DNA from: a phage
DNA length: 64,000 nt
Direction: 5' to 3' (one strand)
Sequence record: PZ445134.1
In this document: one piece after another, positions 1 through 64,000 of the stretch
Numbering within the stretch: the first letter of the stretch is position 1
Layout of the letters: every line of letters starts with the position of its first letter
Made by a program: the position numbers and the translations under genes
The notes under the pieces: model-generated
Database searches by the model: none
Told to the model about the DNA's origin: nothing
The model's input: the letters and a program-made list of their open reading frames with translations, nothing else

Positions 1-125
1 CCACAGAACATTCGATAATGTGCTCTTTCAAATCTTTAGAGTCGGTATATCCCATCTCAGTAATAAAGCGGCGAATTAAAGCTTTATTCTTATCATTAAC
101 AGAATTAAAATAATCTACTTTAGAA

Positions 126-407
126 TCAATTATTCTCATCATCTAATTTCCTTAATTGATATTGCAACGAGCTAATAATTTCTTCGTTCATTTTAATATA
201 CATATCACGCAAGAAAGGTTTTAACCCATCACGAATAATTGCTAATGTATCACCTTTACATAAATTAACCAAATAAGGATGATCTAAAGCATCCCAACCA
301 GGCTGATTAGCATACATACCATAGTTTTCTTCCATCATATGATTAAGACGTTTGATATCTTGGATACGTGATTCAATAGCATCTTTCTGGAGTTGTTTAA
401 TATTCAT
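126..407 (-). CDS. hypothetical protein (93 aa)
   Basis: ORF track; compact spacing with neighbours in the asiA/arn/motA.1 region by synteny; no recognisable motif. Confidence 0.45.
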   Translation of the reverse strand: MNIKQLQKDAIESRIQDIKRLNHMMEENYGMYANQPGWDALDHPYLVNLCKGDTLAIIRDGLKPFLRDMYIKMNEEIISSLQYQLRKLDDENN

Positions 408-868
408 TAATAAAGGTCCTCTGAATAAAGTTCTTTCTCACTTCCGCCACGTTCAATACGCACCTGTCCAGCATACGTTGCAATAATCATTGCTTCTTCA
501 CGAGTCCAGTAATTAGAGTATTGGTCGATAAAGCCTTGGTCGTCACCACAAACTTGTTGCGAGACTAATTGAGGACCAACTATATCAAGTACTTCAGCCA
601 TATCTTTAGAGTAATGACGAACTCCAGGAATAACCAGAGTTCCACCACTCTTCAATTTAAACCTATTAGCTGCACATACTATAACACGTTGAACTTTTTG
701 GTCATTATTCCAATAGCACGTTTGCCAACAGATTTCAGGAACTTCATTCATTATATCATCAGCAGAATAATTATAACCGTAGGACTGGAATTTTTCTGCT
801 AGACTTTCAGGAGTCTCACGAGACAAGGCCAAATCTAATAGCTCTAAACGTTCTTTAAATGATTTCAT
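407..868 (-). CDS. hypothetical protein (153 aa)
   Basis: ORF track; 1-nt start/stop overlap with downstream gene suggests translational coupling. Confidence 0.5.
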
Positions 869-1209
869 TTAAACCATTCCTTAATACGTTGCCAAATAGA
901 TTTTTGTGCTTGTTTATTTACACCAATCGAACGAATAACAGGTTGTGACTGCTGATATTCTTTATAATCTTCTTTATAGATTTCGTAAGCTGCATCAACA
1001 AATGAACTGATCGCTGCCATAAAGTTTTTACGTATACCGCCAGGAGCTACTCCATTAGGGAATTCAGAATTTTCGCGAATAATTAAATATAACCCAGCTT
1101 TAACTTTAACTATAGTTCCAAGATAAGCCCCGTGGTACCAAATATCCCATCCTTCCTGAGTAGGTTCTGCACATTTACGAAGTTCGTTAATAATATTCAG
1201 CTTATTCAT
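865..1209 (-). CDS. hypothetical protein (114 aa), motA.1 position
   Basis: ORF track; immediately downstream of motA on minus strand. Confidence 0.5.
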
Positions 1210-1219
1210 TATGTATTCC

Positions 1220-1852
1220 TCACAGTACGTTAGTTACAAGGGTAATGATTTCTTTGGACACATTAGGGAAGTCAATGTAAGTATATTTACCACCGATCTT
1301 AATCTTAACATCATTTTCAAGAGAAGTAAACAGCTTTGATTCAGTTTCTGACATGTTGTATGCAAAGATTCTAAGAGAACCATTTCGACGAATTTCGATC
1401 TGACGAATACCTAGAACTCGTTTTGCAAATCGAACTTCCAAGTTACTACGGTTTTCACCAATTTCTTTAACTTCAACTTTATCTTTAATATTTTCAAAAA
1501 CAAAGTTTGCTAGTTCATGCATTTCAGGAGTAACTCCACGTGCTTTTCTGGTGTTACGTTTCTGAAGAAGTTCTGGAGCATTTTCTTGGGCAAAGAGGTC
1601 TGCAGCTTTTTGGATAATATCCATTGCTTCGCCTGTTGCTATAAGTCCATCACCAGATTTTTCGACTAAACCTTTCTTAATCAATACACCAATGTTAGAG
1701 TTAACAACTGATGCATTGTATTCCGCTTCCAGAGCTTCACGGACATTGGCAGCAGTGGTGAAGTTGTTCTTAATGATATAAACCATTATTGCAGCAGTTT
1801 TTTCATTCAGAGCGTTTTCAGAAGCTTTGATGATGTAAGTAACTTTAGACAT
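1220..1852 (-). CDS. motA: MotA, middle-promoter transcription activator
   Basis: 210 aa; N-terminus MSKVTYIIKAS... and overall length match T4 MotA as recalled; RBS GGAGAAAT upstream. Confidence 0.85.
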   Translation of the reverse strand: MSKVTYIIKASENALNEKTAAIMVYIIKNNFTTAANVREALEAEYNASVVNSNIGVLIKKGLVEKSGDGLIATGEAMDIIQKAADLFAQENAPELLQKRNTRKARGVTPEMHELANFVFENIKDKVEVKEIGENRSNLEVRFAKRVLGIRQIEIRRNGSLRIFAYNMSETESKLFTSLENDVKIKIGGKYTYIDFPNVSKEIITLVTNVL

Positions 1853-1889
1853 TTTATTTCTCCAAATTAGTATTTGTTTTGATAGGTCT

Positions 1890-1918
1890 ATAATATCATG
1901 TTTGAAGCAAAAGTAAAC
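1890..1918 (-). promoter_or_regulatory. early/middle-type promoter upstream of motA (GTTTAC, 17 nt, TATTAT; MotA-box-like TTTGCTTCA in spacer)
   Basis: minus strand reads GTTTACTTTTGCTTCAAACATGATATTAT; sigma70-like spacing. Confidence 0.55.
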
Positions 1919-1955
1919 TTTATTTTGGGCTCTTTTTCAAAAGCCCTGGTAAAAT

Positions 1956-2171
1956 TTACAAACTCATTTCTTTAATAAGGCTAATAAGTTTTGCCTTTTT
2001 AGAACGAAGCTTTTCTAAATGATGTCCATTTGAACCACGAACCACTAAAGAATTGATTTCAACTTCTAAGAAATTTAATTCTTCAACAAGTGCTTTACGT
2101 GGAGCATTCATACCAGGTTTAACTTTACCAAAACGAGTAGTTGTGTTTTGGGTTAATTTCATTTTAGACAT
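1956..2171 (-). CDS. hypothetical basic protein (71 aa)
   Basis: ORF track; own promoter cassette upstream; start region nearly identical to motA start region. Confidence 0.5.
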   Translation of the reverse strand: MSKMKLTQNTTTRFGKVKPGMNAPRKALVEELNFLEVEINSLVVRGSNGHHLEKLRSKKAKLISLIKEMSL

Positions 2172-2210
2172 TTTATTTCTCCAATTTGGTTGTTTTGTTT
2201 TGATAGGTCT

Positions 2211-2239
2211 ATAATATCATGTTTGAAGCACATGTAAAC
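2211..2239 (-). promoter_or_regulatory. early/middle-type promoter, near-identical copy of the motA promoter cassette
   Basis: minus strand GTTTACATGTGCTTCAAACATGATATTAT. Confidence 0.55.
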
Positions 2240-2261
2240 TGTTTTGTGAGAAAAAATGCAC

Positions 2262-2283
2262 AAAAAGGAACCCGAAGGTTCCT
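2262..2283 (-). terminator. intrinsic terminator (UUCG tetraloop hairpin + U-run) downstream of gene 52
   Basis: minus strand AGGAACC-UUCG-GGUUCCU followed by UUUUUG. Confidence 0.55.
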
Positions 2284-2383
2284 TACTTTTTAAAGTGAGC
2301 TGCTATTAAACCTATAGCTAAGCCCGTTGCCAGGCCTAGGATAACAGCAAAGATACAGAGTAACAAGAACTCGACTCCAAGGC

Positions 2384-3709
2384 TCATAGAGCCTCCAAGT
2401 CTTTAGTGTACTCTGTCACAACATCAGTAGACTTCCAATACTCATTTTCTTCTTTCTTAGCTTTAGCTTCTTCTGCCAGTTTACGCGCTTCGTCGGAAGT
2501 GATATGGAAGATGTTAAGGCCTACCAGTTTATCGACATGTTCTTTATACATTTCGATTTGTGCTAGCTCTTCAGTCAAAGCTTTACGAGTCTTGCCCTGA
2601 ATCACAATTTCACCGTTGATAACTTTTTTGATGAAGTGTGCCTTAGCAAAAGCAAGTTTAAATGCTTTTTCGGATTCAAGGATTTTGTTGTCAATACGTT
2701 TCTGAACGTAAGTCTTACGGACTTCAACAAAATCTTTGATTAAGTCCACTACGTTATCGTAGACAGCTAATTTACCCTTTTCATTAATCACTGTGATATT
2801 TTGTGAACGACGTTCGATGAGACTAAAATCTTTCATGATTTTTTCATGACGTAGCTCTTCATCATCAGGAAGCGAGTACTCTTTACGGAACTTCACTTTA
2901 AACCCAAAGCCGTGTTCACCACAATCATCTTCCCATGAGATTAGACCTTTGTCTTCCAATGGGTCAAGAACCTTACTCACATATGTTTCACGGTCGAATT
3001 TATATGGGATTTCAGTTATCTGCATTTGAGTGCGAGATGTGAACTTATATGTTCCGTGAATCTCATAACGTCCATCAACTTCATGTACTTCACCACGGAA
3101 TTCCGGGAATTCAACTTTTGGCTTAGTGACATTTTTACCTTGAAGAGCTTGTAATACAGCCTTTTTGACTGATTTAAAACTATGAGGCAGAATATTTGTT
3201 GCGTAACCGGTTGCAATACCAGAGACACCATTCAAAAGAACTGTTGGAATAATAGGAAGATAGAATTTTGGTGGAATGTGTTCTTTATCTTCATGAGCTG
3301 GAGCATATTCAGTATCTTTATATACGTTATAGAAATTTTTACTTACACGAGCAAAAATATAACGAGATGCTGCAGCTTTTTGGACTGTTCTAGAACCAAA
3401 GTTGCCTTGGCCATCTAACAGTGGATAGTTGTTGTTCCATGTGTTAGCCATCAATGCACCTGCATCTTGTGCAGAAGATTCACCATGGTGATAACCTAAA
3501 TCTGCAACACCGCCTGCAATTGACGCAAGTTTATGAAATTTTTCTTTATTACCACGAGCCAAATCTAACGCACGATGAACCACAAAACGTTGAACCGGCT
3601 TAAATCCATCAATCATGTTTGGGATTGCACGGTTTTCAACGGTGTACATCGCATATGCTAAGGCTTCGTTATCAATAATACTTTTTAGATTACGAGAATT
3701 CAATTCCAT
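2384..3709 (-). CDS. 52: DNA topoisomerase II medium subunit (GyrA-like)
   Basis: 441 aa, same length as T4 gp52; position between motA and ndd. Confidence 0.85.
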   Translation of the reverse strand: MELNSRNLKSIIDNEALAYAMYTVENRAIPNMIDGFKPVQRFVVHRALDLARGNKEKFHKLASIAGGVADLGYHHGESSAQDAGALMANTWNNNYPLLDGQGNFGSRTVQKAAASRYIFARVSKNFYNVYKDTEYAPAHEDKEHIPPKFYLPIIPTVLLNGVSGIATGYATNILPHSFKSVKKAVLQALQGKNVTKPKVEFPEFRGEVHEVDGRYEIHGTYKFTSRTQMQITEIPYKFDRETYVSKVLDPLEDKGLISWEDDCGEHGFGFKVKFRKEYSLPDDEELRHEKIMKDFSLIERRSQNITVINEKGKLAVYDNVVDLIKDFVEVRKTYVQKRIDNKILESEKAFKLAFAKAHFIKKVINGEIVIQGKTRKALTEELAQIEMYKEHVDKLVGLNIFHITSDEARKLAEEAKAKKEENEYWKSTDVVTEYTKDLEAL

Positions 3710-3713
3710 AATT

Positions 3714-3854
3714 TTACCATACTAGTGAATGAATAGCCATAATAACATCGGAAATAAAAAGCACAACTTGAATTATCCCGAACATTACTCCATAATACAG
3801 CGCTACCAATAAAGCAGCAAGGGCTAACGAGTAGCCCAAGATTTTATTAATCAT
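3714..3854 (-). CDS. small hydrophobic membrane protein (46 aa from internal ATG)
   Basis: ORF track 62 aa from TTG; internal ATG overlaps the stop of the upstream small ORF (AATGATTAA); single TM-like segment; ac-region by synteny. Confidence 0.35.
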   Translation of the reverse strand: MINKILGYSLALAALLVALYYGVMFGIIQVVLFISDVIMAIHSLVW

Positions 3855-4008
3855 TTTTAATCGTCTTAAGTAAACCGACAAAAGTAGAAAGAACCCAACC
3901 AATAAGCAGAAAACTTAAGAATATCGGACCAGGGGCCCACACACCTAAAAAGAAGCAAACCGAACAGACTATAGCCGTAATAAGTTCAATAAAAACTACG
4001 ATAATCAT
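3847..4008 (-). CDS. small hydrophobic membrane protein (53 aa)
   Basis: hand-translated MIIVVFIELITAIVCSVCFFLGVWAPGPIFLSFLLIGWVLSTFVGLLKTIKND; RBS GAGGA upstream; below ORF-track length cutoff. Confidence 0.35.
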   Translation of the reverse strand: MIIVVFIELITAIVCSVCFFLGVWAPGPIFLSFLLIGWVLSTFVGLLKTIKND

Positions 4009-4094
4009 ATTTTCCTCATTAGCGTCCGAAGACGCCTTTAGTTTTAAGATTGTTACGATAGAACTGCATCACATGTTCGTTATGGAAATACTCA

Positions 4095-4541
4095 TTAGTA
4101 AGCCTGCAGGATGAATTTAAAGTTATCAGCCAACATACGGTTCATTTCAGTGAGTGTTTGATATTCTGATGTATGATTGCGAGTGAATGCCAGAGCCAAT
4201 TGACCTTTACCATAACCAGTGGTCAGCGGTTTCATGTTCTTAGCTGCAACAAAGATTACATCGTATTCAATATTGTTAGTGCCCATAGTACGGGCTAGTT
4301 GCGAACGACCTTGACGAATGTGAGAAAGAATTGCATCCAACCCTTGTTTAGAACGTTGACGTCCTACAAAGAATCGTGCTGCTACTTGTCGCCAATCAGA
4401 TGAACCTTTAACAAAGAAGTAAAAACCTTCACGAGAACGAAACTCTTTAGAAACTTCAGAACCGTATTCGCCATTACGAACTACTGCAACAACTTCACCA
4501 CCAACTGCCAGAAGGTCTTTACGAGTTAAATATTTAGACAT
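4095..4541 (-). CDS. ndd: Ndd nucleoid disruption protein
   Basis: 148 aa; C-terminal half ...[34 protein letters not shown] matches T4 Ndd as recalled. Confidence 0.75.
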
Positions 4542-4617
4542 GCTAATTTCCTCAATTGATTAATGTTTTTGTAATCCATGAGAGCATTATACTCTGCTCT
4601 CAAGAGTTTGTACAATT

Positions 4618-4818
4618 TTATTCGGTTATATCAGAACGTTCAAAAAGCTCTTCAACAGTTAAACATTCGGTGTCATCCTCAATAAAGAATCGGGTCCAAC
4701 ACGTTGGGGCGATGCAGTTATGAGTTTGGCCAGCTATAGAAGCTACACGAATAAGCTGCTGGCCATTATTCAGGACAAATTTTTCACCAATTTCAACATC
4801 TTTAAAAAGCTTAGCCAT
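4618..4818 (-). CDS. hypothetical protein (66 aa)
   Basis: ORF track; promoter cassette upstream. Confidence 0.4.
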   Translation of the reverse strand: MAKLFKDVEIGEKFVLNNGQQLIRVASIAGQTHNCIAPTCWTRFFIEDDTECLTVEELFERSDITE

Positions 4819-4846
4819 TTTGTATTCCTCATGTTTTGATAGGACT

Positions 4847-4876
4847 ACTATACCATAATCCTACCTTGATGTAAAC
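4847..4876 (-). promoter_or_regulatory. early-type promoter (GTTTAC ... TATAGT)
   Basis: minus strand GTTTACATCAAGGTAGGATTATGGTATAGT. Confidence 0.4.
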
Positions 4877-5068
4877 AATTAAATTACATTAAAATATGTT
4901 AAAGCCAACCATGTTCCAGTGAACGAACATGCGATGTAAAAACCCGTATCGCAAATTGTTCTTAGTACAATAAGAAGTGCATTTTTCATAAGTACCTCAA
5001 TACAATTGAAAATATTATACAAATCATAGGGATACTAAGCAACCATATTCCGATCCACATTTTAGAAC

Positions 5069-5332
5069 TCATATCTCAACTTCCGCGAGTTCCATATATC
5101 CTTTGTTGATAACCTCTTTAAGGTCTTTAGAAAGAATAACATTAAAATGGTCGTTCATATGTCCATTAACTAAACGAGTTATTTCGGCTTCAGATGACAT
5201 ATAAGGCACGTCTGAGTCCCAATGAGATAGACCCAAATGGGTATAAATCATCCCTTCGTCATCTGCAGTGTTGTACATTGAAACAAATTCGCCTGTTACT
5301 TTATGTTTTGCGTAGAAAAATTTAAATTTCAT
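5069..5332 (-). CDS. hypothetical protein (87 aa)
   Basis: ORF track; promoter cassette upstream at ~5350-5390. Confidence 0.45.
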   Translation of the reverse strand: MKFKFFYAKHKVTGEFVSMYNTADDEGMIYTHLGLSHWDSDVPYMSSEAEITRLVNGHMNDHFNVILSKDLKEVINKGYMELAEVEI

Positions 5333-5400
5333 GATGTTATCCTCTTTTAGATAGGACTACTATATCATAGTCCTACTTAGTTGTAAACACTTTTATGAAA

Positions 5401-5958
5401 TTAAAGATGAAGATACCAGCCGTTGTAGTTGCTCTTGCGGACGATTTTCTTTAGGTCTTCATGGTCTCCCACGAACTTTATAGAATAAGAGAAGACGTCA
5501 GGTGAGGTTTCTTTGACATTCAATATAATAATACAGTCTGCAACTCGATGATTCAGGAATGGCCCTATGTTGATTCCGTTGCCACCCGGATAATCACCAC
5601 TGTATCCTGTGGTAACAGAAATCCATTTAGAATCCATCTGATGTGTCTTGACTTCTACACGAATTCCACAATATTTGGGATGGGCTAACACGTCCCATGC
5701 ATACGTGTACGGGTCTTCTACGTCTTCAATACCTTTATTAACATATCCGTCTAGCCAATTTGCTACTACATACTCTGCAAAGACCGCAACCTTACAACGT
5801 CGAACTACATCTTCTTTGTTTTGGTCAGGATTTTGGCTCAGGGAATACCGAGCAGTGTCAGCAATCTTCACCTTCATTTCACTAGTCAAAAACTCATTCG
5901 ACAGGATAAATGTCGGAAGATTCTTCAGTCTCAACAGTCCCAAGTTCGTCTTTACCAT
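5401..5958 (-). CDS. denB: probable endonuclease IV DenB (185 aa from internal ATG)
   Basis: position between ndd and rIIB; refined start at ATG with RBS AGAGGT gives 185 aa, the T4 DenB length; ORF track start at 6021 is probably a non-ATG extension. Confidence 0.45.
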   Translation of the reverse strand: MVKTNLGLLRLKNLPTFILSNEFLTSEMKVKIADTARYSLSQNPDQNKEDVVRRCKVAVFAEYVVANWLDGYVNKGIEDVEDPYTYAWDVLAHPKYCGIRVEVKTHQMDSKWISVTTGYSGDYPGGNGINIGPFLNHRVADCIIILNVKETSPDVFSYSIKFVGDHEDLKKIVRKSNYNGWYLHL

Positions 5959-6181
5959 AGATACCTCTGATGTGTAGTTCGCCAAAATAAATGCGGTCTC
6001 CTTCTTCAAGATAGTTAGCATCTACCGGTGGGATTTCAATAACAACTTCGTCGCATTCTAACCAGCCGTAGTGTGCATCACCAGGATGTTTTACCAATTT
6101 AGCGCAATAAACTGATTTACACTTATGATGACCACGAAGATTAGCAATTTTGGATTCTGATACGTCAAATGGATGAATCAT
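5894..6181 (-). CDS. hypothetical protein (95 aa)
   Basis: ORF track; overlaps refined denB start by ~65 nt. Confidence 0.4.
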   Translation of the reverse strand: MIHPFDVSESKIANLRGHHKCKSVYCAKLVKHPGDAHYGWLECDEVVIEIPPVDANYLEEGDRIYFGELHIRGIYGKDELGTVETEESSDIYPVE

Positions 6182-6222
6182 AATTACCCCTAAAGAAAAA
6201 AAGGGACCGAAGTCCCCAATTA

Positions 6223-7158
6223 TTATTCTGCAAATAATTCAGTAACGTCTGAAATTACTTCATAACGACAAGTACGCATCTTAGCATCACCATAGTCAAC
6301 CGGGATGGATACAACATCACGTGGATGAACTTTAACCTTAACAACTTTATCTGAGCTTGAACCAAAGTGGCGAATATAAGATTTAGCACAAACGTGGAGA
6401 CCGCGAGAACAGGTTTGAGTATCATCGTCGTTAACTCGAGTACGAGGCATTGAAACAACTTTACCTGGGGAGTTATCAAATGTGCCGCTATAGCAATCTA
6501 AATAGTCTTTACGAACTACTTTCCACGCATAGAAATGCCCATCTTCAGTGATTTCAATATCGTTTGCAACCAAGAAGTCGAATAAACGTTGTACAGCTTT
6601 TTCACTTGGGTTTTCTAACAGGTTTTCAAGGAACGGCAGATAGAATTTAAAGTCTTCGCCTTTTTCCATGGAATCAATAATACGATTAACCAGTCCTGAA
6701 CGAATTTCTATACCTTGATAAAATAAACTACCACCTTCAATAGTAACATTACCATCAACAAACTTACTAATAGCTTTCTTGATGTTAATAAGTTCGACAG
6801 CTTTACTAAGGTTTCCTGCGACCAGATTAGCTTTAATTTCTTCAAAATTTGCATGACTTGATGGGGTCGCATTGTATGCTACGCGTCCTTCAATAATTGA
6901 AATAAATTTAGATGACGCGTTCCATACGATTTCTGGACGATGTCCGCCGATAATAGGTTCATCATTTTCTGGAACCTGTTCTTCGTCTTCAAATTCAGCG
7001 GCTTTCTCTTCAGCTTTAAAATTCTTAACAATCTTACGAAGAGTGTCAGTGGAAATATTGAAGTAATCAGCAATTTCCTGACGAGTCCATTGGCCTGATT
7101 TAACCAGATCGTAAGCTTCTAACTGTTCTTCTTGAGACAAGCATTTAATATTGTACAT
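6223..7158 (-). CDS. rIIB: rIIB rapid-lysis/exclusion protein
   Basis: 311 aa (T4 rIIB 312); directly downstream of rIIA. Confidence 0.85.
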   Translation of the reverse strand: MYNIKCLSQEEQLEAYDLVKSGQWTRQEIADYFNISTDTLRKIVKNFKAEEKAAEFEDEEQVPENDEPIIGGHRPEIVWNASSKFISIIEGRVAYNATPSSHANFEEIKANLVAGNLSKAVELINIKKAISKFVDGNVTIEGGSLFYQGIEIRSGLVNRIIDSMEKGEDFKFYLPFLENLLENPSEKAVQRLFDFLVANDIEITEDGHFYAWKVVRKDYLDCYSGTFDNSPGKVVSMPRTRVNDDDTQTCSRGLHVCAKSYIRHFGSSSDKVVKVKVHPRDVVSIPVDYGDAKMRTCRYEVISDVTELFAE

Positions 7159-7167
7159 AATGTTTCC

Positions 7168-9381
7168 TTATTTGGCTGCTTCCACAGCCTTCATGAATTT
7201 AACGATTTGAGCGACTTGTTCTTTAGAAAGAGTACCACGTCGTCCCATGTATTCTGACACAATATGATAATTGGTTTCGAATTCAATAACCATTTTATCA
7301 TCATTATCGTAAGCATTATCTTTAAGCTTATCGAAAATTTTAGCACACAATTCTAACTTCCTGTTCAGGTCTCTGTTAGTAGCACCTGAGAATCGATTCC
7401 ATCCCCAACGATTATTTACTGATGAGAGTTTTGCAAAATCTTTACTGATTTCTTTGTTCTTAGAGCTAAAATACTTACTAAGGAAGTTAAGCTCTTCATT
7501 ACGAGTAATATGATTCAAATAAGGCTGTGCTCTACGACTTGGTGATACATACTCATCATAATCCACTTTATCAATTAGCGTAATATAGTCATTAATTGAT
7601 TTTTCGAACAAGCATTCTACTTCACCAAGTTTACGAACTTTCTTAGCGATCTGTGGACGGACTACAGTGAACTCTTTAATACCTGACAAATCAGCAATAC
7701 GGGTCAAGAAATTAGAGTCATAGTTCAACCAACCTTTATCTGCGTCAAGACATTCGGCATTAGAACGATTACGAACTATAGCATAACCTTGGATTTCATC
7801 AGCTTCACTCGCTGGAATAAAGAGATCTTCTGATACCCAAACATCGTTTTCATTCTTAAAGAACCGATGAGCACTCGGGGATTTAGGACGAGGCCCATTA
7901 GAACGAGTCTTGACTTCAATCCATGGCTTAACGATTTGTAAAAGCTCTGAAGTCTTGTACATGTTAATGGTGTCGCCATCAAAGATAACTTTAAGGCGTT
8001 CCAGAAGTTTCATTGCATCTTCGTCTGTAGGGTCAACGAATAGTACGCTTTTACCAAAACCGCGTGGAACTTTACCGGTTAATTTAACCTCGTCTTTAGA
8101 CATTTCAATTGAATTAAGAGCTCGCATTAATGGAACACGTCCCTTAACGTCGTCAATAACAATTTCAACGTTTTTAATGTTAATGCCAATCAGACTGTTA
8201 ATTGAAATAGTTGCAGATGAGCTACCACTTTCACGAATACGACGAAGACGAGGGTCTTCAATGATATCGTATACGACGCCGAGATTACACCATTCAGGTC
8301 CCATTTTAAAACGTTTGTACAACTCAGAATAAGTTAGTTGTTCTTTAGAGTATTTCAGTGATTCAATATTAGACCCGGCCTTTTCCATGTATTTACGAGC
8401 TGTATAGCCAAGAGAATCAATTTCACGGAACACATGACGCGGGTATTTACAATCAATCCATTTCTTAGAATCTTCAGCGAACAATTTAGCATCGATTTCT
8501 GCAACGCGTTTATGGATATTTGCTACTGTACGTTTATCAAATGACAATGCTTCACGAGACGGGGCTACATCTAGTTCACCCATAGGGAATTTAATATAAG
8601 CTGTAGTGCATCGCGTCATCATCCATGTTTGTTCTTTAATAACACTTCCAATTGGATATACAATACCACCATAAACAGCCATGATATTACCACGTTCACC
8701 CCATGGAGCTTCCTTGGCTAAATAAACATCATCGAATTCCGGGAAGTATTTAATATCTTTAACACCACGAACTTCTGCAATATCACCTAGAGGACGCATA
8801 ACATATGCAATTTCAGATGCGAACTTTTCAAAATCTTCTGGGTTAACAGGCACAACTACTTCAACGCCGGTCCGGTCATCAGGACCCATCTTATCTACAA
8901 AGGTTGGCTTAATCTGTGGACCTGTGTCATCTTGATAAATTACATAACCACGAACTTCACCGTTGTGATAAGACGTAAGGTTAAACGTATCGGTATATGC
9001 TAGTGGAGCTTTAGAACCGAGACCGAATCCACCAATGAAATCGTTACTCGATGTTTTAGTTGAAGCAAAATATGAGTTATAGATTCCTGGCTCTTCGTCA
9101 TTACCTCGAATGGTGAAATCACTCATACCAGGACCAAAGTCTCGAACTACAAAACGTGGATCTAAACGACCTGGCGCCTGAACAATAAACTTATCAGTGC
9201 AACCATTAAGAATTTGTCCATCGATACAGTTTGTGATTAATTCACGTACACAAGCCAATTCTTTGTTTGTATAAAGGTCGTTAGACAAAATCTTATAAAC
9301 TTTGCTATTGCCTTGAATAGTAAATGCTGTGCTCTTACCGCCTGAACCAATAATCGTTTCTTTAGCCGTTTCAATAATCAT
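7168..9381 (-). CDS. rIIA: rIIA protein (GHKL-like ATPase N-terminus)
   Basis: 737 aa; synteny with rIIB; N-terminal ATPase-like region. Confidence 0.85.
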   Translation of the reverse strand: MIIETAKETIIGSGGKSTAFTIQGNSKVYKILSNDLYTNKELACVRELITNCIDGQILNGCTDKFIVQAPGRLDPRFVVRDFGPGMSDFTIRGNDEEPGIYNSYFASTKTSSNDFIGGFGLGSKAPLAYTDTFNLTSYHNGEVRGYVIYQDDTGPQIKPTFVDKMGPDDRTGVEVVVPVNPEDFEKFASEIAYVMRPLGDIAEVRGVKDIKYFPEFDDVYLAKEAPWGERGNIMAVYGGIVYPIGSVIKEQTWMMTRCTTAYIKFPMGELDVAPSREALSFDKRTVANIHKRVAEIDAKLFAEDSKKWIDCKYPRHVFREIDSLGYTARKYMEKAGSNIESLKYSKEQLTYSELYKRFKMGPEWCNLGVVYDIIEDPRLRRIRESGSSSATISINSLIGINIKNVEIVIDDVKGRVPLMRALNSIEMSKDEVKLTGKVPRGFGKSVLFVDPTDEDAMKLLERLKVIFDGDTINMYKTSELLQIVKPWIEVKTRSNGPRPKSPSAHRFFKNENDVWVSEDLFIPASEADEIQGYAIVRNRSNAECLDADKGWLNYDSNFLTRIADLSGIKEFTVVRPQIAKKVRKLGEVECLFEKSINDYITLIDKVDYDEYVSPSRRAQPYLNHITRNEELNFLSKYFSSKNKEISKDFAKLSSVNNRWGWNRFSGATNRDLNRKLELCAKIFDKLKDNAYDNDDKMVIEFETNYHIVSEYMGRRGTLSKEQVAQIVKFMKAVEAAK

Positions 9382-9393
9382 ATTTTTCTCTCA

Positions 9394-9594
9394 TCACAAG
9401 TTACGTTTAAAAATTTCTGCTACTTCAAGAAGTTCTTCTTTAGTAGCTGTATCGGTTTGTATTTTATATCGAATTTCTTTAAAGCGTTCTTTAAAAGACT
9501 CTGCCGACTCGATATCAAAAAATCGTTGGATAAGCCGGAATTCCCGGAGCACCGCTTTATCAAAAAGGTCCAAGTCCACGTTATATGTTCTCAT
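9394..9594 (-). CDS. hypothetical protein (66 aa), rIIA.1 position
   Basis: ORF track; synteny. Confidence 0.5.
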   Translation of the reverse strand: MRTYNVDLDLFDKAVLREFRLIQRFFDIESAESFKERFKEIRYKIQTDTATKEELLEVAEIFKRNL

Positions 9595-9686
9595 AATATT
9601 CTCTTCAGTAGATTCCTAGGGCACTATTACTAAAGACCATATAATCTATCATCTTATGTGTAATAGCGCCTCAGGCTATTCAGGAT

Positions 9687-10787
9687 TTACGCTGTGAAGA
9701 TTTTATCCCACATCGCAACAACTGCATCTCGGTTATACTTCTTCCATACTGCTTCAGCACGTTTAACTCGAGCTTCGTATGTGTCAGTGAATTCTAATAC
9801 AGCTTTTGTGTAAAGCGCAACTACTTCTTTCTTAGGAGTAGAGGAATCAATTTCTACACGCACAGTATCTGGGTCGTATTCGAATGTCGCATGAGGATAA
9901 TCCTTAAAAACTAACTGGATTACAGGGACACCTTTAGAAATGGCTTCAATAGAACTATTCTCTACTGTACCTGTGTCAGGACACGTATTAATAAGTGCTT
10001 TAGCTGTTTTAAGACGTTCCATGATTTCACTGTGTGGAGCATCAATAATAACAGGATATTTAGCTGGTGGTGCCCATTTACTAGGACAGTATCCTGCACC
10101 GTTTTCGCCTAGTGCTTTAATCGCTTCAAGAGCAACATCGGCGCGACGCATTTTAGTGTCATAACGTTGTGCACTAATAATCAGATCAGTCGCCGGAAGA
10201 ACTTCAGGTTTCTCATTCAAACAAATAACCGGATAATCTTCGGCTTCAAACAACGGATTTGCTCGCCAATAATCATAATCAATTTTGTCAGTCAGAGCTG
10301 AAGTCATATGGCAATATTTACGTTCAAATTCACGGAAGGCTTTAGTAGGAGCATAACTCTTACCACCATTCTTATGAATTTGAATAGTCTGGTCCCAAAT
10401 TTGAACAATGCCACGAGATACCGGTTCAAATGGTGTTGCCATAAAATTCTTATGAACTTTAGAGAGACCTGCGTCTTTAATTGCCTGAACGGTTAGTTTA
10501 GTCGGTTCCATAGTAACAACAAAATCGTATTCATGGATGCCGGCTAGTTCAACAATCTTACGAGCCATAGTATAACTCATACCTAGACTGAATTTAGTCA
10601 GATGACCAACAGGATGGTGTGTAACTTTCCAGTCACCAAACGTGTCATTATCAAAGCCGATATAATCAATATCAGCACCAATAGAAACTAAATATTTCAA
10701 CACATTTAAATGTACTGCTTCAAGGCCACCTTGTACACGGTCAGGATTAAATGGGACTGCACGAGATGGGATAAACATAACTTTCAT
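9687..10787 (-). CDS. GT-B fold glycosyltransferase (candidate DNA hmC glycosyltransferase)
   Basis: 366 aa; C-terminal ...TVENSSIEAISKGVPVI... resembles the E-x7-E / LEAMA-G-PVV region of GT4-type GT-B enzymes; no counterpart at this locus in T4. Confidence 0.6.
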   Translation of the reverse strand: MKVMFIPSRAVPFNPDRVQGGLEAVHLNVLKYLVSIGADIDYIGFDNDTFGDWKVTHHPVGHLTKFSLGMSYTMARKIVELAGIHEYDFVVTMEPTKLTVQAIKDAGLSKVHKNFMATPFEPVSRGIVQIWDQTIQIHKNGGKSYAPTKAFREFERKYCHMTSALTDKIDYDYWRANPLFEAEDYPVICLNEKPEVLPATDLIISAQRYDTKMRRADVALEAIKALGENGAGYCPSKWAPPAKYPVIIDAPHSEIMERLKTAKALINTCPDTGTVENSSIEAISKGVPVIQLVFKDYPHATFEYDPDTVRVEIDSSTPKKEVVALYTKAVLEFTDTYEARVKRAEAVWKKYNRDAVVAMWDKIFTA

Positions 10788-10805
10788 AATTAAGCCTTAT
10801 TAAAA

Positions 10806-10832
10806 TTAAAATGAAGCTCCCGAAGGAGCTTA
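10806..10832 (-). terminator. hairpin (UUCG tetraloop) overlapping gene 39 stop, followed by U-rich tract
   Basis: minus strand AAGCUCC-UUCG-GGAGCUU then CAUUUUAAUUUU. Confidence 0.45.
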
Positions 10833-12647
10833 GGACATCCATTCTTTACGAAGTTCTGAATCGTCACCCAACAACATTTCAAAGAGTTCTTTCCAATTTT
10901 CAGGAAGTTTAACTACGTCGTACACAGGGTTCTGAATCATTTCACGATATTCTGACTTTTCAAGGGAGCCTAATCCCTTGATGTATCGAATACTATGCTT
11001 AGGAAGTGTATCTTTAGCTTCTTCATACTCAGCTACAGTATAAAACCATTTTTGAGTTTTGCCAATTTGTGCAATAATTACAGGCGTTTTAACAAAGCGA
11101 ATACGTCCTTGTTCAAACAATTCGGGCCAATTACTAAAGAAAGCAAGCAAAGCTGGATAAATACTTCCAAGACCGTCATGATCGGCATCGGTCATAATTG
11201 CAATATTACGATAGTTTGTATTCTCTGCCTTTTCACCAAGAATAAGACCTGTGATAGCACAGATATCAAAGAGCTCTTTATTCTTCATCATATCAGCATA
11301 TGACATACCCCAGCTATTCATCACCTTACCACGTAATGGGAATCCGCCGTGTAGTTCACGGTCACGAACATCAATGAGATAACCAATTGCAGAATCACCT
11401 TCTGTTAAGAACAATGTCGTATCTGCATCTTTACCACATTGGTTAGCTTTAATATGTTTATGAACCTTAGCTTTAGTTGCCTTTTTAGCTGCTTTAGTTT
11501 CTGCAGCCTTTTCTGCTGCCAATTTACGAGCTAATGCTGCTTCAACAATAGGCATAATCAAGGCTTCGTTTTTAAGAAGCGCCTGAGCAATTTTCTTAGC
11601 ATCTAATTGGATATGATTACGAATATCACCATACGTTGACGTTAAACGTTCTTTAGTCTGAGAATCAAAACGCATGTTGCTCATGTCTCTAATAAACATC
11701 AACATTGTGAGACATTCTTTAACACGAGCTTTAGTGACTTCAATACCCTTATATTTCTTTTTAATACCCGGCAAAAGATGTTCGCAGATATCATCCATTA
11801 CACATTCAACATGATGACCACCATTTTTAGTATGGATGTTATTCACATAAGTTAAATGACGAAAGCCATCTGGTGATGTTGTGAATGCTATAGAGACTTT
11901 ATCATTTTCTTGAATGATGTTATCTTCGCCAAATTGTTTAGCAAATCGTTTAAAATTACCATCAACCTTTTTACCATTAAATGTGAACTTGATATCAGGA
12001 TAAACGACTGCCAATGTTTGAAGTCGGTCTAAAGTAATATCTAAATAAATTTGAGATAAATTATGTTCTTCAAATGAAGAGAAATCAGGAGTGAAGATTA
12101 CTTTAGTGCCTTTACCTTTAGATTTCTTAGATGACCATGATTTGTTTTCCATTCCGTTTGAACAGTTAACAGTGATTTCATTTTCGCCATCTGACGTGAT
12201 GCCTGTAAACAACGTAGAGAAGATATTAGTTAAACTACTCCCGACGCCGTTCATACCACCGGTTTTACGTTCAGAGTCATCACCAAAGTTACCACCGGCC
12301 TTTGGAATAGTCCAGGCTGCTACAGGCCCAGGAATTTGTTCACCATTTTGGTCGGTGACCATTGCTTGAGGAATACCACGTCCGTTATCTTCAACAGAAA
12401 CTTGATTATTTTTAATTTGCACATCAATTTTATTTGCAAACTTAAATGATGTACGAATAGCTTCATCAACCGAGTTGTCAATAATCTCATCGATTAATTT
12501 AACCAGACCAGGAACATATTCAACTTGTTGATATTTACCAAACAAAAAACGCTCGTGGGCTTCTTTGGCCGAAGAACCAATATACATGCCACTTCGTTTC
12601 TTAATATGTTCTACATCTGACAATACCTTAATTTCATTTTTAATCAT
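10830..12647 (-). CDS. 39: DNA topoisomerase II large subunit (GyrB-like ATPase; unsplit 39+60)
   Basis: 605 aa; GHKL ATPase motifs (DNGRGIP); length equals T4 gp39+gp60 fused. Confidence 0.9.
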   Translation of the reverse strand: MIKNEIKVLSDVEHIKKRSGMYIGSSAKEAHERFLFGKYQQVEYVPGLVKLIDEIIDNSVDEAIRTSFKFANKIDVQIKNNQVSVEDNGRGIPQAMVTDQNGEQIPGPVAAWTIPKAGGNFGDDSERKTGGMNGVGSSLTNIFSTLFTGITSDGENEITVNCSNGMENKSWSSKKSKGKGTKVIFTPDFSSFEEHNLSQIYLDITLDRLQTLAVVYPDIKFTFNGKKVDGNFKRFAKQFGEDNIIQENDKVSIAFTTSPDGFRHLTYVNNIHTKNGGHHVECVMDDICEHLLPGIKKKYKGIEVTKARVKECLTMLMFIRDMSNMRFDSQTKERLTSTYGDIRNHIQLDAKKIAQALLKNEALIMPIVEAALARKLAAEKAAETKAAKKATKAKVHKHIKANQCGKDADTTLFLTEGDSAIGYLIDVRDRELHGGFPLRGKVMNSWGMSYADMMKNKELFDICAITGLILGEKAENTNYRNIAIMTDADHDGLGSIYPALLAFFSNWPELFEQGRIRFVKTPVIIAQIGKTQKWFYTVAEYEEAKDTLPKHSIRYIKGLGSLEKSEYREMIQNPVYDVVKLPENWKELFEMLLGDDSELRKEWMS

Positions 12648-12690
12648 GTTGTCTCCTCGTTATGAAGGTATTCTATCATCCGAAATCTAA

Positions 12691-12713
12691 AGCAAAAAGG
12701 GCCGAAGCCCTTA
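12691..12713 (-). terminator. intrinsic terminator (GGGC-UUCG-GCCC + U5)
   Basis: minus strand AAGGGC-UUCG-GCCCUUUUUGCUUU. Confidence 0.55.
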
Positions 12714-13157
12714 TTTAAATTTAATTTTCTGAAGTGCATCAATTGCAGCCAAACGCCCTTGTTCACTTTTAACTGTAATGACCACATCACCTGATACGAT
12801 CACCGAACCATCAACAAATTCTACAGAGCCTTTTTTGAAATCGACAGATGTATCTGGTTCCGGAACTTCTTCAAAGAATTTAAATTCTGCACCATAAATC
12901 AGAATATCACCTTGCATACTATGAATAGTTCGGCCATAATCGCCTACGGCTTCTACAGCAATCACTGAAACACCATGACCAATCATCTCTTCCACAATAA
13001 AATCTTTGGACAATAAAGTAGTATGCAGATTAGTATTAAGACGTTTACCAGTCGTATTAAGAATTCTCAAGAAATTATCTTCCTGTCCTTTGATAATACG
13101 ATATTTCTTACCAACTTCAAAACCTTTAAAATCTTTAAAAGCCGTATTAAAAGCCAT
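12711..13157 (-). CDS. hypothetical protein (148 aa)
   Basis: ORF track; terminator immediately downstream. Confidence 0.5.
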   Translation of the reverse strand: MAFNTAFKDFKGFEVGKKYRIIKGQEDNFLRILNTTGKRLNTNLHTTLLSKDFIVEEMIGHGVSVIAVEAVGDYGRTIHSMQGDILIYGAEFKFFEEVPEPDTSVDFKKGSVEFVDGSVIVSGDVVITVKSEQGRLAAIDALQKIKFK

Positions 13158-13341
13158 AATTAACCCTTCTTAAGTAAGTCGTAAAAACCACCATTCACAT
13201 GTTTAGGAGCAGAAACCCGACGAGTAGACAGACGATGACATTCAGGGCAAACATCGTTTTCTCGTTCAGAAATCCTTTTAATTTTTTCATATTCATGACC
13301 ACAATCTTCAGATTGGCATTTATAGTCGTATAACGGCATTA

Positions 13342-13752
13342 TTATTCCTTAAAGTGAGCTTTCAACATTTGATACAAAGACCATGCCTGGTCGTTATTTT
13401 TGATAGTAATCGTCATCGCAGGAAATTCAGACAATTCGTCAAGTTCATCAGAATCTTGCTCTTCAGACGCTTGATATGGATTTTCAACTTCGTCAAAGAA
13501 CTCTGCTTCATTCGTGGAGAGCCAGATAAAGTTTTCATCAAGGATATCACCGCCTGTCGCGTATCCAACCGTGCCAGTAGATGTCACAATTTTAGTAGGA
13601 CGGCCAAGATGGTCAACATCTAATACTTTAAATGGTTCCATGCCAAGACGTCGTGCATAAATCCCATTATCAGTGTGGTCTTTAATAAACTCTTCTCGGG
13701 CACGTTTATCTATAAATTGGTACCATGAGTTAACGCGGAATTTATTAGCCAT
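13342..13752 (-). CDS. hypothetical acidic protein (~136 aa)
   Basis: ORF track 13342..13770; likely starts at second Met (MANKFRV...). Confidence 0.45.
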
Positions 13753-13979
13753 TAGTAAGTTTCCTTCCAATAAGTTGTACCGTTTTCAGTGATTTCACGG
13801 AAGATACCATAGATAGGCATTTCATCACCGAGTTTTTCGTAAACGTAAACCACTTCGGTGTAGCATAAAAATTCGGTCCAGTTTTTCTGTACAACAACTA
13901 AATCAGGATTAAACAGAACATCTTCAAACTCATCGATGTTTGAATCGGTAGTTACGTTTTTAATGATTTGACGTTTCAT
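13752..13979 (-). CDS. hypothetical protein (~75 aa)
   Basis: ORF track 13752..14024; likely starts at internal Met after RBS AGAGGAG within the promoter/leader cassette. Confidence 0.4.
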
Positions 13980-14036
13980 AATATTCTCCTCTTGTTTTGA
14001 TAGGTCTATAGTATCATAGACCATAGTTGTTGTACA

Positions 14037-14561
14037 TCATTTTAGCAAAATAAAATCAACTTGTTCTGCCAATGAACGTCTAAACATTAATTGACAACTT
14101 CCGAGGATGAAATCAGGTGCTTCATAGACCGCGATGTAGTATCCTTTAGCTTTCAAGAGTTCAACATCCACCTGGTCATCAAACCATGCATAAACCGCAT
14201 CAACACTTTCAAATCCAAAATAGAACCCTTTAGCCCAATCTTCACTCAATTCAAATGTGTGCTCAATTCTATAGTATCTTAAGATATTTTGTTCAAGGAG
14301 TTTGTCTTCGTTTACTGTAGGACGATTAGGGACATTATAGTTGTCGCCGTGATGGTAGAAGTTACCTGAGAGTATTCCATGCTTATCAAGGAACTCCCAT
14401 GTTTCTTCAGAGTTGTCGGTGCCCGACCAACCGTATGGCGAGCGAGGTTCTTTATTCCAAGAGGTTTCCCAAATTCTGACGGCTTTACCGTCTTCGATAG
14501 CAATTCCTGGCAATGATTCACATTGAGTACAAAAACTACGTTCTACGCGGTAAACTAACAT
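14037..14561 (-). CDS. hypothetical protein (174 aa)
   Basis: ORF track; promoter cassette upstream (~14575-14615). Confidence 0.5.
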   Translation of the reverse strand: MLVYRVERSFCTQCESLPGIAIEDGKAVRIWETSWNKEPRSPYGWSGTDNSEETWEFLDKHGILSGNFYHHGDNYNVPNRPTVNEDKLLEQNILRYYRIEHTFELSEDWAKGFYFGFESVDAVYAWFDDQVDVELLKAKGYYIAVYEAPDFILGSCQLMFRRSLAEQVDFILLK

Positions 14562-14620
14562 ATTATTCTCCTCTGGTTGATGTGGTTATAATATCAAAAC
14601 CAGAGGAGAAGTAAACAACT

Positions 14621-15040
14621 TTATGCAAAAGACGCTGGACAATATTTTTTGATTTGGAACTCAGGAACTACCATGAACTGACCAGCGAAAACGATGTTAT
14701 AAAGCTTAACACCATCTTCTACCCAACGGTCGCTAATAAATCCGGCGATTTGCTTAGTTTTCCATGGAGACCCATCAGTTGCAGCAGCAATAGTAAATTC
14801 ATGGTCTTTTACAACTAAAACTGATCTGCATAGTCCCCATTTGAACGCTTTTTCTTCTGGTTCAATGAATTGGCTTTTAACATAACCAATATTACCATCG
14901 GCGTCACGAACTTTAACTTCGTTACGTCCAAAAACCGGATCACTCACAGAAAGAACTTCAACCAACTTCCCGGCAACTTTAGAGCGAGAAGCAACAGATA
15001 CATATACGTAATCACCTGTAGAGAGATTTACAATATTCAT
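14621..15040 (-). CDS. hypothetical protein, tandem paralog A (139 aa)
   Basis: shares SRSK(A/V)AG(R/K)LVEV and GFISD(Q/R)WVEDG.KLYNIVF.G.F.VV blocks with the adjacent gene. Confidence 0.55.
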   Translation of the reverse strand: MNIVNLSTGDYVYVSVASRSKVAGKLVEVLSVSDPVFGRNEVKVRDADGNIGYVKSQFIEPEEKAFKWGLCRSVLVVKDHEFTIAAATDGSPWKTKQIAGFISDRWVEDGVKLYNIVFAGQFMVVPEFQIKKYCPASFA

Positions 15041-15049
15041 AATAATTCC

Positions 15050-15505
15050 TTAAGCTTTACGAGGAGACACATAGCGAGTGATTTCAGATTCTTTAACAAC
15101 TCGGAAGTCACCTAAGAATACGATATTGTATAACTTTTCACCATCTTCAACCCATTGGTCACTAATGAAGCCACACATAGTATCAGTTTTGCTTGGATAA
15201 CCATATTCGTCGATGAAGTCAAATTCTTTATCAGTCTGGAATTCAACACCTTTACACAAGGCCCATTTGAACTGTACATTAGGCTCATTGGAAGCAGAAT
15301 GAGCGCTCACAGGATTTTCCAAGAATTTAGGACTTACATAAGCGAACTGAACATCTTTTTGCCCAAAGTTATAAATGATTCGAACTTTAACTTCTTTAAT
15401 GCGTCCCATGCCATTTGTGCGAAGTCCCACCACTTCAACCAATCGTCCTGCAGCTTTAGAACGAGATACAGGCGATACATACTTAATTTCACCAATAGTA
15501 ATCAT
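15050..15505 (-). CDS. hypothetical protein, tandem paralog B (151 aa)
   Basis: see paralog A; RBS AGAGAGAGA; promoter cassette upstream. Confidence 0.55.
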   Translation of the reverse strand: MITIGEIKYVSPVSRSKAAGRLVEVVGLRTNGMGRIKEVKVRIIYNFGQKDVQFAYVSPKFLENPVSAHSASNEPNVQFKWALCKGVEFQTDKEFDFIDEYGYPSKTDTMCGFISDQWVEDGEKLYNIVFLGDFRVVKESEITRYVSPRKA

Positions 15506-15534
15506 AATTTCTCTCTCTTTGTTAAATTGAATTT

Positions 15535-15564
15535 ATTATACTCCAACCATCCTTGGTTGTAAAC
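15535..15564 (-). promoter_or_regulatory. early-type promoter cassette (GTTTAC ... CCAAGGATGGTTGG ... TATAAT)
   Basis: minus strand GTTTACAACCAAGGATGGTTGGAGTATAAT; same cassette recurs at 57599 and 58592. Confidence 0.5.
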
Positions 15565-15569
15565 TGATT

Positions 15570-16247
15570 TTATCGCTGTTTTACACTTAACGGGTCAGGA
15601 TTCTCAGGGACATCTTCAAGGCCAAGCGCATAACGCTGAGCATATTTTAACATCAAAATATCTTTAGCACAATCATGAATACTATCATGGGCAATGAATC
15701 CTTTTAACGTACCTATCGGTAATGGACACATACTTAATCCTCGTGTCAACGAGTAAGCTTCGATTGCCGTACGAATATCGCGTTGAGCCCAGAATTTAAC
15801 CGGTTCTAATTTATCAGTATCAATCTCTGGTTCAGGAACACCTTCATCACGATAGAGATCACGAATCAAATCGACCAAGATCGGGAAGTCAAAGCTCATA
15901 CCACGACACCACATCTGTGATTTCCATTGGTCAACTTTATTAGCTCGGCAATAATCTAAAAAGATTTTAATGCCTTCAAGCGTAGTGACATCGTCTTCAG
16001 ACGGAGCCAAGTTTTTACGTGCTTCAGCCGATTGTTCTTTCCACCATTTCATAGTGGATTTAGCGAAAACTCGCTTCCCTTTCTGAGAAGCTAAATTAAA
16101 TTTAATTCGCTTACCTCGTTGAACAAGTTCTTCAAATGATTCAACAACTTCAGGGTCGGAATTATATGCAATAACCGCAAGGTCAATAACAGCCGCTTTT
16201 GATGTATTGCCGAATGTTTCAAAATCTATAATAACATCAGTGCTCAT
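15570..16247 (-). CDS. dexA: exonuclease A (DnaQ-like 3'-5' exonuclease)
   Basis: 225 aa; N-terminal IIDFETFG exonuclease motif; synteny with dda. Confidence 0.8.
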   Translation of the reverse strand: MSTDVIIDFETFGNTSKAAVIDLAVIAYNSDPEVVESFEELVQRGKRIKFNLASQKGKRVFAKSTMKWWKEQSAEARKNLAPSEDDVTTLEGIKIFLDYCRANKVDQWKSQMWCRGMSFDFPILVDLIRDLYRDEGVPEPEIDTDKLEPVKFWAQRDIRTAIEAYSLTRGLSMCPLPIGTLKGFIAHDSIHDCAKDILMLKYAQRYALGLEDVPENPDPLSVKQR

Positions 16248-16256
16248 AATTTTCTC

Positions 16257-17570
16257 TCAAATAAAATGGACGTCAAACCGACCACGAGTTGTGCCAACAT
16301 ACAATAACTGTTTAGCTAATTCTGAATCGGCATAATGGATACACGGTGTATAAACAAAGGCCGTGTCAACAGACATACCCTGGGCCTTATGGAAGGTTGA
16401 TACTGGTAGTGCCTTCACCTTAGTGAACATACGTTTAGCATCCCAGAATTCGTTCCATGGAGCTTTACCACCTTTATTCCAAAATTTGTATGTTTCTGCG
16501 GTTTTAGCCAAAAACAAATTGAATTTATAAAGCTCTTCTTCAGAAGAAATAACCTTTATATCTTCGCGGATGTATTCTTCATCATCCCCATATGTTTCTA
16601 CTGTAAGATTCCAGTATCGTATCATATATTCACCTGAAACACCACGTGCTTTAACGAATGTAGACGTTTCTACAGCATCTCGAATACGAACGAATTGGCC
16701 GTTATTGAAAAGCATTTCGGTCATATTTTTACCATCTAGCTTATATGTCTTAGTAAATGGTTCTTGTAGAACAATGACTTCGTCTTTAACAAATGGTTTT
16801 TCTGTTTCAAGAAGTTTTCGGCGAATAATTGAATTTAACTTGTCCACCGACTTATTTGTGAATGCCATCATTCGATTTTCGAAAAGGTCTTCAGGAGTTT
16901 TAACGACGTTAAAATAGTTCATCATATACGATTTAAGGTCTGTATATCCATGAACACCGTGCCCATCAACTACTTTATCGTAAATCCATTTGCCGTTACG
17001 AATATCAGTCGCAACATCAATAATTGGTGCATTGCTACGTTTAACTTCTGTAAGGTTGCATTGCACGAAGTCTTTGTGTGTGAAGAAAGGACTTAGATAC
17101 GCAGTTGATTCGCCTGGGTCTACCGGACGAATCTGGCATCGGTCGCCGATTCCAATTACTGTACACCATTTAGGGATACTAGCTAACATTATTTTAAACA
17201 GAGAACGGTCGCACATTGATGCTTCATCAAATAACAGTACACGACACAAGGCTAAGTCGGGAACCTTTTTCTGTTCAAACAATACGTTTTCTTCGTATGT
17301 AGTCGGGTTGATTTTAAGAATGCTATGAATAGTCGATGCTTCTTGACCTGCGAGTTTGCTTAGAACCTTTTTAGCAGCATGTGTAGGGGCTGCTAAAATA
17401 ATACCTGATTCTCCAGAAGAAATAAGGGCTTCAACGATGAATCTAGTAAGGGTTGTTTTACCTGTACCAGCAGGCCCGTTAATAGTTACGTGATGTTTCT
17501 TTTCTTTAATAGCTTTCATAACAACGTTGAAGGCGTTTTTCTGGCCTTCGGTCAAATCATCAAATGTCAT
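16257..17570 (-). CDS. dda: Dda DNA helicase (SF1)
   Basis: 437 aa; Walker A GPAGTGKTT; T4 Dda length 439. Confidence 0.9.
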   Translation of the reverse strand: MTFDDLTEGQKNAFNVVMKAIKEKKHHVTINGPAGTGKTTLTRFIVEALISSGESGIILAAPTHAAKKVLSKLAGQEASTIHSILKINPTTYEENVLFEQKKVPDLALCRVLLFDEASMCDRSLFKIMLASIPKWCTVIGIGDRCQIRPVDPGESTAYLSPFFTHKDFVQCNLTEVKRSNAPIIDVATDIRNGKWIYDKVVDGHGVHGYTDLKSYMMNYFNVVKTPEDLFENRMMAFTNKSVDKLNSIIRRKLLETEKPFVKDEVIVLQEPFTKTYKLDGKNMTEMLFNNGQFVRIRDAVETSTFVKARGVSGEYMIRYWNLTVETYGDDEEYIREDIKVISSEEELYKFNLFLAKTAETYKFWNKGGKAPWNEFWDAKRMFTKVKALPVSTFHKAQGMSVDTAFVYTPCIHYADSELAKQLLYVGTTRGRFDVHFI

Positions 17571-17878
17571 CGTAAAGTCCCTGCAATTGGAATACTAACA
17601 ATACGGCCTGTGTCCAGGATTCGTTGATACAATTTTTGCGTCTCCGCATCTAGTTTAATGCGTTTCATTTCAAGCTTATTAAACCAGAACTTACGCGGAG
17701 TTTCGACCATTCTTAGAACTCCCATTTTTAAATCTGTTTTATACTGTGTTTTCAAAGTATCAAAAACTTTATCTGCAATATCCTTTCTAAAAAATACTGC
17801 AGGACGATGCTCATCAAGTGGAACCGGGACAGTAAATCCTTCCATATCTCGATAAACTATTGCATATACATAAACCAT
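17567..17878 (-). CDS. hypothetical protein (103 aa), dda.1 position
   Basis: ORF track; 4-nt overlap with dda start. Confidence 0.5.
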   Translation of the reverse strand: MVYVYAIVYRDMEGFTVPVPLDEHRPAVFFRKDIADKVFDTLKTQYKTDLKMGVLRMVETPRKFWFNKLEMKRIKLDAETQKLYQRILDTGRIVSIPIAGTLR

Positions 17879-17880
17879 AA

Positions 17881-18627
17881 TTAACCTTTAATCAGTTGGA
17901 ATAATGATGCGCTAAGTGGTAGGCCACGTTTCAATTTTAATTTACCAATGAAACCAATCTTTTCAAAACGTTGCAGACCTTGGATAACTTTATCATATGT
18001 ATCGAAAAGCGATTCAGCGTCAGTTAATTTAGTTTTAGTTTTCCAGTCAGAGCCTTTAAGAAGAACGTTGAGTTTAGTAAGTTCATGTCCTTCCGCTTGA
18101 TGTGAGCCGTTAATGCGTGCTTTCAAAGCAACAATTCTAAGTTTAGATTCGTTAGATAAAGGTTGATTTTTCATCATGTTCGCCATATGCTTAACACGAT
18201 TTTCACGTTTTGCTCGGATTTTTAAAATAGTACCATAAACCTTTTTAATTTGGGCCCATTTCTTCTCGTCGAGATTAAGTTTCTCTACTTTACGGGCAGA
18301 AGGATTAGCGATACGCCTTGCAATGGCATCACGTTTCTCAATAAGTTCTTCTAATGTTAAATCAGAACGAGCCGTGTTATATTTTTTCTTAACTGGGATA
18401 ACATTACCTTTAATGTAGCCGATATCGTTATTAAAACGTTCTAAGGATAATTTCTCACCTTCAACAGAGTTATTGAAAGATTCACCTGAGTAAGCGCAGA
18501 CCTTTTGATCAAGAATGTTTTTAAGGTAATTAAAGTCTAAGTTAAAATCCTTAGAGCGTCTCTTCGCAGAAGCTCTAGTGTGGTCAAGACGACGATTGAT
18601 TTTGTTAATTTTATTATTTGATAACAT
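17881..18627 (-). CDS. srd: Srd-like protein (sigma-related)
   Basis: 248 aa; N-terminus MLSNNKINKINRRLDHTRAS... resembles T4 Srd as recalled; synteny dda-srd-modA. Confidence 0.65.
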   Translation of the reverse strand: MLSNNKINKINRRLDHTRASAKRRSKDFNLDFNYLKNILDQKVCAYSGESFNNSVEGEKLSLERFNNDIGYIKGNVIPVKKKYNTARSDLTLEELIEKRDAIARRIANPSARKVEKLNLDEKKWAQIKKVYGTILKIRAKRENRVKHMANMMKNQPLSNESKLRIVALKARINGSHQAEGHELTKLNVLLKGSDWKTKTKLTDAESLFDTYDKVIQGLQRFEKIGFIGKLKLKRGLPLSASLFQLIKG

Positions 18628-18780
18628 AATATTTTCCTCTGTCTTACGGACGTTAAGGTCATTTAGCTGATAAGCTTATAATATCATGCCCTCAGGTAGT
18701 GTACACTCTTTTTTCGTAAAATGCTTTAATTTTTTATGTGTTATAATGGTTCTGAGTTCCATCCGGTTATTCCAATCCGG

Positions 18781-19389
18781 TCAGTAACCGACAATAGACA
18801 GATTCCAGATTGTATAACGCCCATCTTGAATAATAGAATCTACACGCAGTGTAGTCCCTATAGGGAGCATAAATTCACATTCGTCAGATATAAGTCTAGC
18901 ATTAGACCGTCTTGTCGCTTCAGGGAAAGCTCCATTGAACTCACAAGATGGTGCAGCCAGAATCATATTAAGCATATGTTCACGGAAGTTGAAAGCAAAT
19001 GGTGCATCTTTGATGCAGAACATATTAAATGTTCCATAAAAATTATATGAAGCGAAGTTACGTGCTACACCAAACACCGGACTAAAGCTCATTACTCTGT
19101 CAAATTTAATAATACTACCAATGCCTTTATCATCGAGTGTGGCCATAGTTTTCTTAGAGATTCCACGATACATTGTCTCAGGAACAGAAGACGTCCAATT
19201 TCTACGAACAATTGCACTTAAATCTTGTTGGATGCTGTCTGGCTTGTTTTCCATACATTGCCATAGTACACTTTGTTCAATGTCGCTGAATTGCTCATCG
19301 ATTTTGTACTGAAGCATATCTTGATAATCCGGGCATTGAGCACGTCGAACCATTTCTTCAATTTCACACTCGTTATACGGCATAAACAT
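18781..19389 (-). CDS. modA: ADP-ribosyltransferase (Mod family)
   Basis: 202 aa; R (YRG), S-x-S (MSFS) and E-x-E (ECEF) ART motif order; paralogous to adjacent gene; A/B assignment by position only. Confidence 0.6.
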   Translation of the reverse strand: MFMPYNECEIEEMVRRAQCPDYQDMLQYKIDEQFSDIEQSVLWQCMENKPDSIQQDLSAIVRRNWTSSVPETMYRGISKKTMATLDDKGIGSIIKFDRVMSFSPVFGVARNFASYNFYGTFNMFCIKDAPFAFNFREHMLNMILAAPSCEFNGAFPEATRRSNARLISDECEFMLPIGTTLRVDSIIQDGRYTIWNLSIVGY

Positions 19390-19446
19390 TTAGATTTCTC
19401 CTGTGGTTGATAAAGGTATAGTATCATCATCGGAAGAGTTTGTACA

Positions 19447-20028
19447 CTAAAAATTCAACATTTTCAAATGAATGATTTTGTATAATCGAGATAAAGGGTC
19501 ATATTCTAAGTCTTCAATTTTCACAATCTCAAATCTAGAGATACCTGAGGCCATGTACTCTTGTTCAGATTCAATCATATCTAGGACATCGATACGAGTT
19601 TCTTCCATAACATGCTTAGGGTTCTTTCCGGCAAGTACAATGTTAACCATGTTTTGGTAGTAATCAAAAATGAATGGAGCATTCCTGAGACTAAGAATAG
19701 TGTACGTCTGATATTCCCAGCTCCCGGAGAATTGACGAGCTGTACTGAAATCAGTTGTGAACGATGTTACTCGTCCAGGAGACCAATGACATCCAACAGA
19801 AAGAAGGGAAAGACGTTCTACTTCTTCTGGAGTTACACCGCGGTAGAGTTCTACTGGTACTGTAGAAGTCATATGCTTACGAACAAGATGGTCTAATTCA
19901 TAGTGGAAATCCGGGTCTTCCTTAGAATCAGTGCAAGCCCAGAGAATGTTTTGTTCTTGGCGGGTGAATTTGCTATCAATCAGATTTGTTAGGTATTCAC
20001 GTTCTTGAAGTTCAGATTGACATGTCAT
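19447..20028 (-). CDS. modB: ADP-ribosyltransferase (Mod family)
   Basis: 193 aa; YRG ... TSFT ... EQEY motif order; paralog of upstream gene. Confidence 0.6.
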   Translation of the reverse strand: MTCQSELQEREYLTNLIDSKFTRQEQNILWACTDSKEDPDFHYELDHLVRKHMTSTVPVELYRGVTPEEVERLSLLSVGCHWSPGRVTSFTTDFSTARQFSGSWEYQTYTILSLRNAPFIFDYYQNMVNIVLAGKNPKHVMEETRIDVLDMIESEQEYMASGISRFEIVKIEDLEYDPLSRLYKIIHLKMLNF

Positions 20029-20244
20029 GATAGACCTCCATTTAAAGATAAGCCTATCATAACACGAGAGGAGGGAATGTAAACTACTTTTTAAGCTTTC
20101 CTACTAAAGGTCCATCAGGGCCGGGTTGTTCTAACATGAATAAGGATGCTTTAAAAAGCAATGTCAGCCCTTTCACCATTCGATACCATGTCTCAAAGTC
20201 TTTTTCCTTGATTTCTAGTAAGAATTTCTCTTTAAATTTCTCTT

Positions 20245-20433
20245 TCATTTCCAAGGACTCCATGGTGGAGGGTCGTCATAATAAGAGGCAAGGTCTTTCA
20301 GGGCTTCAACAGGTAAACTAAAGCCGTGACGTTGTATAATACTATCTAGTTCATCAACAAGTTCACTACGATGCACTTTAGGAGCCTCAACTTCGGGCTC
20401 ATCAAACATACTCATCAAGTCCATATTATTCAC
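20245..20433 (-). CDS. hypothetical acidic protein (62 aa)
   Basis: ORF track. Confidence 0.4.
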   Translation of the reverse strand: MNNMDLMSMFDEPEVEAPKVHRSELVDELDSIIQRHGFSLPVEALKDLASYYDDPPPWSPWK

Positions 20434-20890
20434 CGAGATAAAAACTAGCAGGTTCAGAGAATGTTTCTAGTGCTACGCCTTTTGTCTTAAAAAATTTCCA
20501 AATAGCTCGTTGCAAATGGATTAAATCTGCTAATGATGTAATAAAGTATTTTTTAGCAAAATACTTATGGTCTCGTTTTTCAAACAAATCTAAACGCTTT
20601 TCTGGATTCACATAAACGGCATTTTCCGTAGATTCATAACCTAAGTCCTTTATGCCTTCTTCAAGACTAAATGGAGAATTTTTAGAATGAGTAATAGCTC
20701 CAACTCGCTCTACACGAATTTTGTAACCTTTAGGAATCTGCAATTTGCAGAATTCTTCTACGATATATTGCGGATTATTTAGACTTTTGTTAATGAGAAT
20801 AGCTATTTCTAGTGGAGTCTTATCTTCTACTGGTATATGTTTAAACGACTTGGCTTCAAGCAAATACATTTTAAATAACATAGCATCCAT
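20426..20890 (-). CDS. hypothetical protein (154 aa)
   Basis: ORF track. Confidence 0.5.
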   Translation of the reverse strand: MDAMLFKMYLLEAKSFKHIPVEDKTPLEIAILINKSLNNPQYIVEEFCKLQIPKGYKIRVERVGAITHSKNSPFSLEEGIKDLGYESTENAVYVNPEKRLDLFEKRDHKYFAKKYFITSLADLIHLQRAIWKFFKTKGVALETFSEPASFYLGE

Positions 20891-21096
20891 TATAATTTCC
20901 TCGATGGTTCACCCATATAAAGTTTTACAATACGTTCGCCTTCATCTTCGATGAGCTTCTCTTCGTGTTTCTGGAATTCTTTAGCCATATTCTCTTCAAG
21001 AACATCCAGCCAATCTTCCGGACCGACACCATCGTCCCAGCTTTTAAACCATCTTACCACTCTGTTCATTCGCAGCTCCCTGAGCTTGAACCACAA
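20890..21096 (-). CDS. hypothetical protein (68 aa)
   Basis: ORF track; 1-nt overlap with downstream gene. Confidence 0.4.
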   Translation of the reverse strand: MWFKLRELRMNRVVRWFKSWDDGVGPEDWLDVLEENMAKEFQKHEEKLIEDEGERIVKLYMGEPSRKL

Positions 21097-21305
21097 TCAG
21101 AATAACTTGTCCCAGAATCACCAGGCCAAGACGATACGTATGAATGATTATAATCGGAAGAGCTTGAAGCATTAACCTGTTTTGTTTTTGGACGAACAAC
21201 TTCTTCCATCATTCCGTCGCCGATATATTCCCAACTTTTTTCGTGTGTATCAGGAATAGGCATCATACCTTCGCCTGGTTTAACAGCAAACAACTTCTTC
21301 AGCAT
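21066..21305 (-). CDS. hypothetical protein with Ser-rich C-terminus (~79 aa)
   Basis: ORF track 21066..21389; probable internal start overlapping upstream stop. Confidence 0.35.
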   Translation of the reverse strand: MLKKLFAVKPGEGMMPIPDTHEKSWEYIGDGMMEEVVRPKTKQVNASSSSDYNHSYVSSWPGDSGTSYSDCGSSSGSCE

Positions 21306-21507
21306 CGTAAGCATTAATTGTTCCTCGAACAAAACGAACACCACCATCGTCCCAACGGATTTCGGCGTTAAATTTGACGTCTTCACCATCCATCATGAAT
21401 GAGTGTACGACTACATCATCGTAATATCCAAGACCGTATTTCAACGAAACTTCTTGAGCAATCAAAGCACCTAATGTGTTATTAGGTTTAATCCAACGAT
21501 TTAACAT
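21280..21507 (-). CDS. hypothetical protein (~75 aa)
   Basis: ORF track 21280..21576; internal Met preceded by RBS GAGGAG. Confidence 0.4.
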   Translation of the reverse strand: MLNRWIKPNNTLGALIAQEVSLKYGLGYYDDVVVHSFMMDGEDVKFNAEIRWDDGGVRFVRGTINAYDAEEVVCC

Positions 21508-21573
21508 ATTGTTCTCCTCTTGAGTAAGTAAGAATATCTTAACACAGTTTTTAGTGTTTGTAAACTGTAGAAA

Positions 21574-21600
21574 CAAAAAAAGGAATCCCGAAGGATTCCT
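21574..21600 (-). terminator. intrinsic terminator downstream of soc
   Basis: minus strand AGGAAUCC-UUCG-GGAUUCCU then UUUUUUUG. Confidence 0.55.
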
Positions 21601-21608
21601 TAAATTAT

Positions 21609-21845
21609 TTAACCACTTACTGGTGTAGGGGTAAACATTGCAGCATTCTTAGTTTTCCAATCAGCTGCATCAGAAACTACAGTAGAATATGCTGCCTTTT
21701 CTGATGGAAAGATTTGGTAATGAGAATCTGCAATCCGATGTTCGTTTGAATAAATCTCAAACGGCACAGAAACTTCCATACCTTTAACTTCTTTGCCTTC
21801 ACCAGCAGGATGCGTAAAGGTTTTGATGTTTACATAACCACCCAT
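21609..21845 (-). CDS. soc: small outer capsid protein Soc
   Basis: 78 aa; GYVNIKTF ... HYQ.FPSEKAAYSTV matches T4 Soc as recalled; late promoter upstream. Confidence 0.8.
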   Translation of the reverse strand: MGGYVNIKTFTHPAGEGKEVKGMEVSVPFEIYSNEHRIADSHYQIFPSEKAAYSTVVSDAADWKTKNAAMFTPTPVSG

Positions 21846-21876
21846 AATTAACTCCTTTGTTGTTTAATTACAGGTG

Positions 21877-21884
21877 TATTTATA
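21877..21884 (-). promoter_or_regulatory. late promoter TATAAATA upstream of soc
   Basis: minus strand TATAAATA ~30 nt upstream of soc ATG, followed by RBS AAGGAG. Confidence 0.5.
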
Positions 21885-21890
21885 ACTTAA

Positions 21891-22412
21891 TCAGTAACCA
21901 TTATCCTGGCGTTCAAAGTTGTGTTGGTTTTTCAAGTAGTAAAGTTTAAAGATTTCTTCAGCGGAAAGACCCAGACCTTGGAACATGTTCAGGACAAAGT
22001 GGAGGATATCAATCATCTCGAATTTAATTTCAAGCTGGTCTTCAGGAGACAGTTCATCGATACGACGATTTCGATATTCAGCGTGTTGCGCCTTCCACGG
22101 TTTCCATACAGAGCTAGCGGCTTTTTCACCATTGCTCATACCACCAAGTGAAGTCAGCAGTTCACGGAATTCATCATCAATATAATCTTTCTGATTACGC
22201 AGCCAATCAACAACATCGCCAGCAGTGGCTAATTCATCAGGATGTTTGTTATGTTCAGGCTTGTCATTTGCCAGACGAACCTGTAAAGATTTCTGCATAT
22301 CAAGCATTACCTGCAGAGGGTCTTTATCTTCGTGAATCAGAGCATTAAAATAAGCTTCTTCTGCTTTATCAACACCAGAAATAAGTTGTGAACATTCGTT
22401 AAAGTGTGCCAT
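21891..22412 (-). CDS. 56: dCTPase/dUTPase (MazG-like)
   Basis: ORF track 21891..22427; likely start at MAHFNEC...; length ~173 aa as T4 gp56; synteny soc-56-61. Confidence 0.75.
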   Translation of the reverse strand: MAHFNECSQLISGVDKAEEAYFNALIHEDKDPLQVMLDMQKSLQVRLANDKPEHNKHPDELATAGDVVDWLRNQKDYIDDEFRELLTSLGGMSNGEKAASSVWKPWKAQHAEYRNRRIDELSPEDQLEIKFEMIDILHFVLNMFQGLGLSAEEIFKLYYLKNQHNFERQDNGY

Positions 22413-22502
22413 TATTTTTCCTTTCAATTTAGTATAAGAGAAGTTAATTCTAACATTAATTTTATAAAGCGTAATAAATAATAAGGTAACTAAGGAGATA
22501 TT

Positions 22503-22700
22503 ATGTTTAAACTTCCATCGTTAATCAACGCTATTAAAGGCAATAAAAAGAAAACTGCTATCGCTGCAATAGTTGTAGGTGGCATTATTTCATGGAACTT
22601 CGGGATTGCGCCATTGTTAGTTGCCCATGGTGTTATGGTTCCTTCTGTTCCATTGGATACTGTAGTTGATTTGGCCTTTGCTATTATAGGGCTTGTTTAA
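22503..22700 (+). CDS. small hydrophobic membrane protein (65 aa), plus strand
   Basis: strong RBS AAGGAG 6 nt before ATG; hydrophobic sequence; only plus-strand ORF in an intergenic gap. Confidence 0.35.
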   Translation: MFKLPSLINAIKGNKKKTAIAAIVVGGIISWNFGIAPLLVAHGVMVPSVPLDTVVDLAFAIIGLV

Positions 22701-23719
22701 ATCTTAGAATAATGAGATAATCTCATTTTAGCATGCAACCCACTTGAAATATTCTGTTTCATATATTCTAAAATTTCTTGTGGTGTTGCATTTTCTTTCA
22801 TTACCATATCATTCACATCCTTTGATCTCCACGGAGCTCGGTCCCAGAACATGACACGTTCGCCTGCATCAACTAATCGCTTCATGCGAGCTATAGTATC
22901 CGGATGCCTAGGTTCATTATCCATCACCCATACCCGACGTTCTTTAAATGGTACCACATCTAAATCTATTGAGCCGCCTGTAATAGCGATTGCATTGGGT
23001 ATGAATAAACTATCAATAGGGCCTTCCATTACCCAGACGTCTCCTTCCTTAACACGTTCAACACCATAAATTTTTGTTGCAGACTCAAACGCTTTAATAG
23101 TGATATATTTCTGAGGAGCATCTTTACGAAGTGCACGTCCTTGGAATGACTCAGCCTTCCCATCTTTATTAAAAATAGGAATCACTAAACGTGGTTCGGG
23201 AATCTCTTTCTTATACGTACCAGGTTGAATCTTGTTGACCAATTTAGGCCATTCTAATGTGAACCATAATCTGTTCCATGATTCTTTAGGAATGCATCGA
23301 GACTTAACATATTTCACAATAGGATGCTCTTCAGGCAGCTTGTCCAGACGAGAACAAGACGGCAAAGAATTTATAGTCTTTTTCTCTGGCTCTGGCTTAG
23401 CTTCAGGAACCTTTTCAATCTTTGGTTCCATTCTAGCTTTTTCTTTACGAACTTCCATTAGATATTCGCGATAAAGCTCTTCATCATACTCTTTTAAGTA
23501 TCCGGAAATTGTATTGTGGTATTGACAATTATAGCAATGTACATTACCAGGAGTACCGCCATAATACCATCCGCGAGCTTTCATTGCATCTGTCTGGGAA
23601 TCGCCACAAACTGGACATCGAAATGTTAATTTAAATGTGCTTGAATTATTGATTTGTCTAAAACGAGGTAGGTGAGAAAACGCACGATAAGCAAATTCAT
23701 TATCTATCCATTCAGCCAT
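22697..23719 (-). CDS. 61: DNA primase
   Basis: 340 aa; N-terminal zinc ribbon CPVCGDS...HCYNC; T4 gp61 342 aa. Confidence 0.9.
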   Translation of the reverse strand: MAEWIDNEFAYRAFSHLPRFRQINNSSTFKLTFRCPVCGDSQTDAMKARGWYYGGTPGNVHCYNCQYHNTISGYLKEYDEELYREYLMEVRKEKARMEPKIEKVPEAKPEPEKKTINSLPSCSRLDKLPEEHPIVKYVKSRCIPKESWNRLWFTLEWPKLVNKIQPGTYKKEIPEPRLVIPIFNKDGKAESFQGRALRKDAPQKYITIKAFESATKIYGVERVKEGDVWVMEGPIDSLFIPNAIAITGGSIDLDVVPFKERRVWVMDNEPRHPDTIARMKRLVDAGERVMFWDRAPWRSKDVNDMVMKENATPQEILEYMKQNISSGLHAKMRLSHYSKI

Positions 23720-23758
23720 AGTATTCTCCAGAGGCCTTAAATTAATAAGGCCATCATA

Positions 23759-24253
23759 TCACAACTTATTAATATTTACTTTAATTCGCTTTCTTTTCTT
23801 GGAAGGAATTTGTTCTGGACCTTTATTTACGACTGCACCTGTAGTTGTTCCTGATGCAATAGCTTGAGGACTACCGCCTGAATCACCAGCAACCATATCC
23901 TCAAATAAAGGGAGTTCTTTAAATATTTCTTTCTGTTGTTCTTCCGTAATGTTATAGCGTGAAGCTACAGCACTCCAGGCAGACATCATTGAGGCCATTC
24001 CATTAAGACCTGGAACAGTGCTCATCATTCGCTTCATTGAACGAACTGAAGCATGAAAAGGTGTATAAGCCGCTTTCTCTTCGGGAGTAGAAGGACGTTT
24101 AAGAACACTTCCACGTTCATCGATGATTTTGGCTTCGTATGCTTTCCATTCGGTAAAAGGTTTTTGCATTAGTCGAATAAACTTATATGCATAAACAGAA
24201 TCTATTGCAGTGTTAATAATACCCATAGGTACCTCCTGAGTATATTTAATCAA
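23759..24253 (-). CDS. hypothetical protein (164 aa), 61.1 position
   Basis: ORF track; basic C-terminus. Confidence 0.5.
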   Translation of the reverse strand: MIKYTQEVPMGIINTAIDSVYAYKFIRLMQKPFTEWKAYEAKIIDERGSVLKRPSTPEEKAAYTPFHASVRSMKRMMSTVPGLNGMASMMSAWSAVASRYNITEEQQKEIFKELPLFEDMVAGDSGGSPQAIASGTTTGAVVNKGPEQIPSKKRKRIKVNINKL

Positions 24254-24443
24254 TTACACAGATTGCTTTGTCACCATTTATATCTGTGACTTCATATGTA
24301 GTGCCTTCATACTGCGGAATATTCCAAATTACACCATCATTAGCTTTTACGCTAATATGGTATTGGTGTTTTGAAACAACTTCATAATCTTCAAAACTTG
24401 TAAAAACACTAATTTTAGAACCAGTGCAAATTGCAGTAGTCAT
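24246..24443 (-). CDS. hypothetical protein (65 aa)
   Basis: ORF track. Confidence 0.4.
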   Translation of the reverse strand: MTTAICTGSKISVFTSFEDYEVVSKHQYHISVKANDGVIWNIPQYEGTTYEVTDINGDKAICVID

Positions 24444-24444
24444 T

Positions 24445-25104
24445 TTAACCTCGATTCATAAATGCGTTAAATATTTGGTCATCAACAGAAATTTCTAATT
24501 CGACTTCAATTGTTTCAGCCTTTTCTTCAGGTGGTAATTCGTATCCACACACTACAATTTTTTCATCGATATCAAAATATACAGAAGCAATACGATTAAT
24601 GTTACTTTCAGTTAAGTCTAAATCAACATCAACATCTTTTTGACCTACACTTAAAGGATAACTAATACGGGTTATTTTATTATCTTTAACAAAGAGTCCA
24701 CCGACATACTCTGTACTATGTTTGAAGCTTACACGTTTCCGAAATGAAAGATATGATGCATCTTTACCGTGAGCTCGGCTCATAGGACATAATGAATAGC
24801 TAGAATAAGAGATGTCAAATCCTACACCTTCAATATGAGCCAACGCGTCATGATTAAACCAATTATAATCATATGCCAAATCCATTATATTGTAATATGT
24901 GAAAGGCACTGGATTAACATCATACGTTGTACCTTTAAAATCTGCCCAGGCAACGATTTCGTTATCTTTAACAATTACAAAAATTACACCAATATGGTAT
25001 CCGTTATTATTTTCATTCGGCGTTATATTATAACATTGTGCATTAGGAAATTTACCATATTTAAATGGTGCGTTTTTGTGCATGTAATAAATCATATTAT
25101 TCAC
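24445..25104 (-). CDS. hypothetical protein (219 aa)
   Basis: ORF track. Confidence 0.5.
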   Translation of the reverse strand: MNNMIYYMHKNAPFKYGKFPNAQCYNITPNENNNGYHIGVIFVIVKDNEIVAWADFKGTTYDVNPVPFTYYNIMDLAYDYNWFNHDALAHIEGVGFDISYSSYSLCPMSRAHGKDASYLSFRKRVSFKHSTEYVGGLFVKDNKITRISYPLSVGQKDVDVDLDLTESNINRIASVYFDIDEKIVVCGYELPPEEKAETIEVELEISVDDQIFNAFMNRG

Positions 25105-25390
25105 CTGTGATTTCGGTTACGATATCTTTGTTATCGAAATTAGGGTCACAATACAAAACATAGTTGTACTGCATGATACCGCCAGACTTAAGTTGTCCAA
25201 CAACTTTATTAACCATATTAGGACGGTCTCGTTTAGTGATGTTCATGATATCAGAGAAGATTTGTTGTTCAACATCTTCTTGATTTGCAGTCATTGACCA
25301 CTCACAGAGGTCTTTATCATAACCTGCTGTAACTGGAGCTGGTGCACATGATACTGCAAGTAAGATTGCTGCCAATGATAACTTTTTCAT
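25097..25390 (-). CDS. sp: Spackle-like periplasmic protein (signal peptide)
   Basis: 97 aa; N-terminal signal peptide MKKLSLAAILLAVSC...; ...GYDKDLCEWSM...SGG.MQYNYVLYCD resembles T4 Sp as recalled. Confidence 0.5.
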   Translation of the reverse strand: MKKLSLAAILLAVSCAPAPVTAGYDKDLCEWSMTANQEDVEQQIFSDIMNITKRDRPNMVNKVVGQLKSGGIMQYNYVLYCDPNFDNKDIVTEITGE

Positions 25391-25453
25391 TTTAACTCCT
25401 TAGTTGATTTGATAGGACTACTATACCATAGTCCATCTATAATGTAAACAACT

Positions 25454-25702
25454 TTATTCTTTTTCGCGAATAATAATTACTTGTTGAGGCTGCTGGGCAG
25501 ATTTCTTTTCGGCAACGATAGACCAAATTAAAGTTCCAATCCAACCAATCATCGTCCAGTTAAAGAGTAAAGATATAAAGAAGATTGCTGTTGTGCTTTT
25601 TGTGCCACGAATAAGTGCGATTACCCAAGGCAACATGTAAATGATGATTGAACCAATACCTGCGATTAAAACTGCTACTGAACTAGCTACGAATAATTCC
25701 AT
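25454..25702 (-). CDS. membrane protein (82 aa, two TM-like segments)
   Basis: ORF track; hydrophobic. Confidence 0.5.
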   Translation of the reverse strand: MELFVASSVAVLIAGIGSIIIYMLPWVIALIRGTKSTTAIFFISLLFNWTMIGWIGTLIWSIVAEKKSAQQPQQVIIIREKE

Positions 25703-25763
25703 GTTAATTTCCTCTTGATTTGTTATGTTTATAATATCTTGTTTTAACTTTGGTGTAAACCAA

Positions 25764-26132
25764 TTAATTAAATTTGTTTAAACGTTCAATACACTGGACG
25801 TAGTTATTTGCGATTTGTTTCTGGGTGGGCTCTTTACCAGTTGTTTCAACATAGCGAATGAATGCGATTTCAGTAGCCTGTAGACAATGTTCTTTAACGC
25901 GTTGTTCTTTTGACAATGCTACAGTATCAGAGTCACGATAACGTTGAGCATGGGCATCAGCTTGAATCATTCGATTACCTACAGTAACCGGGTCTTCCAC
26001 TTCAACTTTAGGTTGGTCATACTGTTTAACATTCGGATTGTAAATCAGTTGGCCAACGTTATTAGGGATAAAGCCATGGGCACCACATCCGGTTAATCCA
26101 AATACCATTGCTAAAGCGATTAATTTTTTCAT
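25764..26132 (-). CDS. predicted lipoprotein (122 aa)
   Basis: signal peptide with lipobox LTGC. Confidence 0.55.
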   Translation of the reverse strand: MKKLIALAMVFGLTGCGAHGFIPNNVGQLIYNPNVKQYDQPKVEVEDPVTVGNRMIQADAHAQRYRDSDTVALSKEQRVKEHCLQATEIAFIRYVETTGKEPTQKQIANNYVQCIERLNKFN

Positions 26133-26192
26133 TTCAATTTCCTCTGTAGTTGATAGAAAGATAGTAACACAGTATGTGGTGCTTGTAAACAG

Positions 26193-26405
26193 TTATTTTA
26201 AACTTTTGCGAAATTTGCGTTTTTCTTGACGAATCTGTCGTTTAGTCGGACGTACAGCAAATTTAACGAAGTCCACTTTGCCGTGTGGAAACTTTTCAGA
26301 TGCTTCACAGTCCATCATTAGTTCCCATCCTTCCAGAATAAGAGCTTTCCATTGTGTAGTTGATGCAAATTCGTATGTTGATGGTTTAAACACAGTTGAA
26401 TACAT
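26193..26405 (-). CDS. hypothetical basic protein (~70 aa)
   Basis: ORF track 26193..26450; probable internal start. Confidence 0.4.
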   Translation of the reverse strand: MYSTVFKPSTYEFASTTQWKALILEGWELMMDCEASEKFPHGKVDFVKFAVRPTKRQIRQEKRKFRKSLK

Positions 26406-26406
26406 A

Positions 26407-26598
26407 TTATCCTCTGAAATCAGCTTCAAAAACTTTCTCGTCATTAACAAATGCTTTAACTAATGCGTTGTTCACTTCAGCAAGTTGTACCGTAACCCAC
26501 TCGATTTCTTCGCGATCACCTGATAACATAATATCTTTAGTGAACATCTCGCCGCTTTTAAACCAACCTATAAAAGTAACTTTAGTTAATTTGCTCAT
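26407..26598 (-). CDS. dmd: possible Dmd (discriminator of mRNA degradation)
   Basis: ORF track 26407..26619; internal Met gives ~63 aa; ...F.GWFK....FTK.I........W.T.Q.AEVN.ALVKAF..D.KV.E.D.RG resembles T4 Dmd as recalled; position between 61 and 41. Confidence 0.4.
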   Translation of the reverse strand: MSKLTKVTFIGWFKSGEMFTKDIMLSGDREEIEWVTVQLAEVNNALVKAFVNDEKVFEADFRG

Positions 26599-26912
26599 AT
26601 TTCCTCGCAAAATGCCCATTCAGCGTGATAAACTGTAGCACCTTTAGTATCATTCATTTGAACTACGTCTACCGGAGAAATTACTCGATAGAGACGTGGT
26701 TCACCTCCGTAAGAGCGTGCTGCTCGTCCTGCATAAATCTTTGCTAAACCGATATCTTCAGTAAAGAATACCCGATCCAAGTTTTTCTTACGTCCAGTTT
26801 CAGACAGAACTCCTGTTTCTTCAGGAGGACAAAGCATGTTTTCGATGTTAGCTGAACTACTTGAACCGTGATAAAAAATCTTAAATTCTGCTTTACAATC
26901 AATGGTTTTCAT
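26595..26912 (-). CDS. hypothetical protein (105 aa)
   Basis: ORF track. Confidence 0.45.
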   Translation of the reverse strand: MKTIDCKAEFKIFYHGSSSSANIENMLCPPEETGVLSETGRKKNLDRVFFTEDIGLAKIYAGRAARSYGGEPRLYRVISPVDVVQMNDTKGATVYHAEWAFCEEI

Positions 26913-26967
26913 TTTGTTCTCCAGTAGTTGATAGGTCTATAATAACACAACTACTGGAGAAGTAAAC

Positions 26968-27342
26968 TTAAAAACGTAATTTAGATACATCTACGTTGAT
27001 TTCGCTTTGGTTTGCGTCGTATGCAATTAAACGAACAGCTTTAGATGGGTCATTCAATGCATAGAAATGATGGAACATTGCTCGAACGATATCACCATTT
27101 ACGAGTTCTACCTGGATAGGAGAACCTTTTTCGAGTTGGAAATGTTCATAAGCTTTGATGGTTCGCAGATAATCAAGTTTTTGATTTCCGGCTCCAACAA
27201 TTTGTACGATACGTTTGCCCATGTTTTCCATACGAGATACAATAGTTTTAGGAGCAAGAATAACGTAGGTTGCCAGCGGAGAAACTACTTCAACAGTTGT
27301 GTTTTCGGTGATTGCAGTAAAAATTGCTTGAGACATATTCAT
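26968..27342 (-). CDS. hypothetical protein (124 aa)
   Basis: ORF track. Confidence 0.5.
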   Translation of the reverse strand: MNMSQAIFTAITENTTVEVVSPLATYVILAPKTIVSRMENMGKRIVQIVGAGNQKLDYLRTIKAYEHFQLEKGSPIQVELVNGDIVRAMFHHFYALNDPSKAVRLIAYDANQSEINVDVSKLRF

Positions 27343-27430
27343 AGTGTTTTCCTCTTGGTTTGTGTAAGTACATCATATCATGCCTAGAGGAAGATGTAAA
27401 CCCCGAAAGGAGACCGAAGTCTCCTTTTTA

Positions 27431-28873
27431 TTAAAATTTTAACTCATTGGCTAAGCTATCTAGGTCAGCACGTGTTGTTTTGGCTTTACCTACGCGTTCC
27501 GTACGATTCACCTCTGCCTGACGCATCTGGGCACCTGCGTTTTCATTTACTGTGTTAGGTGTGTTCATGCCTTCTTGCTCAATCTCAACCCATTTCTGGT
27601 TGCCTTTACGTACACCCATCAGGAATTTATTCCACTTATTCTTATCACCATACCGTGATTTGATTTGTTTGATAAGTTGTTGTTCAGCTTGTGCAAGTTC
27701 TTCGGTTTCAATTACGGCCAACATGAAATCTGCCGTTGCTGGTAAACCTGCTGATTCTGCAATATCGCTCATGTTCATATCCGAAGCATCCCATGCTGCA
27801 CGTCCTACTTGAGCTGCAGTCCATAGAACTGTTTCAGATTCTACTGCTAATGCACGAAGTTCTTCTGCGATAGCTTTAACTAATGTGTAGCTATTTTCAG
27901 TGTAAACTCTGATACGACAAGACCCACAAATACCTAAGTAATCAACCATGATTACAGATGGCACAAAGTTCTTCTTGAGTTTCAATTCATTAAGCAATGC
28001 ACGGAATGTATTAGCATTAGCTCCGCCAGTAGGATACTGTTTAACTACTAAACGTCCTAATGTTGTTTTTGAACGCCATTTTTCCATCTTGGCTTTATAT
28101 TCAGCATAAGATACGTTACCATCATCGATATCATCGAGCGATACGTCAAGCATGTTTGCATCTATACGCTTAGCACAAACTTCTTCAGCCATTTCCATAG
28201 AAATATAAAGAACGTTATGACCTGTTTGAAGATAATCTGCAGCAAGTGAACAAAGGCCTAAAGATTTACCGACGTTAACACCGGCCATTAAAACATTCAG
28301 TGTACCAGTTTCAGCACCACCTTTAGTGATTTTATTCAGAATGTTTAATTTGAACGGGACCTTACGTGCTTTGTTCAGATAAGAAAGCCAGCGTGCTTCA
28401 TAGTCTTCCATCCAGTCATGTCCAACATAACTATCAAACGAAATTGAAAGTGCTTGACGCATAATATCAGGAATAGCTCCTACGTCAGGCATTTTCTTGT
28501 TACGTTGTTCTGGAGGTAGTTCAGCATTAGACTGAATCTCAATGATTTTAGACGTAGCATTATACATCGCTTTTTGCTGGACATATTTCTCAGTTTCTTT
28601 AACCAACCATTCATGGTCTTCAGGAGTATCAGCCAATTTTTCAATTAGGTCTGAAGTTCCTTTATATTCTGCTTCAGTTAAAGAACTGTTATCTAAAGCC
28701 ACCTTTAATGCATTGATAGACGGCATTGCATTATATTCGTTAACGTGGCTCTTTATAATTTTAAAGACATTTTTTGCCGGTCCACGCTCAAAATACTCAG
28801 AATCCATATAAGGCCAGACCTTAGAAAAATAAGCCTGGTCATATACTAGATGAGACAAAATAATTTCTACCAC
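27431..28873 (-). CDS. 41: replicative DNA helicase (DnaB-like)
   Basis: 480 aa; Walker A AGVNVGKS; T4 gp41 475 aa. Confidence 0.9.
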   Translation of the reverse strand: MVEIILSHLVYDQAYFSKVWPYMDSEYFERGPAKNVFKIIKSHVNEYNAMPSINALKVALDNSSLTEAEYKGTSDLIEKLADTPEDHEWLVKETEKYVQQKAMYNATSKIIEIQSNAELPPEQRNKKMPDVGAIPDIMRQALSISFDSYVGHDWMEDYEARWLSYLNKARKVPFKLNILNKITKGGAETGTLNVLMAGVNVGKSLGLCSLAADYLQTGHNVLYISMEMAEEVCAKRIDANMLDVSLDDIDDGNVSYAEYKAKMEKWRSKTTLGRLVVKQYPTGGANANTFRALLNELKLKKNFVPSVIMVDYLGICGSCRIRVYTENSYTLVKAIAEELRALAVESETVLWTAAQVGRAAWDASDMNMSDIAESAGLPATADFMLAVIETEELAQAEQQLIKQIKSRYGDKNKWNKFLMGVRKGNQKWVEIEQEGMNTPNTVNENAGAQMRQAEVNRTERVGKAKTTRADLDSLANELKF

Positions 28874-28882
28874 GATAACTCC

Positions 28883-29245
28883 TTAAAAGAATTTAAATTT
28901 TTTCTTGGTCCGTTCATTAAAAGCTTGTTGTACTTGCATTGTAACACATTTTTCAACATGTGGTGCAAGTTCTGCTTTTCTGTCCTGGTCAAGAACTGCA
29001 AAGTCCATTACGATTTTACCATCAACCCAGTCTAGTTTTGTAATATAGACTATATGATGAGAACCATCTTCAAGTGTAATCAGAATCTCTTGAATGACAT
29101 TTTCCATTGCTGAACGGATAATTTTAAGAGATTCATTAAACACTCGTTCTTTGCGAATGTCTTCCCCTTCCGAAGAAGGGGATTCATCAACGATTTCTAG
29201 ATTTAAATCATCGAGATTATTCATCGAAATCTTCCATTTCATCAA
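28883..29245 (-). CDS. hypothetical protein (120 aa), gene 40 position
   Basis: located between 41 and uvsX as T4 gene 40; not verified by sequence. Confidence 0.4.
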   Translation of the reverse strand: MMKWKISMNNLDDLNLEIVDESPSSEGEDIRKERVFNESLKIIRSAMENVIQEILITLEDGSHHIVYITKLDWVDGKIVMDFAVLDQDRKAELAPHVEKCVTMQVQQAFNERTKKKFKFF

Positions 29246-30389
29246 GGTCGTTTTCTATATCTGCTGCAGACGGAGCATCAGAAGTTTTAACCGGAACTTT
29301 AGTTGTTGCTTTGCAATTAATAAGGTCATTAACAGCATCATCAACTTCTTTAATAGAAGAGATAGCACCTAGTTTATATTTAGTTTCAATTGCATCTCGG
29401 AAAGGTTTGTGTTTAAACAACGGCCCCCAGAATTCTACACAATCAGTAGCTTTAGCACGCCATGATTTTTCTTCACGAATCATTTCGCCTGTTTCTTCGT
29501 CAAGGAATTCACGAGCATACCAACCAGCTTTAGGCTTAACTACAAAACCAATTTCAGTTGCCATTTCTAACAAGCCACTGAATGGGTCGATACCACCATC
29601 AAAATTAACAGTGATCGGGAAAGTAGATTTTTCTTTAACGGTGCGAGATTTTTCTGCTTTCAACGTGAAGTCATAACCGGTCAATTCTGTACCTTCTTTA
29701 ACCTGACGTTTAGAGATAAAAAATACCGTGTTGGCAGAATAAAGAATACCTGTACCACCACCCATAATCTCTTTAGGATACAATCCGCCAATTTCCATTG
29801 CTGTATGGTTAATTGCAACACATGGAATATCTTTAATAGTCAGATAAGGAGTCACAATGCGGAACAGAGATTTAAGTGCCTTAGCACGAGACATATCACC
29901 TACGACTTTCTCGTTCAATGCATCTTCAGTTTCTTTCTTAGATGCAGTATTACCGATTGAATCGATAAAGATAATAACTTTATCACCGCGTTCAATCGCG
30001 TCAAGCTGATTAGTCATATCAACTTTAAGTTGTTCGACAGATTGAATCGGAGTATGAACTACACGGTCTAAATCAACACCCATTGAACGAAAATAAGATT
30101 CTGAAGCACCAAATTCTGAATCATAGAACAAACAAATTGCATCTTTATATTTCTTCATATATGCTGCAACCATGGTCAGCCCAAACAACGTTTTAAAGTG
30201 TTTAGAAGGAGCAGCAAAAATAGTTAAGCCTGATTGCAACCCGGCATTCAGTGCACCACCTAATGCAATATTCAACATCGGAATACGAGTAGGGACTTCA
30301 TCACGATTATTAAACAGCTTAGACTTAGTCAAGTCTGCAGTCATTTTAGAAGTAGAAGCTTTAATCAGACGAGATTTTAAATCAGACAT
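29217..30389 (-). CDS. uvsX: UvsX recombinase (RecA-like)
   Basis: 390 aa (T4 391); synteny. Confidence 0.9.
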   Translation of the reverse strand: MSDLKSRLIKASTSKMTADLTKSKLFNNRDEVPTRIPMLNIALGGALNAGLQSGLTIFAAPSKHFKTLFGLTMVAAYMKKYKDAICLFYDSEFGASESYFRSMGVDLDRVVHTPIQSVEQLKVDMTNQLDAIERGDKVIIFIDSIGNTASKKETEDALNEKVVGDMSRAKALKSLFRIVTPYLTIKDIPCVAINHTAMEIGGLYPKEIMGGGTGILYSANTVFFISKRQVKEGTELTGYDFTLKAEKSRTVKEKSTFPITVNFDGGIDPFSGLLEMATEIGFVVKPKAGWYAREFLDEETGEMIREEKSWRAKATDCVEFWGPLFKHKPFRDAIETKYKLGAISSIKEVDDAVNDLINCKATTKVPVKTSDAPSAADIENDLDEMEDFDE

Positions 30390-30488
30390 TGTATTTTTCC
30401 ATAGGCATCATTATATTTTACTCATGTTTAAAAGATAAGACGATTATATACTAAGGGCTATACAGCATTTAAAACTTTAAACAGGCTC

Positions 30489-31037
30489 TTAACGAGCCCA
30501 TTTGATAATTTCTGTAATCAAATTATTACGTTCGCTTGCATTAAATCCTATAACTTTGTTAGCACCATCATGATTAAGTAATTGATACGTTTGGATTTTG
30601 TTATGAATTGCAAACTCTTCAAAATATGAAATGACTGTATTAAAACCGAATGAAGACAAAGTAATAAGGTCGTCTTCAAAACTTTCAGTCATTTCGTTAC
30701 GTGTTAAAATAATTGTGAACACATCATGGTTTTGGCAAAGACGAACATAATCCTGTTCATAAACGTCAAGAACCGAGTCCACATCTTGTCGAATACGTCC
30801 ATAAACCCAGTTACTAATATATCCACGGTCTAACAGATAAATCTTAGTAGGGTCTAAATAATTCAACATCGTTTCGAAACAGCCAACTTCATTTCGAGAT
30901 TTAACATCGAAACGTCCATCAACTGTTCGTTTAGGGAAATCAATCTTTACATATCTTTCACTAATTTCCATTATGTCATTAATGAAAGTTGTTTTACCAG
31001 CATTATCCGGGCCATCTACTAAAATAATTTTAGCCAT
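30489..31037 (-). CDS. P-loop nucleotide kinase-like protein (TMPK/dNK-like)
   Basis: 182 aa; Walker A GPDNAGKTT; LLDRGY resembles the DR(Y/H) motif of thymidylate/deoxynucleoside kinases. Confidence 0.55.
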   Translation of the reverse strand: MAKIILVDGPDNAGKTTFINDIMEISERYVKIDFPKRTVDGRFDVKSRNEVGCFETMLNYLDPTKIYLLDRGYISNWVYGRIRQDVDSVLDVYEQDYVRLCQNHDVFTIILTRNEMTESFEDDLITLSSFGFNTVISYFEEFAIHNKIQTYQLLNHDGANKVIGFNASERNNLITEIIKWAR

Positions 31038-31038
31038 T

Positions 31039-31938
31039 TTATTCCTCGATTACGACATCTTCATATTTAGGTATATTATACGGTGAAGAAATTAAAGCAT
31101 TAAAGTAGATGAACTCACCAAGACCTGGATGGAATACTTCTTCAGGATTTTCGAAATATTGAATCTTCGGTCTTCCTTTAAGAATTTGATAGTACTCAGT
31201 TTTAGTTGGTTTAAAAATTCGAATCAGCGCTTCTTCAGGATACTTATTTCTGTCGAAGCTATTATTTGGATCGGTTATATAAAGCGGTTGACCTAATTGA
31301 ATTGCACATTCAACCACTTGTTCAAAACGATAACACGGGTCACTAATTCGAAATGGATGAAAAATACCATCTAGATGAATAGGAGCCAAATCACCTACAA
31401 GACGCTGCATGATGGAAGGACGTATAACTTTCTGGGTTACGATAATCTTATTACCATCTGCACCAGCGTTAACCAGCACTTCTTTTTGACGTTCATTCAA
31501 CACAGTAGTTTGAAGTGAACGATTAACCGACAACATGTCGGTTTTTAAGAATTCGTCAATGTAAAAACGTGGTTTATTAGGGTCTGCAGTGATATTGAAA
31601 TTGAATTCTACATCAAAAGCGCCGTCATATCCAGTGATATCTGTGATTAGAAAATCACAATCATAATAAGAAATTAATGAATCAACCACAAATTCATTTT
31701 CAGACCAGAAATATTTACGAGTGTTATACGCGTTATCTTTATACCATAATGGAACAAACTTAAATTCTGGGAAAAGACGTTCGCATTCTTTAATATCAGA
31801 TGCATTACGTGGATATGTAATCACATCACCCGGATTAGCACGGTGCAAATGAAGTTGGAAGTTGCCATCCTTAAGGATAGCATACTGTCCAGTTTCATAA
31901 GACCGCATACTCAAGATAGGTACGCGGAAAATAGCCAT
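31039..31938 (-). CDS. hypothetical protein (299 aa) at the locus where T4 has beta-glucosyltransferase
   Basis: ORF track; tight spacing with flanking kinase and gene 42; no recognisable motif. Confidence 0.5.
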   Translation of the reverse strand: MAIFRVPILSMRSYETGQYAILKDGNFQLHLHRANPGDVITYPRNASDIKECERLFPEFKFVPLWYKDNAYNTRKYFWSENEFVVDSLISYYDCDFLITDITGYDGAFDVEFNFNITADPNKPRFYIDEFLKTDMLSVNRSLQTTVLNERQKEVLVNAGADGNKIIVTQKVIRPSIMQRLVGDLAPIHLDGIFHPFRISDPCYRFEQVVECAIQLGQPLYITDPNNSFDRNKYPEEALIRIFKPTKTEYYQILKGRPKIQYFENPEEVFHPGLGEFIYFNALISSPYNIPKYEDVVIEE

Positions 31939-32654
31939 TAGTCAAGGAATCCTTTAACATAATCAAAATCACGTTCAAACACATGGGCACTTACCATGGT
32001 ATGAGTATAATCACCAACTTCTACACCACATTCGTTAGCTATATAATGAAGTAATTTTCCTTGGAGATAAAAATCCAACTGCATAACAACAGCACAGTTC
32101 TGAGAACGCATATGACAGTGGGTATAAAGCTTACCATCACGAATATAATAAGTCACTGAGTCAGTACATGGATATTCAAGTGTTTCGTCTGAATCAAGCA
32201 AAGCCTGATCAGAACTTTCTAGAATTTGGAACACAACTCTTCGAGAGTTAGGTTTTTCTTTAAGTTCTTTTAGAAGAGTTGGTAACTGGGCCGCAATTCG
32301 TGGACCGTAGAAAGTGTTGAAGTTTGCAGGCAAAGCATCTGATTTAGGTTTAGAAATAAATTTAGCGACGTTAGGATATGCCTTAAATGCTTCTTCTGCA
32401 TCAGTACCACCAGAAATCATAAATTTCCAGAAATCTTCAGCATATTCATAAGAGATGCGATTAATACGTGGGTCGGTCATTTTGAATGATGAAGGGGTAT
32501 CAACAACTACTGTCATAGACCCAATTTCATTACAACGTCCAATACGAGAATCAGTAACGAATTCCGGGTTTTCTAAAATTTCACGATTGACAGCTTTAAA
32601 TGCGGATTGAAAATCTGCGGCTTTAATATATTTCATTGTGTTATGTTTTCCCAT
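31938..32654 (-). CDS. 42: dCMP hydroxymethylase-like (thymidylate synthase fold)
   Basis: 238 aa; YPCTDSV...HCHMRSQN resembles the T4 gp42 catalytic Cys region (FMCTNTV...MRSND); synteny. Confidence 0.7.
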   Translation of the reverse strand: MGKHNTMKYIKAADFQSAFKAVNREILENPEFVTDSRIGRCNEIGSMTVVVDTPSSFKMTDPRINRISYEYAEDFWKFMISGGTDAEEAFKAYPNVAKFISKPKSDALPANFNTFYGPRIAAQLPTLLKELKEKPNSRRVVFQILESSDQALLDSDETLEYPCTDSVTYYIRDGKLYTHCHMRSQNCAVVMQLDFYLQGKLLHYIANECGVEVGDYTHTMVSAHVFERDFDYVKGFLD

Positions 32655-32787
32655 GTTTACCTCAATACAGTTATTATATACTCAATTCATAAAGCTTATT
32701 TGAATTTCTTAGCGATGTTGATATAACGTAGAGCTTCGGCATCGATACTTCCAAGGACGCTATGAAGGAACGCGTCGACATAGTATT

Positions 32788-32937
32788 CTAGTTGAACAGG
32801 TTCTCTTTAATCACTTTAGCCGCTTTAGTTTCAAACAGGCCCATAAGGGCCTTTTTAAGAATTTGTTCGTTGTTGTTAATTTTAATAGTCAAAATCTCTT
32901 CGTTAAGTTGGTGGTTAAAAGTTTTTCTAGAAATCAT
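32788..32937 (-). CDS. small ORF (~49 aa) translationally coupled to the upstream Cys-rich protein
   Basis: ATG overlaps upstream stop (GAATGATT); below ORF-track cutoff. Confidence 0.3.
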   Translation of the reverse strand: MISRKTFNHQLNEEILTIKINNNEQILKKALMGLFETKAAKVIKENLFN

Positions 32938-34094
32938 TCTGGGTACCTCAAAGCGTCATCAGAGTTAGTTATATCAATAATAGATATAGAGTTTTCCGAT
33001 AACCCATTTTTAGATAACTGACGTTTATAATATCTTTCACAATATGTACACGTCGTCCCACAGATTTCATTAGCACAATCGAAATCTGGATGTTTGAACC
33101 ACCTTTTTTCTAAAAAGCCATCTAACAAAGAGGTTTCAATATTTACCGTATGTGAAAACTCAGTCTCATTTTCAAGAGTGAAAATGGTCTCTAAAGGCTT
33201 CCACAATTCCAACAAATTACCTTCAAATTTTTCAGAAGCATAAGCTTCAAGAACTTTCAAAATGTAGTCTGTGCTACCTGTACGTCCTGAAACTTTGAAT
33301 TGAGTGATACCAATATCATTATAAAGTTTCAAATCTTGAGGACGAACAAAACGAGTTCTCAACCAGTTAAATGGATCTGTATCACGAGCTTTAATACAGT
33401 GCTGCATTGGATATCCATTTAAGGATTTGGCATCATCTACTGTAACATCAGTGCTATGGAAAATATAGCAAGAGTCACGATAACTACAATGTGTTGTATA
33501 CCCTTTACCAGCATTAGAACAGAACTCATTTACAAGAACTTCAAATATTATATTGTTCTTATTACAAAACTCTGCTGCACGCTTCAGGAAAGAAACTGAA
33601 CGGTTCTTATGAATTCCACAGCAGACCTTTTTGATATTATATTGGTCATGCAAGTATTTGATTTGAGTTACAGCATCGACATGTAGAATTGTTGAAACTT
33701 CAATCTCAATGTCTTTATTGACTTCACGAACAATTTCCATAACAACAGGGTTAGCGATAGTAATACGCCAAACGCCTATTGACCAAAGATACTGAACATA
33801 ATCCTGAATAGCTTTCTTCTTCCACTCAACTAGTTCTCTTTTTGAACCAGGATTTATCGTGTTGAGTGTACAGTTAAAGCAAATACCTAATTCGTTACAA
33901 CGTTTAACGTAATCTTCTAACATCTTTTTGTCAACGTCAGGAAGCCTAAAATCAGGTCTGGCTGCTACAAAAGCCATTTCTCTTGTAGAGCCGTATACTT
34001 CGTTTATCAAGCTATTAGGATAAGTTTTATTGAGCTCTACGATTTTATCAAGAAGAGCTAAATCAAAATTCGTTCCGATTTTAAAGGTATTCAT
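32934..34094 (-). CDS. Cys-rich protein of unknown function (386 aa)
   Basis: multiple Cys clusters including C-terminal C-x4-C-x3-C-x2-C (DCANEICGTTCTYC); first gene of the block inserted between 42 and 43. Confidence 0.5.
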   Translation of the reverse strand: MNTFKIGTNFDLALLDKIVELNKTYPNSLINEVYGSTREMAFVAARPDFRLPDVDKKMLEDYVKRCNELGICFNCTLNTINPGSKRELVEWKKKAIQDYVQYLWSIGVWRITIANPVVMEIVREVNKDIEIEVSTILHVDAVTQIKYLHDQYNIKKVCCGIHKNRSVSFLKRAAEFCNKNNIIFEVLVNEFCSNAGKGYTTHCSYRDSCYIFHSTDVTVDDAKSLNGYPMQHCIKARDTDPFNWLRTRFVRPQDLKLYNDIGITQFKVSGRTGSTDYILKVLEAYASEKFEGNLLELWKPLETIFTLENETEFSHTVNIETSLLDGFLEKRWFKHPDFDCANEICGTTCTYCERYYKRQLSKNGLSENSISIIDITNSDDALRYPE

Positions 34095-34148
34095 TTTTGC
34101 ATCTCGCGTTAATTGTTGCGATGGTTTTTGCAGGTCTTACTTAAATTA

Positions 34149-34550
34149 TTATAGATTCGGTTTATATGATTTAAATGTTTCGAATTCGCCTTTATTCATA
34201 AGAGCTTTGAATTCGTCAGGACGCATAGCTTTGTCGTCGATAATCCAATCATATACTGGTTTATGTGTTAGCAAATTATGGTACTTCAATCCAATGTTTG
34301 CCAAGTTCTGAATCAGACTTGGGAGAATGTCAATTGCTATACGACCAGGACCGACTGACTTCATACCACGAGCAGTGTAAAGCGTTATGGTATGCCCTGC
34401 ATCATACAGGGCATTAATGGCAGACACCATTTCGACGTCTGGTTTGAAGTTCACGTAATCACGATTGTTATTCCACTCTGTTATACAATCATCGACATCA
34501 AAACAAAGATTAAGCATGTTTTCTACACGGTGCATTAGATTCGTTCCCAT
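34149..34550 (-). CDS. HAD-superfamily phosphatase (sugar-phosphate phosphatase-like)
   Basis: 133 aa; motif I FDVDDCIT, motif II TLYTARG, motif IV YDWIIDDK. Confidence 0.6.
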   Translation of the reverse strand: MGTNLMHRVENMLNLCFDVDDCITEWNNNRDYVNFKPDVEMVSAINALYDAGHTITLYTARGMKSVGPGRIAIDILPSLIQNLANIGLKYHNLLTHKPVYDWIIDDKAMRPDEFKALMNKGEFETFKSYKPNL

Positions 34551-36220
34551 TGATGAGTGATATCGCCACCGATTGGACGATAGGAAACACCAGTTTCTTT
34601 ATCAGTTAGTACCCATTTACCAGGATTTTTTGTAATCAGAGTAGCCGTTACAGGTTCTGCTACGTCATAACTAATAGAGCCGTCCTGAAGTACACGGCCC
34701 ATGTTACGTAATTGCTTAGTCAGAAGTTCCATACCTTTATAATATGCGGCTACCGCTTTAAGTGGATTATTCTTGAAATAACCACCTAATGCAATCCAGA
34801 TAATTGCCACTGCCAAATGATGATACTCGTTAAACGAACTCATCTTTCCATATTTGTAAACTAATGGATTGATGTTAATAGTCACATTACAAGTTGTTTC
34901 ATCAATAGTAAACTGTCCCCAGGTCGGATTAGCGTTGAATTCATCATACCCTGAAACAGCATAAAGCACTTTAGCTTCGTCATACAATTTTGGTCCGTAA
35001 ATCTTGGTTTCGCCAAAATATCCACGAGGGTCGATAAACTTGACTTCGCCGTTATCAGTAATCATAGTATTACTGAAGTTCGGGTCACCATGAATAACAG
35101 AGTACTGTCCCTGAGAACGGTTATGATAACGAATAAGGTGTTCTAAAGCTTGTTTCAACATTGGCTTCAGACGTCCGATCTTAGTGTAGTTCACATGTGT
35201 GATTTTACCAAATGAATCAATCAATGGTTGAATACTTTCACAACGATCAATAACTTTCGTATAGAATTCTTTAGTGAAATCACGACGAACAGTTTCAGGA
35301 CTTACAAAATAAGTGTCTGTGCTGAATTTCAGTGCGTCTAAAATTGCATCAACAATTTGTGGACGAGCAAGACTCGATTTGGATTTAATATATTCAAATG
35401 CCGGCTTACCTTTAATGCGTTCCATTTCAAAGTTATTTTCATTAACAGAAACTAACTGAGGAACTGAATCTGATTTCACTTTAAGATACCATGAAATCTC
35501 ATCTTTCTGAAGAGCTCGGCCCTGTTCGGTTAATGCGAATTTAGTTACAGTTTCTTCACCAATTTCAACGGCATTAAAACTACGATTAAGTTCACGAACT
35601 TCATGAGCTTTTTCAAGTTTAGGCATATCACCTAAATCAATTAGATTCATAAGCTCTGATTTATTGAATGCGCTGCCGTAAAGGAATTCTACGAAATCAC
35701 GTCCTTTGCAGTATTCATGAATTTCCTCATCAGTAGAACCCATATAGAATTCCCAGTCTTTGAACTGATAAATTCCTACAACATTACCACCTGTTGAACC
35801 TACGTTAGTGATATTTTCACCGTCGAAATTATATCGACATTCGTCGCCCTTAACATAGATTGCGTTAACATTCCAAGACCACGAACCAAAATCAGGAATA
35901 ATATCGCACCAGTTAACAATTACATTATGGCCGTCTAAATCTTTGTGTAATTTAGCAAGAGCATAAGCAGAACCGTACGCTTCATCAACTGTACGAATAG
36001 TCACATTGAACCCTTCTTGCTCACAATAAGCTCGAACAGTTTCAGCAAATTTTGAATGAACTACTACAATAATTTCATCTGCGCCAAGGTCAGAATAAAT
36101 TGTATACAAATTGCTCAGAATAGTGTCTTGTTTATAGTTAACAAGCACCTTAGGAATATGATGCGTTATTGGATACAAACGAGTTGCCAGTCCAGCACCA
36201 AGAATAACAGCTTTTTTCAT
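34535..36220 (-). CDS. bifunctional sugar-1-phosphate nucleotidyltransferase (RmlA-like) / sugar kinase (APH-like)
   Basis: 561 aa; N-terminus KKAVILGAGLATRLYPIT (G-x-G-x-R-L); C-terminal HGDPNFSNTMI ... FIDPRG kinase catalytic/DxG-like motifs. Confidence 0.7.
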   Translation of the reverse strand: MKKAVILGAGLATRLYPITHHIPKVLVNYKQDTILSNLYTIYSDLGADEIIVVVHSKFAETVRAYCEQEGFNVTIRTVDEAYGSAYALAKLHKDLDGHNVIVNWCDIIPDFGSWSWNVNAIYVKGDECRYNFDGENITNVGSTGGNVVGIYQFKDWEFYMGSTDEEIHEYCKGRDFVEFLYGSAFNKSELMNLIDLGDMPKLEKAHEVRELNRSFNAVEIGEETVTKFALTEQGRALQKDEISWYLKVKSDSVPQLVSVNENNFEMERIKGKPAFEYIKSKSSLARPQIVDAILDALKFSTDTYFVSPETVRRDFTKEFYTKVIDRCESIQPLIDSFGKITHVNYTKIGRLKPMLKQALEHLIRYHNRSQGQYSVIHGDPNFSNTMITDNGEVKFIDPRGYFGETKIYGPKLYDEAKVLYAVSGYDEFNANPTWGQFTIDETTCNVTININPLVYKYGKMSSFNEYHHLAVAIIWIALGGYFKNNPLKAVAAYYKGMELLTKQLRNMGRVLQDGSISYDVAEPVTATLITKNPGKWVLTDKETGVSYRPIGGDITHQWERI

Positions 36221-36401
36221 GTTGTGGTCCTCATTGGTAAGTAGGAGTATTGTACACTATTCTAGTTAAAGCATTCATACTTTGCTTGTAGTCCAATCAT
36301 AATCCATCCGATTATAAGAGTCGGAATCATTACTGGAGCCGTTAAGCTCCAGTAGATAGTCATGACAAGCATCAATAGTAAAAGTCCTATTGTTATTGCT
36401 T

Positions 36402-37037
36402 TCATTGTTCGCCTCGTAACATGGCACCTAGTGCACCGCCAGGGTGGAACTTAAGGAAGTCATTAGAGGTAAATCCACGTTCAGACGAAAGGTTGATAGC
36501 AAACGTATCGATAAGCGCTAACAACAATGTAGTGGACATAGTCGGAGCTAGAGAATTCTCATCAACCTCTACTGCGATGCCTGTACAGAACGTATAATCA
36601 AAAAGAGCTTCGTATTCTTGTGGAATGTCTGGGTTACAATGCAACAGAATCTGTTTGACGTTCGGACGAATCATTTTAAGATGCTTAGCCACGCCTATCA
36701 TTTCTTCAGTTTTACCGGAACGACTAATATGAATCAACACATCATTAGGCGCAATGAATCCTGCATCACCGTGAGAATAATGCCCAGTGTTCAAGTACAT
36801 ACTCGGGATACCGAGTGAAGCAAATGTCTCAGAAGCTTTAGTTGCAATATTAGCATTCTTACCAACACCTGTAATAATTACTCTGCTTTCATAATTACTA
36901 AGTCCCGGGCGTCGAAGAGTTTCTAGAATAGCATTATAACGAGCAGGGTTTTGACTAATTACTTTGGCCATAGCGGCCAAAGAAGAAGCTTGTTTTATGA
37001 TTGCGTCAATAGCGATAGTAATAGGAGTAGTTTTCAT
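36402..37037 (-). CDS. SIS-domain sugar-phosphate isomerase (KpsF/GutQ-like arabinose-5-phosphate isomerase type)
   Basis: 211 aa; GVGKNANIA and SRSGKTEE SIS motifs; C-terminal HPGGALG as in KdsD/GutQ. Confidence 0.7.
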   Translation of the reverse strand: MKTTPITIAIDAIIKQASSLAAMAKVISQNPARYNAILETLRRPGLSNYESRVIITGVGKNANIATKASETFASLGIPSMYLNTGHYSHGDAGFIAPNDVLIHISRSGKTEEMIGVAKHLKMIRPNVKQILLHCNPDIPQEYEALFDYTFCTGIAVEVDENSLAPTMSTTLLLALIDTFAINLSSERGFTSNDFLKFHPGGALGAMLRGEQ

Positions 37038-37077
37038 ATTTCTCTCATTTAATTAGTTTGCCGTCCATGACATTATA

Positions 37078-39789
37078 TCAAAAATCGAACATATCGAAAA
37101 GAGATGCTTTCTTCTCGTAATCGAGTTTCGCTGCTGATGTGAATCCTTCAAGTGGTTTAATAAATGTCTTCTCAAGGAGAACAGTGTAGTCCATCCAATG
37201 AAGTACGTCGTCTTTAATTAAATCTGTGATTTCAGTACCGGAAGGCCATGCGATACATTTATCACCGAATGGGTTTCCTTCACGTAAAGGCAGAACATAT
37301 ACTTTTTCACCTTCTACAACTTGCGGTGCATCGATATTACCTTTGATAGCACGGTTATACGTCAGAATTCCACGAATATGGAATGGGCATTTGGGACCAG
37401 GGAATCCACCTACATCATATTTAGCAATGTTATTCGCAGAAGATACTGACGCGATGCTAATATAATTCAATTGACGGAATTCTTTTTCAAACTCTTTAAA
37501 ATATTCTTGTAATGATTCTTCACCTTCTTGAAGCATACGACGAATACATTCTTTAAGAGCTTTCTGTACTGCTTTAGGAGTCGAAGATTTCTGAGTCTCT
37601 AGACCCATGATTTTGAGTTTAGGCTCAGCGTAACGAGTACCTTCCATATCCCACACGTTTAATGCATAACGTTTCTTACCAGTCCAGAATCCACCAATAC
37701 CTTTAGAACCGAGTGGAGGCCCAGCGATAGCTTCTCGGTCCATGAACATTAAGTGTTGTTTATTGTTCATGTATTCACACATTTCACGGAAACCTCTATC
37801 AATAGCTGGTTCCATACGTTCACGTGCAAACTTATCTAAGAAGTCTACCCAATGGTTGGTATCACGGAATTTAGATTCACCAACCTTATCGATAATTTTA
37901 TCAGCAGATACGTAAATAGAGTCTGTATCACCATAAAGAACGAAAGCTTCACCTTCTGTGCCACAAACTTCATTCAGATATTCATTAACTTTACGTTCAA
38001 TCCACTGTAAAGCCATTTGCCCGAATGTTGTGATTGCAGTAGCATTACGCAAATCGTAATAACGGAACCAAACGTTGCCAAGTGCACCATAAAGTGAGTT
38101 GATAAGCAATTTACGGTTAATTTGGGCAGTCATACCTGCAACTTCAGTACGTTGAGCTCTAAACAACATTTCATTAAGAGATTTAGCAGACAACTTTTTA
38201 ATCTTTTCTTTAATCTCATCGCTGAAGTCGAAACGATAATCAACATCTAATGGTCCGTCAACAGAAAGATTAGGATTATGCAATGCCTCTTTAATTATTT
38301 CACCATTACGTTGAGCCGCAAGCATGTAACCTTTATGTTCTTTACGTTGATTAAAGACTTTAGTGATTTCAGTTGGAACAACACCGTCACGGTCTTTATA
38401 ATACATCATGCCGTTAGGAGAACAACTGTACACATCTGAAGGACGTTCAGCAACAGCGTTAATATAATCATGCAATGGAGCTACTTTAAACGTTCCTGCT
38501 ATTGTTTCTGGGCTAATATTCACTTGGCGAATAATACTTGGATACAGAGATGTAAGGTCGAAACTCATTACGTATTTGTATCGATTTGGAATAGGTTCCT
38601 TAACAAAAGCGCCGGGATAAGGTTGAACCGGGTGAGAACGACCTTGTGGAATCACCTTGTTCTGCTCTTTAAGGCTATTAAAAATAATAGCATCCCATGT
38701 TTTAATTGGGCTAAACACAGATTGAATCTGTATCTTAGCATAATAACCCATGTCCAAGCTCAAGTTAATGAACTGACGTTTAGCATCAATTTGCAATACA
38801 CGATACACGTCGATAATGTTATAAGAAATATATCGTTGGTGATTGCTTTCACGAAGCTTAGAAATAGGGCCGTCATATTTCAGTTTACCAACGTTCAATT
38901 CAAATTCTGAAATGTAATCCAGAGAATATGACGGTTGATTGGTAAAAGAGAATTTTTTGTAAAGGTCAATGTAATCAAGAACAGAGATACCGAACAATGT
39001 AATGATTTCACGAGAACCATACATGTTTTCGATAACTTTAACACGAGTTTTACGATGTGGTGATAAACGTTTCGCAGTAGATTCGCCAAAAATATTCTTG
39101 ATTCGGTTATACACATATGGAATATCAAATGACTCAACGTTCCATCCAGTCAAAATGACAGGAGTTTTCTGTTGCCAGAAGTTGAGATATTCCATCAACA
39201 ATTCTTTTTCGTTATCGAACGGCATATAAATGATTTTATCGATAATTTCGGATGGGACTTCATCACCGCCTTGTTCTTGAAGCTTAGCCGCAATTTCGAT
39301 AGACCATTCTTCCACATTCCCGTATGGAGAATTCAAAAGGTCAAATACGTAGAACCTGTCGTCAATTGAGTCATAATGAGTGATAGCATCAATCGGATGT
39401 TTTGCTTGTGACGGCTCAGGGAACCCGTCTGGAGATGTTACTTCGATGTCGAAGTTAGCCACACGAATTTTTGTATGGTCGTATTTGATTTCATAGTTAT
39501 AAGTGTCAGACAAATACGCCAATTTGAAATCGTCCATGCCAAGTGCTTCAAGTCCGATATCTTCCATGCGTTTAATCCATTGGGAGGCATCACGCATATT
39601 GGCGAACAACTTACGAGTACACGGCTTACCGTAGATATCGAAATATTTCGTAGCCTGACTTTCCGGACAATGAGCAAACAGTGATGGTTTATATTCTACT
39701 TCACGAGTACGTTCACGGCCGTTAGAATCGATGTAACGTTCAAAAATTGAATCACCAATCTGTTCAACCGTTAAGTAAAATTCTTTCAT
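37078..39789 (-). CDS. 43: DNA polymerase (family B)
   Basis: 903 aa; exo motif FDIEV, pol motifs KLLINSLYG and YGDTDS; N-terminus MKEFYLTVEQIGDSIFERYIDSNGRER reads like RB69-type gp43 as recalled. Confidence 0.95.
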   Translation of the reverse strand: MKEFYLTVEQIGDSIFERYIDSNGRERTREVEYKPSLFAHCPESQATKYFDIYGKPCTRKLFANMRDASQWIKRMEDIGLEALGMDDFKLAYLSDTYNYEIKYDHTKIRVANFDIEVTSPDGFPEPSQAKHPIDAITHYDSIDDRFYVFDLLNSPYGNVEEWSIEIAAKLQEQGGDEVPSEIIDKIIYMPFDNEKELLMEYLNFWQQKTPVILTGWNVESFDIPYVYNRIKNIFGESTAKRLSPHRKTRVKVIENMYGSREIITLFGISVLDYIDLYKKFSFTNQPSYSLDYISEFELNVGKLKYDGPISKLRESNHQRYISYNIIDVYRVLQIDAKRQFINLSLDMGYYAKIQIQSVFSPIKTWDAIIFNSLKEQNKVIPQGRSHPVQPYPGAFVKEPIPNRYKYVMSFDLTSLYPSIIRQVNISPETIAGTFKVAPLHDYINAVAERPSDVYSCSPNGMMYYKDRDGVVPTEITKVFNQRKEHKGYMLAAQRNGEIIKEALHNPNLSVDGPLDVDYRFDFSDEIKEKIKKLSAKSLNEMLFRAQRTEVAGMTAQINRKLLINSLYGALGNVWFRYYDLRNATAITTFGQMALQWIERKVNEYLNEVCGTEGEAFVLYGDTDSIYVSADKIIDKVGESKFRDTNHWVDFLDKFARERMEPAIDRGFREMCEYMNNKQHLMFMDREAIAGPPLGSKGIGGFWTGKKRYALNVWDMEGTRYAEPKLKIMGLETQKSSTPKAVQKALKECIRRMLQEGEESLQEYFKEFEKEFRQLNYISIASVSSANNIAKYDVGGFPGPKCPFHIRGILTYNRAIKGNIDAPQVVEGEKVYVLPLREGNPFGDKCIAWPSGTEITDLIKDDVLHWMDYTVLLEKTFIKPLEGFTSAAKLDYEKKASLFDMFDF

Positions 39790-39870
39790 TTAATTTCCTT
39801 TAGACGAGTTATTGTCTTTTGTTTGTTGATGAACTTATTATACTCCAAATGGGACCGAAGTCCCATTGCT

Positions 39871-40248
39871 TTAATTACCAATTGTATATTTTGCTTTCAA
39901 AGTCCAGTCATCTTTCTGTTTAAAAGAGATAACACGGAAGTTATTAGTCAGGCCAAACAGATCTTCACGAGCAGAGTCTTCAATAACAATCAATCCCCAG
40001 TCTTCAAGCAACTGAGCAATCGAATCACGTCGTTGATAGTCTTCACCATCAATATCAACCTGACGTCCGTCCATACGCAGCATTTCTTTAAAGTGGACGA
40101 TGTAATATTTACCTTGCTTTTGGAGGATATGACAAGACTGGTAAAGGACTTTATCCTTGTTATTAGCGATGCCCATACGGGTCAAAGTCTCTTTGACTTT
40201 CAGAAAATCTTCAGGGTTCTTCAATTTAATTTCAATCATTTTTACCAT
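39871..40248 (-). CDS. regA: RegA translational repressor
   Basis: 125 aa; ...[47 protein letters not shown]... matches T4 RegA as recalled. Confidence 0.85.
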
Positions 40249-40805
40249 TCCAATGCTAATTTTTTAAATTGTTTTTGTTCTTTCACATTTTTTGTAACTT
40301 CTTTGAGAAACTCATCAGTGACCATGGCCTTCAGTTCTTTAAGGACTATTGGCAACTTGTTATTTTTTTCAAGGAGCCGCTTATACTCAGTAGCATCATT
40401 CATGTTGATTGTGTAATGTTTCATCAACAGTTTGATAACTAGTAACTCTGAAGTGTCTTCGACTAGTTTAGCCCATTTAGAGAATCGACGACCACGTGGA
40501 ATTGCCGCCATCATATAGTTGAAGTGCGCTTCATCACTTAATTCAGAACCGACTAAGTTCATCATGTAAACAGCTGGCATACATTCTGGGAACTGGGATA
40601 ATGAGTTCTCAACCATAAATTTTGAATAGTCGACCTGAGCAATTGACATAGATTTCTTTTCATTAATAGCATTAATGATTTTAAAGAATTCATTCTCAGG
40701 TTTTTCTTTAAACATATCAGCACATTTTTGAATCGCATCAGCGTCATTAGACTTCCATGCAATTTGGTGCTCGTTAAGCTGGACGTCATCATCGAATAAG
40801 TTCAT
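40242..40805 (-). CDS. 62: clamp loader small subunit
   Basis: 187 aa (T4 gp62 187); synteny 44-62-regA. Confidence 0.75.
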
Positions 40806-40806
40806 A

Positions 40807-41769
40807 TTATTTCCAAGTCAGTTCGCAGGTCAGTTGAAGAAGCATATACATAACATGTAATTCAATATTACTTGCTAATCCATGAAACTTATTGTTTTCG
40901 CCTGCAATTTCATAAAGCGAAATAATACTTTTACCAGGTGCAACTTGGTCATAACATTCTGAAACTAATTTATCGATGAACCATGAATAATCTGCGGCAT
41001 ATTTTGGAGCTAATGCACGAAGCTGTTTGATATCTTTGTTCTTCATTGCTTCGATAACATCAGAGACTGTGCCACGGTCATTAGTTACGATAGACAAAAT
41101 ACCAGCATCAAGAACACCTTTAGACGAGTACTGGTCTAATTGGCCAATTGTGCGACGAAAGTCCGGGAAGTTCTTTTTAACCAGAGCTGCAACAACTTTC
41201 ATATCAGCGATTTCGATATTTTCGTTCTTACAAATTTCAACCATACGATGAATCATTTTCTTCATCATCGATATTTTATCTTCTTCGGTTGGACGTCCGA
41301 ATTCGATAACTCGACAACGACTACGTAATGGTTCAATAATTCCATCGATGTTGTTAGCAGTAATAATAATAGAGCAGTTACTAGAGAATTCTTCCATAAA
41401 CGTACGAAGGTGACGTTGTGATTCGGCGAGGCCACTACGGTCAAATTCATCAATAACAATAACTTTCGGCTTGCCTTCCATTGAGACTGAACGAGCGAAT
41501 GCGGTTAACGGTCCCCGTACAAAATCAATCTTACAATCAGAACCGTTGACGAACATCATTTCGGCATTGATATCATTACATAATGCTTTTGCTACGGTTG
41601 TTTTACCTGTACCAGGAGAAGGAGAGTGCAAAATAATATGAGGAAGTTTTCCTTTAGATACTAAAGACTTGAATGTTTCATGGTCATACGCAGGCAGAAT
41701 ACATTCGTCAATGGAAGAAGGACGATATTTCTGTTCTAGAATGTGTTCTTTGGAATTGATAGTAATCAT
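40807..41769 (-). CDS. 44: clamp loader AAA+ ATPase subunit
   Basis: 320 aa; Walker [10 protein letters not shown]; synteny. Confidence 0.9.
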
Positions 41770-41844
41770 GTAATTTTCCTCATTAACATTAAACTGGAGG
41801 ATTTCTCCTCCATAATCATATCACAATAAACGTAAAGCTTTGAC

Positions 41845-42531
41845 TTAGAAGTCGTGAGTAGAATCGGCTTCCATTGCAATAACATAACTTACTTGAGAGC
41901 TTTCAAACTTGGCTGCAACTTTATCACCAGCTCCCCACAACATTACTTTATAGTTACCCGGCTGAATTTTCATATTAGCCATATTGATTACGAAGTTAAA
42001 GTTATTAGAACCATCATAATCGGTAAGAGTCAAAGAATACTTAGGACGAGTTAGTCCGGAATCTTCAACTTTATTATAGCCATTGATAACAATTTTACCA
42101 TCTTTATTTGTAATAGCAATTGTATCAATCTGAAGACCACGTGAAACTCGAAGCAATTGTTGAAGGTCTTCAGCTTTAATTTCAGTAATCACAGAAGCCA
42201 CTGGGAATTGAATTGGCTTATTAGGAAAAACAATGGTGCTCTTGTCAGCGGCAGGCCAATAAACCGTGGAACGTGTATCTGCAATTTTAATATTGCCATC
42301 GGTGTGCATTGAAATTTCAGCATCATCAGACACTAGACTCAAAATGCTTAAGAAGCTATTCAAATCATAAAGTGCTACGTCAAAATCAATTTCATCAGAG
42401 ATATTTGCTTCCGCATAAGTGGTGCCATTAACTGCACGAGTCATAATAAATTTACCTTGACTCAGCAGAATGCCGGAGTTAATAGAGGCAAAGTTTTTCA
42501 GAATAGCGATAGTATCTTTAGTCAGTTTCAT
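41845..42531 (-). CDS. 45: sliding clamp
   Basis: ORF track 41845..42546; start at MKLTKDT gives 228 aa as T4 gp45; sequence matches T4 gp45 as recalled. Confidence 0.85.
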   Translation of the reverse strand: MKLTKDTIAILKNFASINSGILLSQGKFIMTRAVNGTTYAEANISDEIDFDVALYDLNSFLSILSLVSDDAEISMHTDGNIKIADTRSTVYWPAADKSTIVFPNKPIQFPVASVITEIKAEDLQQLLRVSRGLQIDTIAITNKDGKIVINGYNKVEDSGLTRPKYSLTLTDYDGSNNFNFVINMANMKIQPGNYKVMLWGAGDKVAAKFESSQVSYVIAMEADSTHDF

Positions 42532-42573
42532 TTTATTTCCTTTCAAGACAATTCAAAGTTTATAACAAATTTA

Positions 42574-42990
42574 TTATGCAGCAACCATTTGCTTTTTAAT
42601 AGCTTCAGGCAGTGATTCAATATATTCTGGAATTTTAGAAGCAACAATTTCGCCAGCTGCAATTAGTTGTTCGTCGGCATCAACACAGTAGAAATCTTCC
42701 AGACGCTCAGAACCATCTTTATCAAGAACGATTTTTCCGCCGGCTTCAATAGAATCTTTATAGTGCTTACGCATCAGATGAATCCACATATCAGATACAT
42801 CGTTATCAATAAAACCATAAATCATAAAACGAGTTTCTTGTGGCAAAGATTGGAGTTTTTTAGCACTTGCGTCATCACAATGCAGGACCCATGCTTTACG
42901 AACACGATTATGGTTATGTGGGTTAGCGTCAGTACGGATAGAAGTAACTTTCAGATCAGCAGCAGTGAAACCTTTAGCAGTAGTAAACAT
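42574..42990 (-). CDS. rpbA: hypothetical protein (138 aa), rpbA position
   Basis: located between 45 and 46 as T4 rpbA; symbol by position only. Confidence 0.45.
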   Translation of the reverse strand: MFTTAKGFTAADLKVTSIRTDANPHNHNRVRKAWVLHCDDASAKKLQSLPQETRFMIYGFIDNDVSDMWIHLMRKHYKDSIEAGGKIVLDKDGSERLEDFYCVDADEQLIAAGEIVASKIPEYIESLPEAIKKQMVAA

Positions 42991-43002
42991 ATTATTTCTC
43001 TC

Positions 43003-43203
43003 TTATTCGTAGAAGTCGGTAACTGTCCATGCGGAATTGCGATTAGACATTATTTTATTATACTCATCTTTAAAAGCAGATTTGAGCATTTGTTCAGTAA
43101 CAATATGTTCTTCACCTGAAAACGTATTGGTCAAAACATATTTTTTAATTTCAGGGACAACGAGAAGATGTTGGCCAGTTGAATACTCCATGTTGTTCTC
43201 CAT
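43003..43203 (-). CDS. hypothetical protein (66 aa)
   Basis: ORF track. Confidence 0.4.
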   Translation of the reverse strand: MENNMEYSTGQHLLVVPEIKKYVLTNTFSGEEHIVTEQMLKSAFKDEYNKIMSNRNSAWTVTDFYE

Positions 43204-43245
43204 TTAATTTGATGTGGTCATTATAACCACATCGTGTTAAAGCAT

Positions 43246-44934
43246 TTATGAAACAGTCATTACCGTAAATCGTCCAACTTTGCTCATTTGAAGATGTTGT
43301 CCATACCGTTGAGGGTCATGGTCTCGATGAGAGATAATGAACACATTAGTATTTTGTAAACTTCCGAGAATGGTATCTATAGCCTTAACAGCCTCAGAAT
43401 CGACAGCACCATCAAAAACCTCATCAAGAATCAGAGTGTTGATTTTAACACCGGAGACCTTTTCAGCAATATCTCGCCATGTAAACAACAATGCGATATC
43501 GATACGTGCCTTTTCACCTTGACTAAATGAAGCATAACTAAAATCTTCACGACCACGTGATTTTATAGATTCATTGAATTCTTCGTCAATAGAAAACACG
43601 TAATCAGCTTCCATGATTTTAAGATAATGGTTAATCTGCTTATTGAACAGAGGCACATATTTTTTAATGATAGCACCTTTAATACCAGAATCTTTTAACA
43701 TATCTGTGATAATACCACGATGGTATTTTTCAAGAACGATATCTGATTTTGTTTTAACGATTTTATCAAGTTCTTTTTGAAGCAAAGCTATCTCATCGGC
43801 ATGGTCGATAAATTCTGCCGAGGCTTGTTCTATTGCAGCTTTAACTTTCTTAGCTTTATCAATAGTGGCAATCATTGCTTGTTTCTTGGTACGAATATCA
43901 GATGCAAGGTCCTGTTTAGTCTTAACATTAGCTCTATATTCGTCCACTAGGACACTCAGATTATCTCTGTGACATGTAAGTTGCTCGAATGAGTTATTAC
44001 ATTCGTGAAGCTTATCGGTAATCTTAGAGACAATAGGATCACCCTGGTGCAACTGTGATGCACAAGTAGGACACGTACCACCATCATGATACATCTTAAT
44101 AACTTTGTTATACGAGTCAATTTTAGATTTAATCAAGAATGCTTCTTGTCCTATCTTGTTAAATGCCTCAGTAGGGTCTTCATCAAGAACGATATTAAGT
44201 AGTCGCTCATTAGCTTCTTCGATTTCTGCTTTTAATGAACGAGCTTCTTTGGCTAGGTCGTCATACATATTCTGTAGACGCGCTACATTATCACCAGATA
44301 ATTTCTTTTGACGTTCGATATTCTCGTTATAAATCTTAATTTGTTGGATAACACCATCTTTCTTGGCATCGAGAACTTGTCCCTGGGAATTAAGTTCTCG
44401 AACTTGAGACTTATTGATTTTATCCATTTCAGCGAGTGTGCCGACTTCTAAAAGGTCTTCGACAAGTTTTCTGCGAGCAGGGGTGCTAAGAGCCATGAAA
44501 GGGGTATACCCTGCCGTCCCAAGCACAACGATTTGTTTAAAAGACGCGTATGACATTCCGATGCTACGTTCAAATTCTTCTTGGAAGTCACGACTGCTGG
44601 CAGATTCATCAAGACGAACACCGTCAACGGAGATTTCGAAAATATTGGGCTTTTGGCCACGTTTAATGAAGTATTTTTTATCATCGAATTCCATCCAAAG
44701 CTCAACTAAGAGCCCTTTCTTGTTCGTGCTATTAATGATTTGCCCTTTCTTAACGTCACGAAATGGTTTACCGAAAAGTCCGAAAGTAACGGCTTCTAAC
44801 ATCGTAGATTTACCACCACCATTTTTACCAGTGATTAATGTCTTTTGGACTTTATCTAATTGGATATCAATAGGATTCCCGCCTACCGACATGATGTTTT
44901 GATAACGAACACGATTTAATTTAAATGATTTCAT
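43246..44934 (-). CDS. 46: recombination endonuclease subunit (Rad50/SbcC-like)
   Basis: 562 aa; Walker A GKNGGGKST; central coiled-coil with CxxC hook (CPTC); synteny. Confidence 0.9.
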   Translation of the reverse strand: MKSFKLNRVRYQNIMSVGGNPIDIQLDKVQKTLITGKNGGGKSTMLEAVTFGLFGKPFRDVKKGQIINSTNKKGLLVELWMEFDDKKYFIKRGQKPNIFEISVDGVRLDESASSRDFQEEFERSIGMSYASFKQIVVLGTAGYTPFMALSTPARRKLVEDLLEVGTLAEMDKINKSQVRELNSQGQVLDAKKDGVIQQIKIYNENIERQKKLSGDNVARLQNMYDDLAKEARSLKAEIEEANERLLNIVLDEDPTEAFNKIGQEAFLIKSKIDSYNKVIKMYHDGGTCPTCASQLHQGDPIVSKITDKLHECNNSFEQLTCHRDNLSVLVDEYRANVKTKQDLASDIRTKKQAMIATIDKAKKVKAAIEQASAEFIDHADEIALLQKELDKIVKTKSDIVLEKYHRGIITDMLKDSGIKGAIIKKYVPLFNKQINHYLKIMEADYVFSIDEEFNESIKSRGREDFSYASFSQGEKARIDIALLFTWRDIAEKVSGVKINTLILDEVFDGAVDSEAVKAIDTILGSLQNTNVFIISHRDHDPQRYGQHLQMSKVGRFTVMTVS

Positions 44935-45185
44935 ATGTATTCTCTTCGAATGAAGTCCTCTACATATTTTAACATGTCATCTCTATCAGCAAAATATTCA
45001 TCTAGTTCTGCATACATAACAACACCTGGCGCGTACTCACAGGTAACATACATTGTTCCAAAGAAACGAGGAGTTGATTCCTCGTAATTCTCAGTCCATT
45101 CAACGACGCCAATATAACCGTCACCAATACTAAATTCATGACGATGGATTTCATAATCAGTCTTCGTCATTATACGCGTCCTCAA
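44931..45185 (-). CDS. hypothetical protein (84 aa)
   Basis: ORF track; 4-nt overlap with gene 46 start. Confidence 0.45.
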   Translation of the reverse strand: MRTRIMTKTDYEIHRHEFSIGDGYIGVVEWTENYEESTPRFFGTMYVTCEYAPGVVMYAELDEYFADRDDMLKYVEDFIRREYI

Positions 45186-45414
45186 TACACGCTTCAGCCA
45201 TTTTAAGAATAGAGCCAGGAGTATCGTTGTCCATTATATTAAAGCTAAATTCAACAGCCCAGTCGGTGCAGACATGAACTGCTTTAACTTCATTACCTTC
45301 AACGCGTAATGGCTCAATCCAATACTTGATAGTGTTCTCGAATCCATCATCATCTTTAACGTCCATTTCAACTTCAAGCCTGAGTCCAGCATTGTTAAAT
45401 TCATCTAAAGTCAT
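45157..45414 (-). CDS. hypothetical acidic protein (85 aa)
   Basis: ORF track. Confidence 0.45.
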   Translation of the reverse strand: MTLDEFNNAGLRLEVEMDVKDDDGFENTIKYWIEPLRVEGNEVKAVHVCTDWAVEFSFNIMDNDTPGSILKMAEACIEDAYNDED

Positions 45415-46430
45415 TGTGTTGCCTCAATATAAAGTTCGTTGGAATATTTGACCAGCGCTTCTCTGTCTTCGTCTGAGATATCTGGAATCGCGTCAATATA
45501 TTCTTTAATGATATCTTGAAGAGATTTAATCTCGATTTCCTGGTCGTCATCAGATTCAACACTGTTATCAACTTTAGAAACCATACGAAGAGAGTGAACT
45601 ACTTTTTCAAGTTCAGATTCAAACTTAGTCAACTCTGAATCAATTTCTGATACTATAACACGTACGGCTAGATTAGTATAATCAGAATAATTGATTTTGC
45701 CTTTAAACGGATAAGTGATTCGTCGATGCCATGTTGTTTCGTTAGGAATAAATTCCATACGTTCAACATCAGTGTCAAATACCCAAAATCCGCGCGGGTC
45801 GTTCTCATCACCTGCAGTAAGGGTCCATGGTGTCCCAATATATTTGACGTTAGCAGCTTCAGAGATTGTGTGGAAGTGGCCGGACCAGACTTGTTTATAG
45901 GTCTTTAAGAAATCAGGTTCAAGCCCATGAGACTTCATTCCTTTATAGAAATAAAAACCATTCAGTTCCCAGTGCCCAACACAATACGCTGCGGAAGAAG
46001 TCTTGATGTGCTCTAAGATTTCACCTGTATTTTCTTCGCACATCCATGGAACGATATCAATCAGACATCCGTCAAAATCTACAGTAGTTGGATGCTCGTA
46101 AATAGTAAAGTTTTCAAATTGAGTTAACAATTCAGAAACAGTGTTAGGTGTTATTGTATTCTTAAACGCCATGTCATGGTTTCCTATCGTGACATGAACG
46201 TGAATGCCTGCTTTAGAAATCATATCAACGATTTCACGATTGAATTCCATTGTACGATGTGTTATTGCTTTACGGACGTCAAACCAATCACCGTACTGAA
46301 TCCAAGTTTTAATCCCATGTTTCTTAGAGTATTCAATTGCTTGACGAATACCATCACGTTGAATATCTTGAACCCATGGGTCGTCTTGTTTGACTCCGAT
46401 ATGGAAGTCGCCTAAGTGCAAAATTTTCAT
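45411..46430 (-). CDS. 47: recombination endonuclease subunit (Mre11/SbcD-like phosphoesterase)
   Basis: 339 aa (T4 gp47 339); N-terminal MKILHLGDFH phosphoesterase motif. Confidence 0.9.
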   Translation of the reverse strand: MKILHLGDFHIGVKQDDPWVQDIQRDGIRQAIEYSKKHGIKTWIQYGDWFDVRKAITHRTMEFNREIVDMISKAGIHVHVTIGNHDMAFKNTITPNTVSELLTQFENFTIYEHPTTVDFDGCLIDIVPWMCEENTGEILEHIKTSSAAYCVGHWELNGFYFYKGMKSHGLEPDFLKTYKQVWSGHFHTISEAANVKYIGTPWTLTAGDENDPRGFWVFDTDVERMEFIPNETTWHRRITYPFKGKINYSDYTNLAVRVIVSEIDSELTKFESELEKVVHSLRMVSKVDNSVESDDDQEIEIKSLQDIIKEYIDAIPDISDEDREALVKYSNELYIEATQ

Positions 46431-46476
46431 ATTATTTCCTCATTAGTTAATTCATTCTATCATCCGCTTATAAAGC

Positions 46477-46502
46477 AAAAAAAAGGAACTCCGAAGAGTT
46501 CC
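46477..46502 (-). terminator. intrinsic terminator (GGAACUC-UUCG-GAGUUCC + U8)
   Basis: hairpin with UUCG loop followed by UUUUUUUUGC on minus strand. Confidence 0.55.
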
Positions 46503-46675
46503 TATCCACATAGTACACCATACAGAGGCTCATTTGAACTTTTAAATCGAATGGGCTTGTATGTAATAGTTCCTTCGGCTTTAGCTTTATCATAAGACTC
46601 TTTAAAACGCCTCATTCTTTCTGCTTTGCCTTTACGGATTTTATCGAAATTTTCAGAGGTCAGGTCGTTCGTCAT
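46502..46675 (-). CDS. small basic ORF (~57 aa)
   Basis: hand-translated MTNDLTSENFDKIRKGKAERMRRFKESYDKAKAEG...; ends at the terminator; below ORF-track cutoff. Confidence 0.3.
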   Translation of the reverse strand: MTNDLTSENFDKIRKGKAERMRRFKESYDKAKAEGTITYKPIRFKSSNEPLYGVLCG

Positions 46676-46895
46676 GCATAATCACCTCTCAGAAAATACC
46701 TAAATCGATTTCTCTCATCGTTTCCACCATTTCTTAACTTGAAATGAGTCAACCCACACGAGTTGTTTTGGGTCGGCCCTTATAACAGGTGGACAAATTT
46801 CTGTAATAGAACTGTCGTGATATTCCTTTTCAGAGATTTTAACACAAAGAGGACCTCCCAATTTAAGGGTGAACCCTGCGTTCAGCTTAAGACGT

Positions 46896-47219
46896 TTAAA
46901 CTTTGTTTGAACTAGCGCCATTAATGATGTCCTCAATAGCCTGACGAGTAGTAACCCACTGGATTTTAATTAACTTGTCATTATATGGTTGTCGTAGAAT
47001 ATCCCGAGATTTCTTAATAGCATATTCGTAAGCTTCGAAGTTGTTTTGAATTGCTGCTTCTTGAGCATGAGCATAAAGACGGTTTAGTTCAAAACGATTC
47101 TTTTTAAGAATCTTTTCGGATTTTTTACGTGCTTCAGCTTCATTTTTCTTTTGGATTTCTTGTAGCATTTTAGCTACTGCATCTTCTGCTTCTTTATTTT
47201 CAATAATCTCGGTAGTCAT
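46896..47219 (-). CDS. hypothetical protein (107 aa)
   Basis: ORF track. Confidence 0.45.
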   Translation of the reverse strand: MTTEIIENKEAEDAVAKMLQEIQKKNEAEARKKSEKILKKNRFELNRLYAHAQEAAIQNNFEAYEYAIKKSRDILRQPYNDKLIKIQWVTTRQAIEDIINGASSNKV

Positions 47220-47220
47220 A

Positions 47221-47430
47221 TTATCTCATTAAATTAAAATAAAAACGTCCATCCTCTTCAATACAGAACTCATACTCAACCGGAGTCCCATTTATCGAAA
47301 ATGACACGTCATGTGGGTTCAAAGGGTCGATGTCAAAATTAATTTTAAATTCACGACCCAACAGTTTTACCAAATAAGGGATTGCTTCGTCAAAAGGTTC
47401 TTCTAAGTAGTTAGAGATGTCAATTGTCAT
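47221..47430 (-). CDS. hypothetical protein (~69 aa)
   Basis: ORF track 47221..47514; probable internal start overlapping gene 55 stop. Confidence 0.4.
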
Positions 47431-47977
47431 CCTCATATAAAAAATCCAAACTAGGCGAATCGCTAACAACTTCCTTCTTTTCAGCCCCAGGAGCTTTATA
47501 AGCGGATTCTTCATAATGCGTCATTTTATCGTAGATGTCTTGAATAAACGTTTCATCTACCAACGCTACCATATCATCGTCATGACTGTCGTAGACGTTA
47601 TGAACGAAGTAACTATATTTCTTTGCAACTTCCTTACGTTCTTTTTTGATACGTTGGACAAAAGCATTAAAACAAGCTCGAGTTATGTATGCATGTGGGT
47701 TATTGTACTTAGTTTCGTCGAAATTATGAAGACCCTTAATAGAGGCTTCAATCCCATCTGCAATCATCTCCTGCTTCCAAGACTGGGTATATCCTGAAAA
47801 GTTGAAACGTTTGGACAGGCCTTCGGCGATAAGCATAATTGCTAAACCGATGGTATCATTCTGACGAATAATTTTGTTTGGGTCTTTATTATTTAAGAGC
47901 TCCTTTTTCCACTCGATTATAGCGGCGAGAAGCTCTTTATTATTCACATAGTTATTTTTAGGTTTTTGTTCAGTCAT
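47420..47977 (-). CDS. 55: late transcription sigma factor gp55
   Basis: 185 aa as T4 gp55; synteny 47...55...nrd. Confidence 0.8.
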
Positions 47978-48132
47978 AAGTACCTCTTAGCTCAATTCAT
48001 AGGTCTATTATATCATAATATTTAGAGACCTATCTTAAAGCACGAGATACTATCAAAGATACATAACTTTCATAAAGTTGTCGACTTAAAATTCACCAAA
48101 CTTTTATTCGGTTATAGTAATTCGAGATAGTT

Positions 48133-48360
48133 TCATTCTATTTCCTTTGCTGCAAATAAGGCAGCATCCAACGAATCAAATTGGTCAACGAAATCAATAT
48201 TCAATGCATCGTCATCCGTAGCATATAACCACCATTGTTTGAATTCGTATTCTAGAATAAATCCAGGACCTTCAATCTGAGGAAGACCTAGACTATTTGT
48301 ACTAACTTCATAACCAGCTAGACGCAGGTCATTAATCAAAGTTTCTGTTAATACGTTCAT
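48133..48360 (-). CDS. hypothetical acidic protein (75 aa)
   Basis: ORF track. Confidence 0.4.
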   Translation of the reverse strand: MNVLTETLINDLRLAGYEVSTNSLGLPQIEGPGFILEYEFKQWWLYATDDDALNIDFVDQFDSLDAALFAAKEIE

Positions 48361-48728
48361 TTTACCGCCTTAACAATTTTCAGGTCAACGAATTTTTTCT
48401 TACGTTGATTTTTCATACGACGGATAGTCTTTTCAGAGATTTCATGTTTCTGATAAGCTTTAGATTCAACACCAAATGCAGCAACGTCAAATTCAGAAAG
48501 AATATATTGTACTAGAATTTCACGAATAGAATTACGTCCAATTTTCTGGTCGTGTTTTTGCATGATTTCATAAAGACGGAATTCCCACGCGTCAAGAACT
48601 TGAGGAGTAACAATATTGCCGGATTCAAGAAGAGCAACAACTTTATCGAAAGCGAAAGAATTAACTACGTTTTTGATTTTAGTAGACATATTATTTTCCT
48701 CGGTTATTTTATTATCCAATGAGAGCAT
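48357..48728 (-). CDS. hypothetical protein (123 aa)
   Basis: ORF track. Confidence 0.45.
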   Translation of the reverse strand: MLSLDNKITEENNMSTKIKNVVNSFAFDKVVALLESGNIVTPQVLDAWEFRLYEIMQKHDQKIGRNSIREILVQYILSEFDVAAFGVESKAYQKHEISEKTIRRMKNQRKKKFVDLKIVKAVK

Positions 48729-48758
48729 TATACTCTGCTCTCAAGAGTTTGTAAATCG

Positions 48759-48971
48759 TTATCCGAACTTTTTAGCGCCTTTCCAGCCTTCGTACATAAC
48801 TGCACAAGTCAGTAATACAGCGTGCTGGCATTCTTTGTATTTGTAAATCCAGAACCAGCGTAAAAAGTCTTCATCCTCAACACCGTTGAGTTTCATGTTG
48901 GCAAAGAATTCGGCACGTTCTTCACGAAGTTGCCATGACACAATATTTTCAGGATTCATTTTGTGTTCCAC
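48759..48971 (-). CDS. hypothetical protein (70 aa)
   Basis: ORF track. Confidence 0.4.
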   Translation of the reverse strand: MEHKMNPENIVSWQLREERAEFFANMKLNGVEDEDFLRWFWIYKYKECQHAVLLTCAVMYEGWKGAKKFG

Positions 48972-49090
48972 GCCCCGTTTTCGTCGATGAACTTAATCCA
49001 GTCATTTACAGACCATTTAGTTGTGTCACCCTTTGGATTAACATTTAAAGTATATAATCCCTGCTTAAAAAGCATTCGTTTGATATTCAT
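48956..49090 (-). CDS. small ORF (~44 aa)
   Basis: ORF track 48956..49183; internal Met preceded by RBS GAGGAA. Confidence 0.3.
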   Translation of the reverse strand: MNIKRMLFKQGLYTLNVNPKGDTTKWSVNDWIKFIDENGAWNTK

Positions 49091-49097
49091 AATTTCC

Positions 49098-49391
49098 TCA
49101 ACTGTAACGATAACATTCGTTAGCTTTACGTTTGGCTTCAGTATGAGAAGTATTATAATCATAATCTTCTTTACTGTAAACATCTTTTTTCAACTTACGA
49201 ACTTCTTTGCGGAGTTGTCGATTCATTTCGTTCTTGACTTCAGAATCAACGCCTTTCATACGTTTCCATTTATCCGAGCGGAAAATGTTTTCAACCATGT
49301 CTTTGTGGCTAACACCGTCAGGAGCTTTACGTTTACCAAAATAGTCGTAATCACGAACTTTCAAATCTTTACGACGATACGTTTTACCCAT
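49098..49391 (-). CDS. hypothetical basic protein (~97 aa)
   Basis: ORF track 49098..49418; probable internal start. Confidence 0.4.
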   Translation of the reverse strand: MGKTYRRKDLKVRDYDYFGKRKAPDGVSHKDMVENIFRSDKWKRMKGVDSEVKNEMNRQLRKEVRKLKKDVYSKEDYDYNTSHTEAKRKANECYRYS

Positions 49392-49398
49392 AAGTACC

Positions 49399-49809
49399 TC
49401 AGAGGTTGATTGATACAATGCGTTTGATAAAATTCACTTCACTTACTGAAAGGTCTTTAAGACCGATTGATTCTAAACGCTGAGTAAGCGTCAACATCGG
49501 GATATAGTCCCAATGTGTTTTAGACGTTTGATAAGTACGGACGCCATTAGCAATTTCAACGTTCAAATCAGAAATGGTAATGAATACCAGACGTTCGTTG
49601 TTTACATTAAGAGTTAGAACAACTTTCTTCGAATTCAGACTAATCATTTTGTTTTCCTCTATAGTAGATGGTTTAATCTTAACACATCTATTGAGGATGT
49701 AAACTGTTTTATGAAAATATTTTCGATTTGAGAGGGGCACAAGGAGATAGTGAAGTGAAGATTCCAATTGGATTATATTAGAAATGAGATAAAGAAGACC
49801 AGGCGGCAC
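49399..49809 (-). CDS. hypothetical protein (136 aa)
   Basis: ORF track. Confidence 0.45.
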   Translation of the reverse strand: MPPGLLYLISNIIQLESSLHYLLVPLSNRKYFHKTVYILNRCVKIKPSTIEENKMISLNSKKVVLTLNVNNERLVFITISDLNVEIANGVRTYQTSKTHWDYIPMLTLTQRLESIGLKDLSVSEVNFIKRIVSINL

Positions 49810-49813
49810 CTGG

Positions 49814-50137
49814 TCAATCTTCTATGATATCAGAGTCATATCCTAATGAAATCAAGGACTTTTTAAACTCTGCAATATTCTTTTGTTTCTTATCATTTAA
49901 AAATATGACAGGATAACGAATATTAAGTGAAGTGAATCCTGCACGTTTAGCAAGAGATACGATTAAAGGACGGTCATATTCAATCTTACCATTATTAGTG
50001 AGGACTTTATAAAATGTATAAGGAGCATTGAGCTCCTTTAAAAGTTTTGTAACAGTATAACATCCTGGACAACGTCCTACTTCTTCAGGGATGCCATAGA
50101 TTTCAATCTTGTTCTTTAAGTTCGAGTTTTGTTCCAC
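49814..50137 (-). CDS. nrdH: glutaredoxin-like protein NrdH
   Basis: CPGCY redox motif; probable GTG start with RBS AAGGA; ORF-track N-terminal extension rejected. Confidence 0.55.
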   Translation of the reverse strand: MEQNSNLKNKIEIYGIPEEVGRCPGCYTVTKLLKELNAPYTFYKVLTNNGKIEYDRPLIVSLAKRAGFTSLNIRYPVIFLNDKKQKNIAEFKKSLISLGYDSDIIED

Positions 50138-50420
50138 GAGAAATAATTCCTTGGTAAGCCCAATAAGGAGGATTAACAGAATCCTCGCCAGAGTTTTCTT
50201 CAGGAAAATAAACCTGGATAACAAATCCAGATTCATCAAAGGTAAAATAAACTGTAGGTAATTCACCTAACAATTCAGCACGATTATTAATTTCTTCGAG
50301 TTCTCGTTCACATCCAGCCCAAAAACTAGGATTTAAACTACATTCGTAAAAATAATAGTCATTACCGAACATATCAAAACCATTCCAACTCTCAACCACA
50401 TACCGCTCAAAACTAATCAT
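50103..50420 (-). CDS. hypothetical acidic protein (105 aa)
   Basis: ORF track; overlaps nrdH start by ~35 nt. Confidence 0.45.
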   Translation of the reverse strand: MISFERYVVESWNGFDMFGNDYYFYECSLNPSFWAGCERELEEINNRAELLGELPTVYFTFDESGFVIQVYFPEENSGEDSVNPPYWAYQGIISRGTKLELKEQD

Positions 50421-50422
50421 AA

Positions 50423-50662
50423 TTAAGCCTTTTTATCAAGAACAGAATTCAGTTTATTAGTAATTTTGTCCAAACGTTCATTGAATTCGCTGGAGGATAA
50501 ACCCTTTTCAGGAGAAATTAAACTAATCACGAAAAATACAACAGTAAAAGGAATAAGAAAAATAGCTCCAACTGCCATAAACAAAAAGAACGTTACAGTT
50601 GTAAGAAAATCAGCTAAACCTTTACGAAATTTATACATATTTACCCTTAATTGATTAACCAA
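50423..50662 (-). CDS. membrane protein (79 aa)
   Basis: ORF track; one long hydrophobic segment. Confidence 0.45.
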   Translation of the reverse strand: MVNQLRVNMYKFRKGLADFLTTVTFFLFMAVGAIFLIPFTVVFFVISLISPEKGLSSSEFNERLDKITNKLNSVLDKKA

Positions 50663-50752
50663 ACATTGATAAACACTAAACTATATTGCGAATAAAATTC
50701 TGGACCAAAACGAAAAATCATATCATTTATAGTATCCATAGTGTAATTCAAT

Positions 50753-51223
50753 TTAATCATGTTTCCACACCCCGTCGGTATTTGTCCAAAGTCGCTGATT
50801 ATCTGATCCTCGCCACAGTTTTTTGGTCGGAAGATTTTTCTCATACTTCCCATCAATAATAACATCAACATATTTAAGCATTTCTAGTTGTTTAATATCT
50901 TCAAACTTATATCCTGTCCACAACCAAATGCTTTTATTGGGATAAAGTTTTTTTACTGTTTGAACAATGCAATGAACAACATCTTGGTTATCAGGATAGA
51001 GAGGGTCTCCTCCAGTTATAGTTAATCCTTCTATATAATCGTTATTCAAACATTCAATTAATTGTTCCAGCGTTTCACCGGTGAATGGGATACCATTTCT
51101 AGCGTTCCATGTTGATTTATTATAACACCCCTCGCATTTATGCAAACAACCTGTAACGAAAAGAACGACCCTGCAACCGGGGCCATTCACAAAATCGCAA
51201 GGATAAAATCTATCATAATTCAT
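50753..51223 (-). CDS. nrdG: anaerobic ribonucleotide reductase activating protein (radical SAM)
   Basis: 156 aa; C-x3-C-x2-C (CLHKCEGC); 4-nt overlap with nrdD stop. Confidence 0.85.
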   Translation of the reverse strand: MNYDRFYPCDFVNGPGCRVVLFVTGCLHKCEGCYNKSTWNARNGIPFTGETLEQLIECLNNDYIEGLTITGGDPLYPDNQDVVHCIVQTVKKLYPNKSIWLWTGYKFEDIKQLEMLKYVDVIIDGKYEKNLPTKKLWRGSDNQRLWTNTDGVWKHD

Positions 51224-52518
51224 TGGTGTTTAACCCTATGCATGATTTCTTTATTTTTGCCGAGATTAAATCCGCGTTCGTTCGGATTTCCAAGATAACC
51301 GCATGTTCTTCTTATTGTGTTCATCTTTTTAGGATCAGTTTCTCCGCAAACTGAACAAACAAATCCGTTTTCAGTAGGAGTCATTTCATGAGTACTTCCA
51401 CATGTAAAACATTTATCTACTGGCATATTAACACCAAAATAATCTAAATGTTGTGCAGCATAATCCCATACAGCCTCAAGACCTTTTAGGTTATTTTTCA
51501 TATCAGGAAGTTCAACATAAGAAATGTGACCACCAGTCGCAATGAAATGATATGGCGCTTCACGAGAAATCTTTTCAAACGGAGTAATATTTTCTTCTAC
51601 TGAAACGTGGAAACTATTAGTGTACCAGCCTTTATCAGTAACATCTTTTACACTTCCATATTTTTCGGTATCAAGTTTACAGAAGCGATAGCACAGGTTT
51701 TCAGCAGGAGTAGAATACAAGCTAAAAGCAAAACCGGTTCTTTCAGTCCACTGCTTAAGACGAGCATTCATTTTAGTCAAAATTTCCTGTCCAATATCAC
51801 GTCCGACAAGAATATTCAATTCGTGAATACCAATGTATCCTAAAGACACTGAACTTCTGCCGTTTTTAAATAACTCAATTATATCATCATCAGGTTTAAG
51901 ACGAACCCCAAATGCACCTTCTTGGTAAAGAATAGGAGCAACAGTAGCTTTAACTCCTTTTAAGGAACTAATTCTACACATCAAAGCTTCAAAACACAGA
52001 TCCATTCGTTCATTAAATAGCTCAACAAATTTCTGTTCATTGAATTGTGTTCCAATATAAGAATCTAACGCAATACGAGGAAGATTCAGTGTTACAACAC
52101 CAAGATTATTACGCCCATCAAGAATTTCATTACCAGTCGAATCTTTCCATACGCTCAAAAAACTACGGCAACCCATTGGAGAAACAGGAACAGATGAACC
52201 GGTGATAGCTTTATTATTCTTAACTGAAATAATATCAGGATACATTCTTTTGCTTGCACATTCTAACGCAAGCTGCTTAATATCATAGTTCGGGTCGTCT
52301 TTATAAAGATTAACACCCTCTTCAACGAACATAACAAGTTTAGGGAAAATAGGAGTTATCCCATCGCGACCAAGACCTTTAATACGATTTTTCAGAATTG
52401 CTTTCTGAATCATTCGTTCAGTCCAGTCAGTTCCCGTGCCAAATGTAATGGTTACAAAAGGCGTTTGTCCGTTTGAACTGAAAAGTGTATTTACTTCATC
52501 ATTATATTCAGCATGAGT
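51220..52518 (-). CDS. nrdD: anaerobic ribonucleotide reductase NrdD, exon 2
   Basis: glycyl radical motif RRTCGYLG and C-terminal Zn ribbon CFTCGS...CSVCG; 5' boundary inferred from frame plus terminal intron G. Confidence 0.75.
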   Translation of the reverse strand, partial: THAEYNDEVNTLFSSNGQTPFVTITFGTGTDWTERMIQKAILKNRIKGLGRDGITPIFPKLVMFVEEGVNLYKDDPNYDIKQLALECASKRMYPDIISVKNNKAITGSSVPVSPMGCRSFLSVWKDSTGNEILDGRNNLGVVTLNLPRIALDSYIGTQFNEQKFVELFNERMDLCFEALMCRISSLKGVKATVAPILYQEGAFGVRLKPDDDIIELFKNGRSSVSLGYIGIHELNILVGRDIGQEILTKMNARLKQWTERTGFAFSLYSTPAENLCYRFCKLDTEKYGSVKDVTDKGWYTNSFHVSVEENITPFEKISREAPYHFIATGGHISYVELPDMKNNLKGLEAVWDYAAQHLDYFGVNMPVDKCFTCGSTHEMTPTENGFVCSVCGETDPKKMNTIRRTCGYLGNPNERGFNLGKNKEIMHRVKHQ

Positions 52519-52525
52519 CGCAAAT

Positions 52526-53296
52526 TCATGCCCGTTTATATGAAACAACAAAATTTGGATAGTCCATAGATATGCAACGTTCTTTTATAGTGCTAGGATG
52601 AAAATTTAGCGCTTTAGCTGCTTCTATATAAGACGTATACTTAATACCGTCAACAACCACATATTCAGGAACTTTATGAATAGTAGTCTTAATACTCAAA
52701 ACAAGAGGATGAGTTTCGACTTCACTTTCAGTGCAATTTAAATATTCCGCTGCTTTTTTAAAACTTCTAAAAGTTTTATTTTTAAGCTTTATCGATACTT
52801 GTTTTTTACTTTTTCGACTATTGATATTATTTTGCACATGTTCCTTAGATCTTCTGTTTTTAGCATAATATTCAGCCACAGAAGATTTTATATTGTTTTT
52901 ATGAGATTCGGATAACACTTTACCCTTATGAGCATCTCTTAATTTTTGAATATGTTCTTCAGTATCCGGATGCTTATAAAACTTTTTACCGCCTATGGAT
53001 TTATTTAAACATTTTTTGCTATAAAAATATTTACGTATGACCTCTTCTTCATGTTTTAATGCATCTTTATAACTATCAAATGTTTTTAAAATTATCCATT
53101 TAGTAGGTGTATCAGTTTTTAAGCGTTCATTTATATACTTAGATGACGTTGTGTAAGTTTTCCAGTTTGTGGGCTTGTTTTTAATTGTTCTAAATTTTTT
53201 ATAACCGATATAAATGTCGCCATTAGAAAACTTAACTAAGTATGTAAATGCGTCTTTATCTTTTATTTTAGTACAACGTCTTTTTATCCATTTCAT
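52526..53296 (-). CDS. GIY-YIG homing endonuclease (I-TevII-like)
   Basis: 256 aa; N-terminal YLVKFSNGDIYIGY GIY-YIG-type motif; Lys-rich C-terminal DNA-binding region; inside nrdD intron. Confidence 0.7.
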   Translation of the reverse strand: MKWIKRRCTKIKDKDAFTYLVKFSNGDIYIGYKKFRTIKNKPTNWKTYTTSSKYINERLKTDTPTKWIILKTFDSYKDALKHEEEVIRKYFYSKKCLNKSIGGKKFYKHPDTEEHIQKLRDAHKGKVLSESHKNNIKSSVAEYYAKNRRSKEHVQNNINSRKSKKQVSIKLKNKTFRSFKKAAEYLNCTESEVETHPLVLSIKTTIHKVPEYVVVDGIKYTSYIEAAKALNFHPSTIKERCISMDYPNFVVSYKRA

Positions 53297-53325
53297 TGTT
53301 TCACCTCGTATTCATAAGATAATCT

Positions 53326-53333
53326 TATTTATA
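53326..53333 (-). promoter_or_regulatory. late promoter TATAAATA upstream of intron endonuclease ORF
   Basis: minus strand TGTATAAATAAGATTATCTTATGAATACGAGGTGAAACAATG. Confidence 0.45.
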
Positions 53334-53539
53334 CAAGATGACTGCTGCATGTCGCCATGCAGATTAGACTATATCTTCATCTTTCGATGCCGGCCGTTTC
53401 GAATAGCATTAGCTTCTATTCTACACCGCTACATTCATCACGGTTAGTCGTTAGGCATTTAGTTCAAAAGAACATTTAGCACGGGATTGTCTACTAGAGA
53501 GGTTCCCCGTTTAGACCGGTTTTACATGAGCCTGAATTA

Positions 53540-54082
53540 AATTAACTCATACGCCTGGAATGCATCATATACGTCTTTTTCTGTTTTAGATTGGGCATAA
53601 TTCAACGCATCAGCGATTTGCCATTTTTCTGCATCCTCAATATGTTTTGCATAGGTGCGTTTAACATAAGGAGAAAGTACTTTGTCTACATTAGCAAAAG
53701 TCGTTCCGCCGTATTGATGGGAAGCAACCTGTGCGGTAATTTGTGCCATAATTGCAGTAGCAACACCAATCGATTTAGGCGTTTCAATTTGAGCATTGCC
53801 TAATTTAAATCCATTCTCAAGCATCCCCTTTAAATCGACTAAACAGCAATTAGTAAACGGAAGAGCAGGAGAATAATCAATATCATGCATGTGAATGATT
53901 CCGCTTTCATGCGCATGCATAATAAAAGACGGGACCATATTTTTGGCAATGTGCTTAGACACAATACCAGCCATAAGGTCCCGTTGAGTTGGAAAAACAC
54001 GAGAATCTTTATTAGCATTCTCGTTCAAAAGATCTTTATTAGTTTTATGAATTAATCCTTCAATTTCTTTTTCAATTTTCAT
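53540..54082 (-). CDS. nrdD: anaerobic ribonucleotide reductase NrdD, exon 1
   Basis: 181 aa N-terminal part; ORF terminates at a stop that is the first codon of the intron. Confidence 0.75.
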
Positions 54083-54552
54083 TTTAAACTCTTTCTAAGC
54101 TGCTTTTTGAATGAAGCTATTAATTGTGTTTTGGTATCAGATTCATTATATTCAAATCCTCTTTGAAGCATCTCGGCCATCATTTCCTCTTTACCTAGTC
54201 TTGAGAACTCTTTAGTTTTGTCTGGAACAAAATTAGGATGGATATTATTATCAGAATAATCTTGTTTCAAATAAGCGAGAAGAGCTTCAAGCCATTCGAG
54301 GTAGTCGACATCACGTCCTTTAAGACCGGAACGGTTGAACTTATGCTTCATTTGACCTTCTGCTGCGTTGCACAGATTACAGAGTAATCCACGAACTCTA
54401 CCGGCTTTTGGCCCGTTTAATTCATGGTCGTGGTCAAGATGGTTACCTTGAACATCAGGGTCTAATTCACGGTGGCAAATAGGACACTTACCGTTCTGTG
54501 CATCATAAAATTTTTGTTTTTCTTCTTTATATTTTGCGCCTGATAATAACAT
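54079..54552 (-). CDS. 49: endonuclease VII (Holliday junction resolvase)
   Basis: 157 aa as T4 endo VII; CPIC ... HLDHDH ... CNLCN zinc/H-N-H-like motifs. Confidence 0.85.
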   Translation of the reverse strand: MLLSGAKYKEEKQKFYDAQNGKCPICHRELDPDVQGNHLDHDHELNGPKAGRVRGLLCNLCNAAEGQMKHKFNRSGLKGRDVDYLEWLEALLAYLKQDYSDNNIHPNFVPDKTKEFSRLGKEEMMAEMLQRGFEYNESDTKTQLIASFKKQLRKSLK

Positions 54553-54561
54553 GATAAACCC

Positions 54562-54586
54562 TTACCTTAAATAGATAAGGGTATTT
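54562..54586 (-). terminator. possible hairpin terminator (ACCCUUA ... UAAGGGU)
   Basis: 7-bp stem with 11-nt loop, weak U-tract; between upstream ORF and gene 49. Confidence 0.3.
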
Positions 54587-54587
54587 A

Positions 54588-55013
54588 TTAACTTAAACGT
54601 CTTTCTAAATATTCAATGTATTCTGCGGCTGCTTGCATCAGGTTACCTTCATAGCCGTCGTTATTTTCTTGTCCAGCTAATTTAGCTAATGCATAAGAAA
54701 TTCGTTCACCTTCGAATTCACCAAGTTTACTACCTAGCACATCCGCAATATCAGCCGAATCAATTTCTTCGAGTTCATCTATTGAATGGGATTCCCAGAA
54801 GCACCAAAGAGAAGTATCACGGTCATAGATGCAAAGTTTCTCACCTGTGTTCAACATCACTTCGATAATGCCATGGCCGCCATAACCATCTTCGGTAGTA
54901 GTACCAATTACCTTGATGATTGTTCCTTTCTTTAATTCAGGAAACTTGTCTTGTAGTTCTTCATCTTCTTTAACAATCTTGAACCATTTACCGCGAGTTT
55001 CAGAAATATTCAT
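54588..55013 (-). CDS. hypothetical acidic protein (141 aa)
   Basis: ORF track. Confidence 0.45.
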   Translation of the reverse strand: MNISETRGKWFKIVKEDEELQDKFPELKKGTIIKVIGTTTEDGYGGHGIIEVMLNTGEKLCIYDRDTSLWCFWESHSIDELEEIDSADIADVLGSKLGEFEGERISYALAKLAGQENNDGYEGNLMQAAAEYIEYLERRLS

Positions 55014-55014
55014 A

Positions 55015-55212
55015 TCAATATCCTCTATAAAAGTTGCGATGCGTGCGTTTCGCTTTGCGAAGCTGACGTTTAGTTGGTCGAACCGTAAATGGTCGTCCGG
55101 AGAAAAAATTTGGTTCGGTTTTAATCAACACATACCAATCGTGTTCGCCACTTTTTAATAAACGGTACAATAATTTAACTTGCATAATAATCTCTTCCCA
55201 TTTCCAAATCAA
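55015..55212 (-). CDS. hypothetical basic protein (65 aa)
   Basis: ORF track. Confidence 0.35.
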   Translation of the reverse strand: MIWKWEEIIMQVKLLYRLLKSGEHDWYVLIKTEPNFFSGRPFTVRPTKRQLRKAKRTHRNFYRGY

Positions 55213-55313
55213 TCATATCGTTTACTGTAGGTTCATCATAACACGTTTCTTCGTCGTTGTAAACTGTTTCGACGTCTGGCTCGACAGTTTCCCATCGAGC
55301 CGAATACCATGGT

Positions 55314-55649
55314 TTAACCCCGGAGTTTATTGAGCTCTTCATAATCAATCCAGGATTCTAGCCCTGACGGCAGGTCACATTCAATGTTCCACAGAAGCTC
55401 TTCGATGGCTTGTAGGCGATTATATTCTTCAACAGTAATAGTAACCATTGTTTCAGGCTTTTTAACCATCATGTCATTCATCAGAATGTACAGGTCTTCA
55501 CAAACAGCCGGGTCGTCCCATGTCCATATTTCAGCATCTCGAACCAATGAAGTCGGAATCGAATTTAAAACTTCAAGCTTAGTAGGAGCGTCAGGGCCGA
55601 GAAGAGTTGCTACAAATTTATACGCTCTGGCGAAATCAATATCATTCAT
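55314..55649 (-). CDS. hypothetical protein (111 aa)
   Basis: ORF track. Confidence 0.45.
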   Translation of the reverse strand: MNDIDFARAYKFVATLLGPDAPTKLEVLNSIPTSLVRDAEIWTWDDPAVCEDLYILMNDMMVKKPETMVTITVEEYNRLQAIEELLWNIECDLPSGLESWIDYEELNKLRG

Positions 55650-55909
55650 TTAAAATATTCTCGCAGTTGGTCGAATCCACCAATGTGACTTCCGTCAGGA
55701 GCAAACACTTGAGGCATAGTCAATCCGACTTGTGATTCACGTCCAAGCTTAACCAGAAGCTCAGCAATTTTCTCATCATCAAAAACACCTTTTTCTGGCA
55801 TAACATTAATGAATTCAAATGGCTGTTTCTTAACAGTCAGCAATCGTTTCGCATTATCGCAATAAATGCATTTATGAATAGTAGAGTCATACCCGTACAC
55901 TTTAAACAT
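55646..55909 (-). CDS. nrdC: glutaredoxin/thioredoxin NrdC
   Basis: ORF track 55646..55927; start at MFKVYGYDS gives 87 aa; CIYC active site; matches T4 NrdC as recalled. Confidence 0.8.
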   Translation of the reverse strand: MFKVYGYDSTIHKCIYCDNAKRLLTVKKQPFEFINVMPEKGVFDDEKIAELLVKLGRESQVGLTMPQVFAPDGSHIGGFDQLREYFK

Positions 55910-56315
55910 TATTTTTCCTTTCATCAATTAAATATGCAATGCCAAATACAATACATGTAATAAAACCTGTGATACAGATAGAAACCAACAACACTGTACC
56001 AAAGAACCAAATCAAGTTATCTTTAGTAGTTTGTTTGATATCCATCTCACGAATTTCTATAGCTATCGTATCACCTTTATTAAGAAGCGTATAAAACGAT
56101 GGTGATACATGCCTGTCAAAAACTCGACCTTGTTCATCTTTATAAACTGCAATAAATTCCAGTTTAGAATATTTTCCTGTAGATTGACCTGAAATTAATT
56201 CCACTACCTCCACAGGAATTACTTTAGTTTCCATGTAAGTATTCTGGCTGTTCCAAATGAATGGAATGATGGCAAAAACTAAAGCTGTAATAAAACAACG
56301 AAGGCTATATCTCAT
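55902..56315 (-). CDS. membrane protein (137 aa)
   Basis: ORF track; N- and C-terminal hydrophobic segments. Confidence 0.45.
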   Translation of the reverse strand: MRYSLRCFITALVFAIIPFIWNSQNTYMETKVIPVEVVELISGQSTGKYSKLEFIAVYKDEQGRVFDRHVSPSFYTLLNKGDTIAIEIREMDIKQTTKDNLIWFFGTVLLVSICITGFITCIVFGIAYLIDERKNNV

Positions 56316-56620
56316 TATAATGTTCTCTCAAATTTGTGGAAGCATTTACGGCATTTCAATTTCAAGTTATCAGTGGTCCAGTTAACCAGTTGGACTTGGA
56401 TAGTTCCACATTCCGGACATGGATGTTTTGCTGCCGATTTGGCAGCATTTTCACGTCGTTCAACCATTTTCATTATTTCGTTCCATGCCGGAGGAACGAA
56501 CTCTTCTTCACCGTGGATTTTATCTCGCTGAACAAATTCAATCTTTGAACTATCGTCGATAAACTTAACCAAGCTGTGATTAGTGCTCATGTCAATATCC
56601 TCTAAAAGACGTAGTTTCAT
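56315..56620 (-). CDS. zinc-ribbon protein (101 aa)
   Basis: CPECG ... CRKC four-Cys arrangement. Confidence 0.45.
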   Translation of the reverse strand: MKLRLLEDIDMSTNHSLVKFIDDSSKIEFVQRDKIHGEEEFVPPAWNEIMKMVERRENAAKSAAKHPCPECGTIQVQLVNWTTDNLKLKCRKCFHKFERTL

Positions 56621-57570
56621 TATAAAACCTCAATGGCATTTCGTAAACCATCCGCTTTCGCATTCAGAGCTTTTAACGATTTAGTTTTTTCTGCAATCTG
56701 GGCTTCGACTTCTTTCAGTCGAGATTTGAGATATTCGCGTTCTTCTCTTAAATTATCAACTTTTTCTACTTTAGGTTCTTTAATAGGCTTAGGTTTATAC
56801 GTATTAGGGTTCTTCAGTTTAATTAGAATGTGTGAACTGTACAGCATTGAACCATTATCTTCGGTTTCGTCATACATTTCCACTACGTCCATCATCTCCA
56901 CCATCGTGCAGAGTTTATAAGACAACGAACGAATAGTTTTGTTGTGCTTATTAATTTCTTTAGAGTTCATGGTGCCTAGATTACGCGAGTAGTAATAAGG
57001 AACCTGGATATCAATTGTCAATGATGCGTTACCATTACCAGTTGGTTTGAATACTGCAGTAACCCAATCTTTAACATGAACTTTATTTGTACGACCATCG
57101 CCACCTGTGAATAATTTACGAGAATGTTTAAAAAGCATATTCACTTGGTTATTGAATTCACAAGCAAATTTATCAGCAAATTTAGTTTCAGGAATGGTAG
57201 ATAACCAATCAGCCAAGTAGGTCTTTTTAACATCGTTAACAATAGTAAATTCAACCAAATCGGTTATAGATGTCGCAGTTTTAATGAAGCTCGGCTTCAT
57301 AAAGTTTTTAATGTTATCGCGAGCTATAGTAGAAGATAATAAACGAGAACGTTTGAACCATTGAAGCAGTGTCCCTAATGAATGAGAATACGCATTCTGA
57401 GTATCTTTACAGATATGATTTTCTTGGCCTGTGTATGTACCAAAATCGCGAAGAATACCGCTTACTACAACTCGGTGTGGAACATCAAATCCTAATGAAC
57501 CAGAAGCACGTTGGGCATGAACGTTAGCGATAAGACCTGCAAAATAATCAACGTAATGTGAACGTGTCAT
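56620..57570 (-). CDS. hypothetical protein with C-terminal coiled coil (316 aa)
   Basis: ORF track; heptad-like C-terminus; promoter cassette upstream. Confidence 0.5.
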   Translation of the reverse strand: MTRSHYVDYFAGLIANVHAQRASGSLGFDVPHRVVVSGILRDFGTYTGQENHICKDTQNAYSHSLGTLLQWFKRSRLLSSTIARDNIKNFMKPSFIKTATSITDLVEFTIVNDVKKTYLADWLSTIPETKFADKFACEFNNQVNMLFKHSRKLFTGGDGRTNKVHVKDWVTAVFKPTGNGNASLTIDIQVPYYYSRNLGTMNSKEINKHNKTIRSLSYKLCTMVEMMDVVEMYDETEDNGSMLYSSHILIKLKNPNTYKPKPIKEPKVEKVDNLREEREYLKSRLKEVEAQIAEKTKSLKALNAKADGLRNAIEVL

Positions 57571-57598
57571 AATATTTTCCTCTCGTTAAGATAGATTC

Positions 57599-57628
57599 AT
57601 TATACTCCAACCGTCCTTGGTTGTAAAC
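57599..57628 (-). promoter_or_regulatory. early-type promoter cassette (GTTTAC...CCAAGGACGGTTGG...TATAAT)
   Basis: near-identical to cassette at 15535 and 58592. Confidence 0.5.
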
Positions 57629-57632
57629 TGAT

Positions 57633-58565
57633 TTATGATTTTAATGCATTCATTGCGTTAAAAAGTTTAGAGTACTGCAACTGGAGCTTGGTAACTACTT
57701 GTTGAGCATCACGAAGCTTAGCTTGTGCTTTGTCAAGTTCAACAGACAGTTGGTCCACAGTGGCTTTGATTTGATTATAATAGTAATCTTCGGCAGGAAG
57801 AAGACCGTTAGAGATTTCCAGTTTAGTCGACGGTGTGCCGTTAAACATAACAGGTTGTGCTGAAGCTGCATTAATCTTACCGATAGTCGGGGCGACAATA
57901 ATTGACGCTTCGAACGTTGCATTTTCCTTTTTAAGATTTTTATAATATTCAGAGTCTTTGTGCCACCATGGCGCAGGAACCTTTTTACCAATAGATACAC
58001 GAGCCTGGATAGCGATATGGCCCTTATTCTTGATAACGTCGATAATATTAAGCTCACGAGAATAAATTGCTTTAATCTGGTGAATATTATCACCTAACAC
58101 TTCCAACGCTTGGTGGAATACACGAGCAACGTTATCATTCTTAGGTTTATACGTAAGAGTGAACTCATTCTCACTGATAACCATGATTTCTAACTTATCG
58201 TAAGTATATTTCAAATGTTTCATGTTAATTGCTTGAGGACGAATACGAGAAGCAATGGCCATCAAATTGTTAAGGTTATTCCGGAACTGCTTAGCGAAAT
58301 ATTGTCCTTCACCGCCAATACAAAAATTACGAAGTTTCTGTTTGGCTAATAAACGGCTGAACTCACCATTTTTAATGAACTCTTTAACAGGTGTGTTAGT
58401 AACGCATTCAAATTGAGTAAACTTACGAGAAGTAATCCCATAATATGAACAGATTTCCTCAATCTCTTCAGGGGTCTTTACAGGCATACGGATAGGATTA
58501 GGTCCTGGAGTATATGCGTTCGAGGTAAATTCTTTGATAAGTTCTCTACGTGTAATAAAAGCCAT
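57633..58565 (-). CDS. hypothetical protein with C-terminal coiled coil (310 aa)
   Basis: ORF track; promoter cassette upstream. Confidence 0.5.
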   Translation of the reverse strand: MAFITRRELIKEFTSNAYTPGPNPIRMPVKTPEEIEEICSYYGITSRKFTQFECVTNTPVKEFIKNGEFSRLLAKQKLRNFCIGGEGQYFAKQFRNNLNNLMAIASRIRPQAINMKHLKYTYDKLEIMVISENEFTLTYKPKNDNVARVFHQALEVLGDNIHQIKAIYSRELNIIDVIKNKGHIAIQARVSIGKKVPAPWWHKDSEYYKNLKKENATFEASIIVAPTIGKINAASAQPVMFNGTPSTKLEISNGLLPAEDYYYNQIKATVDQLSVELDKAQAKLRDAQQVVTKLQLQYSKLFNAMNALKS

Positions 58566-58591
58566 TTTATATTCCTCGTGTTGAAAAATTT

Positions 58592-58621
58592 ATTATACTC
58601 CAACCATCCTTGGTTGTACAT
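58592..58621 (-). promoter_or_regulatory. early-type promoter cassette (variant -35 TGTACA)
   Basis: minus strand GTACAACCAAGGATGGTTGGAGTATAAT. Confidence 0.45.
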
Positions 58622-59616
58622 CATTCCTTAAGAAGTTTTACTACTTGAATAAGATTAGCTCGTTCTGTTTTATTTTTACCATTTAAGCCTGCTAATCGTG
58701 AGATTTCATCGTCAGTCTGTTGAATAGTTACATTAAGTTCGTTAATCAAAGCTTCAAAGTATTTGATTTGCTCAGCATGTTTTGATTCAAATTTCTGAAC
58801 CGGAATAACGTCTTGGTTCAGTTCATCAATAAGGACTTTAAGAGCATCTTCTTGGTTGATATCGTATTCAATTTCTTTTATTTCTTCAACGAGCTCGTCT
58901 TTATATCTAACGTCTTTTAGTCCTGGTGCTGGTCCTGAAATCTCTTCTTTAAGAGTGCAAACATATCCAATACGGTATCCAATGCCGTCTCGCTTGATAT
59001 CAACTTCGTCAATAAATCCACAATGTTTAAGACCAGAGCCGATTATGTCAAAATATCCTTGACGTCGTCCTTCAAACGTTACACGAACTACTAAGACAGT
59101 TTTACCACCGACCTTTTGAAGCTCACATTTATAAAAGTTTGTTGAACCTGAATAACGTGGATGAGTTTTAAAGTTCATCTGACGATCTAGGCCCATTTGT
59201 AAGCGTGCTGATACGGCCATAAAACGTGTTTGGTTCTCGTTAAGATGAGCAACAATCCATTTCAAAGGCATTTTACACTGTTCACGACCGAACAAATCAG
59301 TACGTCCTAGATTACGCAGGATGTTGTTAGAGTTAATCATCGACAGAACGTTAAGTTTATTCAGCGCGCTGAAGATTCCATCGGCCATTGATTTTCCGTA
59401 ACCTTTACACGCTTTAATAAGCGCTCGCGGTAGATTAGTATAGATTTCAGACGGCATATGAAAATCAAATTTACTAGTCAGTAATTGATGAACTTGGATA
59501 GCAATTTGCTCATAATTAAGTGCTCTGCGATCATTATGATCTTTAAACCACACTTTAATCTGTGAAGCACATAAACCGTTAATTTCATGTTTTACCGCAT
59601 CAGATGTAATGCTCAT
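58621..59616 (-). CDS. hypothetical protein with C-terminal coiled coil (331 aa)
   Basis: ORF track; promoter cassette upstream. Confidence 0.5.
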   Translation of the reverse strand: MSITSDAVKHEINGLCASQIKVWFKDHNDRRALNYEQIAIQVHQLLTSKFDFHMPSEIYTNLPRALIKACKGYGKSMADGIFSALNKLNVLSMINSNNILRNLGRTDLFGREQCKMPLKWIVAHLNENQTRFMAVSARLQMGLDRQMNFKTHPRYSGSTNFYKCELQKVGGKTVLVVRVTFEGRRQGYFDIIGSGLKHCGFIDEVDIKRDGIGYRIGYVCTLKEEISGPAPGLKDVRYKDELVEEIKEIEYDINQEDALKVLIDELNQDVIPVQKFESKHAEQIKYFEALINELNVTIQQTDDEISRLAGLNGKNKTERANLIQVVKLLKE

Positions 59617-59651
59617 ATCTATTTCCTCAGATTGAATTGGAACTCAAAACC

Positions 59652-59675
59652 ATTATAACCCGTCCTTGGGTAAAG
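59652..59675 (-). promoter_or_regulatory. early-type promoter cassette variant (CTTTAC...CCCAAGGACGGGT...TATAAT)
   Basis: same architecture as 57599 with substitutions on both arms of the spacer palindrome. Confidence 0.45.
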
Positions 59676-59678
59676 CGT

Positions 59679-60206
59679 TTATGCGTGAACCGTCTTTAAA
59701 CGTTCTTCAAATTTCCGAAGAGTACTAATACGTTCTGCTTTCTGTTTTGTATAGTTTGCAATACGTTCTGAAGTGAGAGCGTATCGTTCATTTACTGTTT
59801 CTTTCATGAAGTCAGGGATTTCACGAGAAGCTTTAATTTCATCAAACTTATCGAGTACTGCCTGGTCTTCAGCGATTAAATTTTCGTACATCTCGATATC
59901 TTTCTTGATAAACTCGATATCTTCCTGGGTTACTTTGGATAAACGAGATGCTTTATCCTTTTTGTACTGCTCGTTAGTTTCACGAGACCAGAATAATGTA
60001 CGTTTTTTGTTAGTGTTTTTGTAGACTTCCACAATTCCAACTGAATCGATGATAGCAATCCAATTCCAGCGAGATTTGAAAATCTGACCTCCATCCACGG
60101 TAATCTCGTTACCATAAGCAACGTCATTAAAGAACTTGCTTTGTGCTTCAGATTTAAATTTACCGTCGTTATAATTTACCAGGTTGAAAATATCTTTAGC
60201 GTTCAT
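59679..60206 (-). CDS. hypothetical protein (175 aa)
   Basis: ORF track; promoter cassette at ~60215-60260. Confidence 0.5.
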   Translation of the reverse strand: MNAKDIFNLVNYNDGKFKSEAQSKFFNDVAYGNEITVDGGQIFKSRWNWIAIIDSVGIVEVYKNTNKKRTLFWSRETNEQYKKDKASRLSKVTQEDIEFIKKDIEMYENLIAEDQAVLDKFDEIKASREIPDFMKETVNERYALTSERIANYTKQKAERISTLRKFEERLKTVHA

Positions 60207-60264
60207 GTTTTACCTCCAGTAGTTGATAGGTCTATAATAACATAACCATAGACCTTGTAAACAA

Positions 60265-60552
60265 CTAAAAGAAACTTTTTTCGGTATTTTTTCCACTGAA
60301 CCAAACCGATTTCGGAATTTTCTGTAATTTTTCAGATTTAAGTTTCTCTTCCTGTTCTTTCTTATATGCATCCTTGTCGTACTGGAACAACTCTAAGGCA
60401 TTCTTTTGTAGACGGTCTAAGGTAATTAAGGCTTTAGTTTTTCCTTTCAAGGAAGAGTCCTGGCGAACCTCCTCGCTATATTGCATCGTAGAACTAACCA
60501 TACGATGAGCATACAGTTCGACTGCGGCTTTAATTTTTTGCATAAAATCCAT
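60265..60552 (-). CDS. hypothetical basic protein (95 aa)
   Basis: ORF track; overlapping alternative ORF 60447..60653 not resolved. Confidence 0.35.
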   Translation of the reverse strand: MDFMQKIKAAVELYAHRMVSSTMQYSEEVRQDSSLKGKTKALITLDRLQKNALELFQYDKDAYKKEQEEKLKSEKLQKIPKSVWFSGKNTEKSFF

Positions 60553-60690
60553 AACATAGCCTCTTTGATTTGTACAACATTATTTTTAAATATTTCTATG
60601 CCCTCAGTAGGTTCCTGGTGTCCTTCTTTGAGGTAAGCCATATGATTATTCATCTTTATGGCTTTTGTTACCTCAGAACTTCCTATAAGC

Positions 60691-61692
60691 TTATTTCAGT
60701 AAAGTAACTTCCGAGATTTCCTCCCAACCATCTTTATCAGTTGAAATAAAATCTGCTACGTAAAGAGCCGTACGTAATGATACATTGCGAAGACGAGATA
60801 CGTTAGCCTTCATCCAGGACAATGCTTTATACGTTTCTGCATCTGTCAGACCACGTTTCTGCATCATGTCAGTAGATAATATTACATCTTCAACTCGAAC
60901 CATAATCTCTTCATTAGAGTGTACTCCAAGGTCGAGATACACTGAACGAGATACTAAAGCTTGAAGGTGCGGGGCAAGCTTCGAACCGCGTTCTAACTCT
61001 TTATCGATATCAACGTTTGTAATGAAAACGATAGTACCTTCAAACTCAAATTCTTTATCAATACCCTTATCATCGAGATAAGATGACGCAGTGCTCCAGC
61101 AAACTTTGCGTTTATCTCCGGTATCTAATGCTGCTTTAAGAAGGTTCAAGATGTCCATATCTGAGAATACGTCAACGTCGTCGATTAAGAGAACGCTGTC
61201 TGCATCACGGTTGAGCCAAAGTTGTTCGTAAAGGCCAATACCGGAGATTTTACCATTAATGCTTTTGTATTTGATGAAACCATTATCATTAGCATTATTA
61301 AGTGCTTTATCCAGAGAATACGTCTTACCAATACCAGCTGCACCTGAAATAATGAGTGAACGAATTTTGCCATCGATAATGCCATTCGTCATCATGTTCA
61401 TTACTTTAAAGCGTTTGTTGATACGAGTTTTCATATCTTCAGTGCTTTCAACAACTGAAACTGGTGACGTCTCAGCTCCTTCCATTACGATGTCTGATTT
61501 GAAGACCCATACTCCACGTTCAGAACCATCAATCATAACGAAAATTTTACCATCACCTAAGTGGGAACATTCAGGATTAAGCTTTGCCGGAAACCATGTC
61601 TTTGTGGCAACATAAGAACCAGAGATTTCGTTATTACGATAGATACCTTTTTTGATTTGAACGTTGAACATTTTATTCTCCAATTTACTCAT
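60691..61692 (-). CDS. P-loop NTPase (Walker A/B) of unknown function
   Basis: 333 aa; Walker A GAAGIGKT, Walker B-like VLLIDDVD. Confidence 0.55.
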   Translation of the reverse strand: MSKLENKMFNVQIKKGIYRNNEISGSYVATKTWFPAKLNPECSHLGDGKIFVMIDGSERGVWVFKSDIVMEGAETSPVSVVESTEDMKTRINKRFKVMNMMTNGIIDGKIRSLIISGAAGIGKTYSLDKALNNANDNGFIKYKSINGKISGIGLYEQLWLNRDADSVLLIDDVDVFSDMDILNLLKAALDTGDKRKVCWSTASSYLDDKGIDKEFEFEGTIVFITNVDIDKELERGSKLAPHLQALVSRSVYLDLGVHSNEEIMVRVEDVILSTDMMQKRGLTDAETYKALSWMKANVSRLRNVSLRTALYVADFISTDKDGWEEISEVTLLK

Positions 61693-61709
61693 TTCGTTTC
61701 GATAGGTTT

Positions 61710-61738
61710 ATAATAACATGTTTAAAGCAAAAGTAAAC
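61710..61738 (-). promoter_or_regulatory. early/middle promoter with exact MotA-box TTTGCTTTA
   Basis: minus strand GTTTACTTTTGCTTTAAACATGTTATTAT; ATG of downstream gene only ~12 nt after predicted start site. Confidence 0.5.
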
Positions 61739-61740
61739 AA

Positions 61741-61959
61741 TTATTTGCGACGAGATTTTTTGGTAAGAGGTTGAAAGAACACTGCTTTACCTGCAGGAGT
61801 CAAAGTAACTCGTAATGCATTACCGATTCCCAAGGATGCTTTAACAAGACCTTTAGATTTCAGTTCACCGAATGCTTGACGTTGGTCTGCATCACGAGTG
61901 TTAACCATAAGACCTTTATCACCAGCTTCACGAATCATTTCTAACATTTTGGTTTTCAT
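61741..61959 (-). CDS. hypothetical basic protein (~72 aa)
   Basis: ORF track 61741..62016; internal Met after RBS AGAGGAA. Confidence 0.4.
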   Translation of the reverse strand: MKTKMLEMIREAGDKGLMVNTRDADQRQAFGELKSKGLVKASLGIGNALRVTLTPAGKAVFFQPLTKKSRRK

Positions 61960-62063
61960 TTTGTTCTCCTCTTGTTTTGATAGGTCTATAATAACATATC
62001 CTAAAAGTATGTACACTACTTTTTAAAAATATTTTGACCCCCTAAAGGGCCCTAAGGCCCTTA

Positions 62064-63053
62064 TCATTTATAGTATGAATTGTGGTTTTCTAAGTAGACT
62101 TGCTCAAGGAAGTCATCCCAGAAACTCATATCTACTTTTTGCTGCATACCATTCTTGGAAGCTTGTTCTGACGCATGTTCAACTTGGTCAACGATATCTT
62201 CTAGGAATTCTTGTACAGTTTTAAACGTATGTTTACCAAGCTTAACATCGAGAATAAATGGAGCATCCTGAAGTGGGTAAACCAGGTCGCCGGTTTTGTA
62301 AATTTCCAATAGTTGAAGTCCACCGCGACATGCATGACTCAGTGCTTTCCAGTCAATACCTTCGTTAGCTTCTGCCTTACGAGCACGTTCACCATAGTTC
62401 TCTTCCAGTTTAACCAGGATGGCATTGAACTCTTTATTGGTTAATGTGTCTTGGAATTTACGGTCCAACAGATTATAGAATGTTTGCTTACCTGTTTTCT
62501 CGTTTTCGGTTTCAACCCATGAAGCAAATTCACCTACAGGCAGAACATTCTTCATATGTGATAAACGAATTACTGCACCATTATCAAAGTATTGTCCCCA
62601 TTCATTAGAACGTTTAAGGGCTTGTCGAAGAACAGCCAGTCGAGAACCCTTGACACCATATTTAGAAGCTTGCTTACGGACATACCCTAAATAAGATTTC
62701 ATGTTAGTAGTATAGAAACGAGACCTGTTATCTTGAATATACTTCCACACGTCAGGCAAATCAGATTTAACTACTAAACTTGGTGGAGTGTGAAGCATAT
62801 CTAATGCGACAGTTTCACCATCCGCAGCTAGTTTAAAGAAATATTTGAGACTATACAACTCATGGTCCACGTCGTCTTTTGTGTTCTTAGAAGATGTGTT
62901 ATTCGTGTTCTTGCTCATATGTTCTTTAACGTTACCGGTCAAGATGTCACGAGCATGAGGGACATAAATTTCTTTAAAATCGACGTCAGATTCAGGAGTA
63001 GACGTTCCATAAAGGTGGCTACCAAAGTAGCCTTTCATAATTGTTTTCATCAT
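62064..63053 (-). CDS. predicted nucleotidyltransferase-fold protein (pol-beta superfamily-like)
   Basis: 329 aa; N-terminal GS-x9-DVDF (YFGSHLYGTSTPESDVDF) fits the minimal NTase motif hG[GS]...[DE]h[DE]h. Confidence 0.5.
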   Translation of the reverse strand: MMKTIMKGYFGSHLYGTSTPESDVDFKEIYVPHARDILTGNVKEHMSKNTNNTSSKNTKDDVDHELYSLKYFFKLAADGETVALDMLHTPPSLVVKSDLPDVWKYIQDNRSRFYTTNMKSYLGYVRKQASKYGVKGSRLAVLRQALKRSNEWGQYFDNGAVIRLSHMKNVLPVGEFASWVETENEKTGKQTFYNLLDRKFQDTLTNKEFNAILVKLEENYGERARKAEANEGIDWKALSHACRGGLQLLEIYKTGDLVYPLQDAPFILDVKLGKHTFKTVQEFLEDIVDQVEHASEQASKNGMQQKVDMSFWDDFLEQVYLENHNSYYK

Positions 63054-63523
63054 TTAGCCTTATATTCAAGAGTAGGACAGACTTTTTCTTTACGAGCTTT
63101 AAGGTATTCACCTATTAATGATTTCTTACGTTCAATAGGTTCAAGTCCATTTTTAATTCGTTCTTGGTTTTGTGCAATGAACTCAATTTCTTTATAATAT
63201 TTTCTGTCGTTATATTTGTCTAACAACCAAGACGGACCAATTACCAACACGGTAGCAATAAAAGCCATGACTGCTACAATTAAAATGCCTACACCAATTG
63301 AGGCTGGAACTAATGTCCATAGACTGCTAAAAACAAAGAATTTAGTTAAAATTTCCTGGCCAATGATTGTTACTGCTGCTAAAATCGCAAATCCAATAAT
63401 TGAAACAGCCAATACTGGGATTAACGTTTTCCAAAAATAAGCACACAACGTTTTCGGGCGATTCCATGTACTATTGAACGCGGCATAAATTTTAAAGTGC
63501 CAAGAGTTTTCATTGATAATCAT
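63050..63523 (-). CDS. membrane protein (157 aa, 2-3 TM segments)
   Basis: ORF track; hydrophobic core. Confidence 0.45.
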   Translation of the reverse strand: MIINENSWHFKIYAAFNSTWNRPKTLCAYFWKTLIPVLAVSIIGFAILAAVTIIGQEILTKFFVFSSLWTLVPASIGVGILIVAVMAFIATVLVIGPSWLLDKYNDRKYYKEIEFIAQNQERIKNGLEPIERKKSLIGEYLKARKEKVCPTLEYKAK

Positions 63524-63532
63524 AATAATTCC

Positions 63533-64000
63533 TTATTTCAAAGTCGGGATAATAGAATCAAGATAAGCTTTAAGAGCAACTGCTTCATCTTTGTCTAATG
63601 TAACGATATGTTGACGAAGGTCATCAATTTGACGAATAACTACGACATCACCATCTTCATAAGAAGGATTAACGCCTAAGACCGTTGTAGAGTCAGGGTT
63701 GGCTGGATTTGTAATAAAAGCATTACGGCATTTAGCCCATTGAAGTTTGGCCTTTTTGGCTGTTTCAGATTCCACGAATTCTTTCACCTTAGTGACGAAT
63801 GTTTTCCAATTATTAATAGAAAAACATTCGTCTTCAGTTTCGATATTAACACCACTATAAAGTCCATGATAAAAACGAACTTGAAGGTCTTCGTCAATGT
63901 TAATTACAGATGCATGGCCTGGTGGATTGAGTTTCAAAATCTTGTCAAGTTCCATAGGAAGAATAGTAGCAGCATCATCTTCTTGTGTCAGAACATACAC
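63533..64000 (-). CDS. hypothetical protein, 5'-truncated at window edge
   Basis: ORF runs to the window end; true start lies outside. Confidence 0.45.
   Translation of the reverse strand: MYVLTQEDDAATILPMELDKILKLNPPGHASVINIDEDLQVRFYHGLYSGVNIETEDECFSINNWKTFVTKVKEFVESETAKKAKLQWAKCRNAFITNPANPDSTTVLGVNPSYEDGDVVVIRQIDDLRQHIVTLDKDEAVALKAYLDSIIPTLK

Follow-up and report, generated by a model that had tools for sequence, protein, structure and literature searches.

A conserved phage GT-B glycosyltransferase encoded next to the topoisomerase gene as the probable second arabinosyltransferase of a Mosigvirus DNA modification pathway

The 366-aa glycosyltransferase gene lies between rIIA.1 and the topoisomerase gene

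The DNA analysed here is a 64-kb stretch (hereafter, the window) from a Mosigvirus (RB69-like) phage. The gene under study and its immediate surroundings comprise the following features:

9394..9594, rIIA.1 homologue, 66 aa (phrog_1683)
9687..10787, minus strand, GT-B glycosyltransferase, 366 aa (phrog_8302; PDB 9iqz/9ir0; RB69ORF003c)
9918..9962, minus strand, ENSSIEAISKGVPVI, residues 276-290 of the glycosyltransferase, predicted nucleotide-sugar-binding region of the C-terminal domain (family alignment and hhalign)
10814..10831, minus strand, GC-rich hairpin followed by a T-rich tract (consensus scan and sequence)
10830..12647, topoisomerase II large-subunit gene, 605 aa (phrog_543)

ORF calling and translation located an ATG-initiated ORF of 366 codons at 9687..10787 on the minus strand, between rIIA.1 and topoisomerase gene 39, in agreement with the initial annotation of this DNA, and on the same strand as every neighbouring gene. 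The accompanying statement that T4 has no gene here is incorrect, because T4 carries 60, 60.1 and mobA between rIIA.1 and 39. Genes 39 and 60 are fused in the window phage, with residues 452-605 of the product matching the gp60-type family phrog_7229. The 42-nt gap from the stop codon of gene 39 to the start of the glycosyltransferase gene contains the hairpin at 10814..10831, a putative terminator-like or RNA-stability element; a Shine-Dalgarno-like AAGG is found ahead of the ATG.

In 164 phage records the DNA of the gene is matched with 90-99% identity. Its product is conserved with at least 95% identity in 156 records, all from Escherichia/Shigella Mosigvirus phages, and with 41-43% in 55 T4-like phages of Acinetobacter. 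This conservation of both DNA and protein, together with the crystal structure of a ca. 99% identical protein, indicates that the gene is genuine. Phage HY126 and the window are collinear, and in HY126 the location between rIIA.1 and the topoisomerase large subunit is maintained; in RB69, JS09 and others the gene is found at 2523-3620, directly after rIIA.

The 366-aa protein has a GT-B fold and belongs to a small family

The protein matched the unannotated family phrog_8302 over residues 1-366 of 366 (E 1.7e-221) and is the orthologue of RB69 gp3: the comparison with RB69-group proteins that the initial annotation had proposed gave RB69ORF003c, with 98.6% identity. A search of PDB sequences identified 9iqz and 9ir0, both ca. 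99% identical and released in July 2025, which are titled "phage HY126 glycosyltransferase" in the fold library, one of them "with UDP". Only three substitutions separate our protein from the crystallised one, all of them in variable columns of the alignment and none in invariant ones. Binding of UDP is thus documented, through the title of entry 9ir0, for a protein that is ca. 99% identical.

Conventional family models did not recognise the protein: no Pfam family was obtained at E <= 10, the NCBIfam scan gave no match, including none to a glycosyltransferase model, and the gathering threshold of the Glycos_transf_1/GT4 HMM was not reached. Its relatives showed only GT4-conflict matches that scored 12-17 bits, below the cut-off of 26. 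A six-member HMMER profile run against 1.84 billion representative proteins produced 11 matches at E <= 0.001, one of them the marginal outlier P0135, and these are too few for a deeper alignment. Profile searches of PDB sequences with the families of this protein and of a 299-aa protein described below returned no glycosyltransferase other than 9iqz, and evidence from the fold was therefore needed. The AF2 model built from a six-sequence alignment is of low confidence (pLDDT 58.5), and this same model superposes on 9iqz/9ir0 with TM 0.72-0.74 in Foldseek, with 193 matches at E <= 0.001. The matches listed after the two HY126 entries have the GT-B fold and are, with few exceptions, UDP/GDP-sugar glycosyltransferases, such as BGluT (tetrahydrobiopterin glucosyltransferase), tll1591, WaaG, BshA, PimA and MshA, with 10-14% identity. 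These matches and the solved structure from HY126 confirm the initial assignment as a GT-B glycosyltransferase.

The same annotation had described a GT4-like E-x7-E region near the C-terminus. The peptide concerned, ENSSIEAISKGVPVI, is indeed present, but the spacing is E276-x4-E281, in the stretch D271-T-G-T-V-E276-N-S-S-I-E281, and not E-x7-E. All members of the family alignment have E276, N277 and E281. When aligned by hhalign with P0135, which has the canonical ETAGYAVFE, the second Glu falls on E281, and the position of the canonical first Glu is occupied by T or G in the family. The region is thus the homologue of the GT4 EX7E segment, with E-x4-E as its literal motif. We also contemplate, as a rather unlikely possibility, that this small lineage, confined to phages, is mechanistically distinct from GT4, for instance an inverting furanosyltransferase on a retaining-type scaffold, whose E-x4-E site would suit UDP-arabinofuranose as donor and a sugar on DNA as acceptor; it would then constitute a new glycosyltransferase family instead of a diverged member of GT4.

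The modified base is 5-hydroxycytosine and the sugar is probably supplied by the 42-43 block

The remaining genes with a predicted role in DNA modification, and a peptidase-U32-family gene situated among them, are:

21891..22427, minus strand, gp56-type dCTP pyrophosphatase (Pfam dUTPase_2/PRA-PH; HY126 annotation)
30489..31037, minus strand, thymidylate-kinase-like nucleotide kinase, 182 aa (phrog_761, E 7e-45)
31039..31938, minus strand, GT-B fold protein of the RB69 gp46:47 type, 299 aa, directly downstream of the gene-42 homologue (AF2, Foldseek)
31938..32654, minus strand, thymidylate-synthase-family enzyme in the gene-42 position (Pfam Thymidylat_synt)
32934..34094, minus strand, peptidase-U32-family protein, 386 aa (Pfam PF01136, 42.4 bits)
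34149..34550, minus strand, small phosphatase-like protein, 133 aa (phrog_1238; HY126 synteny)
34535..36220, minus strand, bifunctional sugar-1-phosphate nucleotidyltransferase and kinase, 561 aa (Pfam, NCBIfam, literature)
36402..37037, minus strand, SIS-domain arabinose-5-phosphate isomerase, 211 aa (Pfam SIS; phrog_5670, E 2e-116)

The initial annotation presumed that the phage DNA contains hmC, but the gene-42 homologue shares just 25% identity with T4 gp42. It is nearly the same protein as PDB 9iqc/9iqu/9ir2, entries with codes not far from those of 9iqz/9ir0. In an alignment of the window protein, T4 gp42, E. coli ThyA and the Maestro homologue, the gene-42 homologue has Asn at the position of ThyA D169, where T4 gp42 has Asp, and Asp at that of ThyA N177; the motif rows read MRSQNCA...QLD in the window, QRSCDVF...PFN in ThyA and MRSNDVV...RND in T4. 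Since D169N is a signature of 5-hydroxy-dCMP synthases (Lee et al., 2026, PMC13326640), the modified base is taken to be 5-hydroxycytosine and not hmC. A 5-hydroxy-dCMP synthase of the thymidylate-synthase type works with flavin and O2. Analyses by MS/MS and NMR identified the cytosines of RB69 as beta-D-Araf-(1->3)-alpha-D-Araf-5-hydroxy-2'-deoxycytidine, together with a mono-arabinosyl form (PMC13326640), and the same chemistry was described for the Mosigvirus NP in the Durham Collection paper, where the "ara-hmC" assignment of 2018 is called erroneous (PMC13390438).

The idea that the transferase is fed by the block of genes between 42 and 43 is sound, because the isomerase, the nucleotidyltransferase/kinase fusion and the phosphatase-like gene are all found there and the HY126 counterparts of the last two have been assigned to UDP-arabinofuranose synthesis. 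The 561-aa fusion, with Pfam NTP_transferase at residues 3-99 and kinase-like matches at 308-409, is the counterpart of RB69 gp52:53 and HY126 AfhE, and is the predicted maker of UDP-arabinofuranose; the 133-aa protein is the counterpart of RB69 gp51 and HY126 AfhF, its function being taken from PMC13326640. As summarised in that paper, which cites He et al. (2026), AfhE and AfhF convert arabinose-5-phosphate to the 1,5-bisphosphate, then to the 1-phosphate and finally to UDP-arabinofuranose.

A second transferase occupies the uvsX-42 interval

Searches by tblastn with T4 a-gt, b-gt and dam (from NC_000866) found no homologue in the 64-kb window, with a best E of 0.66, which agrees with the earlier proposal that the T4 glucosyltransferases are absent and that a different sugar is used. 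The 366-aa protein itself lacks similarity to T4 a-gt and b-gt in blastp and tblastn (E >= 7.8), so this comparison, suggested as a check, was negative. The three T4 loci had been described as empty, and this is right for alpha-gt and dam: the 47-55 interval contains only four small ORFs, and the 56-61 gap a single 65-aa ORF on the plus strand. It is wrong for the uvsX-42 interval, which contains the 299-aa GT-B protein and the 182-aa kinase-like protein; RB69p045 is named "nucleotide kinase" in PMC13326640. According to the structural model, the beta-gt slot is thus occupied by a predicted transferase that is not homologous to that of T4.

The 299-aa protein received no family annotation in the Pfam and PHROGs scans. 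Its AF2 model, built from 28 homologues, has a pLDDT of 94.5 and matched in Foldseek MshA (3c4q), UDP-GlcNAc 2-epimerases, plant and bacterial UGTs and sucrose-phosphate synthase (6kih), reproducing the description of RB69 gp46:47 as a GT-B protein by Lee et al. (2026, PMC13326640). Homologs occur in 349 phage records, from phages of Escherichia, Klebsiella, Serratia, Enterobacter, Proteus, Yersinia, Acinetobacter (57 records) and other hosts, including the Shewanella phage Thanatos-2, with 48% identity. In every listed record with an annotated flanking gene, the homolog is adjacent to that of the synthase. From this distribution, the 299-aa transferase appears to be the enzyme common to all arabinosylating T4-like phages. 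We also considered that the two transferases of the window might be paralogues, but abandoned this explanation because BLAST found no similarity between them.

The 366-aa enzyme probably adds the second arabinose

The family of the 366-aa protein is present in only 212 records, with one copy in Mosigvirus and two in each of the Acinetobacter phages, and these 212 records include no member from Shewanella phages, Thanatos-2 among them. The DNA of Thanatos, a relative of Thanatos-2, is described as mono-pentosylated/mono-arabinosylated, with a single ara-GT (PMC12838424; PMC13326640); RB69 and NP contain mono- and di-arabinosyl cytidine, and DLP3 the tri-arabinosyl form (PMC13326640; PMC13390438). 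The DNA of Bas46 and Bas47 is di-arabinosylated. The number of genes of this family (none in Thanatos, one in Mosigvirus, two in Acinetobacter phages) thus follows the number of sugars. In Maestro, an Acinetobacter phage, both homologues (56% mutual identity) are contiguous with the genes for the synthase, the 299-aa transferase, the kinase and UDP-Ara synthesis. Additionally, purified DLP3 gp76 plus gp77 transfer a further Araf from UDP-Araf in vitro when RB69 DNA is the substrate (PMC13326640). With one transferase per sugar, and a universal one beside the synthase, the 366-aa gene is the strongest candidate for adding the second arabinose, in beta-1,3 linkage. A point against this is that DLP3 transferases assayed singly showed no activity on 5hoC-DNA (PMC13326640).

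We thus consider it likely that the 366-aa protein is a UDP-Araf-dependent GT-B enzyme that adds the second arabinose to phage DNA in the arabinosyl-5-hydroxycytosine pathway; the sugar donor, DNA as the acceptor and the assignment to the second step are what we infer. The initial annotation considered this gene the prime candidate for the DNA sugar transferase, which is probably not the case, given that a second GT-B protein adjoins the gene-42 homologue and is common to all arabinosylating phages. A published proposal has the same division of labour, with the enzyme adjacent to gene 42 as the first transferase and the RB69 gp3-type gene as the second (PMC13326640; PMC13390438), and Lee et al. 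list RB69 gp3, as a hypothesis, as "beta-arabinosyltransferase 2" (PMC13326640). According to a secondary source (PMC13216743), deletion of an unspecified Aat arabinosyltransferase sensitises Bas46 to a defence system, and the effect agrees with a dispensable outer-sugar enzyme.

The soluble 366-aa enzyme would be one of two transferases in the pathway and would act on phage DNA after replication. The thymidylate-synthase homologue beside uvsX would convert dCMP to 5-hydroxy-dCMP, to be incorporated by the DNA polymerase, and the gp56-type pyrophosphatase would clear dCTP so that only the modified cytosine is incorporated. Pentose phosphate would be converted to UDP-D-arabinofuranose by the products of the genes between 42 and 43, and the synthase-adjacent 299-aa transferase would place the first alpha-D-Araf on O5 of the base. 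UDP-Araf would then be held in the C-terminal Rossmann domain of the 366-aa enzyme, with participation of the invariant E276, N277, E281, R208 and R214, and a second, beta-linked D-Araf would be joined to O3 of the first sugar. The expected product is beta-D-Araf-(1->3)-alpha-D-Araf-5-hydroxycytidine, as in RB69.

Other assignments of the 366-aa enzyme have to be weighed against this one. It might be the primary, base-proximal transferase, leaving another role or a later sugar to the 299-aa protein, as would be suggested by its being the sole candidate recognised in 2018 (PMC6024577) and a genuine GT-B enzyme that binds UDP. At least 137 phage records, however, have the synthase-adjacent 299-aa transferase and no homologue of the 366-aa protein; Thanatos is among these phages and its DNA is nevertheless pentosylated (PMC12838424). 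As the 299-aa protein also yields a confident GT-B model of its own, we regard this assignment as unlikely. Still less probable is that both enzymes act in parallel on the base, in the manner of the T4 alpha- and beta-glucosyltransferases, creating different first linkages, with the second sugar coming from either of them. T4 provides a precedent for a pair of primary transferases (PMC13216743), and mono- and di-arabinosylated species do coexist in RB69 DNA, but NMR of the RB69 and DLP3 nucleosides revealed a single alpha linkage to the base, with beta linkages only between sugars (PMC13326640), and the copy number of the 366-aa family increases with chain length.

It is very improbable that the 366-aa enzyme has a host-takeover function and a target other than DNA, for instance a protein, or LPS or capsule intermediates of the host. 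Its nearest non-phage structural neighbours are indeed glycosyltransferases for LPS, lipids and small molecules (WaaG, PimA, BshA, MshA), and in Mosigvirus the gene is ca. 20 kb away from the modification cluster. Against this, the gene is embedded in the DNA-modification cluster of the Acinetobacter phages, the family is restricted to phages with poly-arabinosylated DNA, the DLP3 homologues act on DNA in vitro (PMC13326640) and, by eye, the translation contains no conspicuous hydrophobic stretch. Addition of the second arabinose thus remains our preferred assignment.

Comparison with known transferases

The closest known proteins are RB69 ORF003c/gp3 (NP_861693.1), the HY126 glycosyltransferase (9iqz, 9ir0) and "Aat" of Bas46 and Bas47. 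The RB69 and HY126 proteins are of equal length and position and 98-99% identical to the 366-aa protein, and nothing of substance differs. Like the 366-aa protein, the GT4-type enzymes PimA, MshA, WaaG and BshA have two Rossmann domains, with a Gly-Gly loop in the N-terminal part and, in the C-terminal part, a Glu that precedes a helix of small residues. A basic pair is also shared; it is R208/R214 in the 366-aa protein, with a spacing that presumably resembles that of R196/K202 in PimA. These enzymes differ in that identity is only 10-14%, the 366-aa protein has no match to Pfam Glycos_transf_1 and it lacks the first Glu of EX7E.

The DLP3 proteins gp76 and gp77 (Maestro 077/078), beta-arabinosyltransferases 2 and 3, belong to the same family over their full length, with 41-43% identity, and share with the 366-aa protein the invariant motifs GGLE, QRxD..R, CPSKWAP and TGTVEN.S.EAIS.G.P. 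Unlike the 366-aa gene, this pair is duplicated and lies inside the modification cluster, and gp76 and gp77 jointly add a third arabinose, in beta-1,5 linkage, which is absent from Mosigvirus DNA. The resemblance to the T4 alpha- and beta-glucosyltransferases, a predicted one as regards the activity of the 366-aa enzyme, consists of the GT-B fold, the UDP-sugar donor and the post-replicative glycosylation of a C5-substituted cytosine; an HHpred relation of RB69 ORF003c to T4 a-gt has been reported, with E 1.9e-24 (PMC6024577). The T4 enzymes are nevertheless encoded at another locus, transfer glucose instead of arabinofuranose, show no similarity detectable by BLAST and have as acceptor the hydroxymethyl group of hmC, whereas the predicted acceptor here is a sugar on 5-hydroxycytosine.

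The 366-aa gene was already known. Thomas et al. (2018) had proposed RB69 ORF003c as the arabinosyltransferase of RB69 because HMM/HHpred comparisons related it to GT-B enzymes, T4 alpha-GT among them (PMC6024577), the 5-hydroxycytosine chemistry was published in 2025-2026 and the crystal structure with UDP was released in 2025. As candidate, chemistry and structure are all public, the finding adds no new knowledge; its value is that of a correct rediscovery, with details in need of correction. Cytosine arabinosylation shields Mosigvirus DNA from restriction enzymes, DNA glycosylases and some CRISPR systems, and the number of sugars alters which host defences see the phage, with consequences for the choice of therapeutic phages and for phage genome engineering.

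A peptidase-U32-family gene within the 42-43 block

The 386-aa U32-like protein, which also shows a weak match to UbiU and is labelled only "sugar or heterocycle reductase" in PMC13326640, is the most conserved of the cluster, with at least 80% identity across 222 records whose phages range from those of Escherichia to those of Shewanella; Acinetobacter is absent from the genera named in the matches, although the 299-aa transferase is present in 57 records of Acinetobacter phages. We searched the window for a chorismate mutase gene and found none. In vB_KM5a1-KLB31 (Klebsiella) and in Thanatos-2 (Shewanella), the U32-like gene is followed by a gene for chorismate mutase type II, which is above the Pfam threshold in both phages. 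The peptidase-U32 proteins RlhA and TrhP are implicated in making 5-hydroxycytidine in rRNA and 5-hydroxyuridine in tRNA, respectively, and prephenate is prominent in both papers (PMC5727448; PMC6599085). By analogy with this chemistry, and in view of the pairing with chorismate mutase and of the use of O2 by this type of synthase, we hypothesise that the phage U32 protein could allow phages of facultative anaerobes to obtain 5-hydroxycytosine independently of O2.

The synthase and the peptidase-U32-like gene

Two genes of the arabinosyl-5-hydroxycytosine cluster are considered here:
31938–32654 (−), gene in the T4 gene-42 position
32934–34094 (−), peptidase-U32-family gene, inside the cluster

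The product of the first gene shares only 25% identity with the T4 dCMP hydroxymethylase; it has Asn at the position of ThyA D169, a published signature of 5-hydroxy-dCMP synthases (PMC13326640), and is near-identical to PDB entries 9iqc, 9iqu and 9ir2.

The peptidase-U32-family protein is conserved at 80% identity or more in 222 phage records, whose hosts span many genera. Acinetobacter phages are absent among the genera named for these records, and the cluster of Acinetobacter phage Maestro does not contain the gene. A chorismate mutase type II gene directly follows the U32 gene in a Klebsiella Kanagawavirus (L005, the vB_KM5a1-KLB31 cluster, 4983–6394) and in Shewanella phage Thanatos-2 (L006, 6001–7391).

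Two U32 proteins, RlhA and TrhP, have been linked to the formation of ho5C and ho5U in RNA, and prephenate is prominent in the corresponding papers (PMC5727448, PMC6599085). On this basis, the U32 protein of the cluster may be an O2-independent cytosine C5 hydroxylase, complementing the O2/flavin-dependent synthase. No discussion of such a role for a phage U32 protein was found in the literature searched.

Differences from T4 and HY126

The topoisomerase region and the T4 dam position contain:
10814–10831 (−), GC-rich tetraloop hairpin with T-rich tail, directly 3′ of the gene 39 stop codon
10830–12647 (−), topoisomerase II large subunit, a single 605-aa protein
12697–12712, GC-rich tetraloop hairpin with T-rich tail, directly 3′ of the stop codon of the gene upstream of 39
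22503–22700 (+), 65-aa hydrophobic ORF

Residues 452–605 of the single topoisomerase protein match the gp60-type family; this phage therefore has neither the 39/60 split and gene-60 translational bypass of T4 nor its 60.1/mobA insert. The two short hairpins, each with a TTCG loop, flank the topoisomerase gene and lie ahead of the transferase gene; they are predicted to be terminator-like or RNA-stabilising elements.

Whereas T4 carries dam between gp56 (dCTPase) and gp61 (primase), only the 65-aa ORF is found there, with all surrounding genes on the opposite strand; the same ORF is annotated in HY126 as a hypothetical protein.

Comparison of 15050–15570 with 15029–16041 of the HY126 stretch (L001) showed that, among the motB.x ('transcriptional regulator') genes located upstream of dexA, HY126 has one of ca. 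0.5 kb that is missing from the window, and that the preceding gene encodes 151 aa in the window versus 172 aa in HY126; all downstream coordinates are therefore shifted by ca. 0.5 kb.

What the first reader, a model, noticed from the sequence alone, without database searches (positions are those of the whole stretch)
14621..15505. Tandem paralogous gene pair upstream of dexA
Two adjacent genes (139 and 151 aa) share clear blocks (SRSK(A/V)AG(R/K)LVEV near the N-terminus; GFISD(Q/R)WVEDG(E/V)KLYNIVF.G.F.VV near the C-terminus), indicating a tandem duplication with divergence in the middle. The second copy has a dedicated promoter cassette.
Basis: seen in the sequence. Interest (0 to 1): 0.45.

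Follow-up and report, generated by a model that had tools for sequence, protein, structure and literature searches.

The report
Tandem motB paralogs in RB69-like phage
The two adjacent genes are real, anciently diverged copies of the T4 early gene motB (a DNA-binding protein that acts on the host nucleoid protein H-NS); this pair is already annotated in phage RB69 and about 200 relatives, so the finding is correct but ordinary.

Summary
Both ORFs lie on the minus strand: 15505..15050 (151 aa) and 15040..14621 (139 aa). They align end to end at 44% identity (E 7e-32).

Both are MotB-family proteins (Pfam PF17613, 120 and 76 bits against a cut-off of 25). The window is a Mosigvirus (RB69-like) genome.
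- The 151-aa gene is the motB ortholog.
- The 139-aa gene is the RB69ORF010c type. It lacks the interdomain linker and six residues of a hairpin in the N-terminal domain.

The pair is not a recent duplication. Synonymous sites between the copies are saturated (dS ~1.8). Both copies are under purifying selection (dN/dS 0.23 and 0.14). The two-gene unit has an invariant 9-nt junction and occurs in 208 of about 778 motB-carrying phage records, in both Mosigvirus and Tequatrovirus.

The pair lies transcriptionally downstream of dexA, not upstream. One early promoter cassette (15563..15535) precedes the 151-aa gene, and no promoter lies between the copies.

RB69's second motB copy is recorded in GenBank and in Patterson-West et al. 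2021.

Extras found here:
- natural single-gene hybrids recombined at the conserved blocks;
- a deletion of motB.1, mediated by the promoter cassette, in this phage;
- a predicted tandem SH3/Tudor-like fold.

The parts
15050..15505 (-). motB ortholog, 151 aa. It has a basic N-terminal KOW/SH3-like domain, a disordered linker (about residues 66-80) and an acidic C-terminal beta-barrel domain.
   Evidence: PF17613 at 120.2 bits and phrog_1671 at E 1.5e-61. It is 47% identical to T4 MotB at E 5e-39 and 87% identical to RB69 MotB, P0060. AlphaFold2 gives pLDDT 79.6 with residues 66-80 below 50. Mean net charges for the 151-type are KOW +6.5 and CTD -4.1. dN/dS is about 0.23 over 12 genomes.
14621..15040 (-). 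motB paralog, 139 aa (RB69ORF010c type). It is a linker-less MotB with a short N-terminal hairpin, a non-basic N-terminal domain and a near-neutral C-terminal domain.
   Evidence: PF17613 at 75.8 bits and phrog_1671 at E 3.7e-51. It is 44% identical to the 151-aa copy and 38% identical to T4 MotB. It is 94% identical to the RB69 gene annotated NP_861700. AlphaFold2 gives pLDDT 88.0 and pTM 0.77. dN/dS is about 0.14. Mean net charges are KOW -0.4 and CTD +0.7.
15535..15566 (-). 32-nt early promoter cassette, CAGTTTACAACCAAGGATGGTTGGAGTATAAT. The -35 is TTTACA, the spacer is 17 nt and holds the stem CAACCA/TGGTTG, and the -10 is TATAAT. It is of the PeSL (promoter-early stem-loop) type and is the only promoter-like site for the pair.
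   Evidence: The promoter scan gives 11 of 12 matches. It fits the T4/PST PeSL promoter consensus TTTACW-N17-TAYWAT quoted in PMC4122927. A second copy with one mismatch lies at 57599..57630, where none is expected by chance. The same cassette flanks motB.1 in O157tp3 and RB69.
15041..15049 (-). 9-nt spacer between the two motB genes. The junction GCTTAAGGAATTATTATG places the second gene's Shine-Dalgarno sequence (AAGGA) over the first gene's stop codon.
   Evidence: Read from the sequence. The junction is identical in all 12 pair-carrying loci examined, from Mosigvirus and Tequatrovirus.
14566..14615 (-). 3' boundary of the unit: the next promoter cassette (TTTACT-16-TATTAT) with a hairpin built on an 11-bp perfect inverted repeat (CTCCTCTGGTT / AACCAGAGGAG). 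The 3' arm holds the Shine-Dalgarno sequence of the following 174-aa motB.2-like gene.
   Evidence: Promoter scan. The RNA fold gives -21.1 kcal/mol, z -3.75, with 0 of 200 shuffles as stable. The element is conserved in 8 related loci.
15570..16247 (-). dexA (exonuclease A), the gene immediately upstream in transcription. Context only.
   Evidence: PF16473 at E 5.6e-20 and phrog_255 at E 8.7e-81. It is annotated dexA/exonuclease in relatives.
14037..14561 (-). motB.2-like gene (174 aa), the next gene downstream. It is not a MotB-fold paralog. Context only.
   Evidence: It is 34% identical to T4 MotB.2 at E 2e-15 and shows no significant match to either motB copy. It hits phrog_1106.

Best explanation
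The two genes are an ancient, selectively maintained tandem pair of MotB-family early genes of an RB69-like (Mosigvirus) T-even phage.

Shown here:
- Both are MotB homologs.
- They sit in the conserved dda-dexA-motB-cef-goF early region.
- They are preceded by one sigma-70-type early promoter cassette and separated by an invariant 9-nt spacer that carries the second gene's ribosome-binding site.
- Both are under purifying selection.
- The two-gene unit is shared by about 200 sequenced phages of two genera.

Inferred:
- Both genes are made from one early transcript immediately after infection.
- The 151-aa protein does what T4 MotB does. T4 MotB binds DNA without sequence specificity, co-purifies with H-NS and StpA on DNA, changes the H-NS footprint, relieves H-NS silencing when overproduced, and raises burst size about two-fold.
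- The 139-aa protein keeps the conserved C-terminal core but has lost the flexible linker and the positive charge of the KOW-like domain. It is therefore a specialised partner or variant with the two barrels held rigidly together, rather than a redundant copy. Most likely it acts on the same nucleoprotein targets with a different binding mode or partner.

This recombination swaps N- and C-terminal domains and occasionally fuses the pair into one hybrid gene.
For: Homology of the two copies: E 7e-32.

Family: PF17613 above its cut-off for both, and phrog_1671 'MotB-like transcriptional regulator'. Relatives annotate 'MotB-like transcriptional regulator (x2)'. RB69 gene NP_861700 is annotated 'similar to T4 AAD42609 (MotB)'. 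PMC7827196 states that RB69 has two copies of motB, and its supplement lists RB69ORF010c, RB51ORF010, Sf24 gp134 and the Shf125875 homolog.

Synteny with T4, RB69, RB10 and Bp7.

Expression signals: promoter; invariant junction.

Selection: omega 0.23 and 0.14, with dS about 1.8 between the paralogs.

Distribution: the 139-type N-terminal and C-terminal halves each occur at >=80% identity in 208 records, and the 151-type C-terminal domain occurs at >=60% in 203. Tequatrovirus RB10 and Sf23 carry the same pair, with a 151-type motB that is 76% identical to the window's but only 46% identical to T4's.

Charges.

Hybrids: clean breakpoints, 96-100% identity to one parent on each side.

T4 MotB biochemistry: PMC6070864 and PMC7827196.
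Against: - No experiment exists on either protein of this phage or on any 139-type protein, so function is transferred from T4 MotB at 38-47% identity.
- Both window proteins have a computed pI of about 7.7, against 9.23 for T4 MotB. Strong DNA binding is therefore not assured, least of all for the 139-aa copy, whose KOW-like domain is not basic.
- Co-transcription is inferred only from the absence of promoter or terminator matches between the genes.
- The origin of the pair is not resolved. The C-terminal domains of the two types group together with only 52% bootstrap support, while the N-terminal domain of the 139-type falls outside the canonical clade.
- The record lists for the two genes could not be intersected, so strict co-occurrence rests on near-equal counts (208 against 203).
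Confidence: 0.8

Rival explanations
1. Recent, lineage-specific tandem duplication of motB in this phage, with the second copy still diverging.
For: The genes are adjacent, in the same orientation, and homologous along their full length. Their C-terminal domains weakly group together in a neighbour-joining tree at 52% bootstrap.
Against: dS between the copies is about 1.8, which is saturated, and dN is 0.48. At the DNA level the longest exact shared run is about 14 nt. The same pair, with an identical junction, occurs in 12 of 12 examined loci of two genera and in 208 phage records. The 151-aa copy is closer to T4 MotB (47%) than to its neighbour (44%).
Confidence: 0.03
2. The 139-aa gene was not made by duplication in place. 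It was acquired by recombination from another T4-like lineage that carried a short-hairpin MotB, and it was inserted next to motB. The pair would then be xenologs in tandem.
For: The N-terminal domain of the 139-type (SRSKVAG, with the short hairpin EVKVRDADGNIGYV) resembles distant family members (P0141, P0145, P0148, P0149, P0154) more than canonical MotBs in hairpin length. It branches outside the canonical clade (88% support for that clade). This genome region shuffles genes at promoter cassettes and shuffles domains at conserved blocks.
Against: The C-terminal domain groups, weakly, with the neighbouring 151-type. No donor lineage with a close (>60% identical) homolog was found among 5.8 billion clusters or 1.84 billion representatives. 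The 9-nt junction lacks a promoter cassette of the kind seen at other insertion or deletion boundaries.
Confidence: 0.15
3. The 139-aa copy is a redundant or decaying duplicate without a function of its own.
For: It has lost the linker, six hairpin residues and the basic charge of the KOW-like domain. T4 does well with one motB, and motB itself gives only a two-fold burst effect (PMC6070864).
Against: Its dN/dS of about 0.14 is lower than that of the 151-aa copy. It is intact in all 12 loci examined, and its homologs at 86-93% identity are almost all of the same 139-aa length. It gives the more confident structure prediction, at pLDDT 88. Its C-terminal domain is the part retained in the natural hybrids.
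Confidence: 0.03

Closest known systems
Phage T4 MotB (NP_049626; Pfam PF17613; PHROG 1671)
   Same: Same family and the same genome neighbourhood between dexA and cef. Same two-domain plan, with the SRSKAAG motif in the N-terminal KOW-like domain and the FKW ... (I/V)(S/T)DQWVEDGxKLYN core in the C-terminal domain. Same early-promoter context.
   Different: T4 has one copy of 162 aa, basic in both domains (pI 9.23). Here there are two copies at 47% and 38% identity to it, each with pI about 7.7. The positive charge is confined to the KOW-like domain of the 151-aa copy. Gene order also differs: T4 has dexA-motB.2-motB.1-motB-cef, whereas this phage has dexA-motB-motB'-motB.2-cef.
RB69 motB (NP_861701) plus RB69ORF010c (NP_861700), and the same pair in RB10, RB51, RB68, Sf23, Sf24, Shf125875 and O157 typing phage 3
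   Same: This is the same two-gene unit: 87% and 94% amino-acid identity to the RB69 pair, an identical 9-nt junction, and the same downstream cassette.
   Different: The window phage lacks motB.1 between dexA and motB. As a result the strong dexA-proximal promoter cassette is fused directly to the motB leader.
T4 MotB.1 and its relatives (categories 2-4 of PMC7827196)
   Same: Shares only the C-terminal core motif (GWVTDQWIEDGVELLNVV), at E about 1e-9 over roughly 30-40 residues.
   Different: MotB.1 has an unrelated N-terminal domain, an LSm-like fold according to PMC12152347. No motB.1 is present in this window.
Tandem Tudor / KOW / SH3-like barrel proteins (53BP1 tandem Tudor, Spt5 KOW6-KOW7, NusG KOW). 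Resemblance at fold level only.
   Different: Sequence identity is 12-20% and TM-scores are only 0.36-0.42, so there is no evidence of homology or shared ligand. The published HHpred reading called the C-terminal domain an OB fold (PMC7827196). The model here looks more like a second SH3-like barrel.

Membership tests
MotB (Pfam PF17613, PHROG 1671) | Sequence match to the family profile above the curated cut-off | tested here: met
   120.2 bits (151 aa) and 75.8 bits (139 aa) against a gathering score of 25. phrog_1671 at E 1.5e-61 and 3.7e-51.
MotB (Pfam PF17613, PHROG 1671) | Two-domain plan: an N-terminal KOW/SH3-like barrel with the SRSK(A/V)AG motif, and a C-terminal beta-barrel with the FKW and DQWVEDGxKLYN core | tested here: met
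MotB (Pfam PF17613, PHROG 1671) | Location in the dda-dexA ... cef-goF early, non-essential region of Tevenvirinae genomes | tested here: met
   The window order is dda, dexA, motB, motB', motB.2-like, cef, goF-like. This is syntenic with T4, RB69, RB10 and Bp7.
MotB (Pfam PF17613, PHROG 1671) | Early gene served by a sigma-70-type T4 early promoter | tested here: met
   TTTACA-17-TATAAT at 15563..15535 with 11 of 12 matches. No MotA-box or late-promoter motif is nearby. Actual timing of expression was not testable.
MotB (Pfam PF17613, PHROG 1671) | Highly basic protein (T4 MotB pI 9.23) that binds DNA tightly and non-specifically | tested here: inconclusive
   Both window proteins have a computed pI of about 7.7. 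The 151-aa copy has a basic KOW-like domain (N-terminal part net +5 in the window protein; KOW domain mean +6.5 for the 151-type) but an acidic C-terminal domain (-4). The 139-aa copy has no basic domain of comparable charge. Binding itself is not testable here.
MotB (Pfam PF17613, PHROG 1671) | Co-purifies with H-NS and StpA, alters the H-NS footprint, is toxic on overexpression, and raises burst size | not testable with these tools
   Known only for T4 MotB (PMC6070864, PMC7827196).
MotB.1 subgroup | LSm-like N-terminal domain joined to a DPTDLLC...GWVTDQWIEDGVELLNVV C-terminal domain | tested here: not met
   Both window proteins match MotB.1 proteins only over about 30-40 C-terminal residues (E about 1e-9) and have KOW-type N-terminal domains.
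PeSL (promoter-early stem-loop) regulatory cassettes of T4-type phages | An early promoter of the form TTTACW-N17-TAYWAT with an associated stem-loop, repeated in the genome, and located at indel boundaries between close relatives | tested here: met
   The promoter fits the consensus quoted in PMC4122927. The stem CAACCA/TGGTTG lies in the spacer. A second copy lies at 57599..57630. Two copies flank motB.1 in O157tp3 and RB69, and the window carries the recombinant single copy. The stem-loop here lies inside the promoter spacer rather than ahead of it, which may differ from the published layout.

The most novel reading that the evidence does not exclude
The pair is a split, complementary MotB system rather than two independent copies. 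The 151-aa protein supplies the basic, DNA-binding KOW-like domain on a flexible tether. The rigid, linker-less 139-aa protein supplies the non-acidic C-terminal barrel. The two would act together, for example as a heteromer through the shared DQWVEDG-KLYN core, on H-NS or StpA nucleoprotein. Three observations are consistent with this. The two genes occur in near-equal numbers of genomes (208 and 203 records). Their domain charges are reciprocal. Natural single-gene hybrids join a basic T4- or 151-type N-terminal domain to a 139-type C-terminal domain and discard the other two halves.
Probability: 0.15. Interest if true: 0.4.

Novelty: already known. Interest (0 to 1): 0.2.

Why it matters
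MotB is one of the few T4 early 'host take-over' proteins with a known biochemical activity: it binds DNA and interferes with H-NS silencing. About a quarter of sequenced motB-carrying T-even phages keep a second, structurally distinct MotB under strong purifying selection. This suggests the single-copy T4 model does not capture the whole system, and RB69-like phages would be the natural place to test for division of labour between the two proteins. The locus is also a compact example of how T-even hyperplastic regions evolve. Whole genes are gained and lost at repeated promoter cassettes, and protein domains are exchanged at short conserved blocks. None of this changes the basic verdict: the pair itself is already annotated and mentioned in the literature.

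Tried and rejected
- **PDB sequence search.** A search with the 151-aa protein found nothing at E <= 1.
- **IMG/VR scan.** A scan with the 139-aa protein gave only 3 loci, so orthologs were taken from GenBank phage records instead.
- **Assembly-chimera explanation for the hybrids.** I considered whether the hybrid proteins from SRA assemblies are chimeras made at a shared k-mer. I judge this unlikely, because the longest exact run shared by the window's two genes is about 14 nt. In addition, the T4-NTD/139-CTD hybrid was seen on 5 contigs from at least 3 samples with consistent neighbours, and its breakpoints are clean. Among deposited genomes such hybrids are rare: at most 4 records have a 139-type C-terminal domain at 60-80% identity.
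- **Charge-complementarity idea.** I tested whether single-copy MotBs are basic in both domains while the pair splits the charge. Support is only partial. T4-type proteins fit, but single-copy Dhakavirus-type MotBs have acidic linkers and slightly acidic C-terminal domains. The idea is kept only as the 'novel case'.
- **Compensated frameshift in a 139-type variant.** I suspected this for the SCGLFSPHQ variant against SDPVFGRNE. It is rejected: the DNA shows a 24-nt replaced patch, not indels.
- **Second promoter cassette.** I checked whether the two ~310-aa genes flanking the second cassette (around 57600) are also paralogs. They are not (E 1.3).
- **Other promoter types.** A search for MotA-box middle promoters and late promoters around the pair found none.
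- **Son et al. 2021.** This Nucleic Acids Research paper on nucleoid compaction by MotB is not held in the library. It is cited here only from memory and through PMC13096335.
- **Phylogeny.** The neighbour-joining trees resolve the origin of the 139-type only weakly.

Full report

Yes. The window has two adjacent minus-strand ORFs: 15505..15050 (151 aa) and 15040..14621 (139 aa). BLASTP of one against the other gives 44% identity over 145 columns, 97.8 bits, E 7e-32.
- SRSKAAGRLVEV / SRSKVAGKLVEV
- GFISDQWVEDGEKLYNIVFLGDFRVV / GFISDRWVEDGVKLYNIVFAGQFMVV

At the DNA level the two genes are much more diverged. The longest exact shared run is about 14 nt.

**2. What are they?**

Both are members of the MotB family.
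- Pfam PF17613 'Modifier of transcription' scores 120.2 and 75.8 bits against a cut-off of 25.
- PHROG 1671 'MotB-like transcriptional regulator' matches at E 1.5e-61 and 3.7e-51.

The window is a Mosigvirus (RB69-like T-even phage). It is about 97% identical over 20 kb to phages ST0 and AV112.

Read in the direction of transcription (right to left), the neighbourhood is:
1. dda (17570..16257)
2. dexA (16247..15570)
3. a 64-nt intergenic region with a promoter
4. motB (151 aa)
5. a 9-nt spacer
6. the second motB (139 aa)
7. a promoter/hairpin cassette
8. a motB.2-like gene (174 aa; 34% identical to T4 MotB.2)
9. cef
10. a goF-like gene

The pair is therefore downstream of dexA, not upstream.

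The 151-aa protein is the ortholog-like copy. It is 47% identical to T4 MotB (E 5e-39) and 87% identical to RB69 MotB. The 139-aa protein is 38% identical to T4 MotB.

**3. Is it already known?**

Yes, on three grounds.
- The RB69 reference record annotates the gene next to motB (NP_861700, RB69ORF010c) as similar to T4 MotB. The Shf125875 record says 'similar to RB69ORF010c; similar to motB'.
- Many GenBank records carry 'MotB-like transcriptional regulator (x2)' at this position.
- Patterson-West et al. 2021 (PMC7827196) state that RB69 'had two copies of motB'. Their supplementary table lists RB69ORF010c and its counterparts in RB51, Sf24, Shf125875 and SHSML-52-1 as MotB homologs.

**4. 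Anatomy of the difference between the copies**

In a 20-sequence alignment the 139-type differs from all canonical MotBs by two deletions. One is six residues in the second hairpin of the N-terminal domain (RIIPKDGKSKPQ becomes R-DADGN). The other is the entire interdomain linker, which in canonical MotBs is hypervariable in both length (15-50 residues) and sequence.

AlphaFold2 models agree with this.

| Protein | Mean pLDDT | pTM | Linker |
|---|---|---|---|
| 151 aa | 79.6 | 0.44 | residues 66-80 below pLDDT 50; two barrels on a flexible tether |
| 139 aa | 88.0 | 0.77 | no disordered segment; two barrels in a fixed arrangement |

The charge distribution also differs.

| MotB type | KOW-like domain, mean net charge | C-terminal domain, mean net charge |
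|---|---|---|
| 151-type | +6.5 | -4.1 |
| T4-type | +4.5 | +2.2 |
| 139-type | -0.4 | +0.7 |

Both window proteins have a computed pI of about 7.7, against 9.23 for T4 MotB.

**5. Age, selection and distribution**

Between the two copies dN is 0.48 and dS is about 1.8, which is saturated.

Across 12 genomes that carry the pair, both genes are under purifying selection: omega is about 0.23 for the 151-type and about 0.14 for the 139-type.

Counts in the INPHARED phage collection:
- the 139-type N-terminal half occurs at >=80% identity in 208 records;
- its C-terminal half occurs at >=80% identity in 208 records;
- the 151-type C-terminal domain occurs at >=60% identity in 203 records;
- about 778 records have any MotB match.

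The near-equal counts suggest the two genes travel together, but I could not intersect the record lists.

The pair is not confined to Mosigvirus. Tequatrovirus RB10 and Sf23 have T4-like motB.2 and motB.1 genes followed by a 151-type motB (76% identical to the window's, only 46% to T4's) and a 139-type gene (91% identical). The junction GCTTAAGGAATTATTATGAATATTG is identical in all 12 loci. The pair therefore behaves as a two-gene cassette that is an alternative 'allele' to the single T4-type motB.

The family as a whole is tiny. A profile search found only 35 clusters at 50% identity among 1.84 billion representatives.

**6. Origin**

Neighbour-joining trees by domain (200 bootstraps) give the following.
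- The C-terminal domains of the 139- and 151-types form a weak group (52% support), apart from the T4 and Dhakavirus types.
- The N-terminal domain of the 139-type lies outside a clade of all canonical MotB N-terminal domains (88% support). Its short hairpin resembles that of distant family members.

This fits an old duplication in place followed by fast, deletion-rich change of the second copy. It does not exclude acquisition from another lineage. I give the acquisition reading 0.15.

**7. Recombination at the conserved blocks**

The protein searches returned natural mosaics.

| Protein | Composition |
|---|---|
| P0028 | 151-type N-terminal domain and linker + 139-type C-terminal domain |
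| P0029 | T4-type N-terminal domain and linker + 139-type C-terminal domain |
| P0031 | crossover inside DQWVEDG |
| P0078, P0032, P0077 | T4-like N-terminal domain + 151-type C-terminal domain (P0077 is the Shf125875 MotB) |

The contigs carrying P0028 and P0029 have a single hybrid gene in place of the pair. At the DNA level the hybrids are 96-100% identical to one parent up to the FKW codons and 96-100% identical to the other parent after them.

**8. Expression signals**

The only good promoter match near the pair is TTTACA-17-TATAAT at 15563..15535 (11 of 12 matches). No MotA-box or late-promoter motif is present.

This promoter is part of a 32-nt cassette, CAGTTTACAACCAAGGATGGTTGGAGTATAAT, which recurs at 57599..57630 with one mismatch where none is expected by chance. 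It fits the T4/PST PeSL promoter consensus TTTACW-N17-TAYWAT (PMC4122927).

In O157 typing phage 3 and RB69, two copies of this cassette flank motB.1. The window lacks motB.1. It has the 5' half of the dexA-proximal cassette joined to the leader of the motB-proximal one. This is the pattern expected from recombination between the repeats, as proposed for PeSLs (PMC2839356, PMC4122927).

**9. Likely mechanism**

Shown: family membership, synteny, promoter and junction, selection, and distribution.

Inferred: both proteins are made from one early transcript.

Function by transfer from T4 MotB. The T4 protein binds modified and unmodified DNA without sequence specificity, co-purifies with H-NS and StpA, changes the H-NS DNase I footprint, up-regulates H-NS-silenced host genes when overproduced, is toxic, and doubles burst size (PMC6070864, PMC7827196). 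It has also been proposed to compact the nucleoid (cited in PMC13096335). The 151-aa protein most likely does the same.

The 139-aa protein retains the invariant C-terminal core under the stronger constraint, but it has a rigid architecture and a non-basic N-terminal domain. I read it as a specialised variant or partner acting on the same nucleoprotein targets. This last step is inference with modest confidence.

**10. Verdict**

The feature is already annotated and mentioned in the literature. The additional points found here are incremental:
- a two-genus cassette with an invariant junction;
- the linker-less architecture of the second copy;
- domain-swap hybrids;
- cassette-mediated loss of motB.1.

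Noticed in passing
window 15506-15569 (compare L002:3000-3660 and L018:5310-5960): This phage lacks motB.1. In O157 typing phage 3 and RB69, motB.1 is flanked by two copies of the promoter/stem-loop cassette (CAGTTTACAACCAAGGATGGTTGGAGTATAAT and the degenerate TGTTGTACATCCAAGGATGGATGGAGTATAGT). The window has one hybrid copy, as expected from a deletion by recombination between the repeats (PeSL model). About 557 bp are missing relative to most relatives.
   Followed up: partly
window 57599-57630 (minus strand): A second copy of the 32-nt promoter cassette, with one mismatch, lies between two ~310-aa minus-strand genes (58565..57633 and 57570..56620). None is expected by chance. The two flanking proteins are not detectably related to each other.
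   Followed up: partly
window 14566-14615 (minus strand): A promoter-like site (TTTACT-16-TATTAT) has its -10 inside the loop of a strong hairpin. The hairpin rests on an 11-bp perfect inverted repeat, folds at -21.1 kcal/mol, z -3.75, and its 3' arm contains the Shine-Dalgarno sequence (GAGGAG) of the 174-aa motB.2-like gene. Read-through RNA from the motB pair would mask that ribosome-binding site. RNA started at the internal promoter would not. This resembles the arrangement I recall for T4 gene e and a few other T4 genes. The element is conserved in 8 related loci. In L007 the same cassette is joined to cef instead.
   Followed up: partly
L003:3330-3520 (T4) and L018:5310-5500 (RB69), minus strand: T4 motB.1 (119 aa) and RB69 motB.1 (plus its separate 29-aa ORF) each carry a one-base insertion inside the conserved DQWIEDG core: ATTGGAAGATGG in T4 and GACGGTTGTTGAA in RB69. 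The rest of the C-terminal domain (VELLNVVHAG..VVPRSAV) is still readable in another frame. The gene is intact in RB10, O157tp3, G3F8 and Bp7. The two laboratory reference phages thus have independently truncated motB.1 genes, unless these are sequencing errors. Published work on T4 MotB.1 used the truncated form.
   Followed up: partly
L007:1373-1894; L008:4001-4492; L009:2199-2690; L010:37-528: These are single-gene natural hybrids that replace the pair. One is a 151-type N-terminal domain joined to a 139-type C-terminal domain (P0028). The other is a T4-type N-terminal domain joined to a 139-type C-terminal domain (P0029, on 5 contigs from at least 3 samples). Both have clean breakpoints at the FKW codons.
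   Followed up: yes
L015:2501-2920 and L013:3001-3420 (139-type gene, codons 33-40): A 24-nt patch in the N-terminal domain is replaced (TGTGGACTCTTTAGTCCACATCAA instead of GATCCGGTTTTTGGACGTAACGAA). This changes SDPVFGRNE to SCGLFSPHQ. The replacement contains a perfect 7-bp inverted repeat (GTGGACT/AGTCCAC). It is not a compensated frameshift.
   Followed up: partly
window 13342-13770 and 12711-13157 (minus strand): Two goF-like/phrog_622 genes of 142 and 148 aa flank the small zinc-ribbon gene (13160..13339). Relatives annotate both as phrog_622, so this looks like another paralogous pair in the same early region. Only the 142-aa protein was scanned here.
   Followed up: no

Follow-up and report, generated by a model that had tools for sequence, protein, structure and literature searches.

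Arabinosyl-5-hydroxycytosine is a hypermodification of phage DNA that was described recently. It blocks restriction enzymes and, as stated in papers that cite Mahler et al., it also blocks the Brig1 glycosylase and type I CRISPR-Cas. In RB69 and in Acinetobacter phage DLP3, cytosine is replaced by mono- and poly-arabinosyl-5-hydroxycytosine, and the DNA of RB69-type phages contains mono- and di-arabinosyl-5-hydroxycytosine (Lee et al., NAR 2026, PMC13326640). The same study identified RB69 gp48, the ThyA homologue, as a flavin-associated 5-hydroxy-dCMP (5hodCMP) synthase and not as a hydroxymethylase, and found that RB69 gp159, a T4 gp1-type dNMP kinase, phosphorylates 5hodCMP and suffices for incorporation of 5-hydroxycytosine (5hoC) in Escherichia coli. 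The bridging oxygen of 5hoC is kept in the glycoside, and the later arabinosylations act on DNA; for the first arabinose, the data did not distinguish between a mononucleotide and DNA as the acceptor (PMC13326640).

The genes of this pathway lie in the RB69 gp45–gp55 cluster (PMC13326640). At one end of it, Lee et al. annotated RB69p045 as a 'nucleotide kinase' and RB69p046:47 as 'arabinosyltransferase 1', both as predictions; the equivalents are DLP3 gp78/gp79 and RL38J1 gp214/gp215. Thanatos, which is mono-arabinosylated, carries only the glycosyltransferase of the arabinosyltransferase 1 type (PMC13326640). These two proteins represent the least characterized steps of the pathway, and our search of the literature found no report showing the exact reaction of either. 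Here we describe their counterparts in a closely related Mosigvirus, within a 64 000-nucleotide stretch of phage DNA (record PZ445134.1, hereafter the window). Because the assignments have been published for the RB69 orthologues, they are already known, and our finding repeats that annotation; the fold-level assignments were reached independently here and agree with those of Lee et al.

Gene order and identity of the cluster

The interval 30489–31938 is filled exactly by two minus-strand open reading frames of 182 and 299 codons. The first (30489–31037, from the list of open reading frames) encodes a P-loop kinase with a thymidylate kinase (TMPK) fold, here called KIN. The second (31039–31938) encodes a compact protein of GT-B fold, here called GT1, which is the predicted first arabinosyltransferase on 5-hydroxycytosine. 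At the local base composition, the chance of an open frame is 1e-6 for 182 codons and 2e-10 for 299 codons, and the families of homologues are deep, which bears out the original prediction of two genes between uvsX and gene 42. The uvsX gene (29217–30389, minus strand) lies downstream of KIN. The 'gene 42' of that prediction lies upstream of GT1 (31938–32654, minus strand) and encodes a 238-residue ThyA homologue, assigned from the literature (PMC13326640) as a 5-hydroxy-dCMP synthase. Its stop codon overlaps the GT1 start by one base in the junction TAATG (31936–31940, minus strand), and at the junction GAGGAATAAAATG (31035–31048, minus strand) one base separates the GT1 stop from the KIN start, with a GAGG Shine-Dalgarno motif within the end of GT1. 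This arrangement of synthase, GT1 and kinase fits translational coupling. A scan for sigma-70 promoters and terminators gave counts that were not above those in shuffled sequence.

On the minus strand, the genes run in the order DNA polymerase, isomerase, 561-residue protein, HAD phosphatase, U32-family protein, ThyA homologue, GT1, KIN and uvsX. The arabinose-5-phosphate isomerase (36402–37037, minus strand) resembles RB69 gp55 and matches KpsF/GutQ (E 2e-32) and KdsD (E 1e-30). The 561-residue protein (34535–36220, minus strand) resembles AfhE and RB69 gp52:53; it matches Pfam NTP_transferase, gives weak matches to kinase families and has NCBIfam matches too, and its function as a bifunctional sugar-1-phosphate nucleotidyltransferase and kinase is assigned from the literature. 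The same is true of the 133-residue HAD phosphatase (34149–34550, minus strand; PHROG 1238; TIGR01689, E 4e-13), which is like AfhF and RB69 gp51. The genes for UDP-arabinose supply (isomerase, kinase/nucleotidyltransferase and HAD phosphatase) are therefore all present, and in the order of RB69-type genomes. The 386-residue U32-family protein (32934–34094, minus strand; Pfam U32, E 6e-11) is the orthologue of RB69p050; it shows a weak UbiU match and its cysteines are conserved.

The original prediction took the neighbour of the two genes for a hydroxymethylase and the context for hydroxymethylcytosine DNA. This part had to be given up. The ThyA homologue matches PDB entries 9iqc and 9ir2 (phage HY126) at E 6e-162, and at E. 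coli positions 143, 146, 169 and 177 it has E, C, N and D (L143E, D169N and N177D), which is the 5hodCMP-synthase signature; the E. coli ThyA reference sequence showed the expected residue at all four positions. Annotation of this ThyA homologue as dCMP hydroxymethylase or thymidylate synthase is widespread and wrong. A further gene lies apart, between rIIA and gene 39 (9687–10787, minus strand). It encodes a second, GT4-like arabinosyltransferase of 366 residues, the orthologue of RB69 ORF003c/gp3, which matches PDB 9iqz (E 3e-251), an entry described in the fold-search library as 'phage HY126 glycosyltransferase', and 9ir0.

The 7.1 kb around both genes shares 97.7–99.3% identity with the T4-type coliphage genomes that match it best, and 151 genome records cover at least 80% of this region; the relative that was inspected, 308Ecol101PP, is a Mosigvirus (RB69 group). 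Compared with a 98%-identical relative, the kinase gene has 3 synonymous and 3 non-synonymous changes and the GT1 gene 10 and 2, which are too few changes to be informative. We conclude that the two genes form the distal end of a Mosigvirus cluster for the hypermodification of DNA with arabinosyl-5-hydroxycytosine. The modification was demonstrated chemically for RB69 and DLP3 DNA, and the cluster in the window is known from its genes. As the ThyA homologue is of the 5-hydroxylating class and the DNA chemistry is that of RB69-type phages, the substrates to be considered for the two proteins are 5-hydroxy-dCMP or the corresponding arabinoside, UDP-arabinofuranose and 5hoC-DNA, in place of hm-dCMP and hmC-DNA.

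KIN, a P-loop kinase with a thymidylate kinase fold

KIN contains VDGPDNAGKTT at residues 7–17 and LLDRGY at residues 68–73, and thus both the Walker A motif GPDNAGKTT and the LLDRGY motif of the original prediction are present. A word-indexed search returned 27 relatives, and 37 columns are invariant among the 24 sequences that were aligned. The invariant positions include G9-PDNAGK15-T16 in the P-loop and D70-R71, with the aromatic residue one position off (DRGY); F34-P-K36, R42, R48, F54-E55, S75-N76, Y79 and R113; and an acidic motif, F120-x-D-D-L-I125. A profile search found only 297 representatives at E ≤ 1e-3 among 1.84 billion proteins, and the family is therefore small and specialized. 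Its members include the orthologues RB69p045 and DLP3 gp78, and Thanatos TH1_064 is probably a further one.

The fold of KIN is that of TMPKs, which are also its best structural matches, and PHROG and several GenBank records label it a thymidylate kinase. Nevertheless, KIN differs from known TMPKs (vaccinia 2v54, Thermus thermophilus 5x7j and human DTYMK) in several respects. It falls below the sequence cut-offs of the family: PF02223 gives it 12.3 bits (cut-off 27) and TIGR00041 gives 16.8 (cut-off 83.25). An invariant Asn12 occupies the P-loop position of the Arg of type I TMPKs, a position match given by hhalign. The lid (residues 112–128) is acidic and Arg-poor, with R113 as its sole Arg and the invariant FxDDLI motif, where the equivalence of this segment to the lid is our reading. 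Where the TMPKs have two helices, KIN has a beta-hairpin and one helix. Finally, its gene is linked instead to a cytosine hydroxylase. When the KIN family was compared with human TMPK by hhalign, residues 3–40 alone were aligned, and any residue-level statement about the substrate beyond the P-loop and the FP motif comes from our own reading of the helix register.

The Arg of the DR motif of nucleoside-monophosphate kinases binds the acceptor phosphate, and the retention of this motif in KIN argues for a nucleoside-monophosphate acceptor. These results support the view that KIN is TMPK-like in its fold, its P-loop and its DR motif, as had been predicted. The prediction had also allowed for a nucleotide or a sugar-nucleotide kinase. 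The sugar half of this proposal is weak, because the 561-residue protein already has an arabinose-5-phosphate kinase domain.

GT1, a compact protein with a predicted GT-B fold

GT1 has orthologues in RB69p046:47, DLP3 gp79 (45.9% identity) and Thanatos TH1_063 (47.5% identity; it shares the position beside a ThyA homologue). In the RB69 reference, two open reading frames stand in place of the transferase gene, and Lee et al. explain the split by a sequencing error (PMC13326640); the window has one intact frame of 299 codons. The search with GT1 returned 138 relatives, the most distant at about 36% identity, and 32 columns are invariant in an alignment of 53 sequences. In spite of this depth, GT1 matched no family in Pfam, NCBIfam or a PDB profile search, none of the 53 family members matched glycosyltransferase models at E ≤ 1, and hhalign gave no match between GT1 and the 366-residue glycosyltransferase of the window. 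A 'faint' Glyco_transf_4 match came from one distant relative alone, and in PHROGs GT1 belongs to a family of unknown function.

Structure prediction alone was informative. AlphaFold2, run on the 53-sequence alignment, gave a model with a pLDDT of 95.2 and a pTM of 0.89 in which two Rossmann-like domains flank an inter-domain cleft, the arrangement of a GT-B fold, with 267 residues aligned in the fold search. The invariant or near-invariant residues of the N-terminal half are S10-M-R-S13 and K23-D-G-N26. In the C-terminal, donor-binding half they are F193-x-P-F-R197, T222-D-P-N225, K246, H270-P-G272 and an acidic residue at 275. The model supports GT1 as a putative, highly divergent GT-B glycosyltransferase. 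The original suggestion of a second, highly divergent transferase is supported on this point, with the fold coming from structure prediction and not from a sequence-family match.

GT1 was also compared with GT4-type GT-B retaining enzymes (sucrose-phosphate synthase 6kih, BshA 6n1x, PimA 2gej and WaaG). These have 340–400 residues, compared with the 299 of GT1, and are 7–12% identical to it. GT1 itself has E267-x7-E275, but among its relatives position 267 is mostly K or T, while all 53 sequences have E or D at 275, so that the family lacks the conserved first Glu of the E-x7-E motif of GT4-type enzymes. For this reason, and because no family was matched, membership of GT4 is not established at the sequence level. 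As the original prediction stated, the GT1 gene occupies the position of the beta-glucosyltransferase gene in the T4 layout (Thomas et al., 2018). The T4 beta- and alpha-glucosyltransferases and GT1 all have GT-B folds, and T4 beta-glucosyltransferase was absent from the top 60 fold-search matches of GT1. GT1 may have a role like that of the T4 enzymes, which would be to sugar-coat a 5-substituted cytosine. The isoelectric point was considered as a hint of DNA binding and was dropped as uninformative: the GT1 family has a median of 5.2, and acidic values are also seen for UvsX and the polymerase.

Gene linkage, proposed pathway and rival explanations

The linkage of these genes was examined in 58 IMG/VR loci that had been fetched with the GT1 profile and annotated with local HMMs. 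Synthase, GT1 and kinase were contiguous in about 35 of the 58, including contigs without other T4-like neighbours. In ten T4-like loci the kinase gene instead follows the HAD gene. Even relatives of GT1 at 24–28% identity were directly abutted by a weak P-loop kinase match. In a sample drawn through GT1 or kinase homology, and hence biased, the ThyA homologue carried the E143/C146/N169/D177 signature of 5hodCMP synthases in all 53 loci that have a match to the kinase family (48 with a kinase at E < 1e-5 and 5 with a weaker one). The ThyA homologues of the hmU-type phages ViI and M6 have D/C/D/N at these positions, and the kinase profile had no match in the regions fetched from these two phages. 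In distant relatives of KIN, the kinase is joined to an HhH-GPD DNA-glycosylase-like domain; the clusters concerned also encode a ThyA homologue of the 5hodCMP-synthase type and a glycosyltransferase. Both KIN and GT1 are thus tied to DNA-modification metabolism, and not to unrelated families as the original prediction had allowed they might be.

We propose a model in which KIN is the module's own dNMP kinase for 5-hydroxylated cytidylate, GT1 is the first arabinosyltransferase and the 366-residue glycosyltransferase is the second, and we consider this model fairly probable. The ThyA homologue would hydroxylate dCMP to 5-hydroxy-dCMP, a reaction that others have demonstrated. KIN may be dedicated to the non-canonical nucleotide and convert 5hodCMP to 5hodCDP, and the phage polymerase would use the triphosphate that the host NDP kinase makes from it. 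UDP-arabinofuranose would come from the products of the upstream isomerase, kinase/uridylyltransferase and phosphatase genes. GT1 may use this donor to place the first, base-proximal arabinose on the 5-hydroxyl of cytosine, and the 366-residue glycosyltransferase (9687–10787) would add the second. The folds, the conserved residues of catalytic type, the linkage and the coupled arrangement were observed here; from these we infer both substrates and the order of the steps.

The main difficulties of this pathway are a redundancy and a negative assay. KIN looks redundant in T4-like phages, because the gp1-type kinase (RB69 gp159) already phosphorylates 5hodCMP. In addition, DLP3 gp79 gave no arabinosylation when it was supplied with 5hoC-DNA and either UDP-Araf or UDP-Arap (PMC13326640). 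The scores of KIN below the TMPK cut-offs, its Asn12 in the P-loop and its acidic lid also count against the pathway, as do the lack of a match between GT1 and the glycosyltransferase models and the variable first Glu of E-x7-E. A transferase role for GT1 is further questioned by a report on Thanatos TH1_063: the purified protein made UDP-xylose from UTP and xylose-1-phosphate, and transferred no sugar to plasmid DNA, dCMP, dCTP or cytosine, acceptors that all lack a 5-hydroxyl (Brandt et al., PMC12838424). This report would agree with GT1, the orthologue of TH1_063 and encoded at the same position, being a UDP-pentose pyrophosphorylase that makes an activated sugar and is no transferase. We think such a role highly improbable. 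It is very unlikely, too, that KIN serves bulk nucleotide supply as an ordinary dTMP kinase, with only its position linking it to the cluster. The structural matches and the database labels point to such an enzyme, but KIN lies far below the Pfam and TIGRFAM cut-offs, its profile family is small, and it accompanies ThyA homologues of the 5hodCMP-synthase type while being absent from the two hmU-phage regions examined. Moreover, by our reading of the helix register and not by a tool alignment, an invariant Leu58 stands at the position of the Arg that binds thymine O4 in human TMPK. [quoted passage not shown] Like KIN, these phage enzymes are small P-loop kinases whose genes neighbour that of a ThyA homologue within a base-hypermodification cluster. 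HhH glycosylase-like transferases occur together with them or as fusions to them, and KIN too has relatives fused to HhH-fold domains. Profile similarity is weak or restricted to the P-loop: hhalign gave a probability of 81% over 83 columns for M6 gp54 and of 12%, at the P-loop alone, for ViI gp67, and membership of KIN in the 5-HMUDK family was rejected. M6 gp54, which has been shown experimentally to be a DNA-base kinase, lacks the DR motif that KIN has, and a phosphate leaving group would have no obvious role because the glycoside keeps the bridging oxygen of 5hoC. We keep this reading, on account of the HhH-GPD fusions, as one with a very small chance of being correct.

A different order of steps would leave both proteins in the pathway. 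GT1 would arabinosylate 5hodCMP, KIN would serve the bulky arabinosyl-5hodCMP, and the polymerase would incorporate a pre-glycosylated dCTP analogue; we regard this route as unlikely. To our knowledge, every characterized phage DNA glycosylation acts on polymerized DNA, which argues against it, and so do the use of DNA as the acceptor in the later arabinosylations and the move of the kinase gene, in several T4-like genera, from GT1 to behind the HAD gene. On the other hand, the host Nth and Nei glycosylases act on unglycosylated 5-hydroxycytosine in DNA, which would favour early protection. The gene order of synthase, GT1 and kinase and its coupled arrangement would mirror such a route, KIN retains the phosphate-binding DR motif, and, because a gp1-type kinase already handles 5hodCMP, a second conserved kinase calls for a different task. 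An action of GT1 on the mononucleotide and of KIN on the glycosylated monophosphate would account for both this redundancy and the negative gp79 assay, and the data of Lee et al. do not tell a mononucleotide acceptor from DNA. If this were so, the trio of synthase, GT-B protein and kinase would form a nucleotide-level assembly line. It would also be, as far as we know, the first case of a DNA glycosylation installed before replication.

To know which of the two proteins commits 5hoC to glycosylation, and whether this occurs at the DNA or the nucleotide level, would complete the pathway and open the way to enzymatic production of modified DNA. Phages of the RB69-like group are common among coliphage isolates. 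The GT1 gene is found in 349 phage records, and in all 60 of the rows inspected its product is named 'hypothetical protein'.

A U32-family protein beside the synthase

The gene at 32934-34094 (-) encodes a 386-aa protein of the U32 family (Pfam U32, E 6e-11). The core cysteines of this protein are kept and a C-terminal C-x4-C-x3-C-x2-C is also present; its match to UbiU in the family-model search was weak. Members of the U32 family include RlhA, on which 5-hydroxycytidine in 23S rRNA depends, and TrhP, which is linked to 5-hydroxyuridine in tRNA. UbiU and UbiV belong to the same family, and their hydroxylation is prephenate-dependent and O2-independent. Judging from its sequence, we propose for the 386-aa protein a possible role as O2-independent pyrimidine C5 hydroxylase. 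If this is true, it would serve as an anaerobic back-up to the O2/flavin-dependent ThyA-like synthase. The RB69 orthologue, RB69p050, was labelled a ‘sugar or heterocycle reductase’ by Lee et al. (PMC13326640).

The kinase gene, the GT1 gene (encoding the predicted first arabinosyltransferase) and a U32 gene are contiguous in three viral contigs, where the U32 genes lie at 8954-10051 (L048), 5783-6865 (L051) and 8885-9973 (L054). No ThyA homologue was found within 8 kb in these contigs, and a Pol III alpha gene was seen on one of the three. In Thanatos-1 (L060), the kinase homologue TH1_064 is followed by TH1_065, a hypothetical gene of 378 aa at 5962-7098. The identity of TH1_065, as a U32 protein or as a second glycosyltransferase, matters for whether Thanatos has only one arabinosyltransferase, as has been claimed.

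Flavodoxin-like or flavin-reductase genes and kinase fusions in other loci

Two loci, with neighbouring genes unlike those of the T4-like cluster, each pair a ThyA homologue of the 5hodCMP-synthase type with an adjacent gene for a flavodoxin-like or NADPH-dependent FMN reductase (6240-6746 in L031; 9068-9613 in L062). This arrangement fits a phage-supplied source of reduced flavin for the hydroxylase in these two loci.

Distant members of the kinase family (P0179, P0180, P0185, P0187 and P0189; loci L062-L068) have a domain of some 150 aa at their C terminus, which Pfam identifies as HhH-GPD in P0179 and P0180. The domain contains a PG(L/C)GKYAxDS motif that recalls MBD4. In these fusions, a DNA-glycosylase-like domain is joined to a dNMP-kinase-like protein. 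Directly upstream of the fusion genes, in the loci with upstream sequence available, lies a ThyA homologue with the ECND signature residues of the synthase; directly downstream is a distant GT1 relative or a GT4-like gene.

Intergenic features and public annotation

In the gap that separates the stop codon of the kinase gene from uvsX, at about 30440-30475 (-), we read by eye a candidate middle promoter, AAATGCTGTA followed by 12 nt and TATAAT. The element looks like a MotA-dependent middle promoter of T4, with a MotA box and a -10, and is positioned to drive uvsX; a sigma-70 scan is no test of MotA-type promoters. The U32 gene and the ThyA homologue are separated by a 49-aa ORF at 32788-32937 (-), which shares 4 nt with the end of the U32 gene; the related Mosigvirus genome 308Ecol101PP lists this ORF as a hypothetical protein.

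The gene for the 299-aa GT1 (31039-31938 (-)) is carried by 349 phage records, and its sole annotation in the 60 rows inspected was ‘hypothetical protein’. For the neighbouring 5hodCMP synthase (31938-32654 (-)), the name varies between thymidylate synthase, dCMP hydroxymethylase and deoxycytidylate 5-hydroxymethyltransferase. Two experimentally shown DNA kinases, M6 gp54 and ViI gp67, are annotated in public records as ‘terminase small subunit’.
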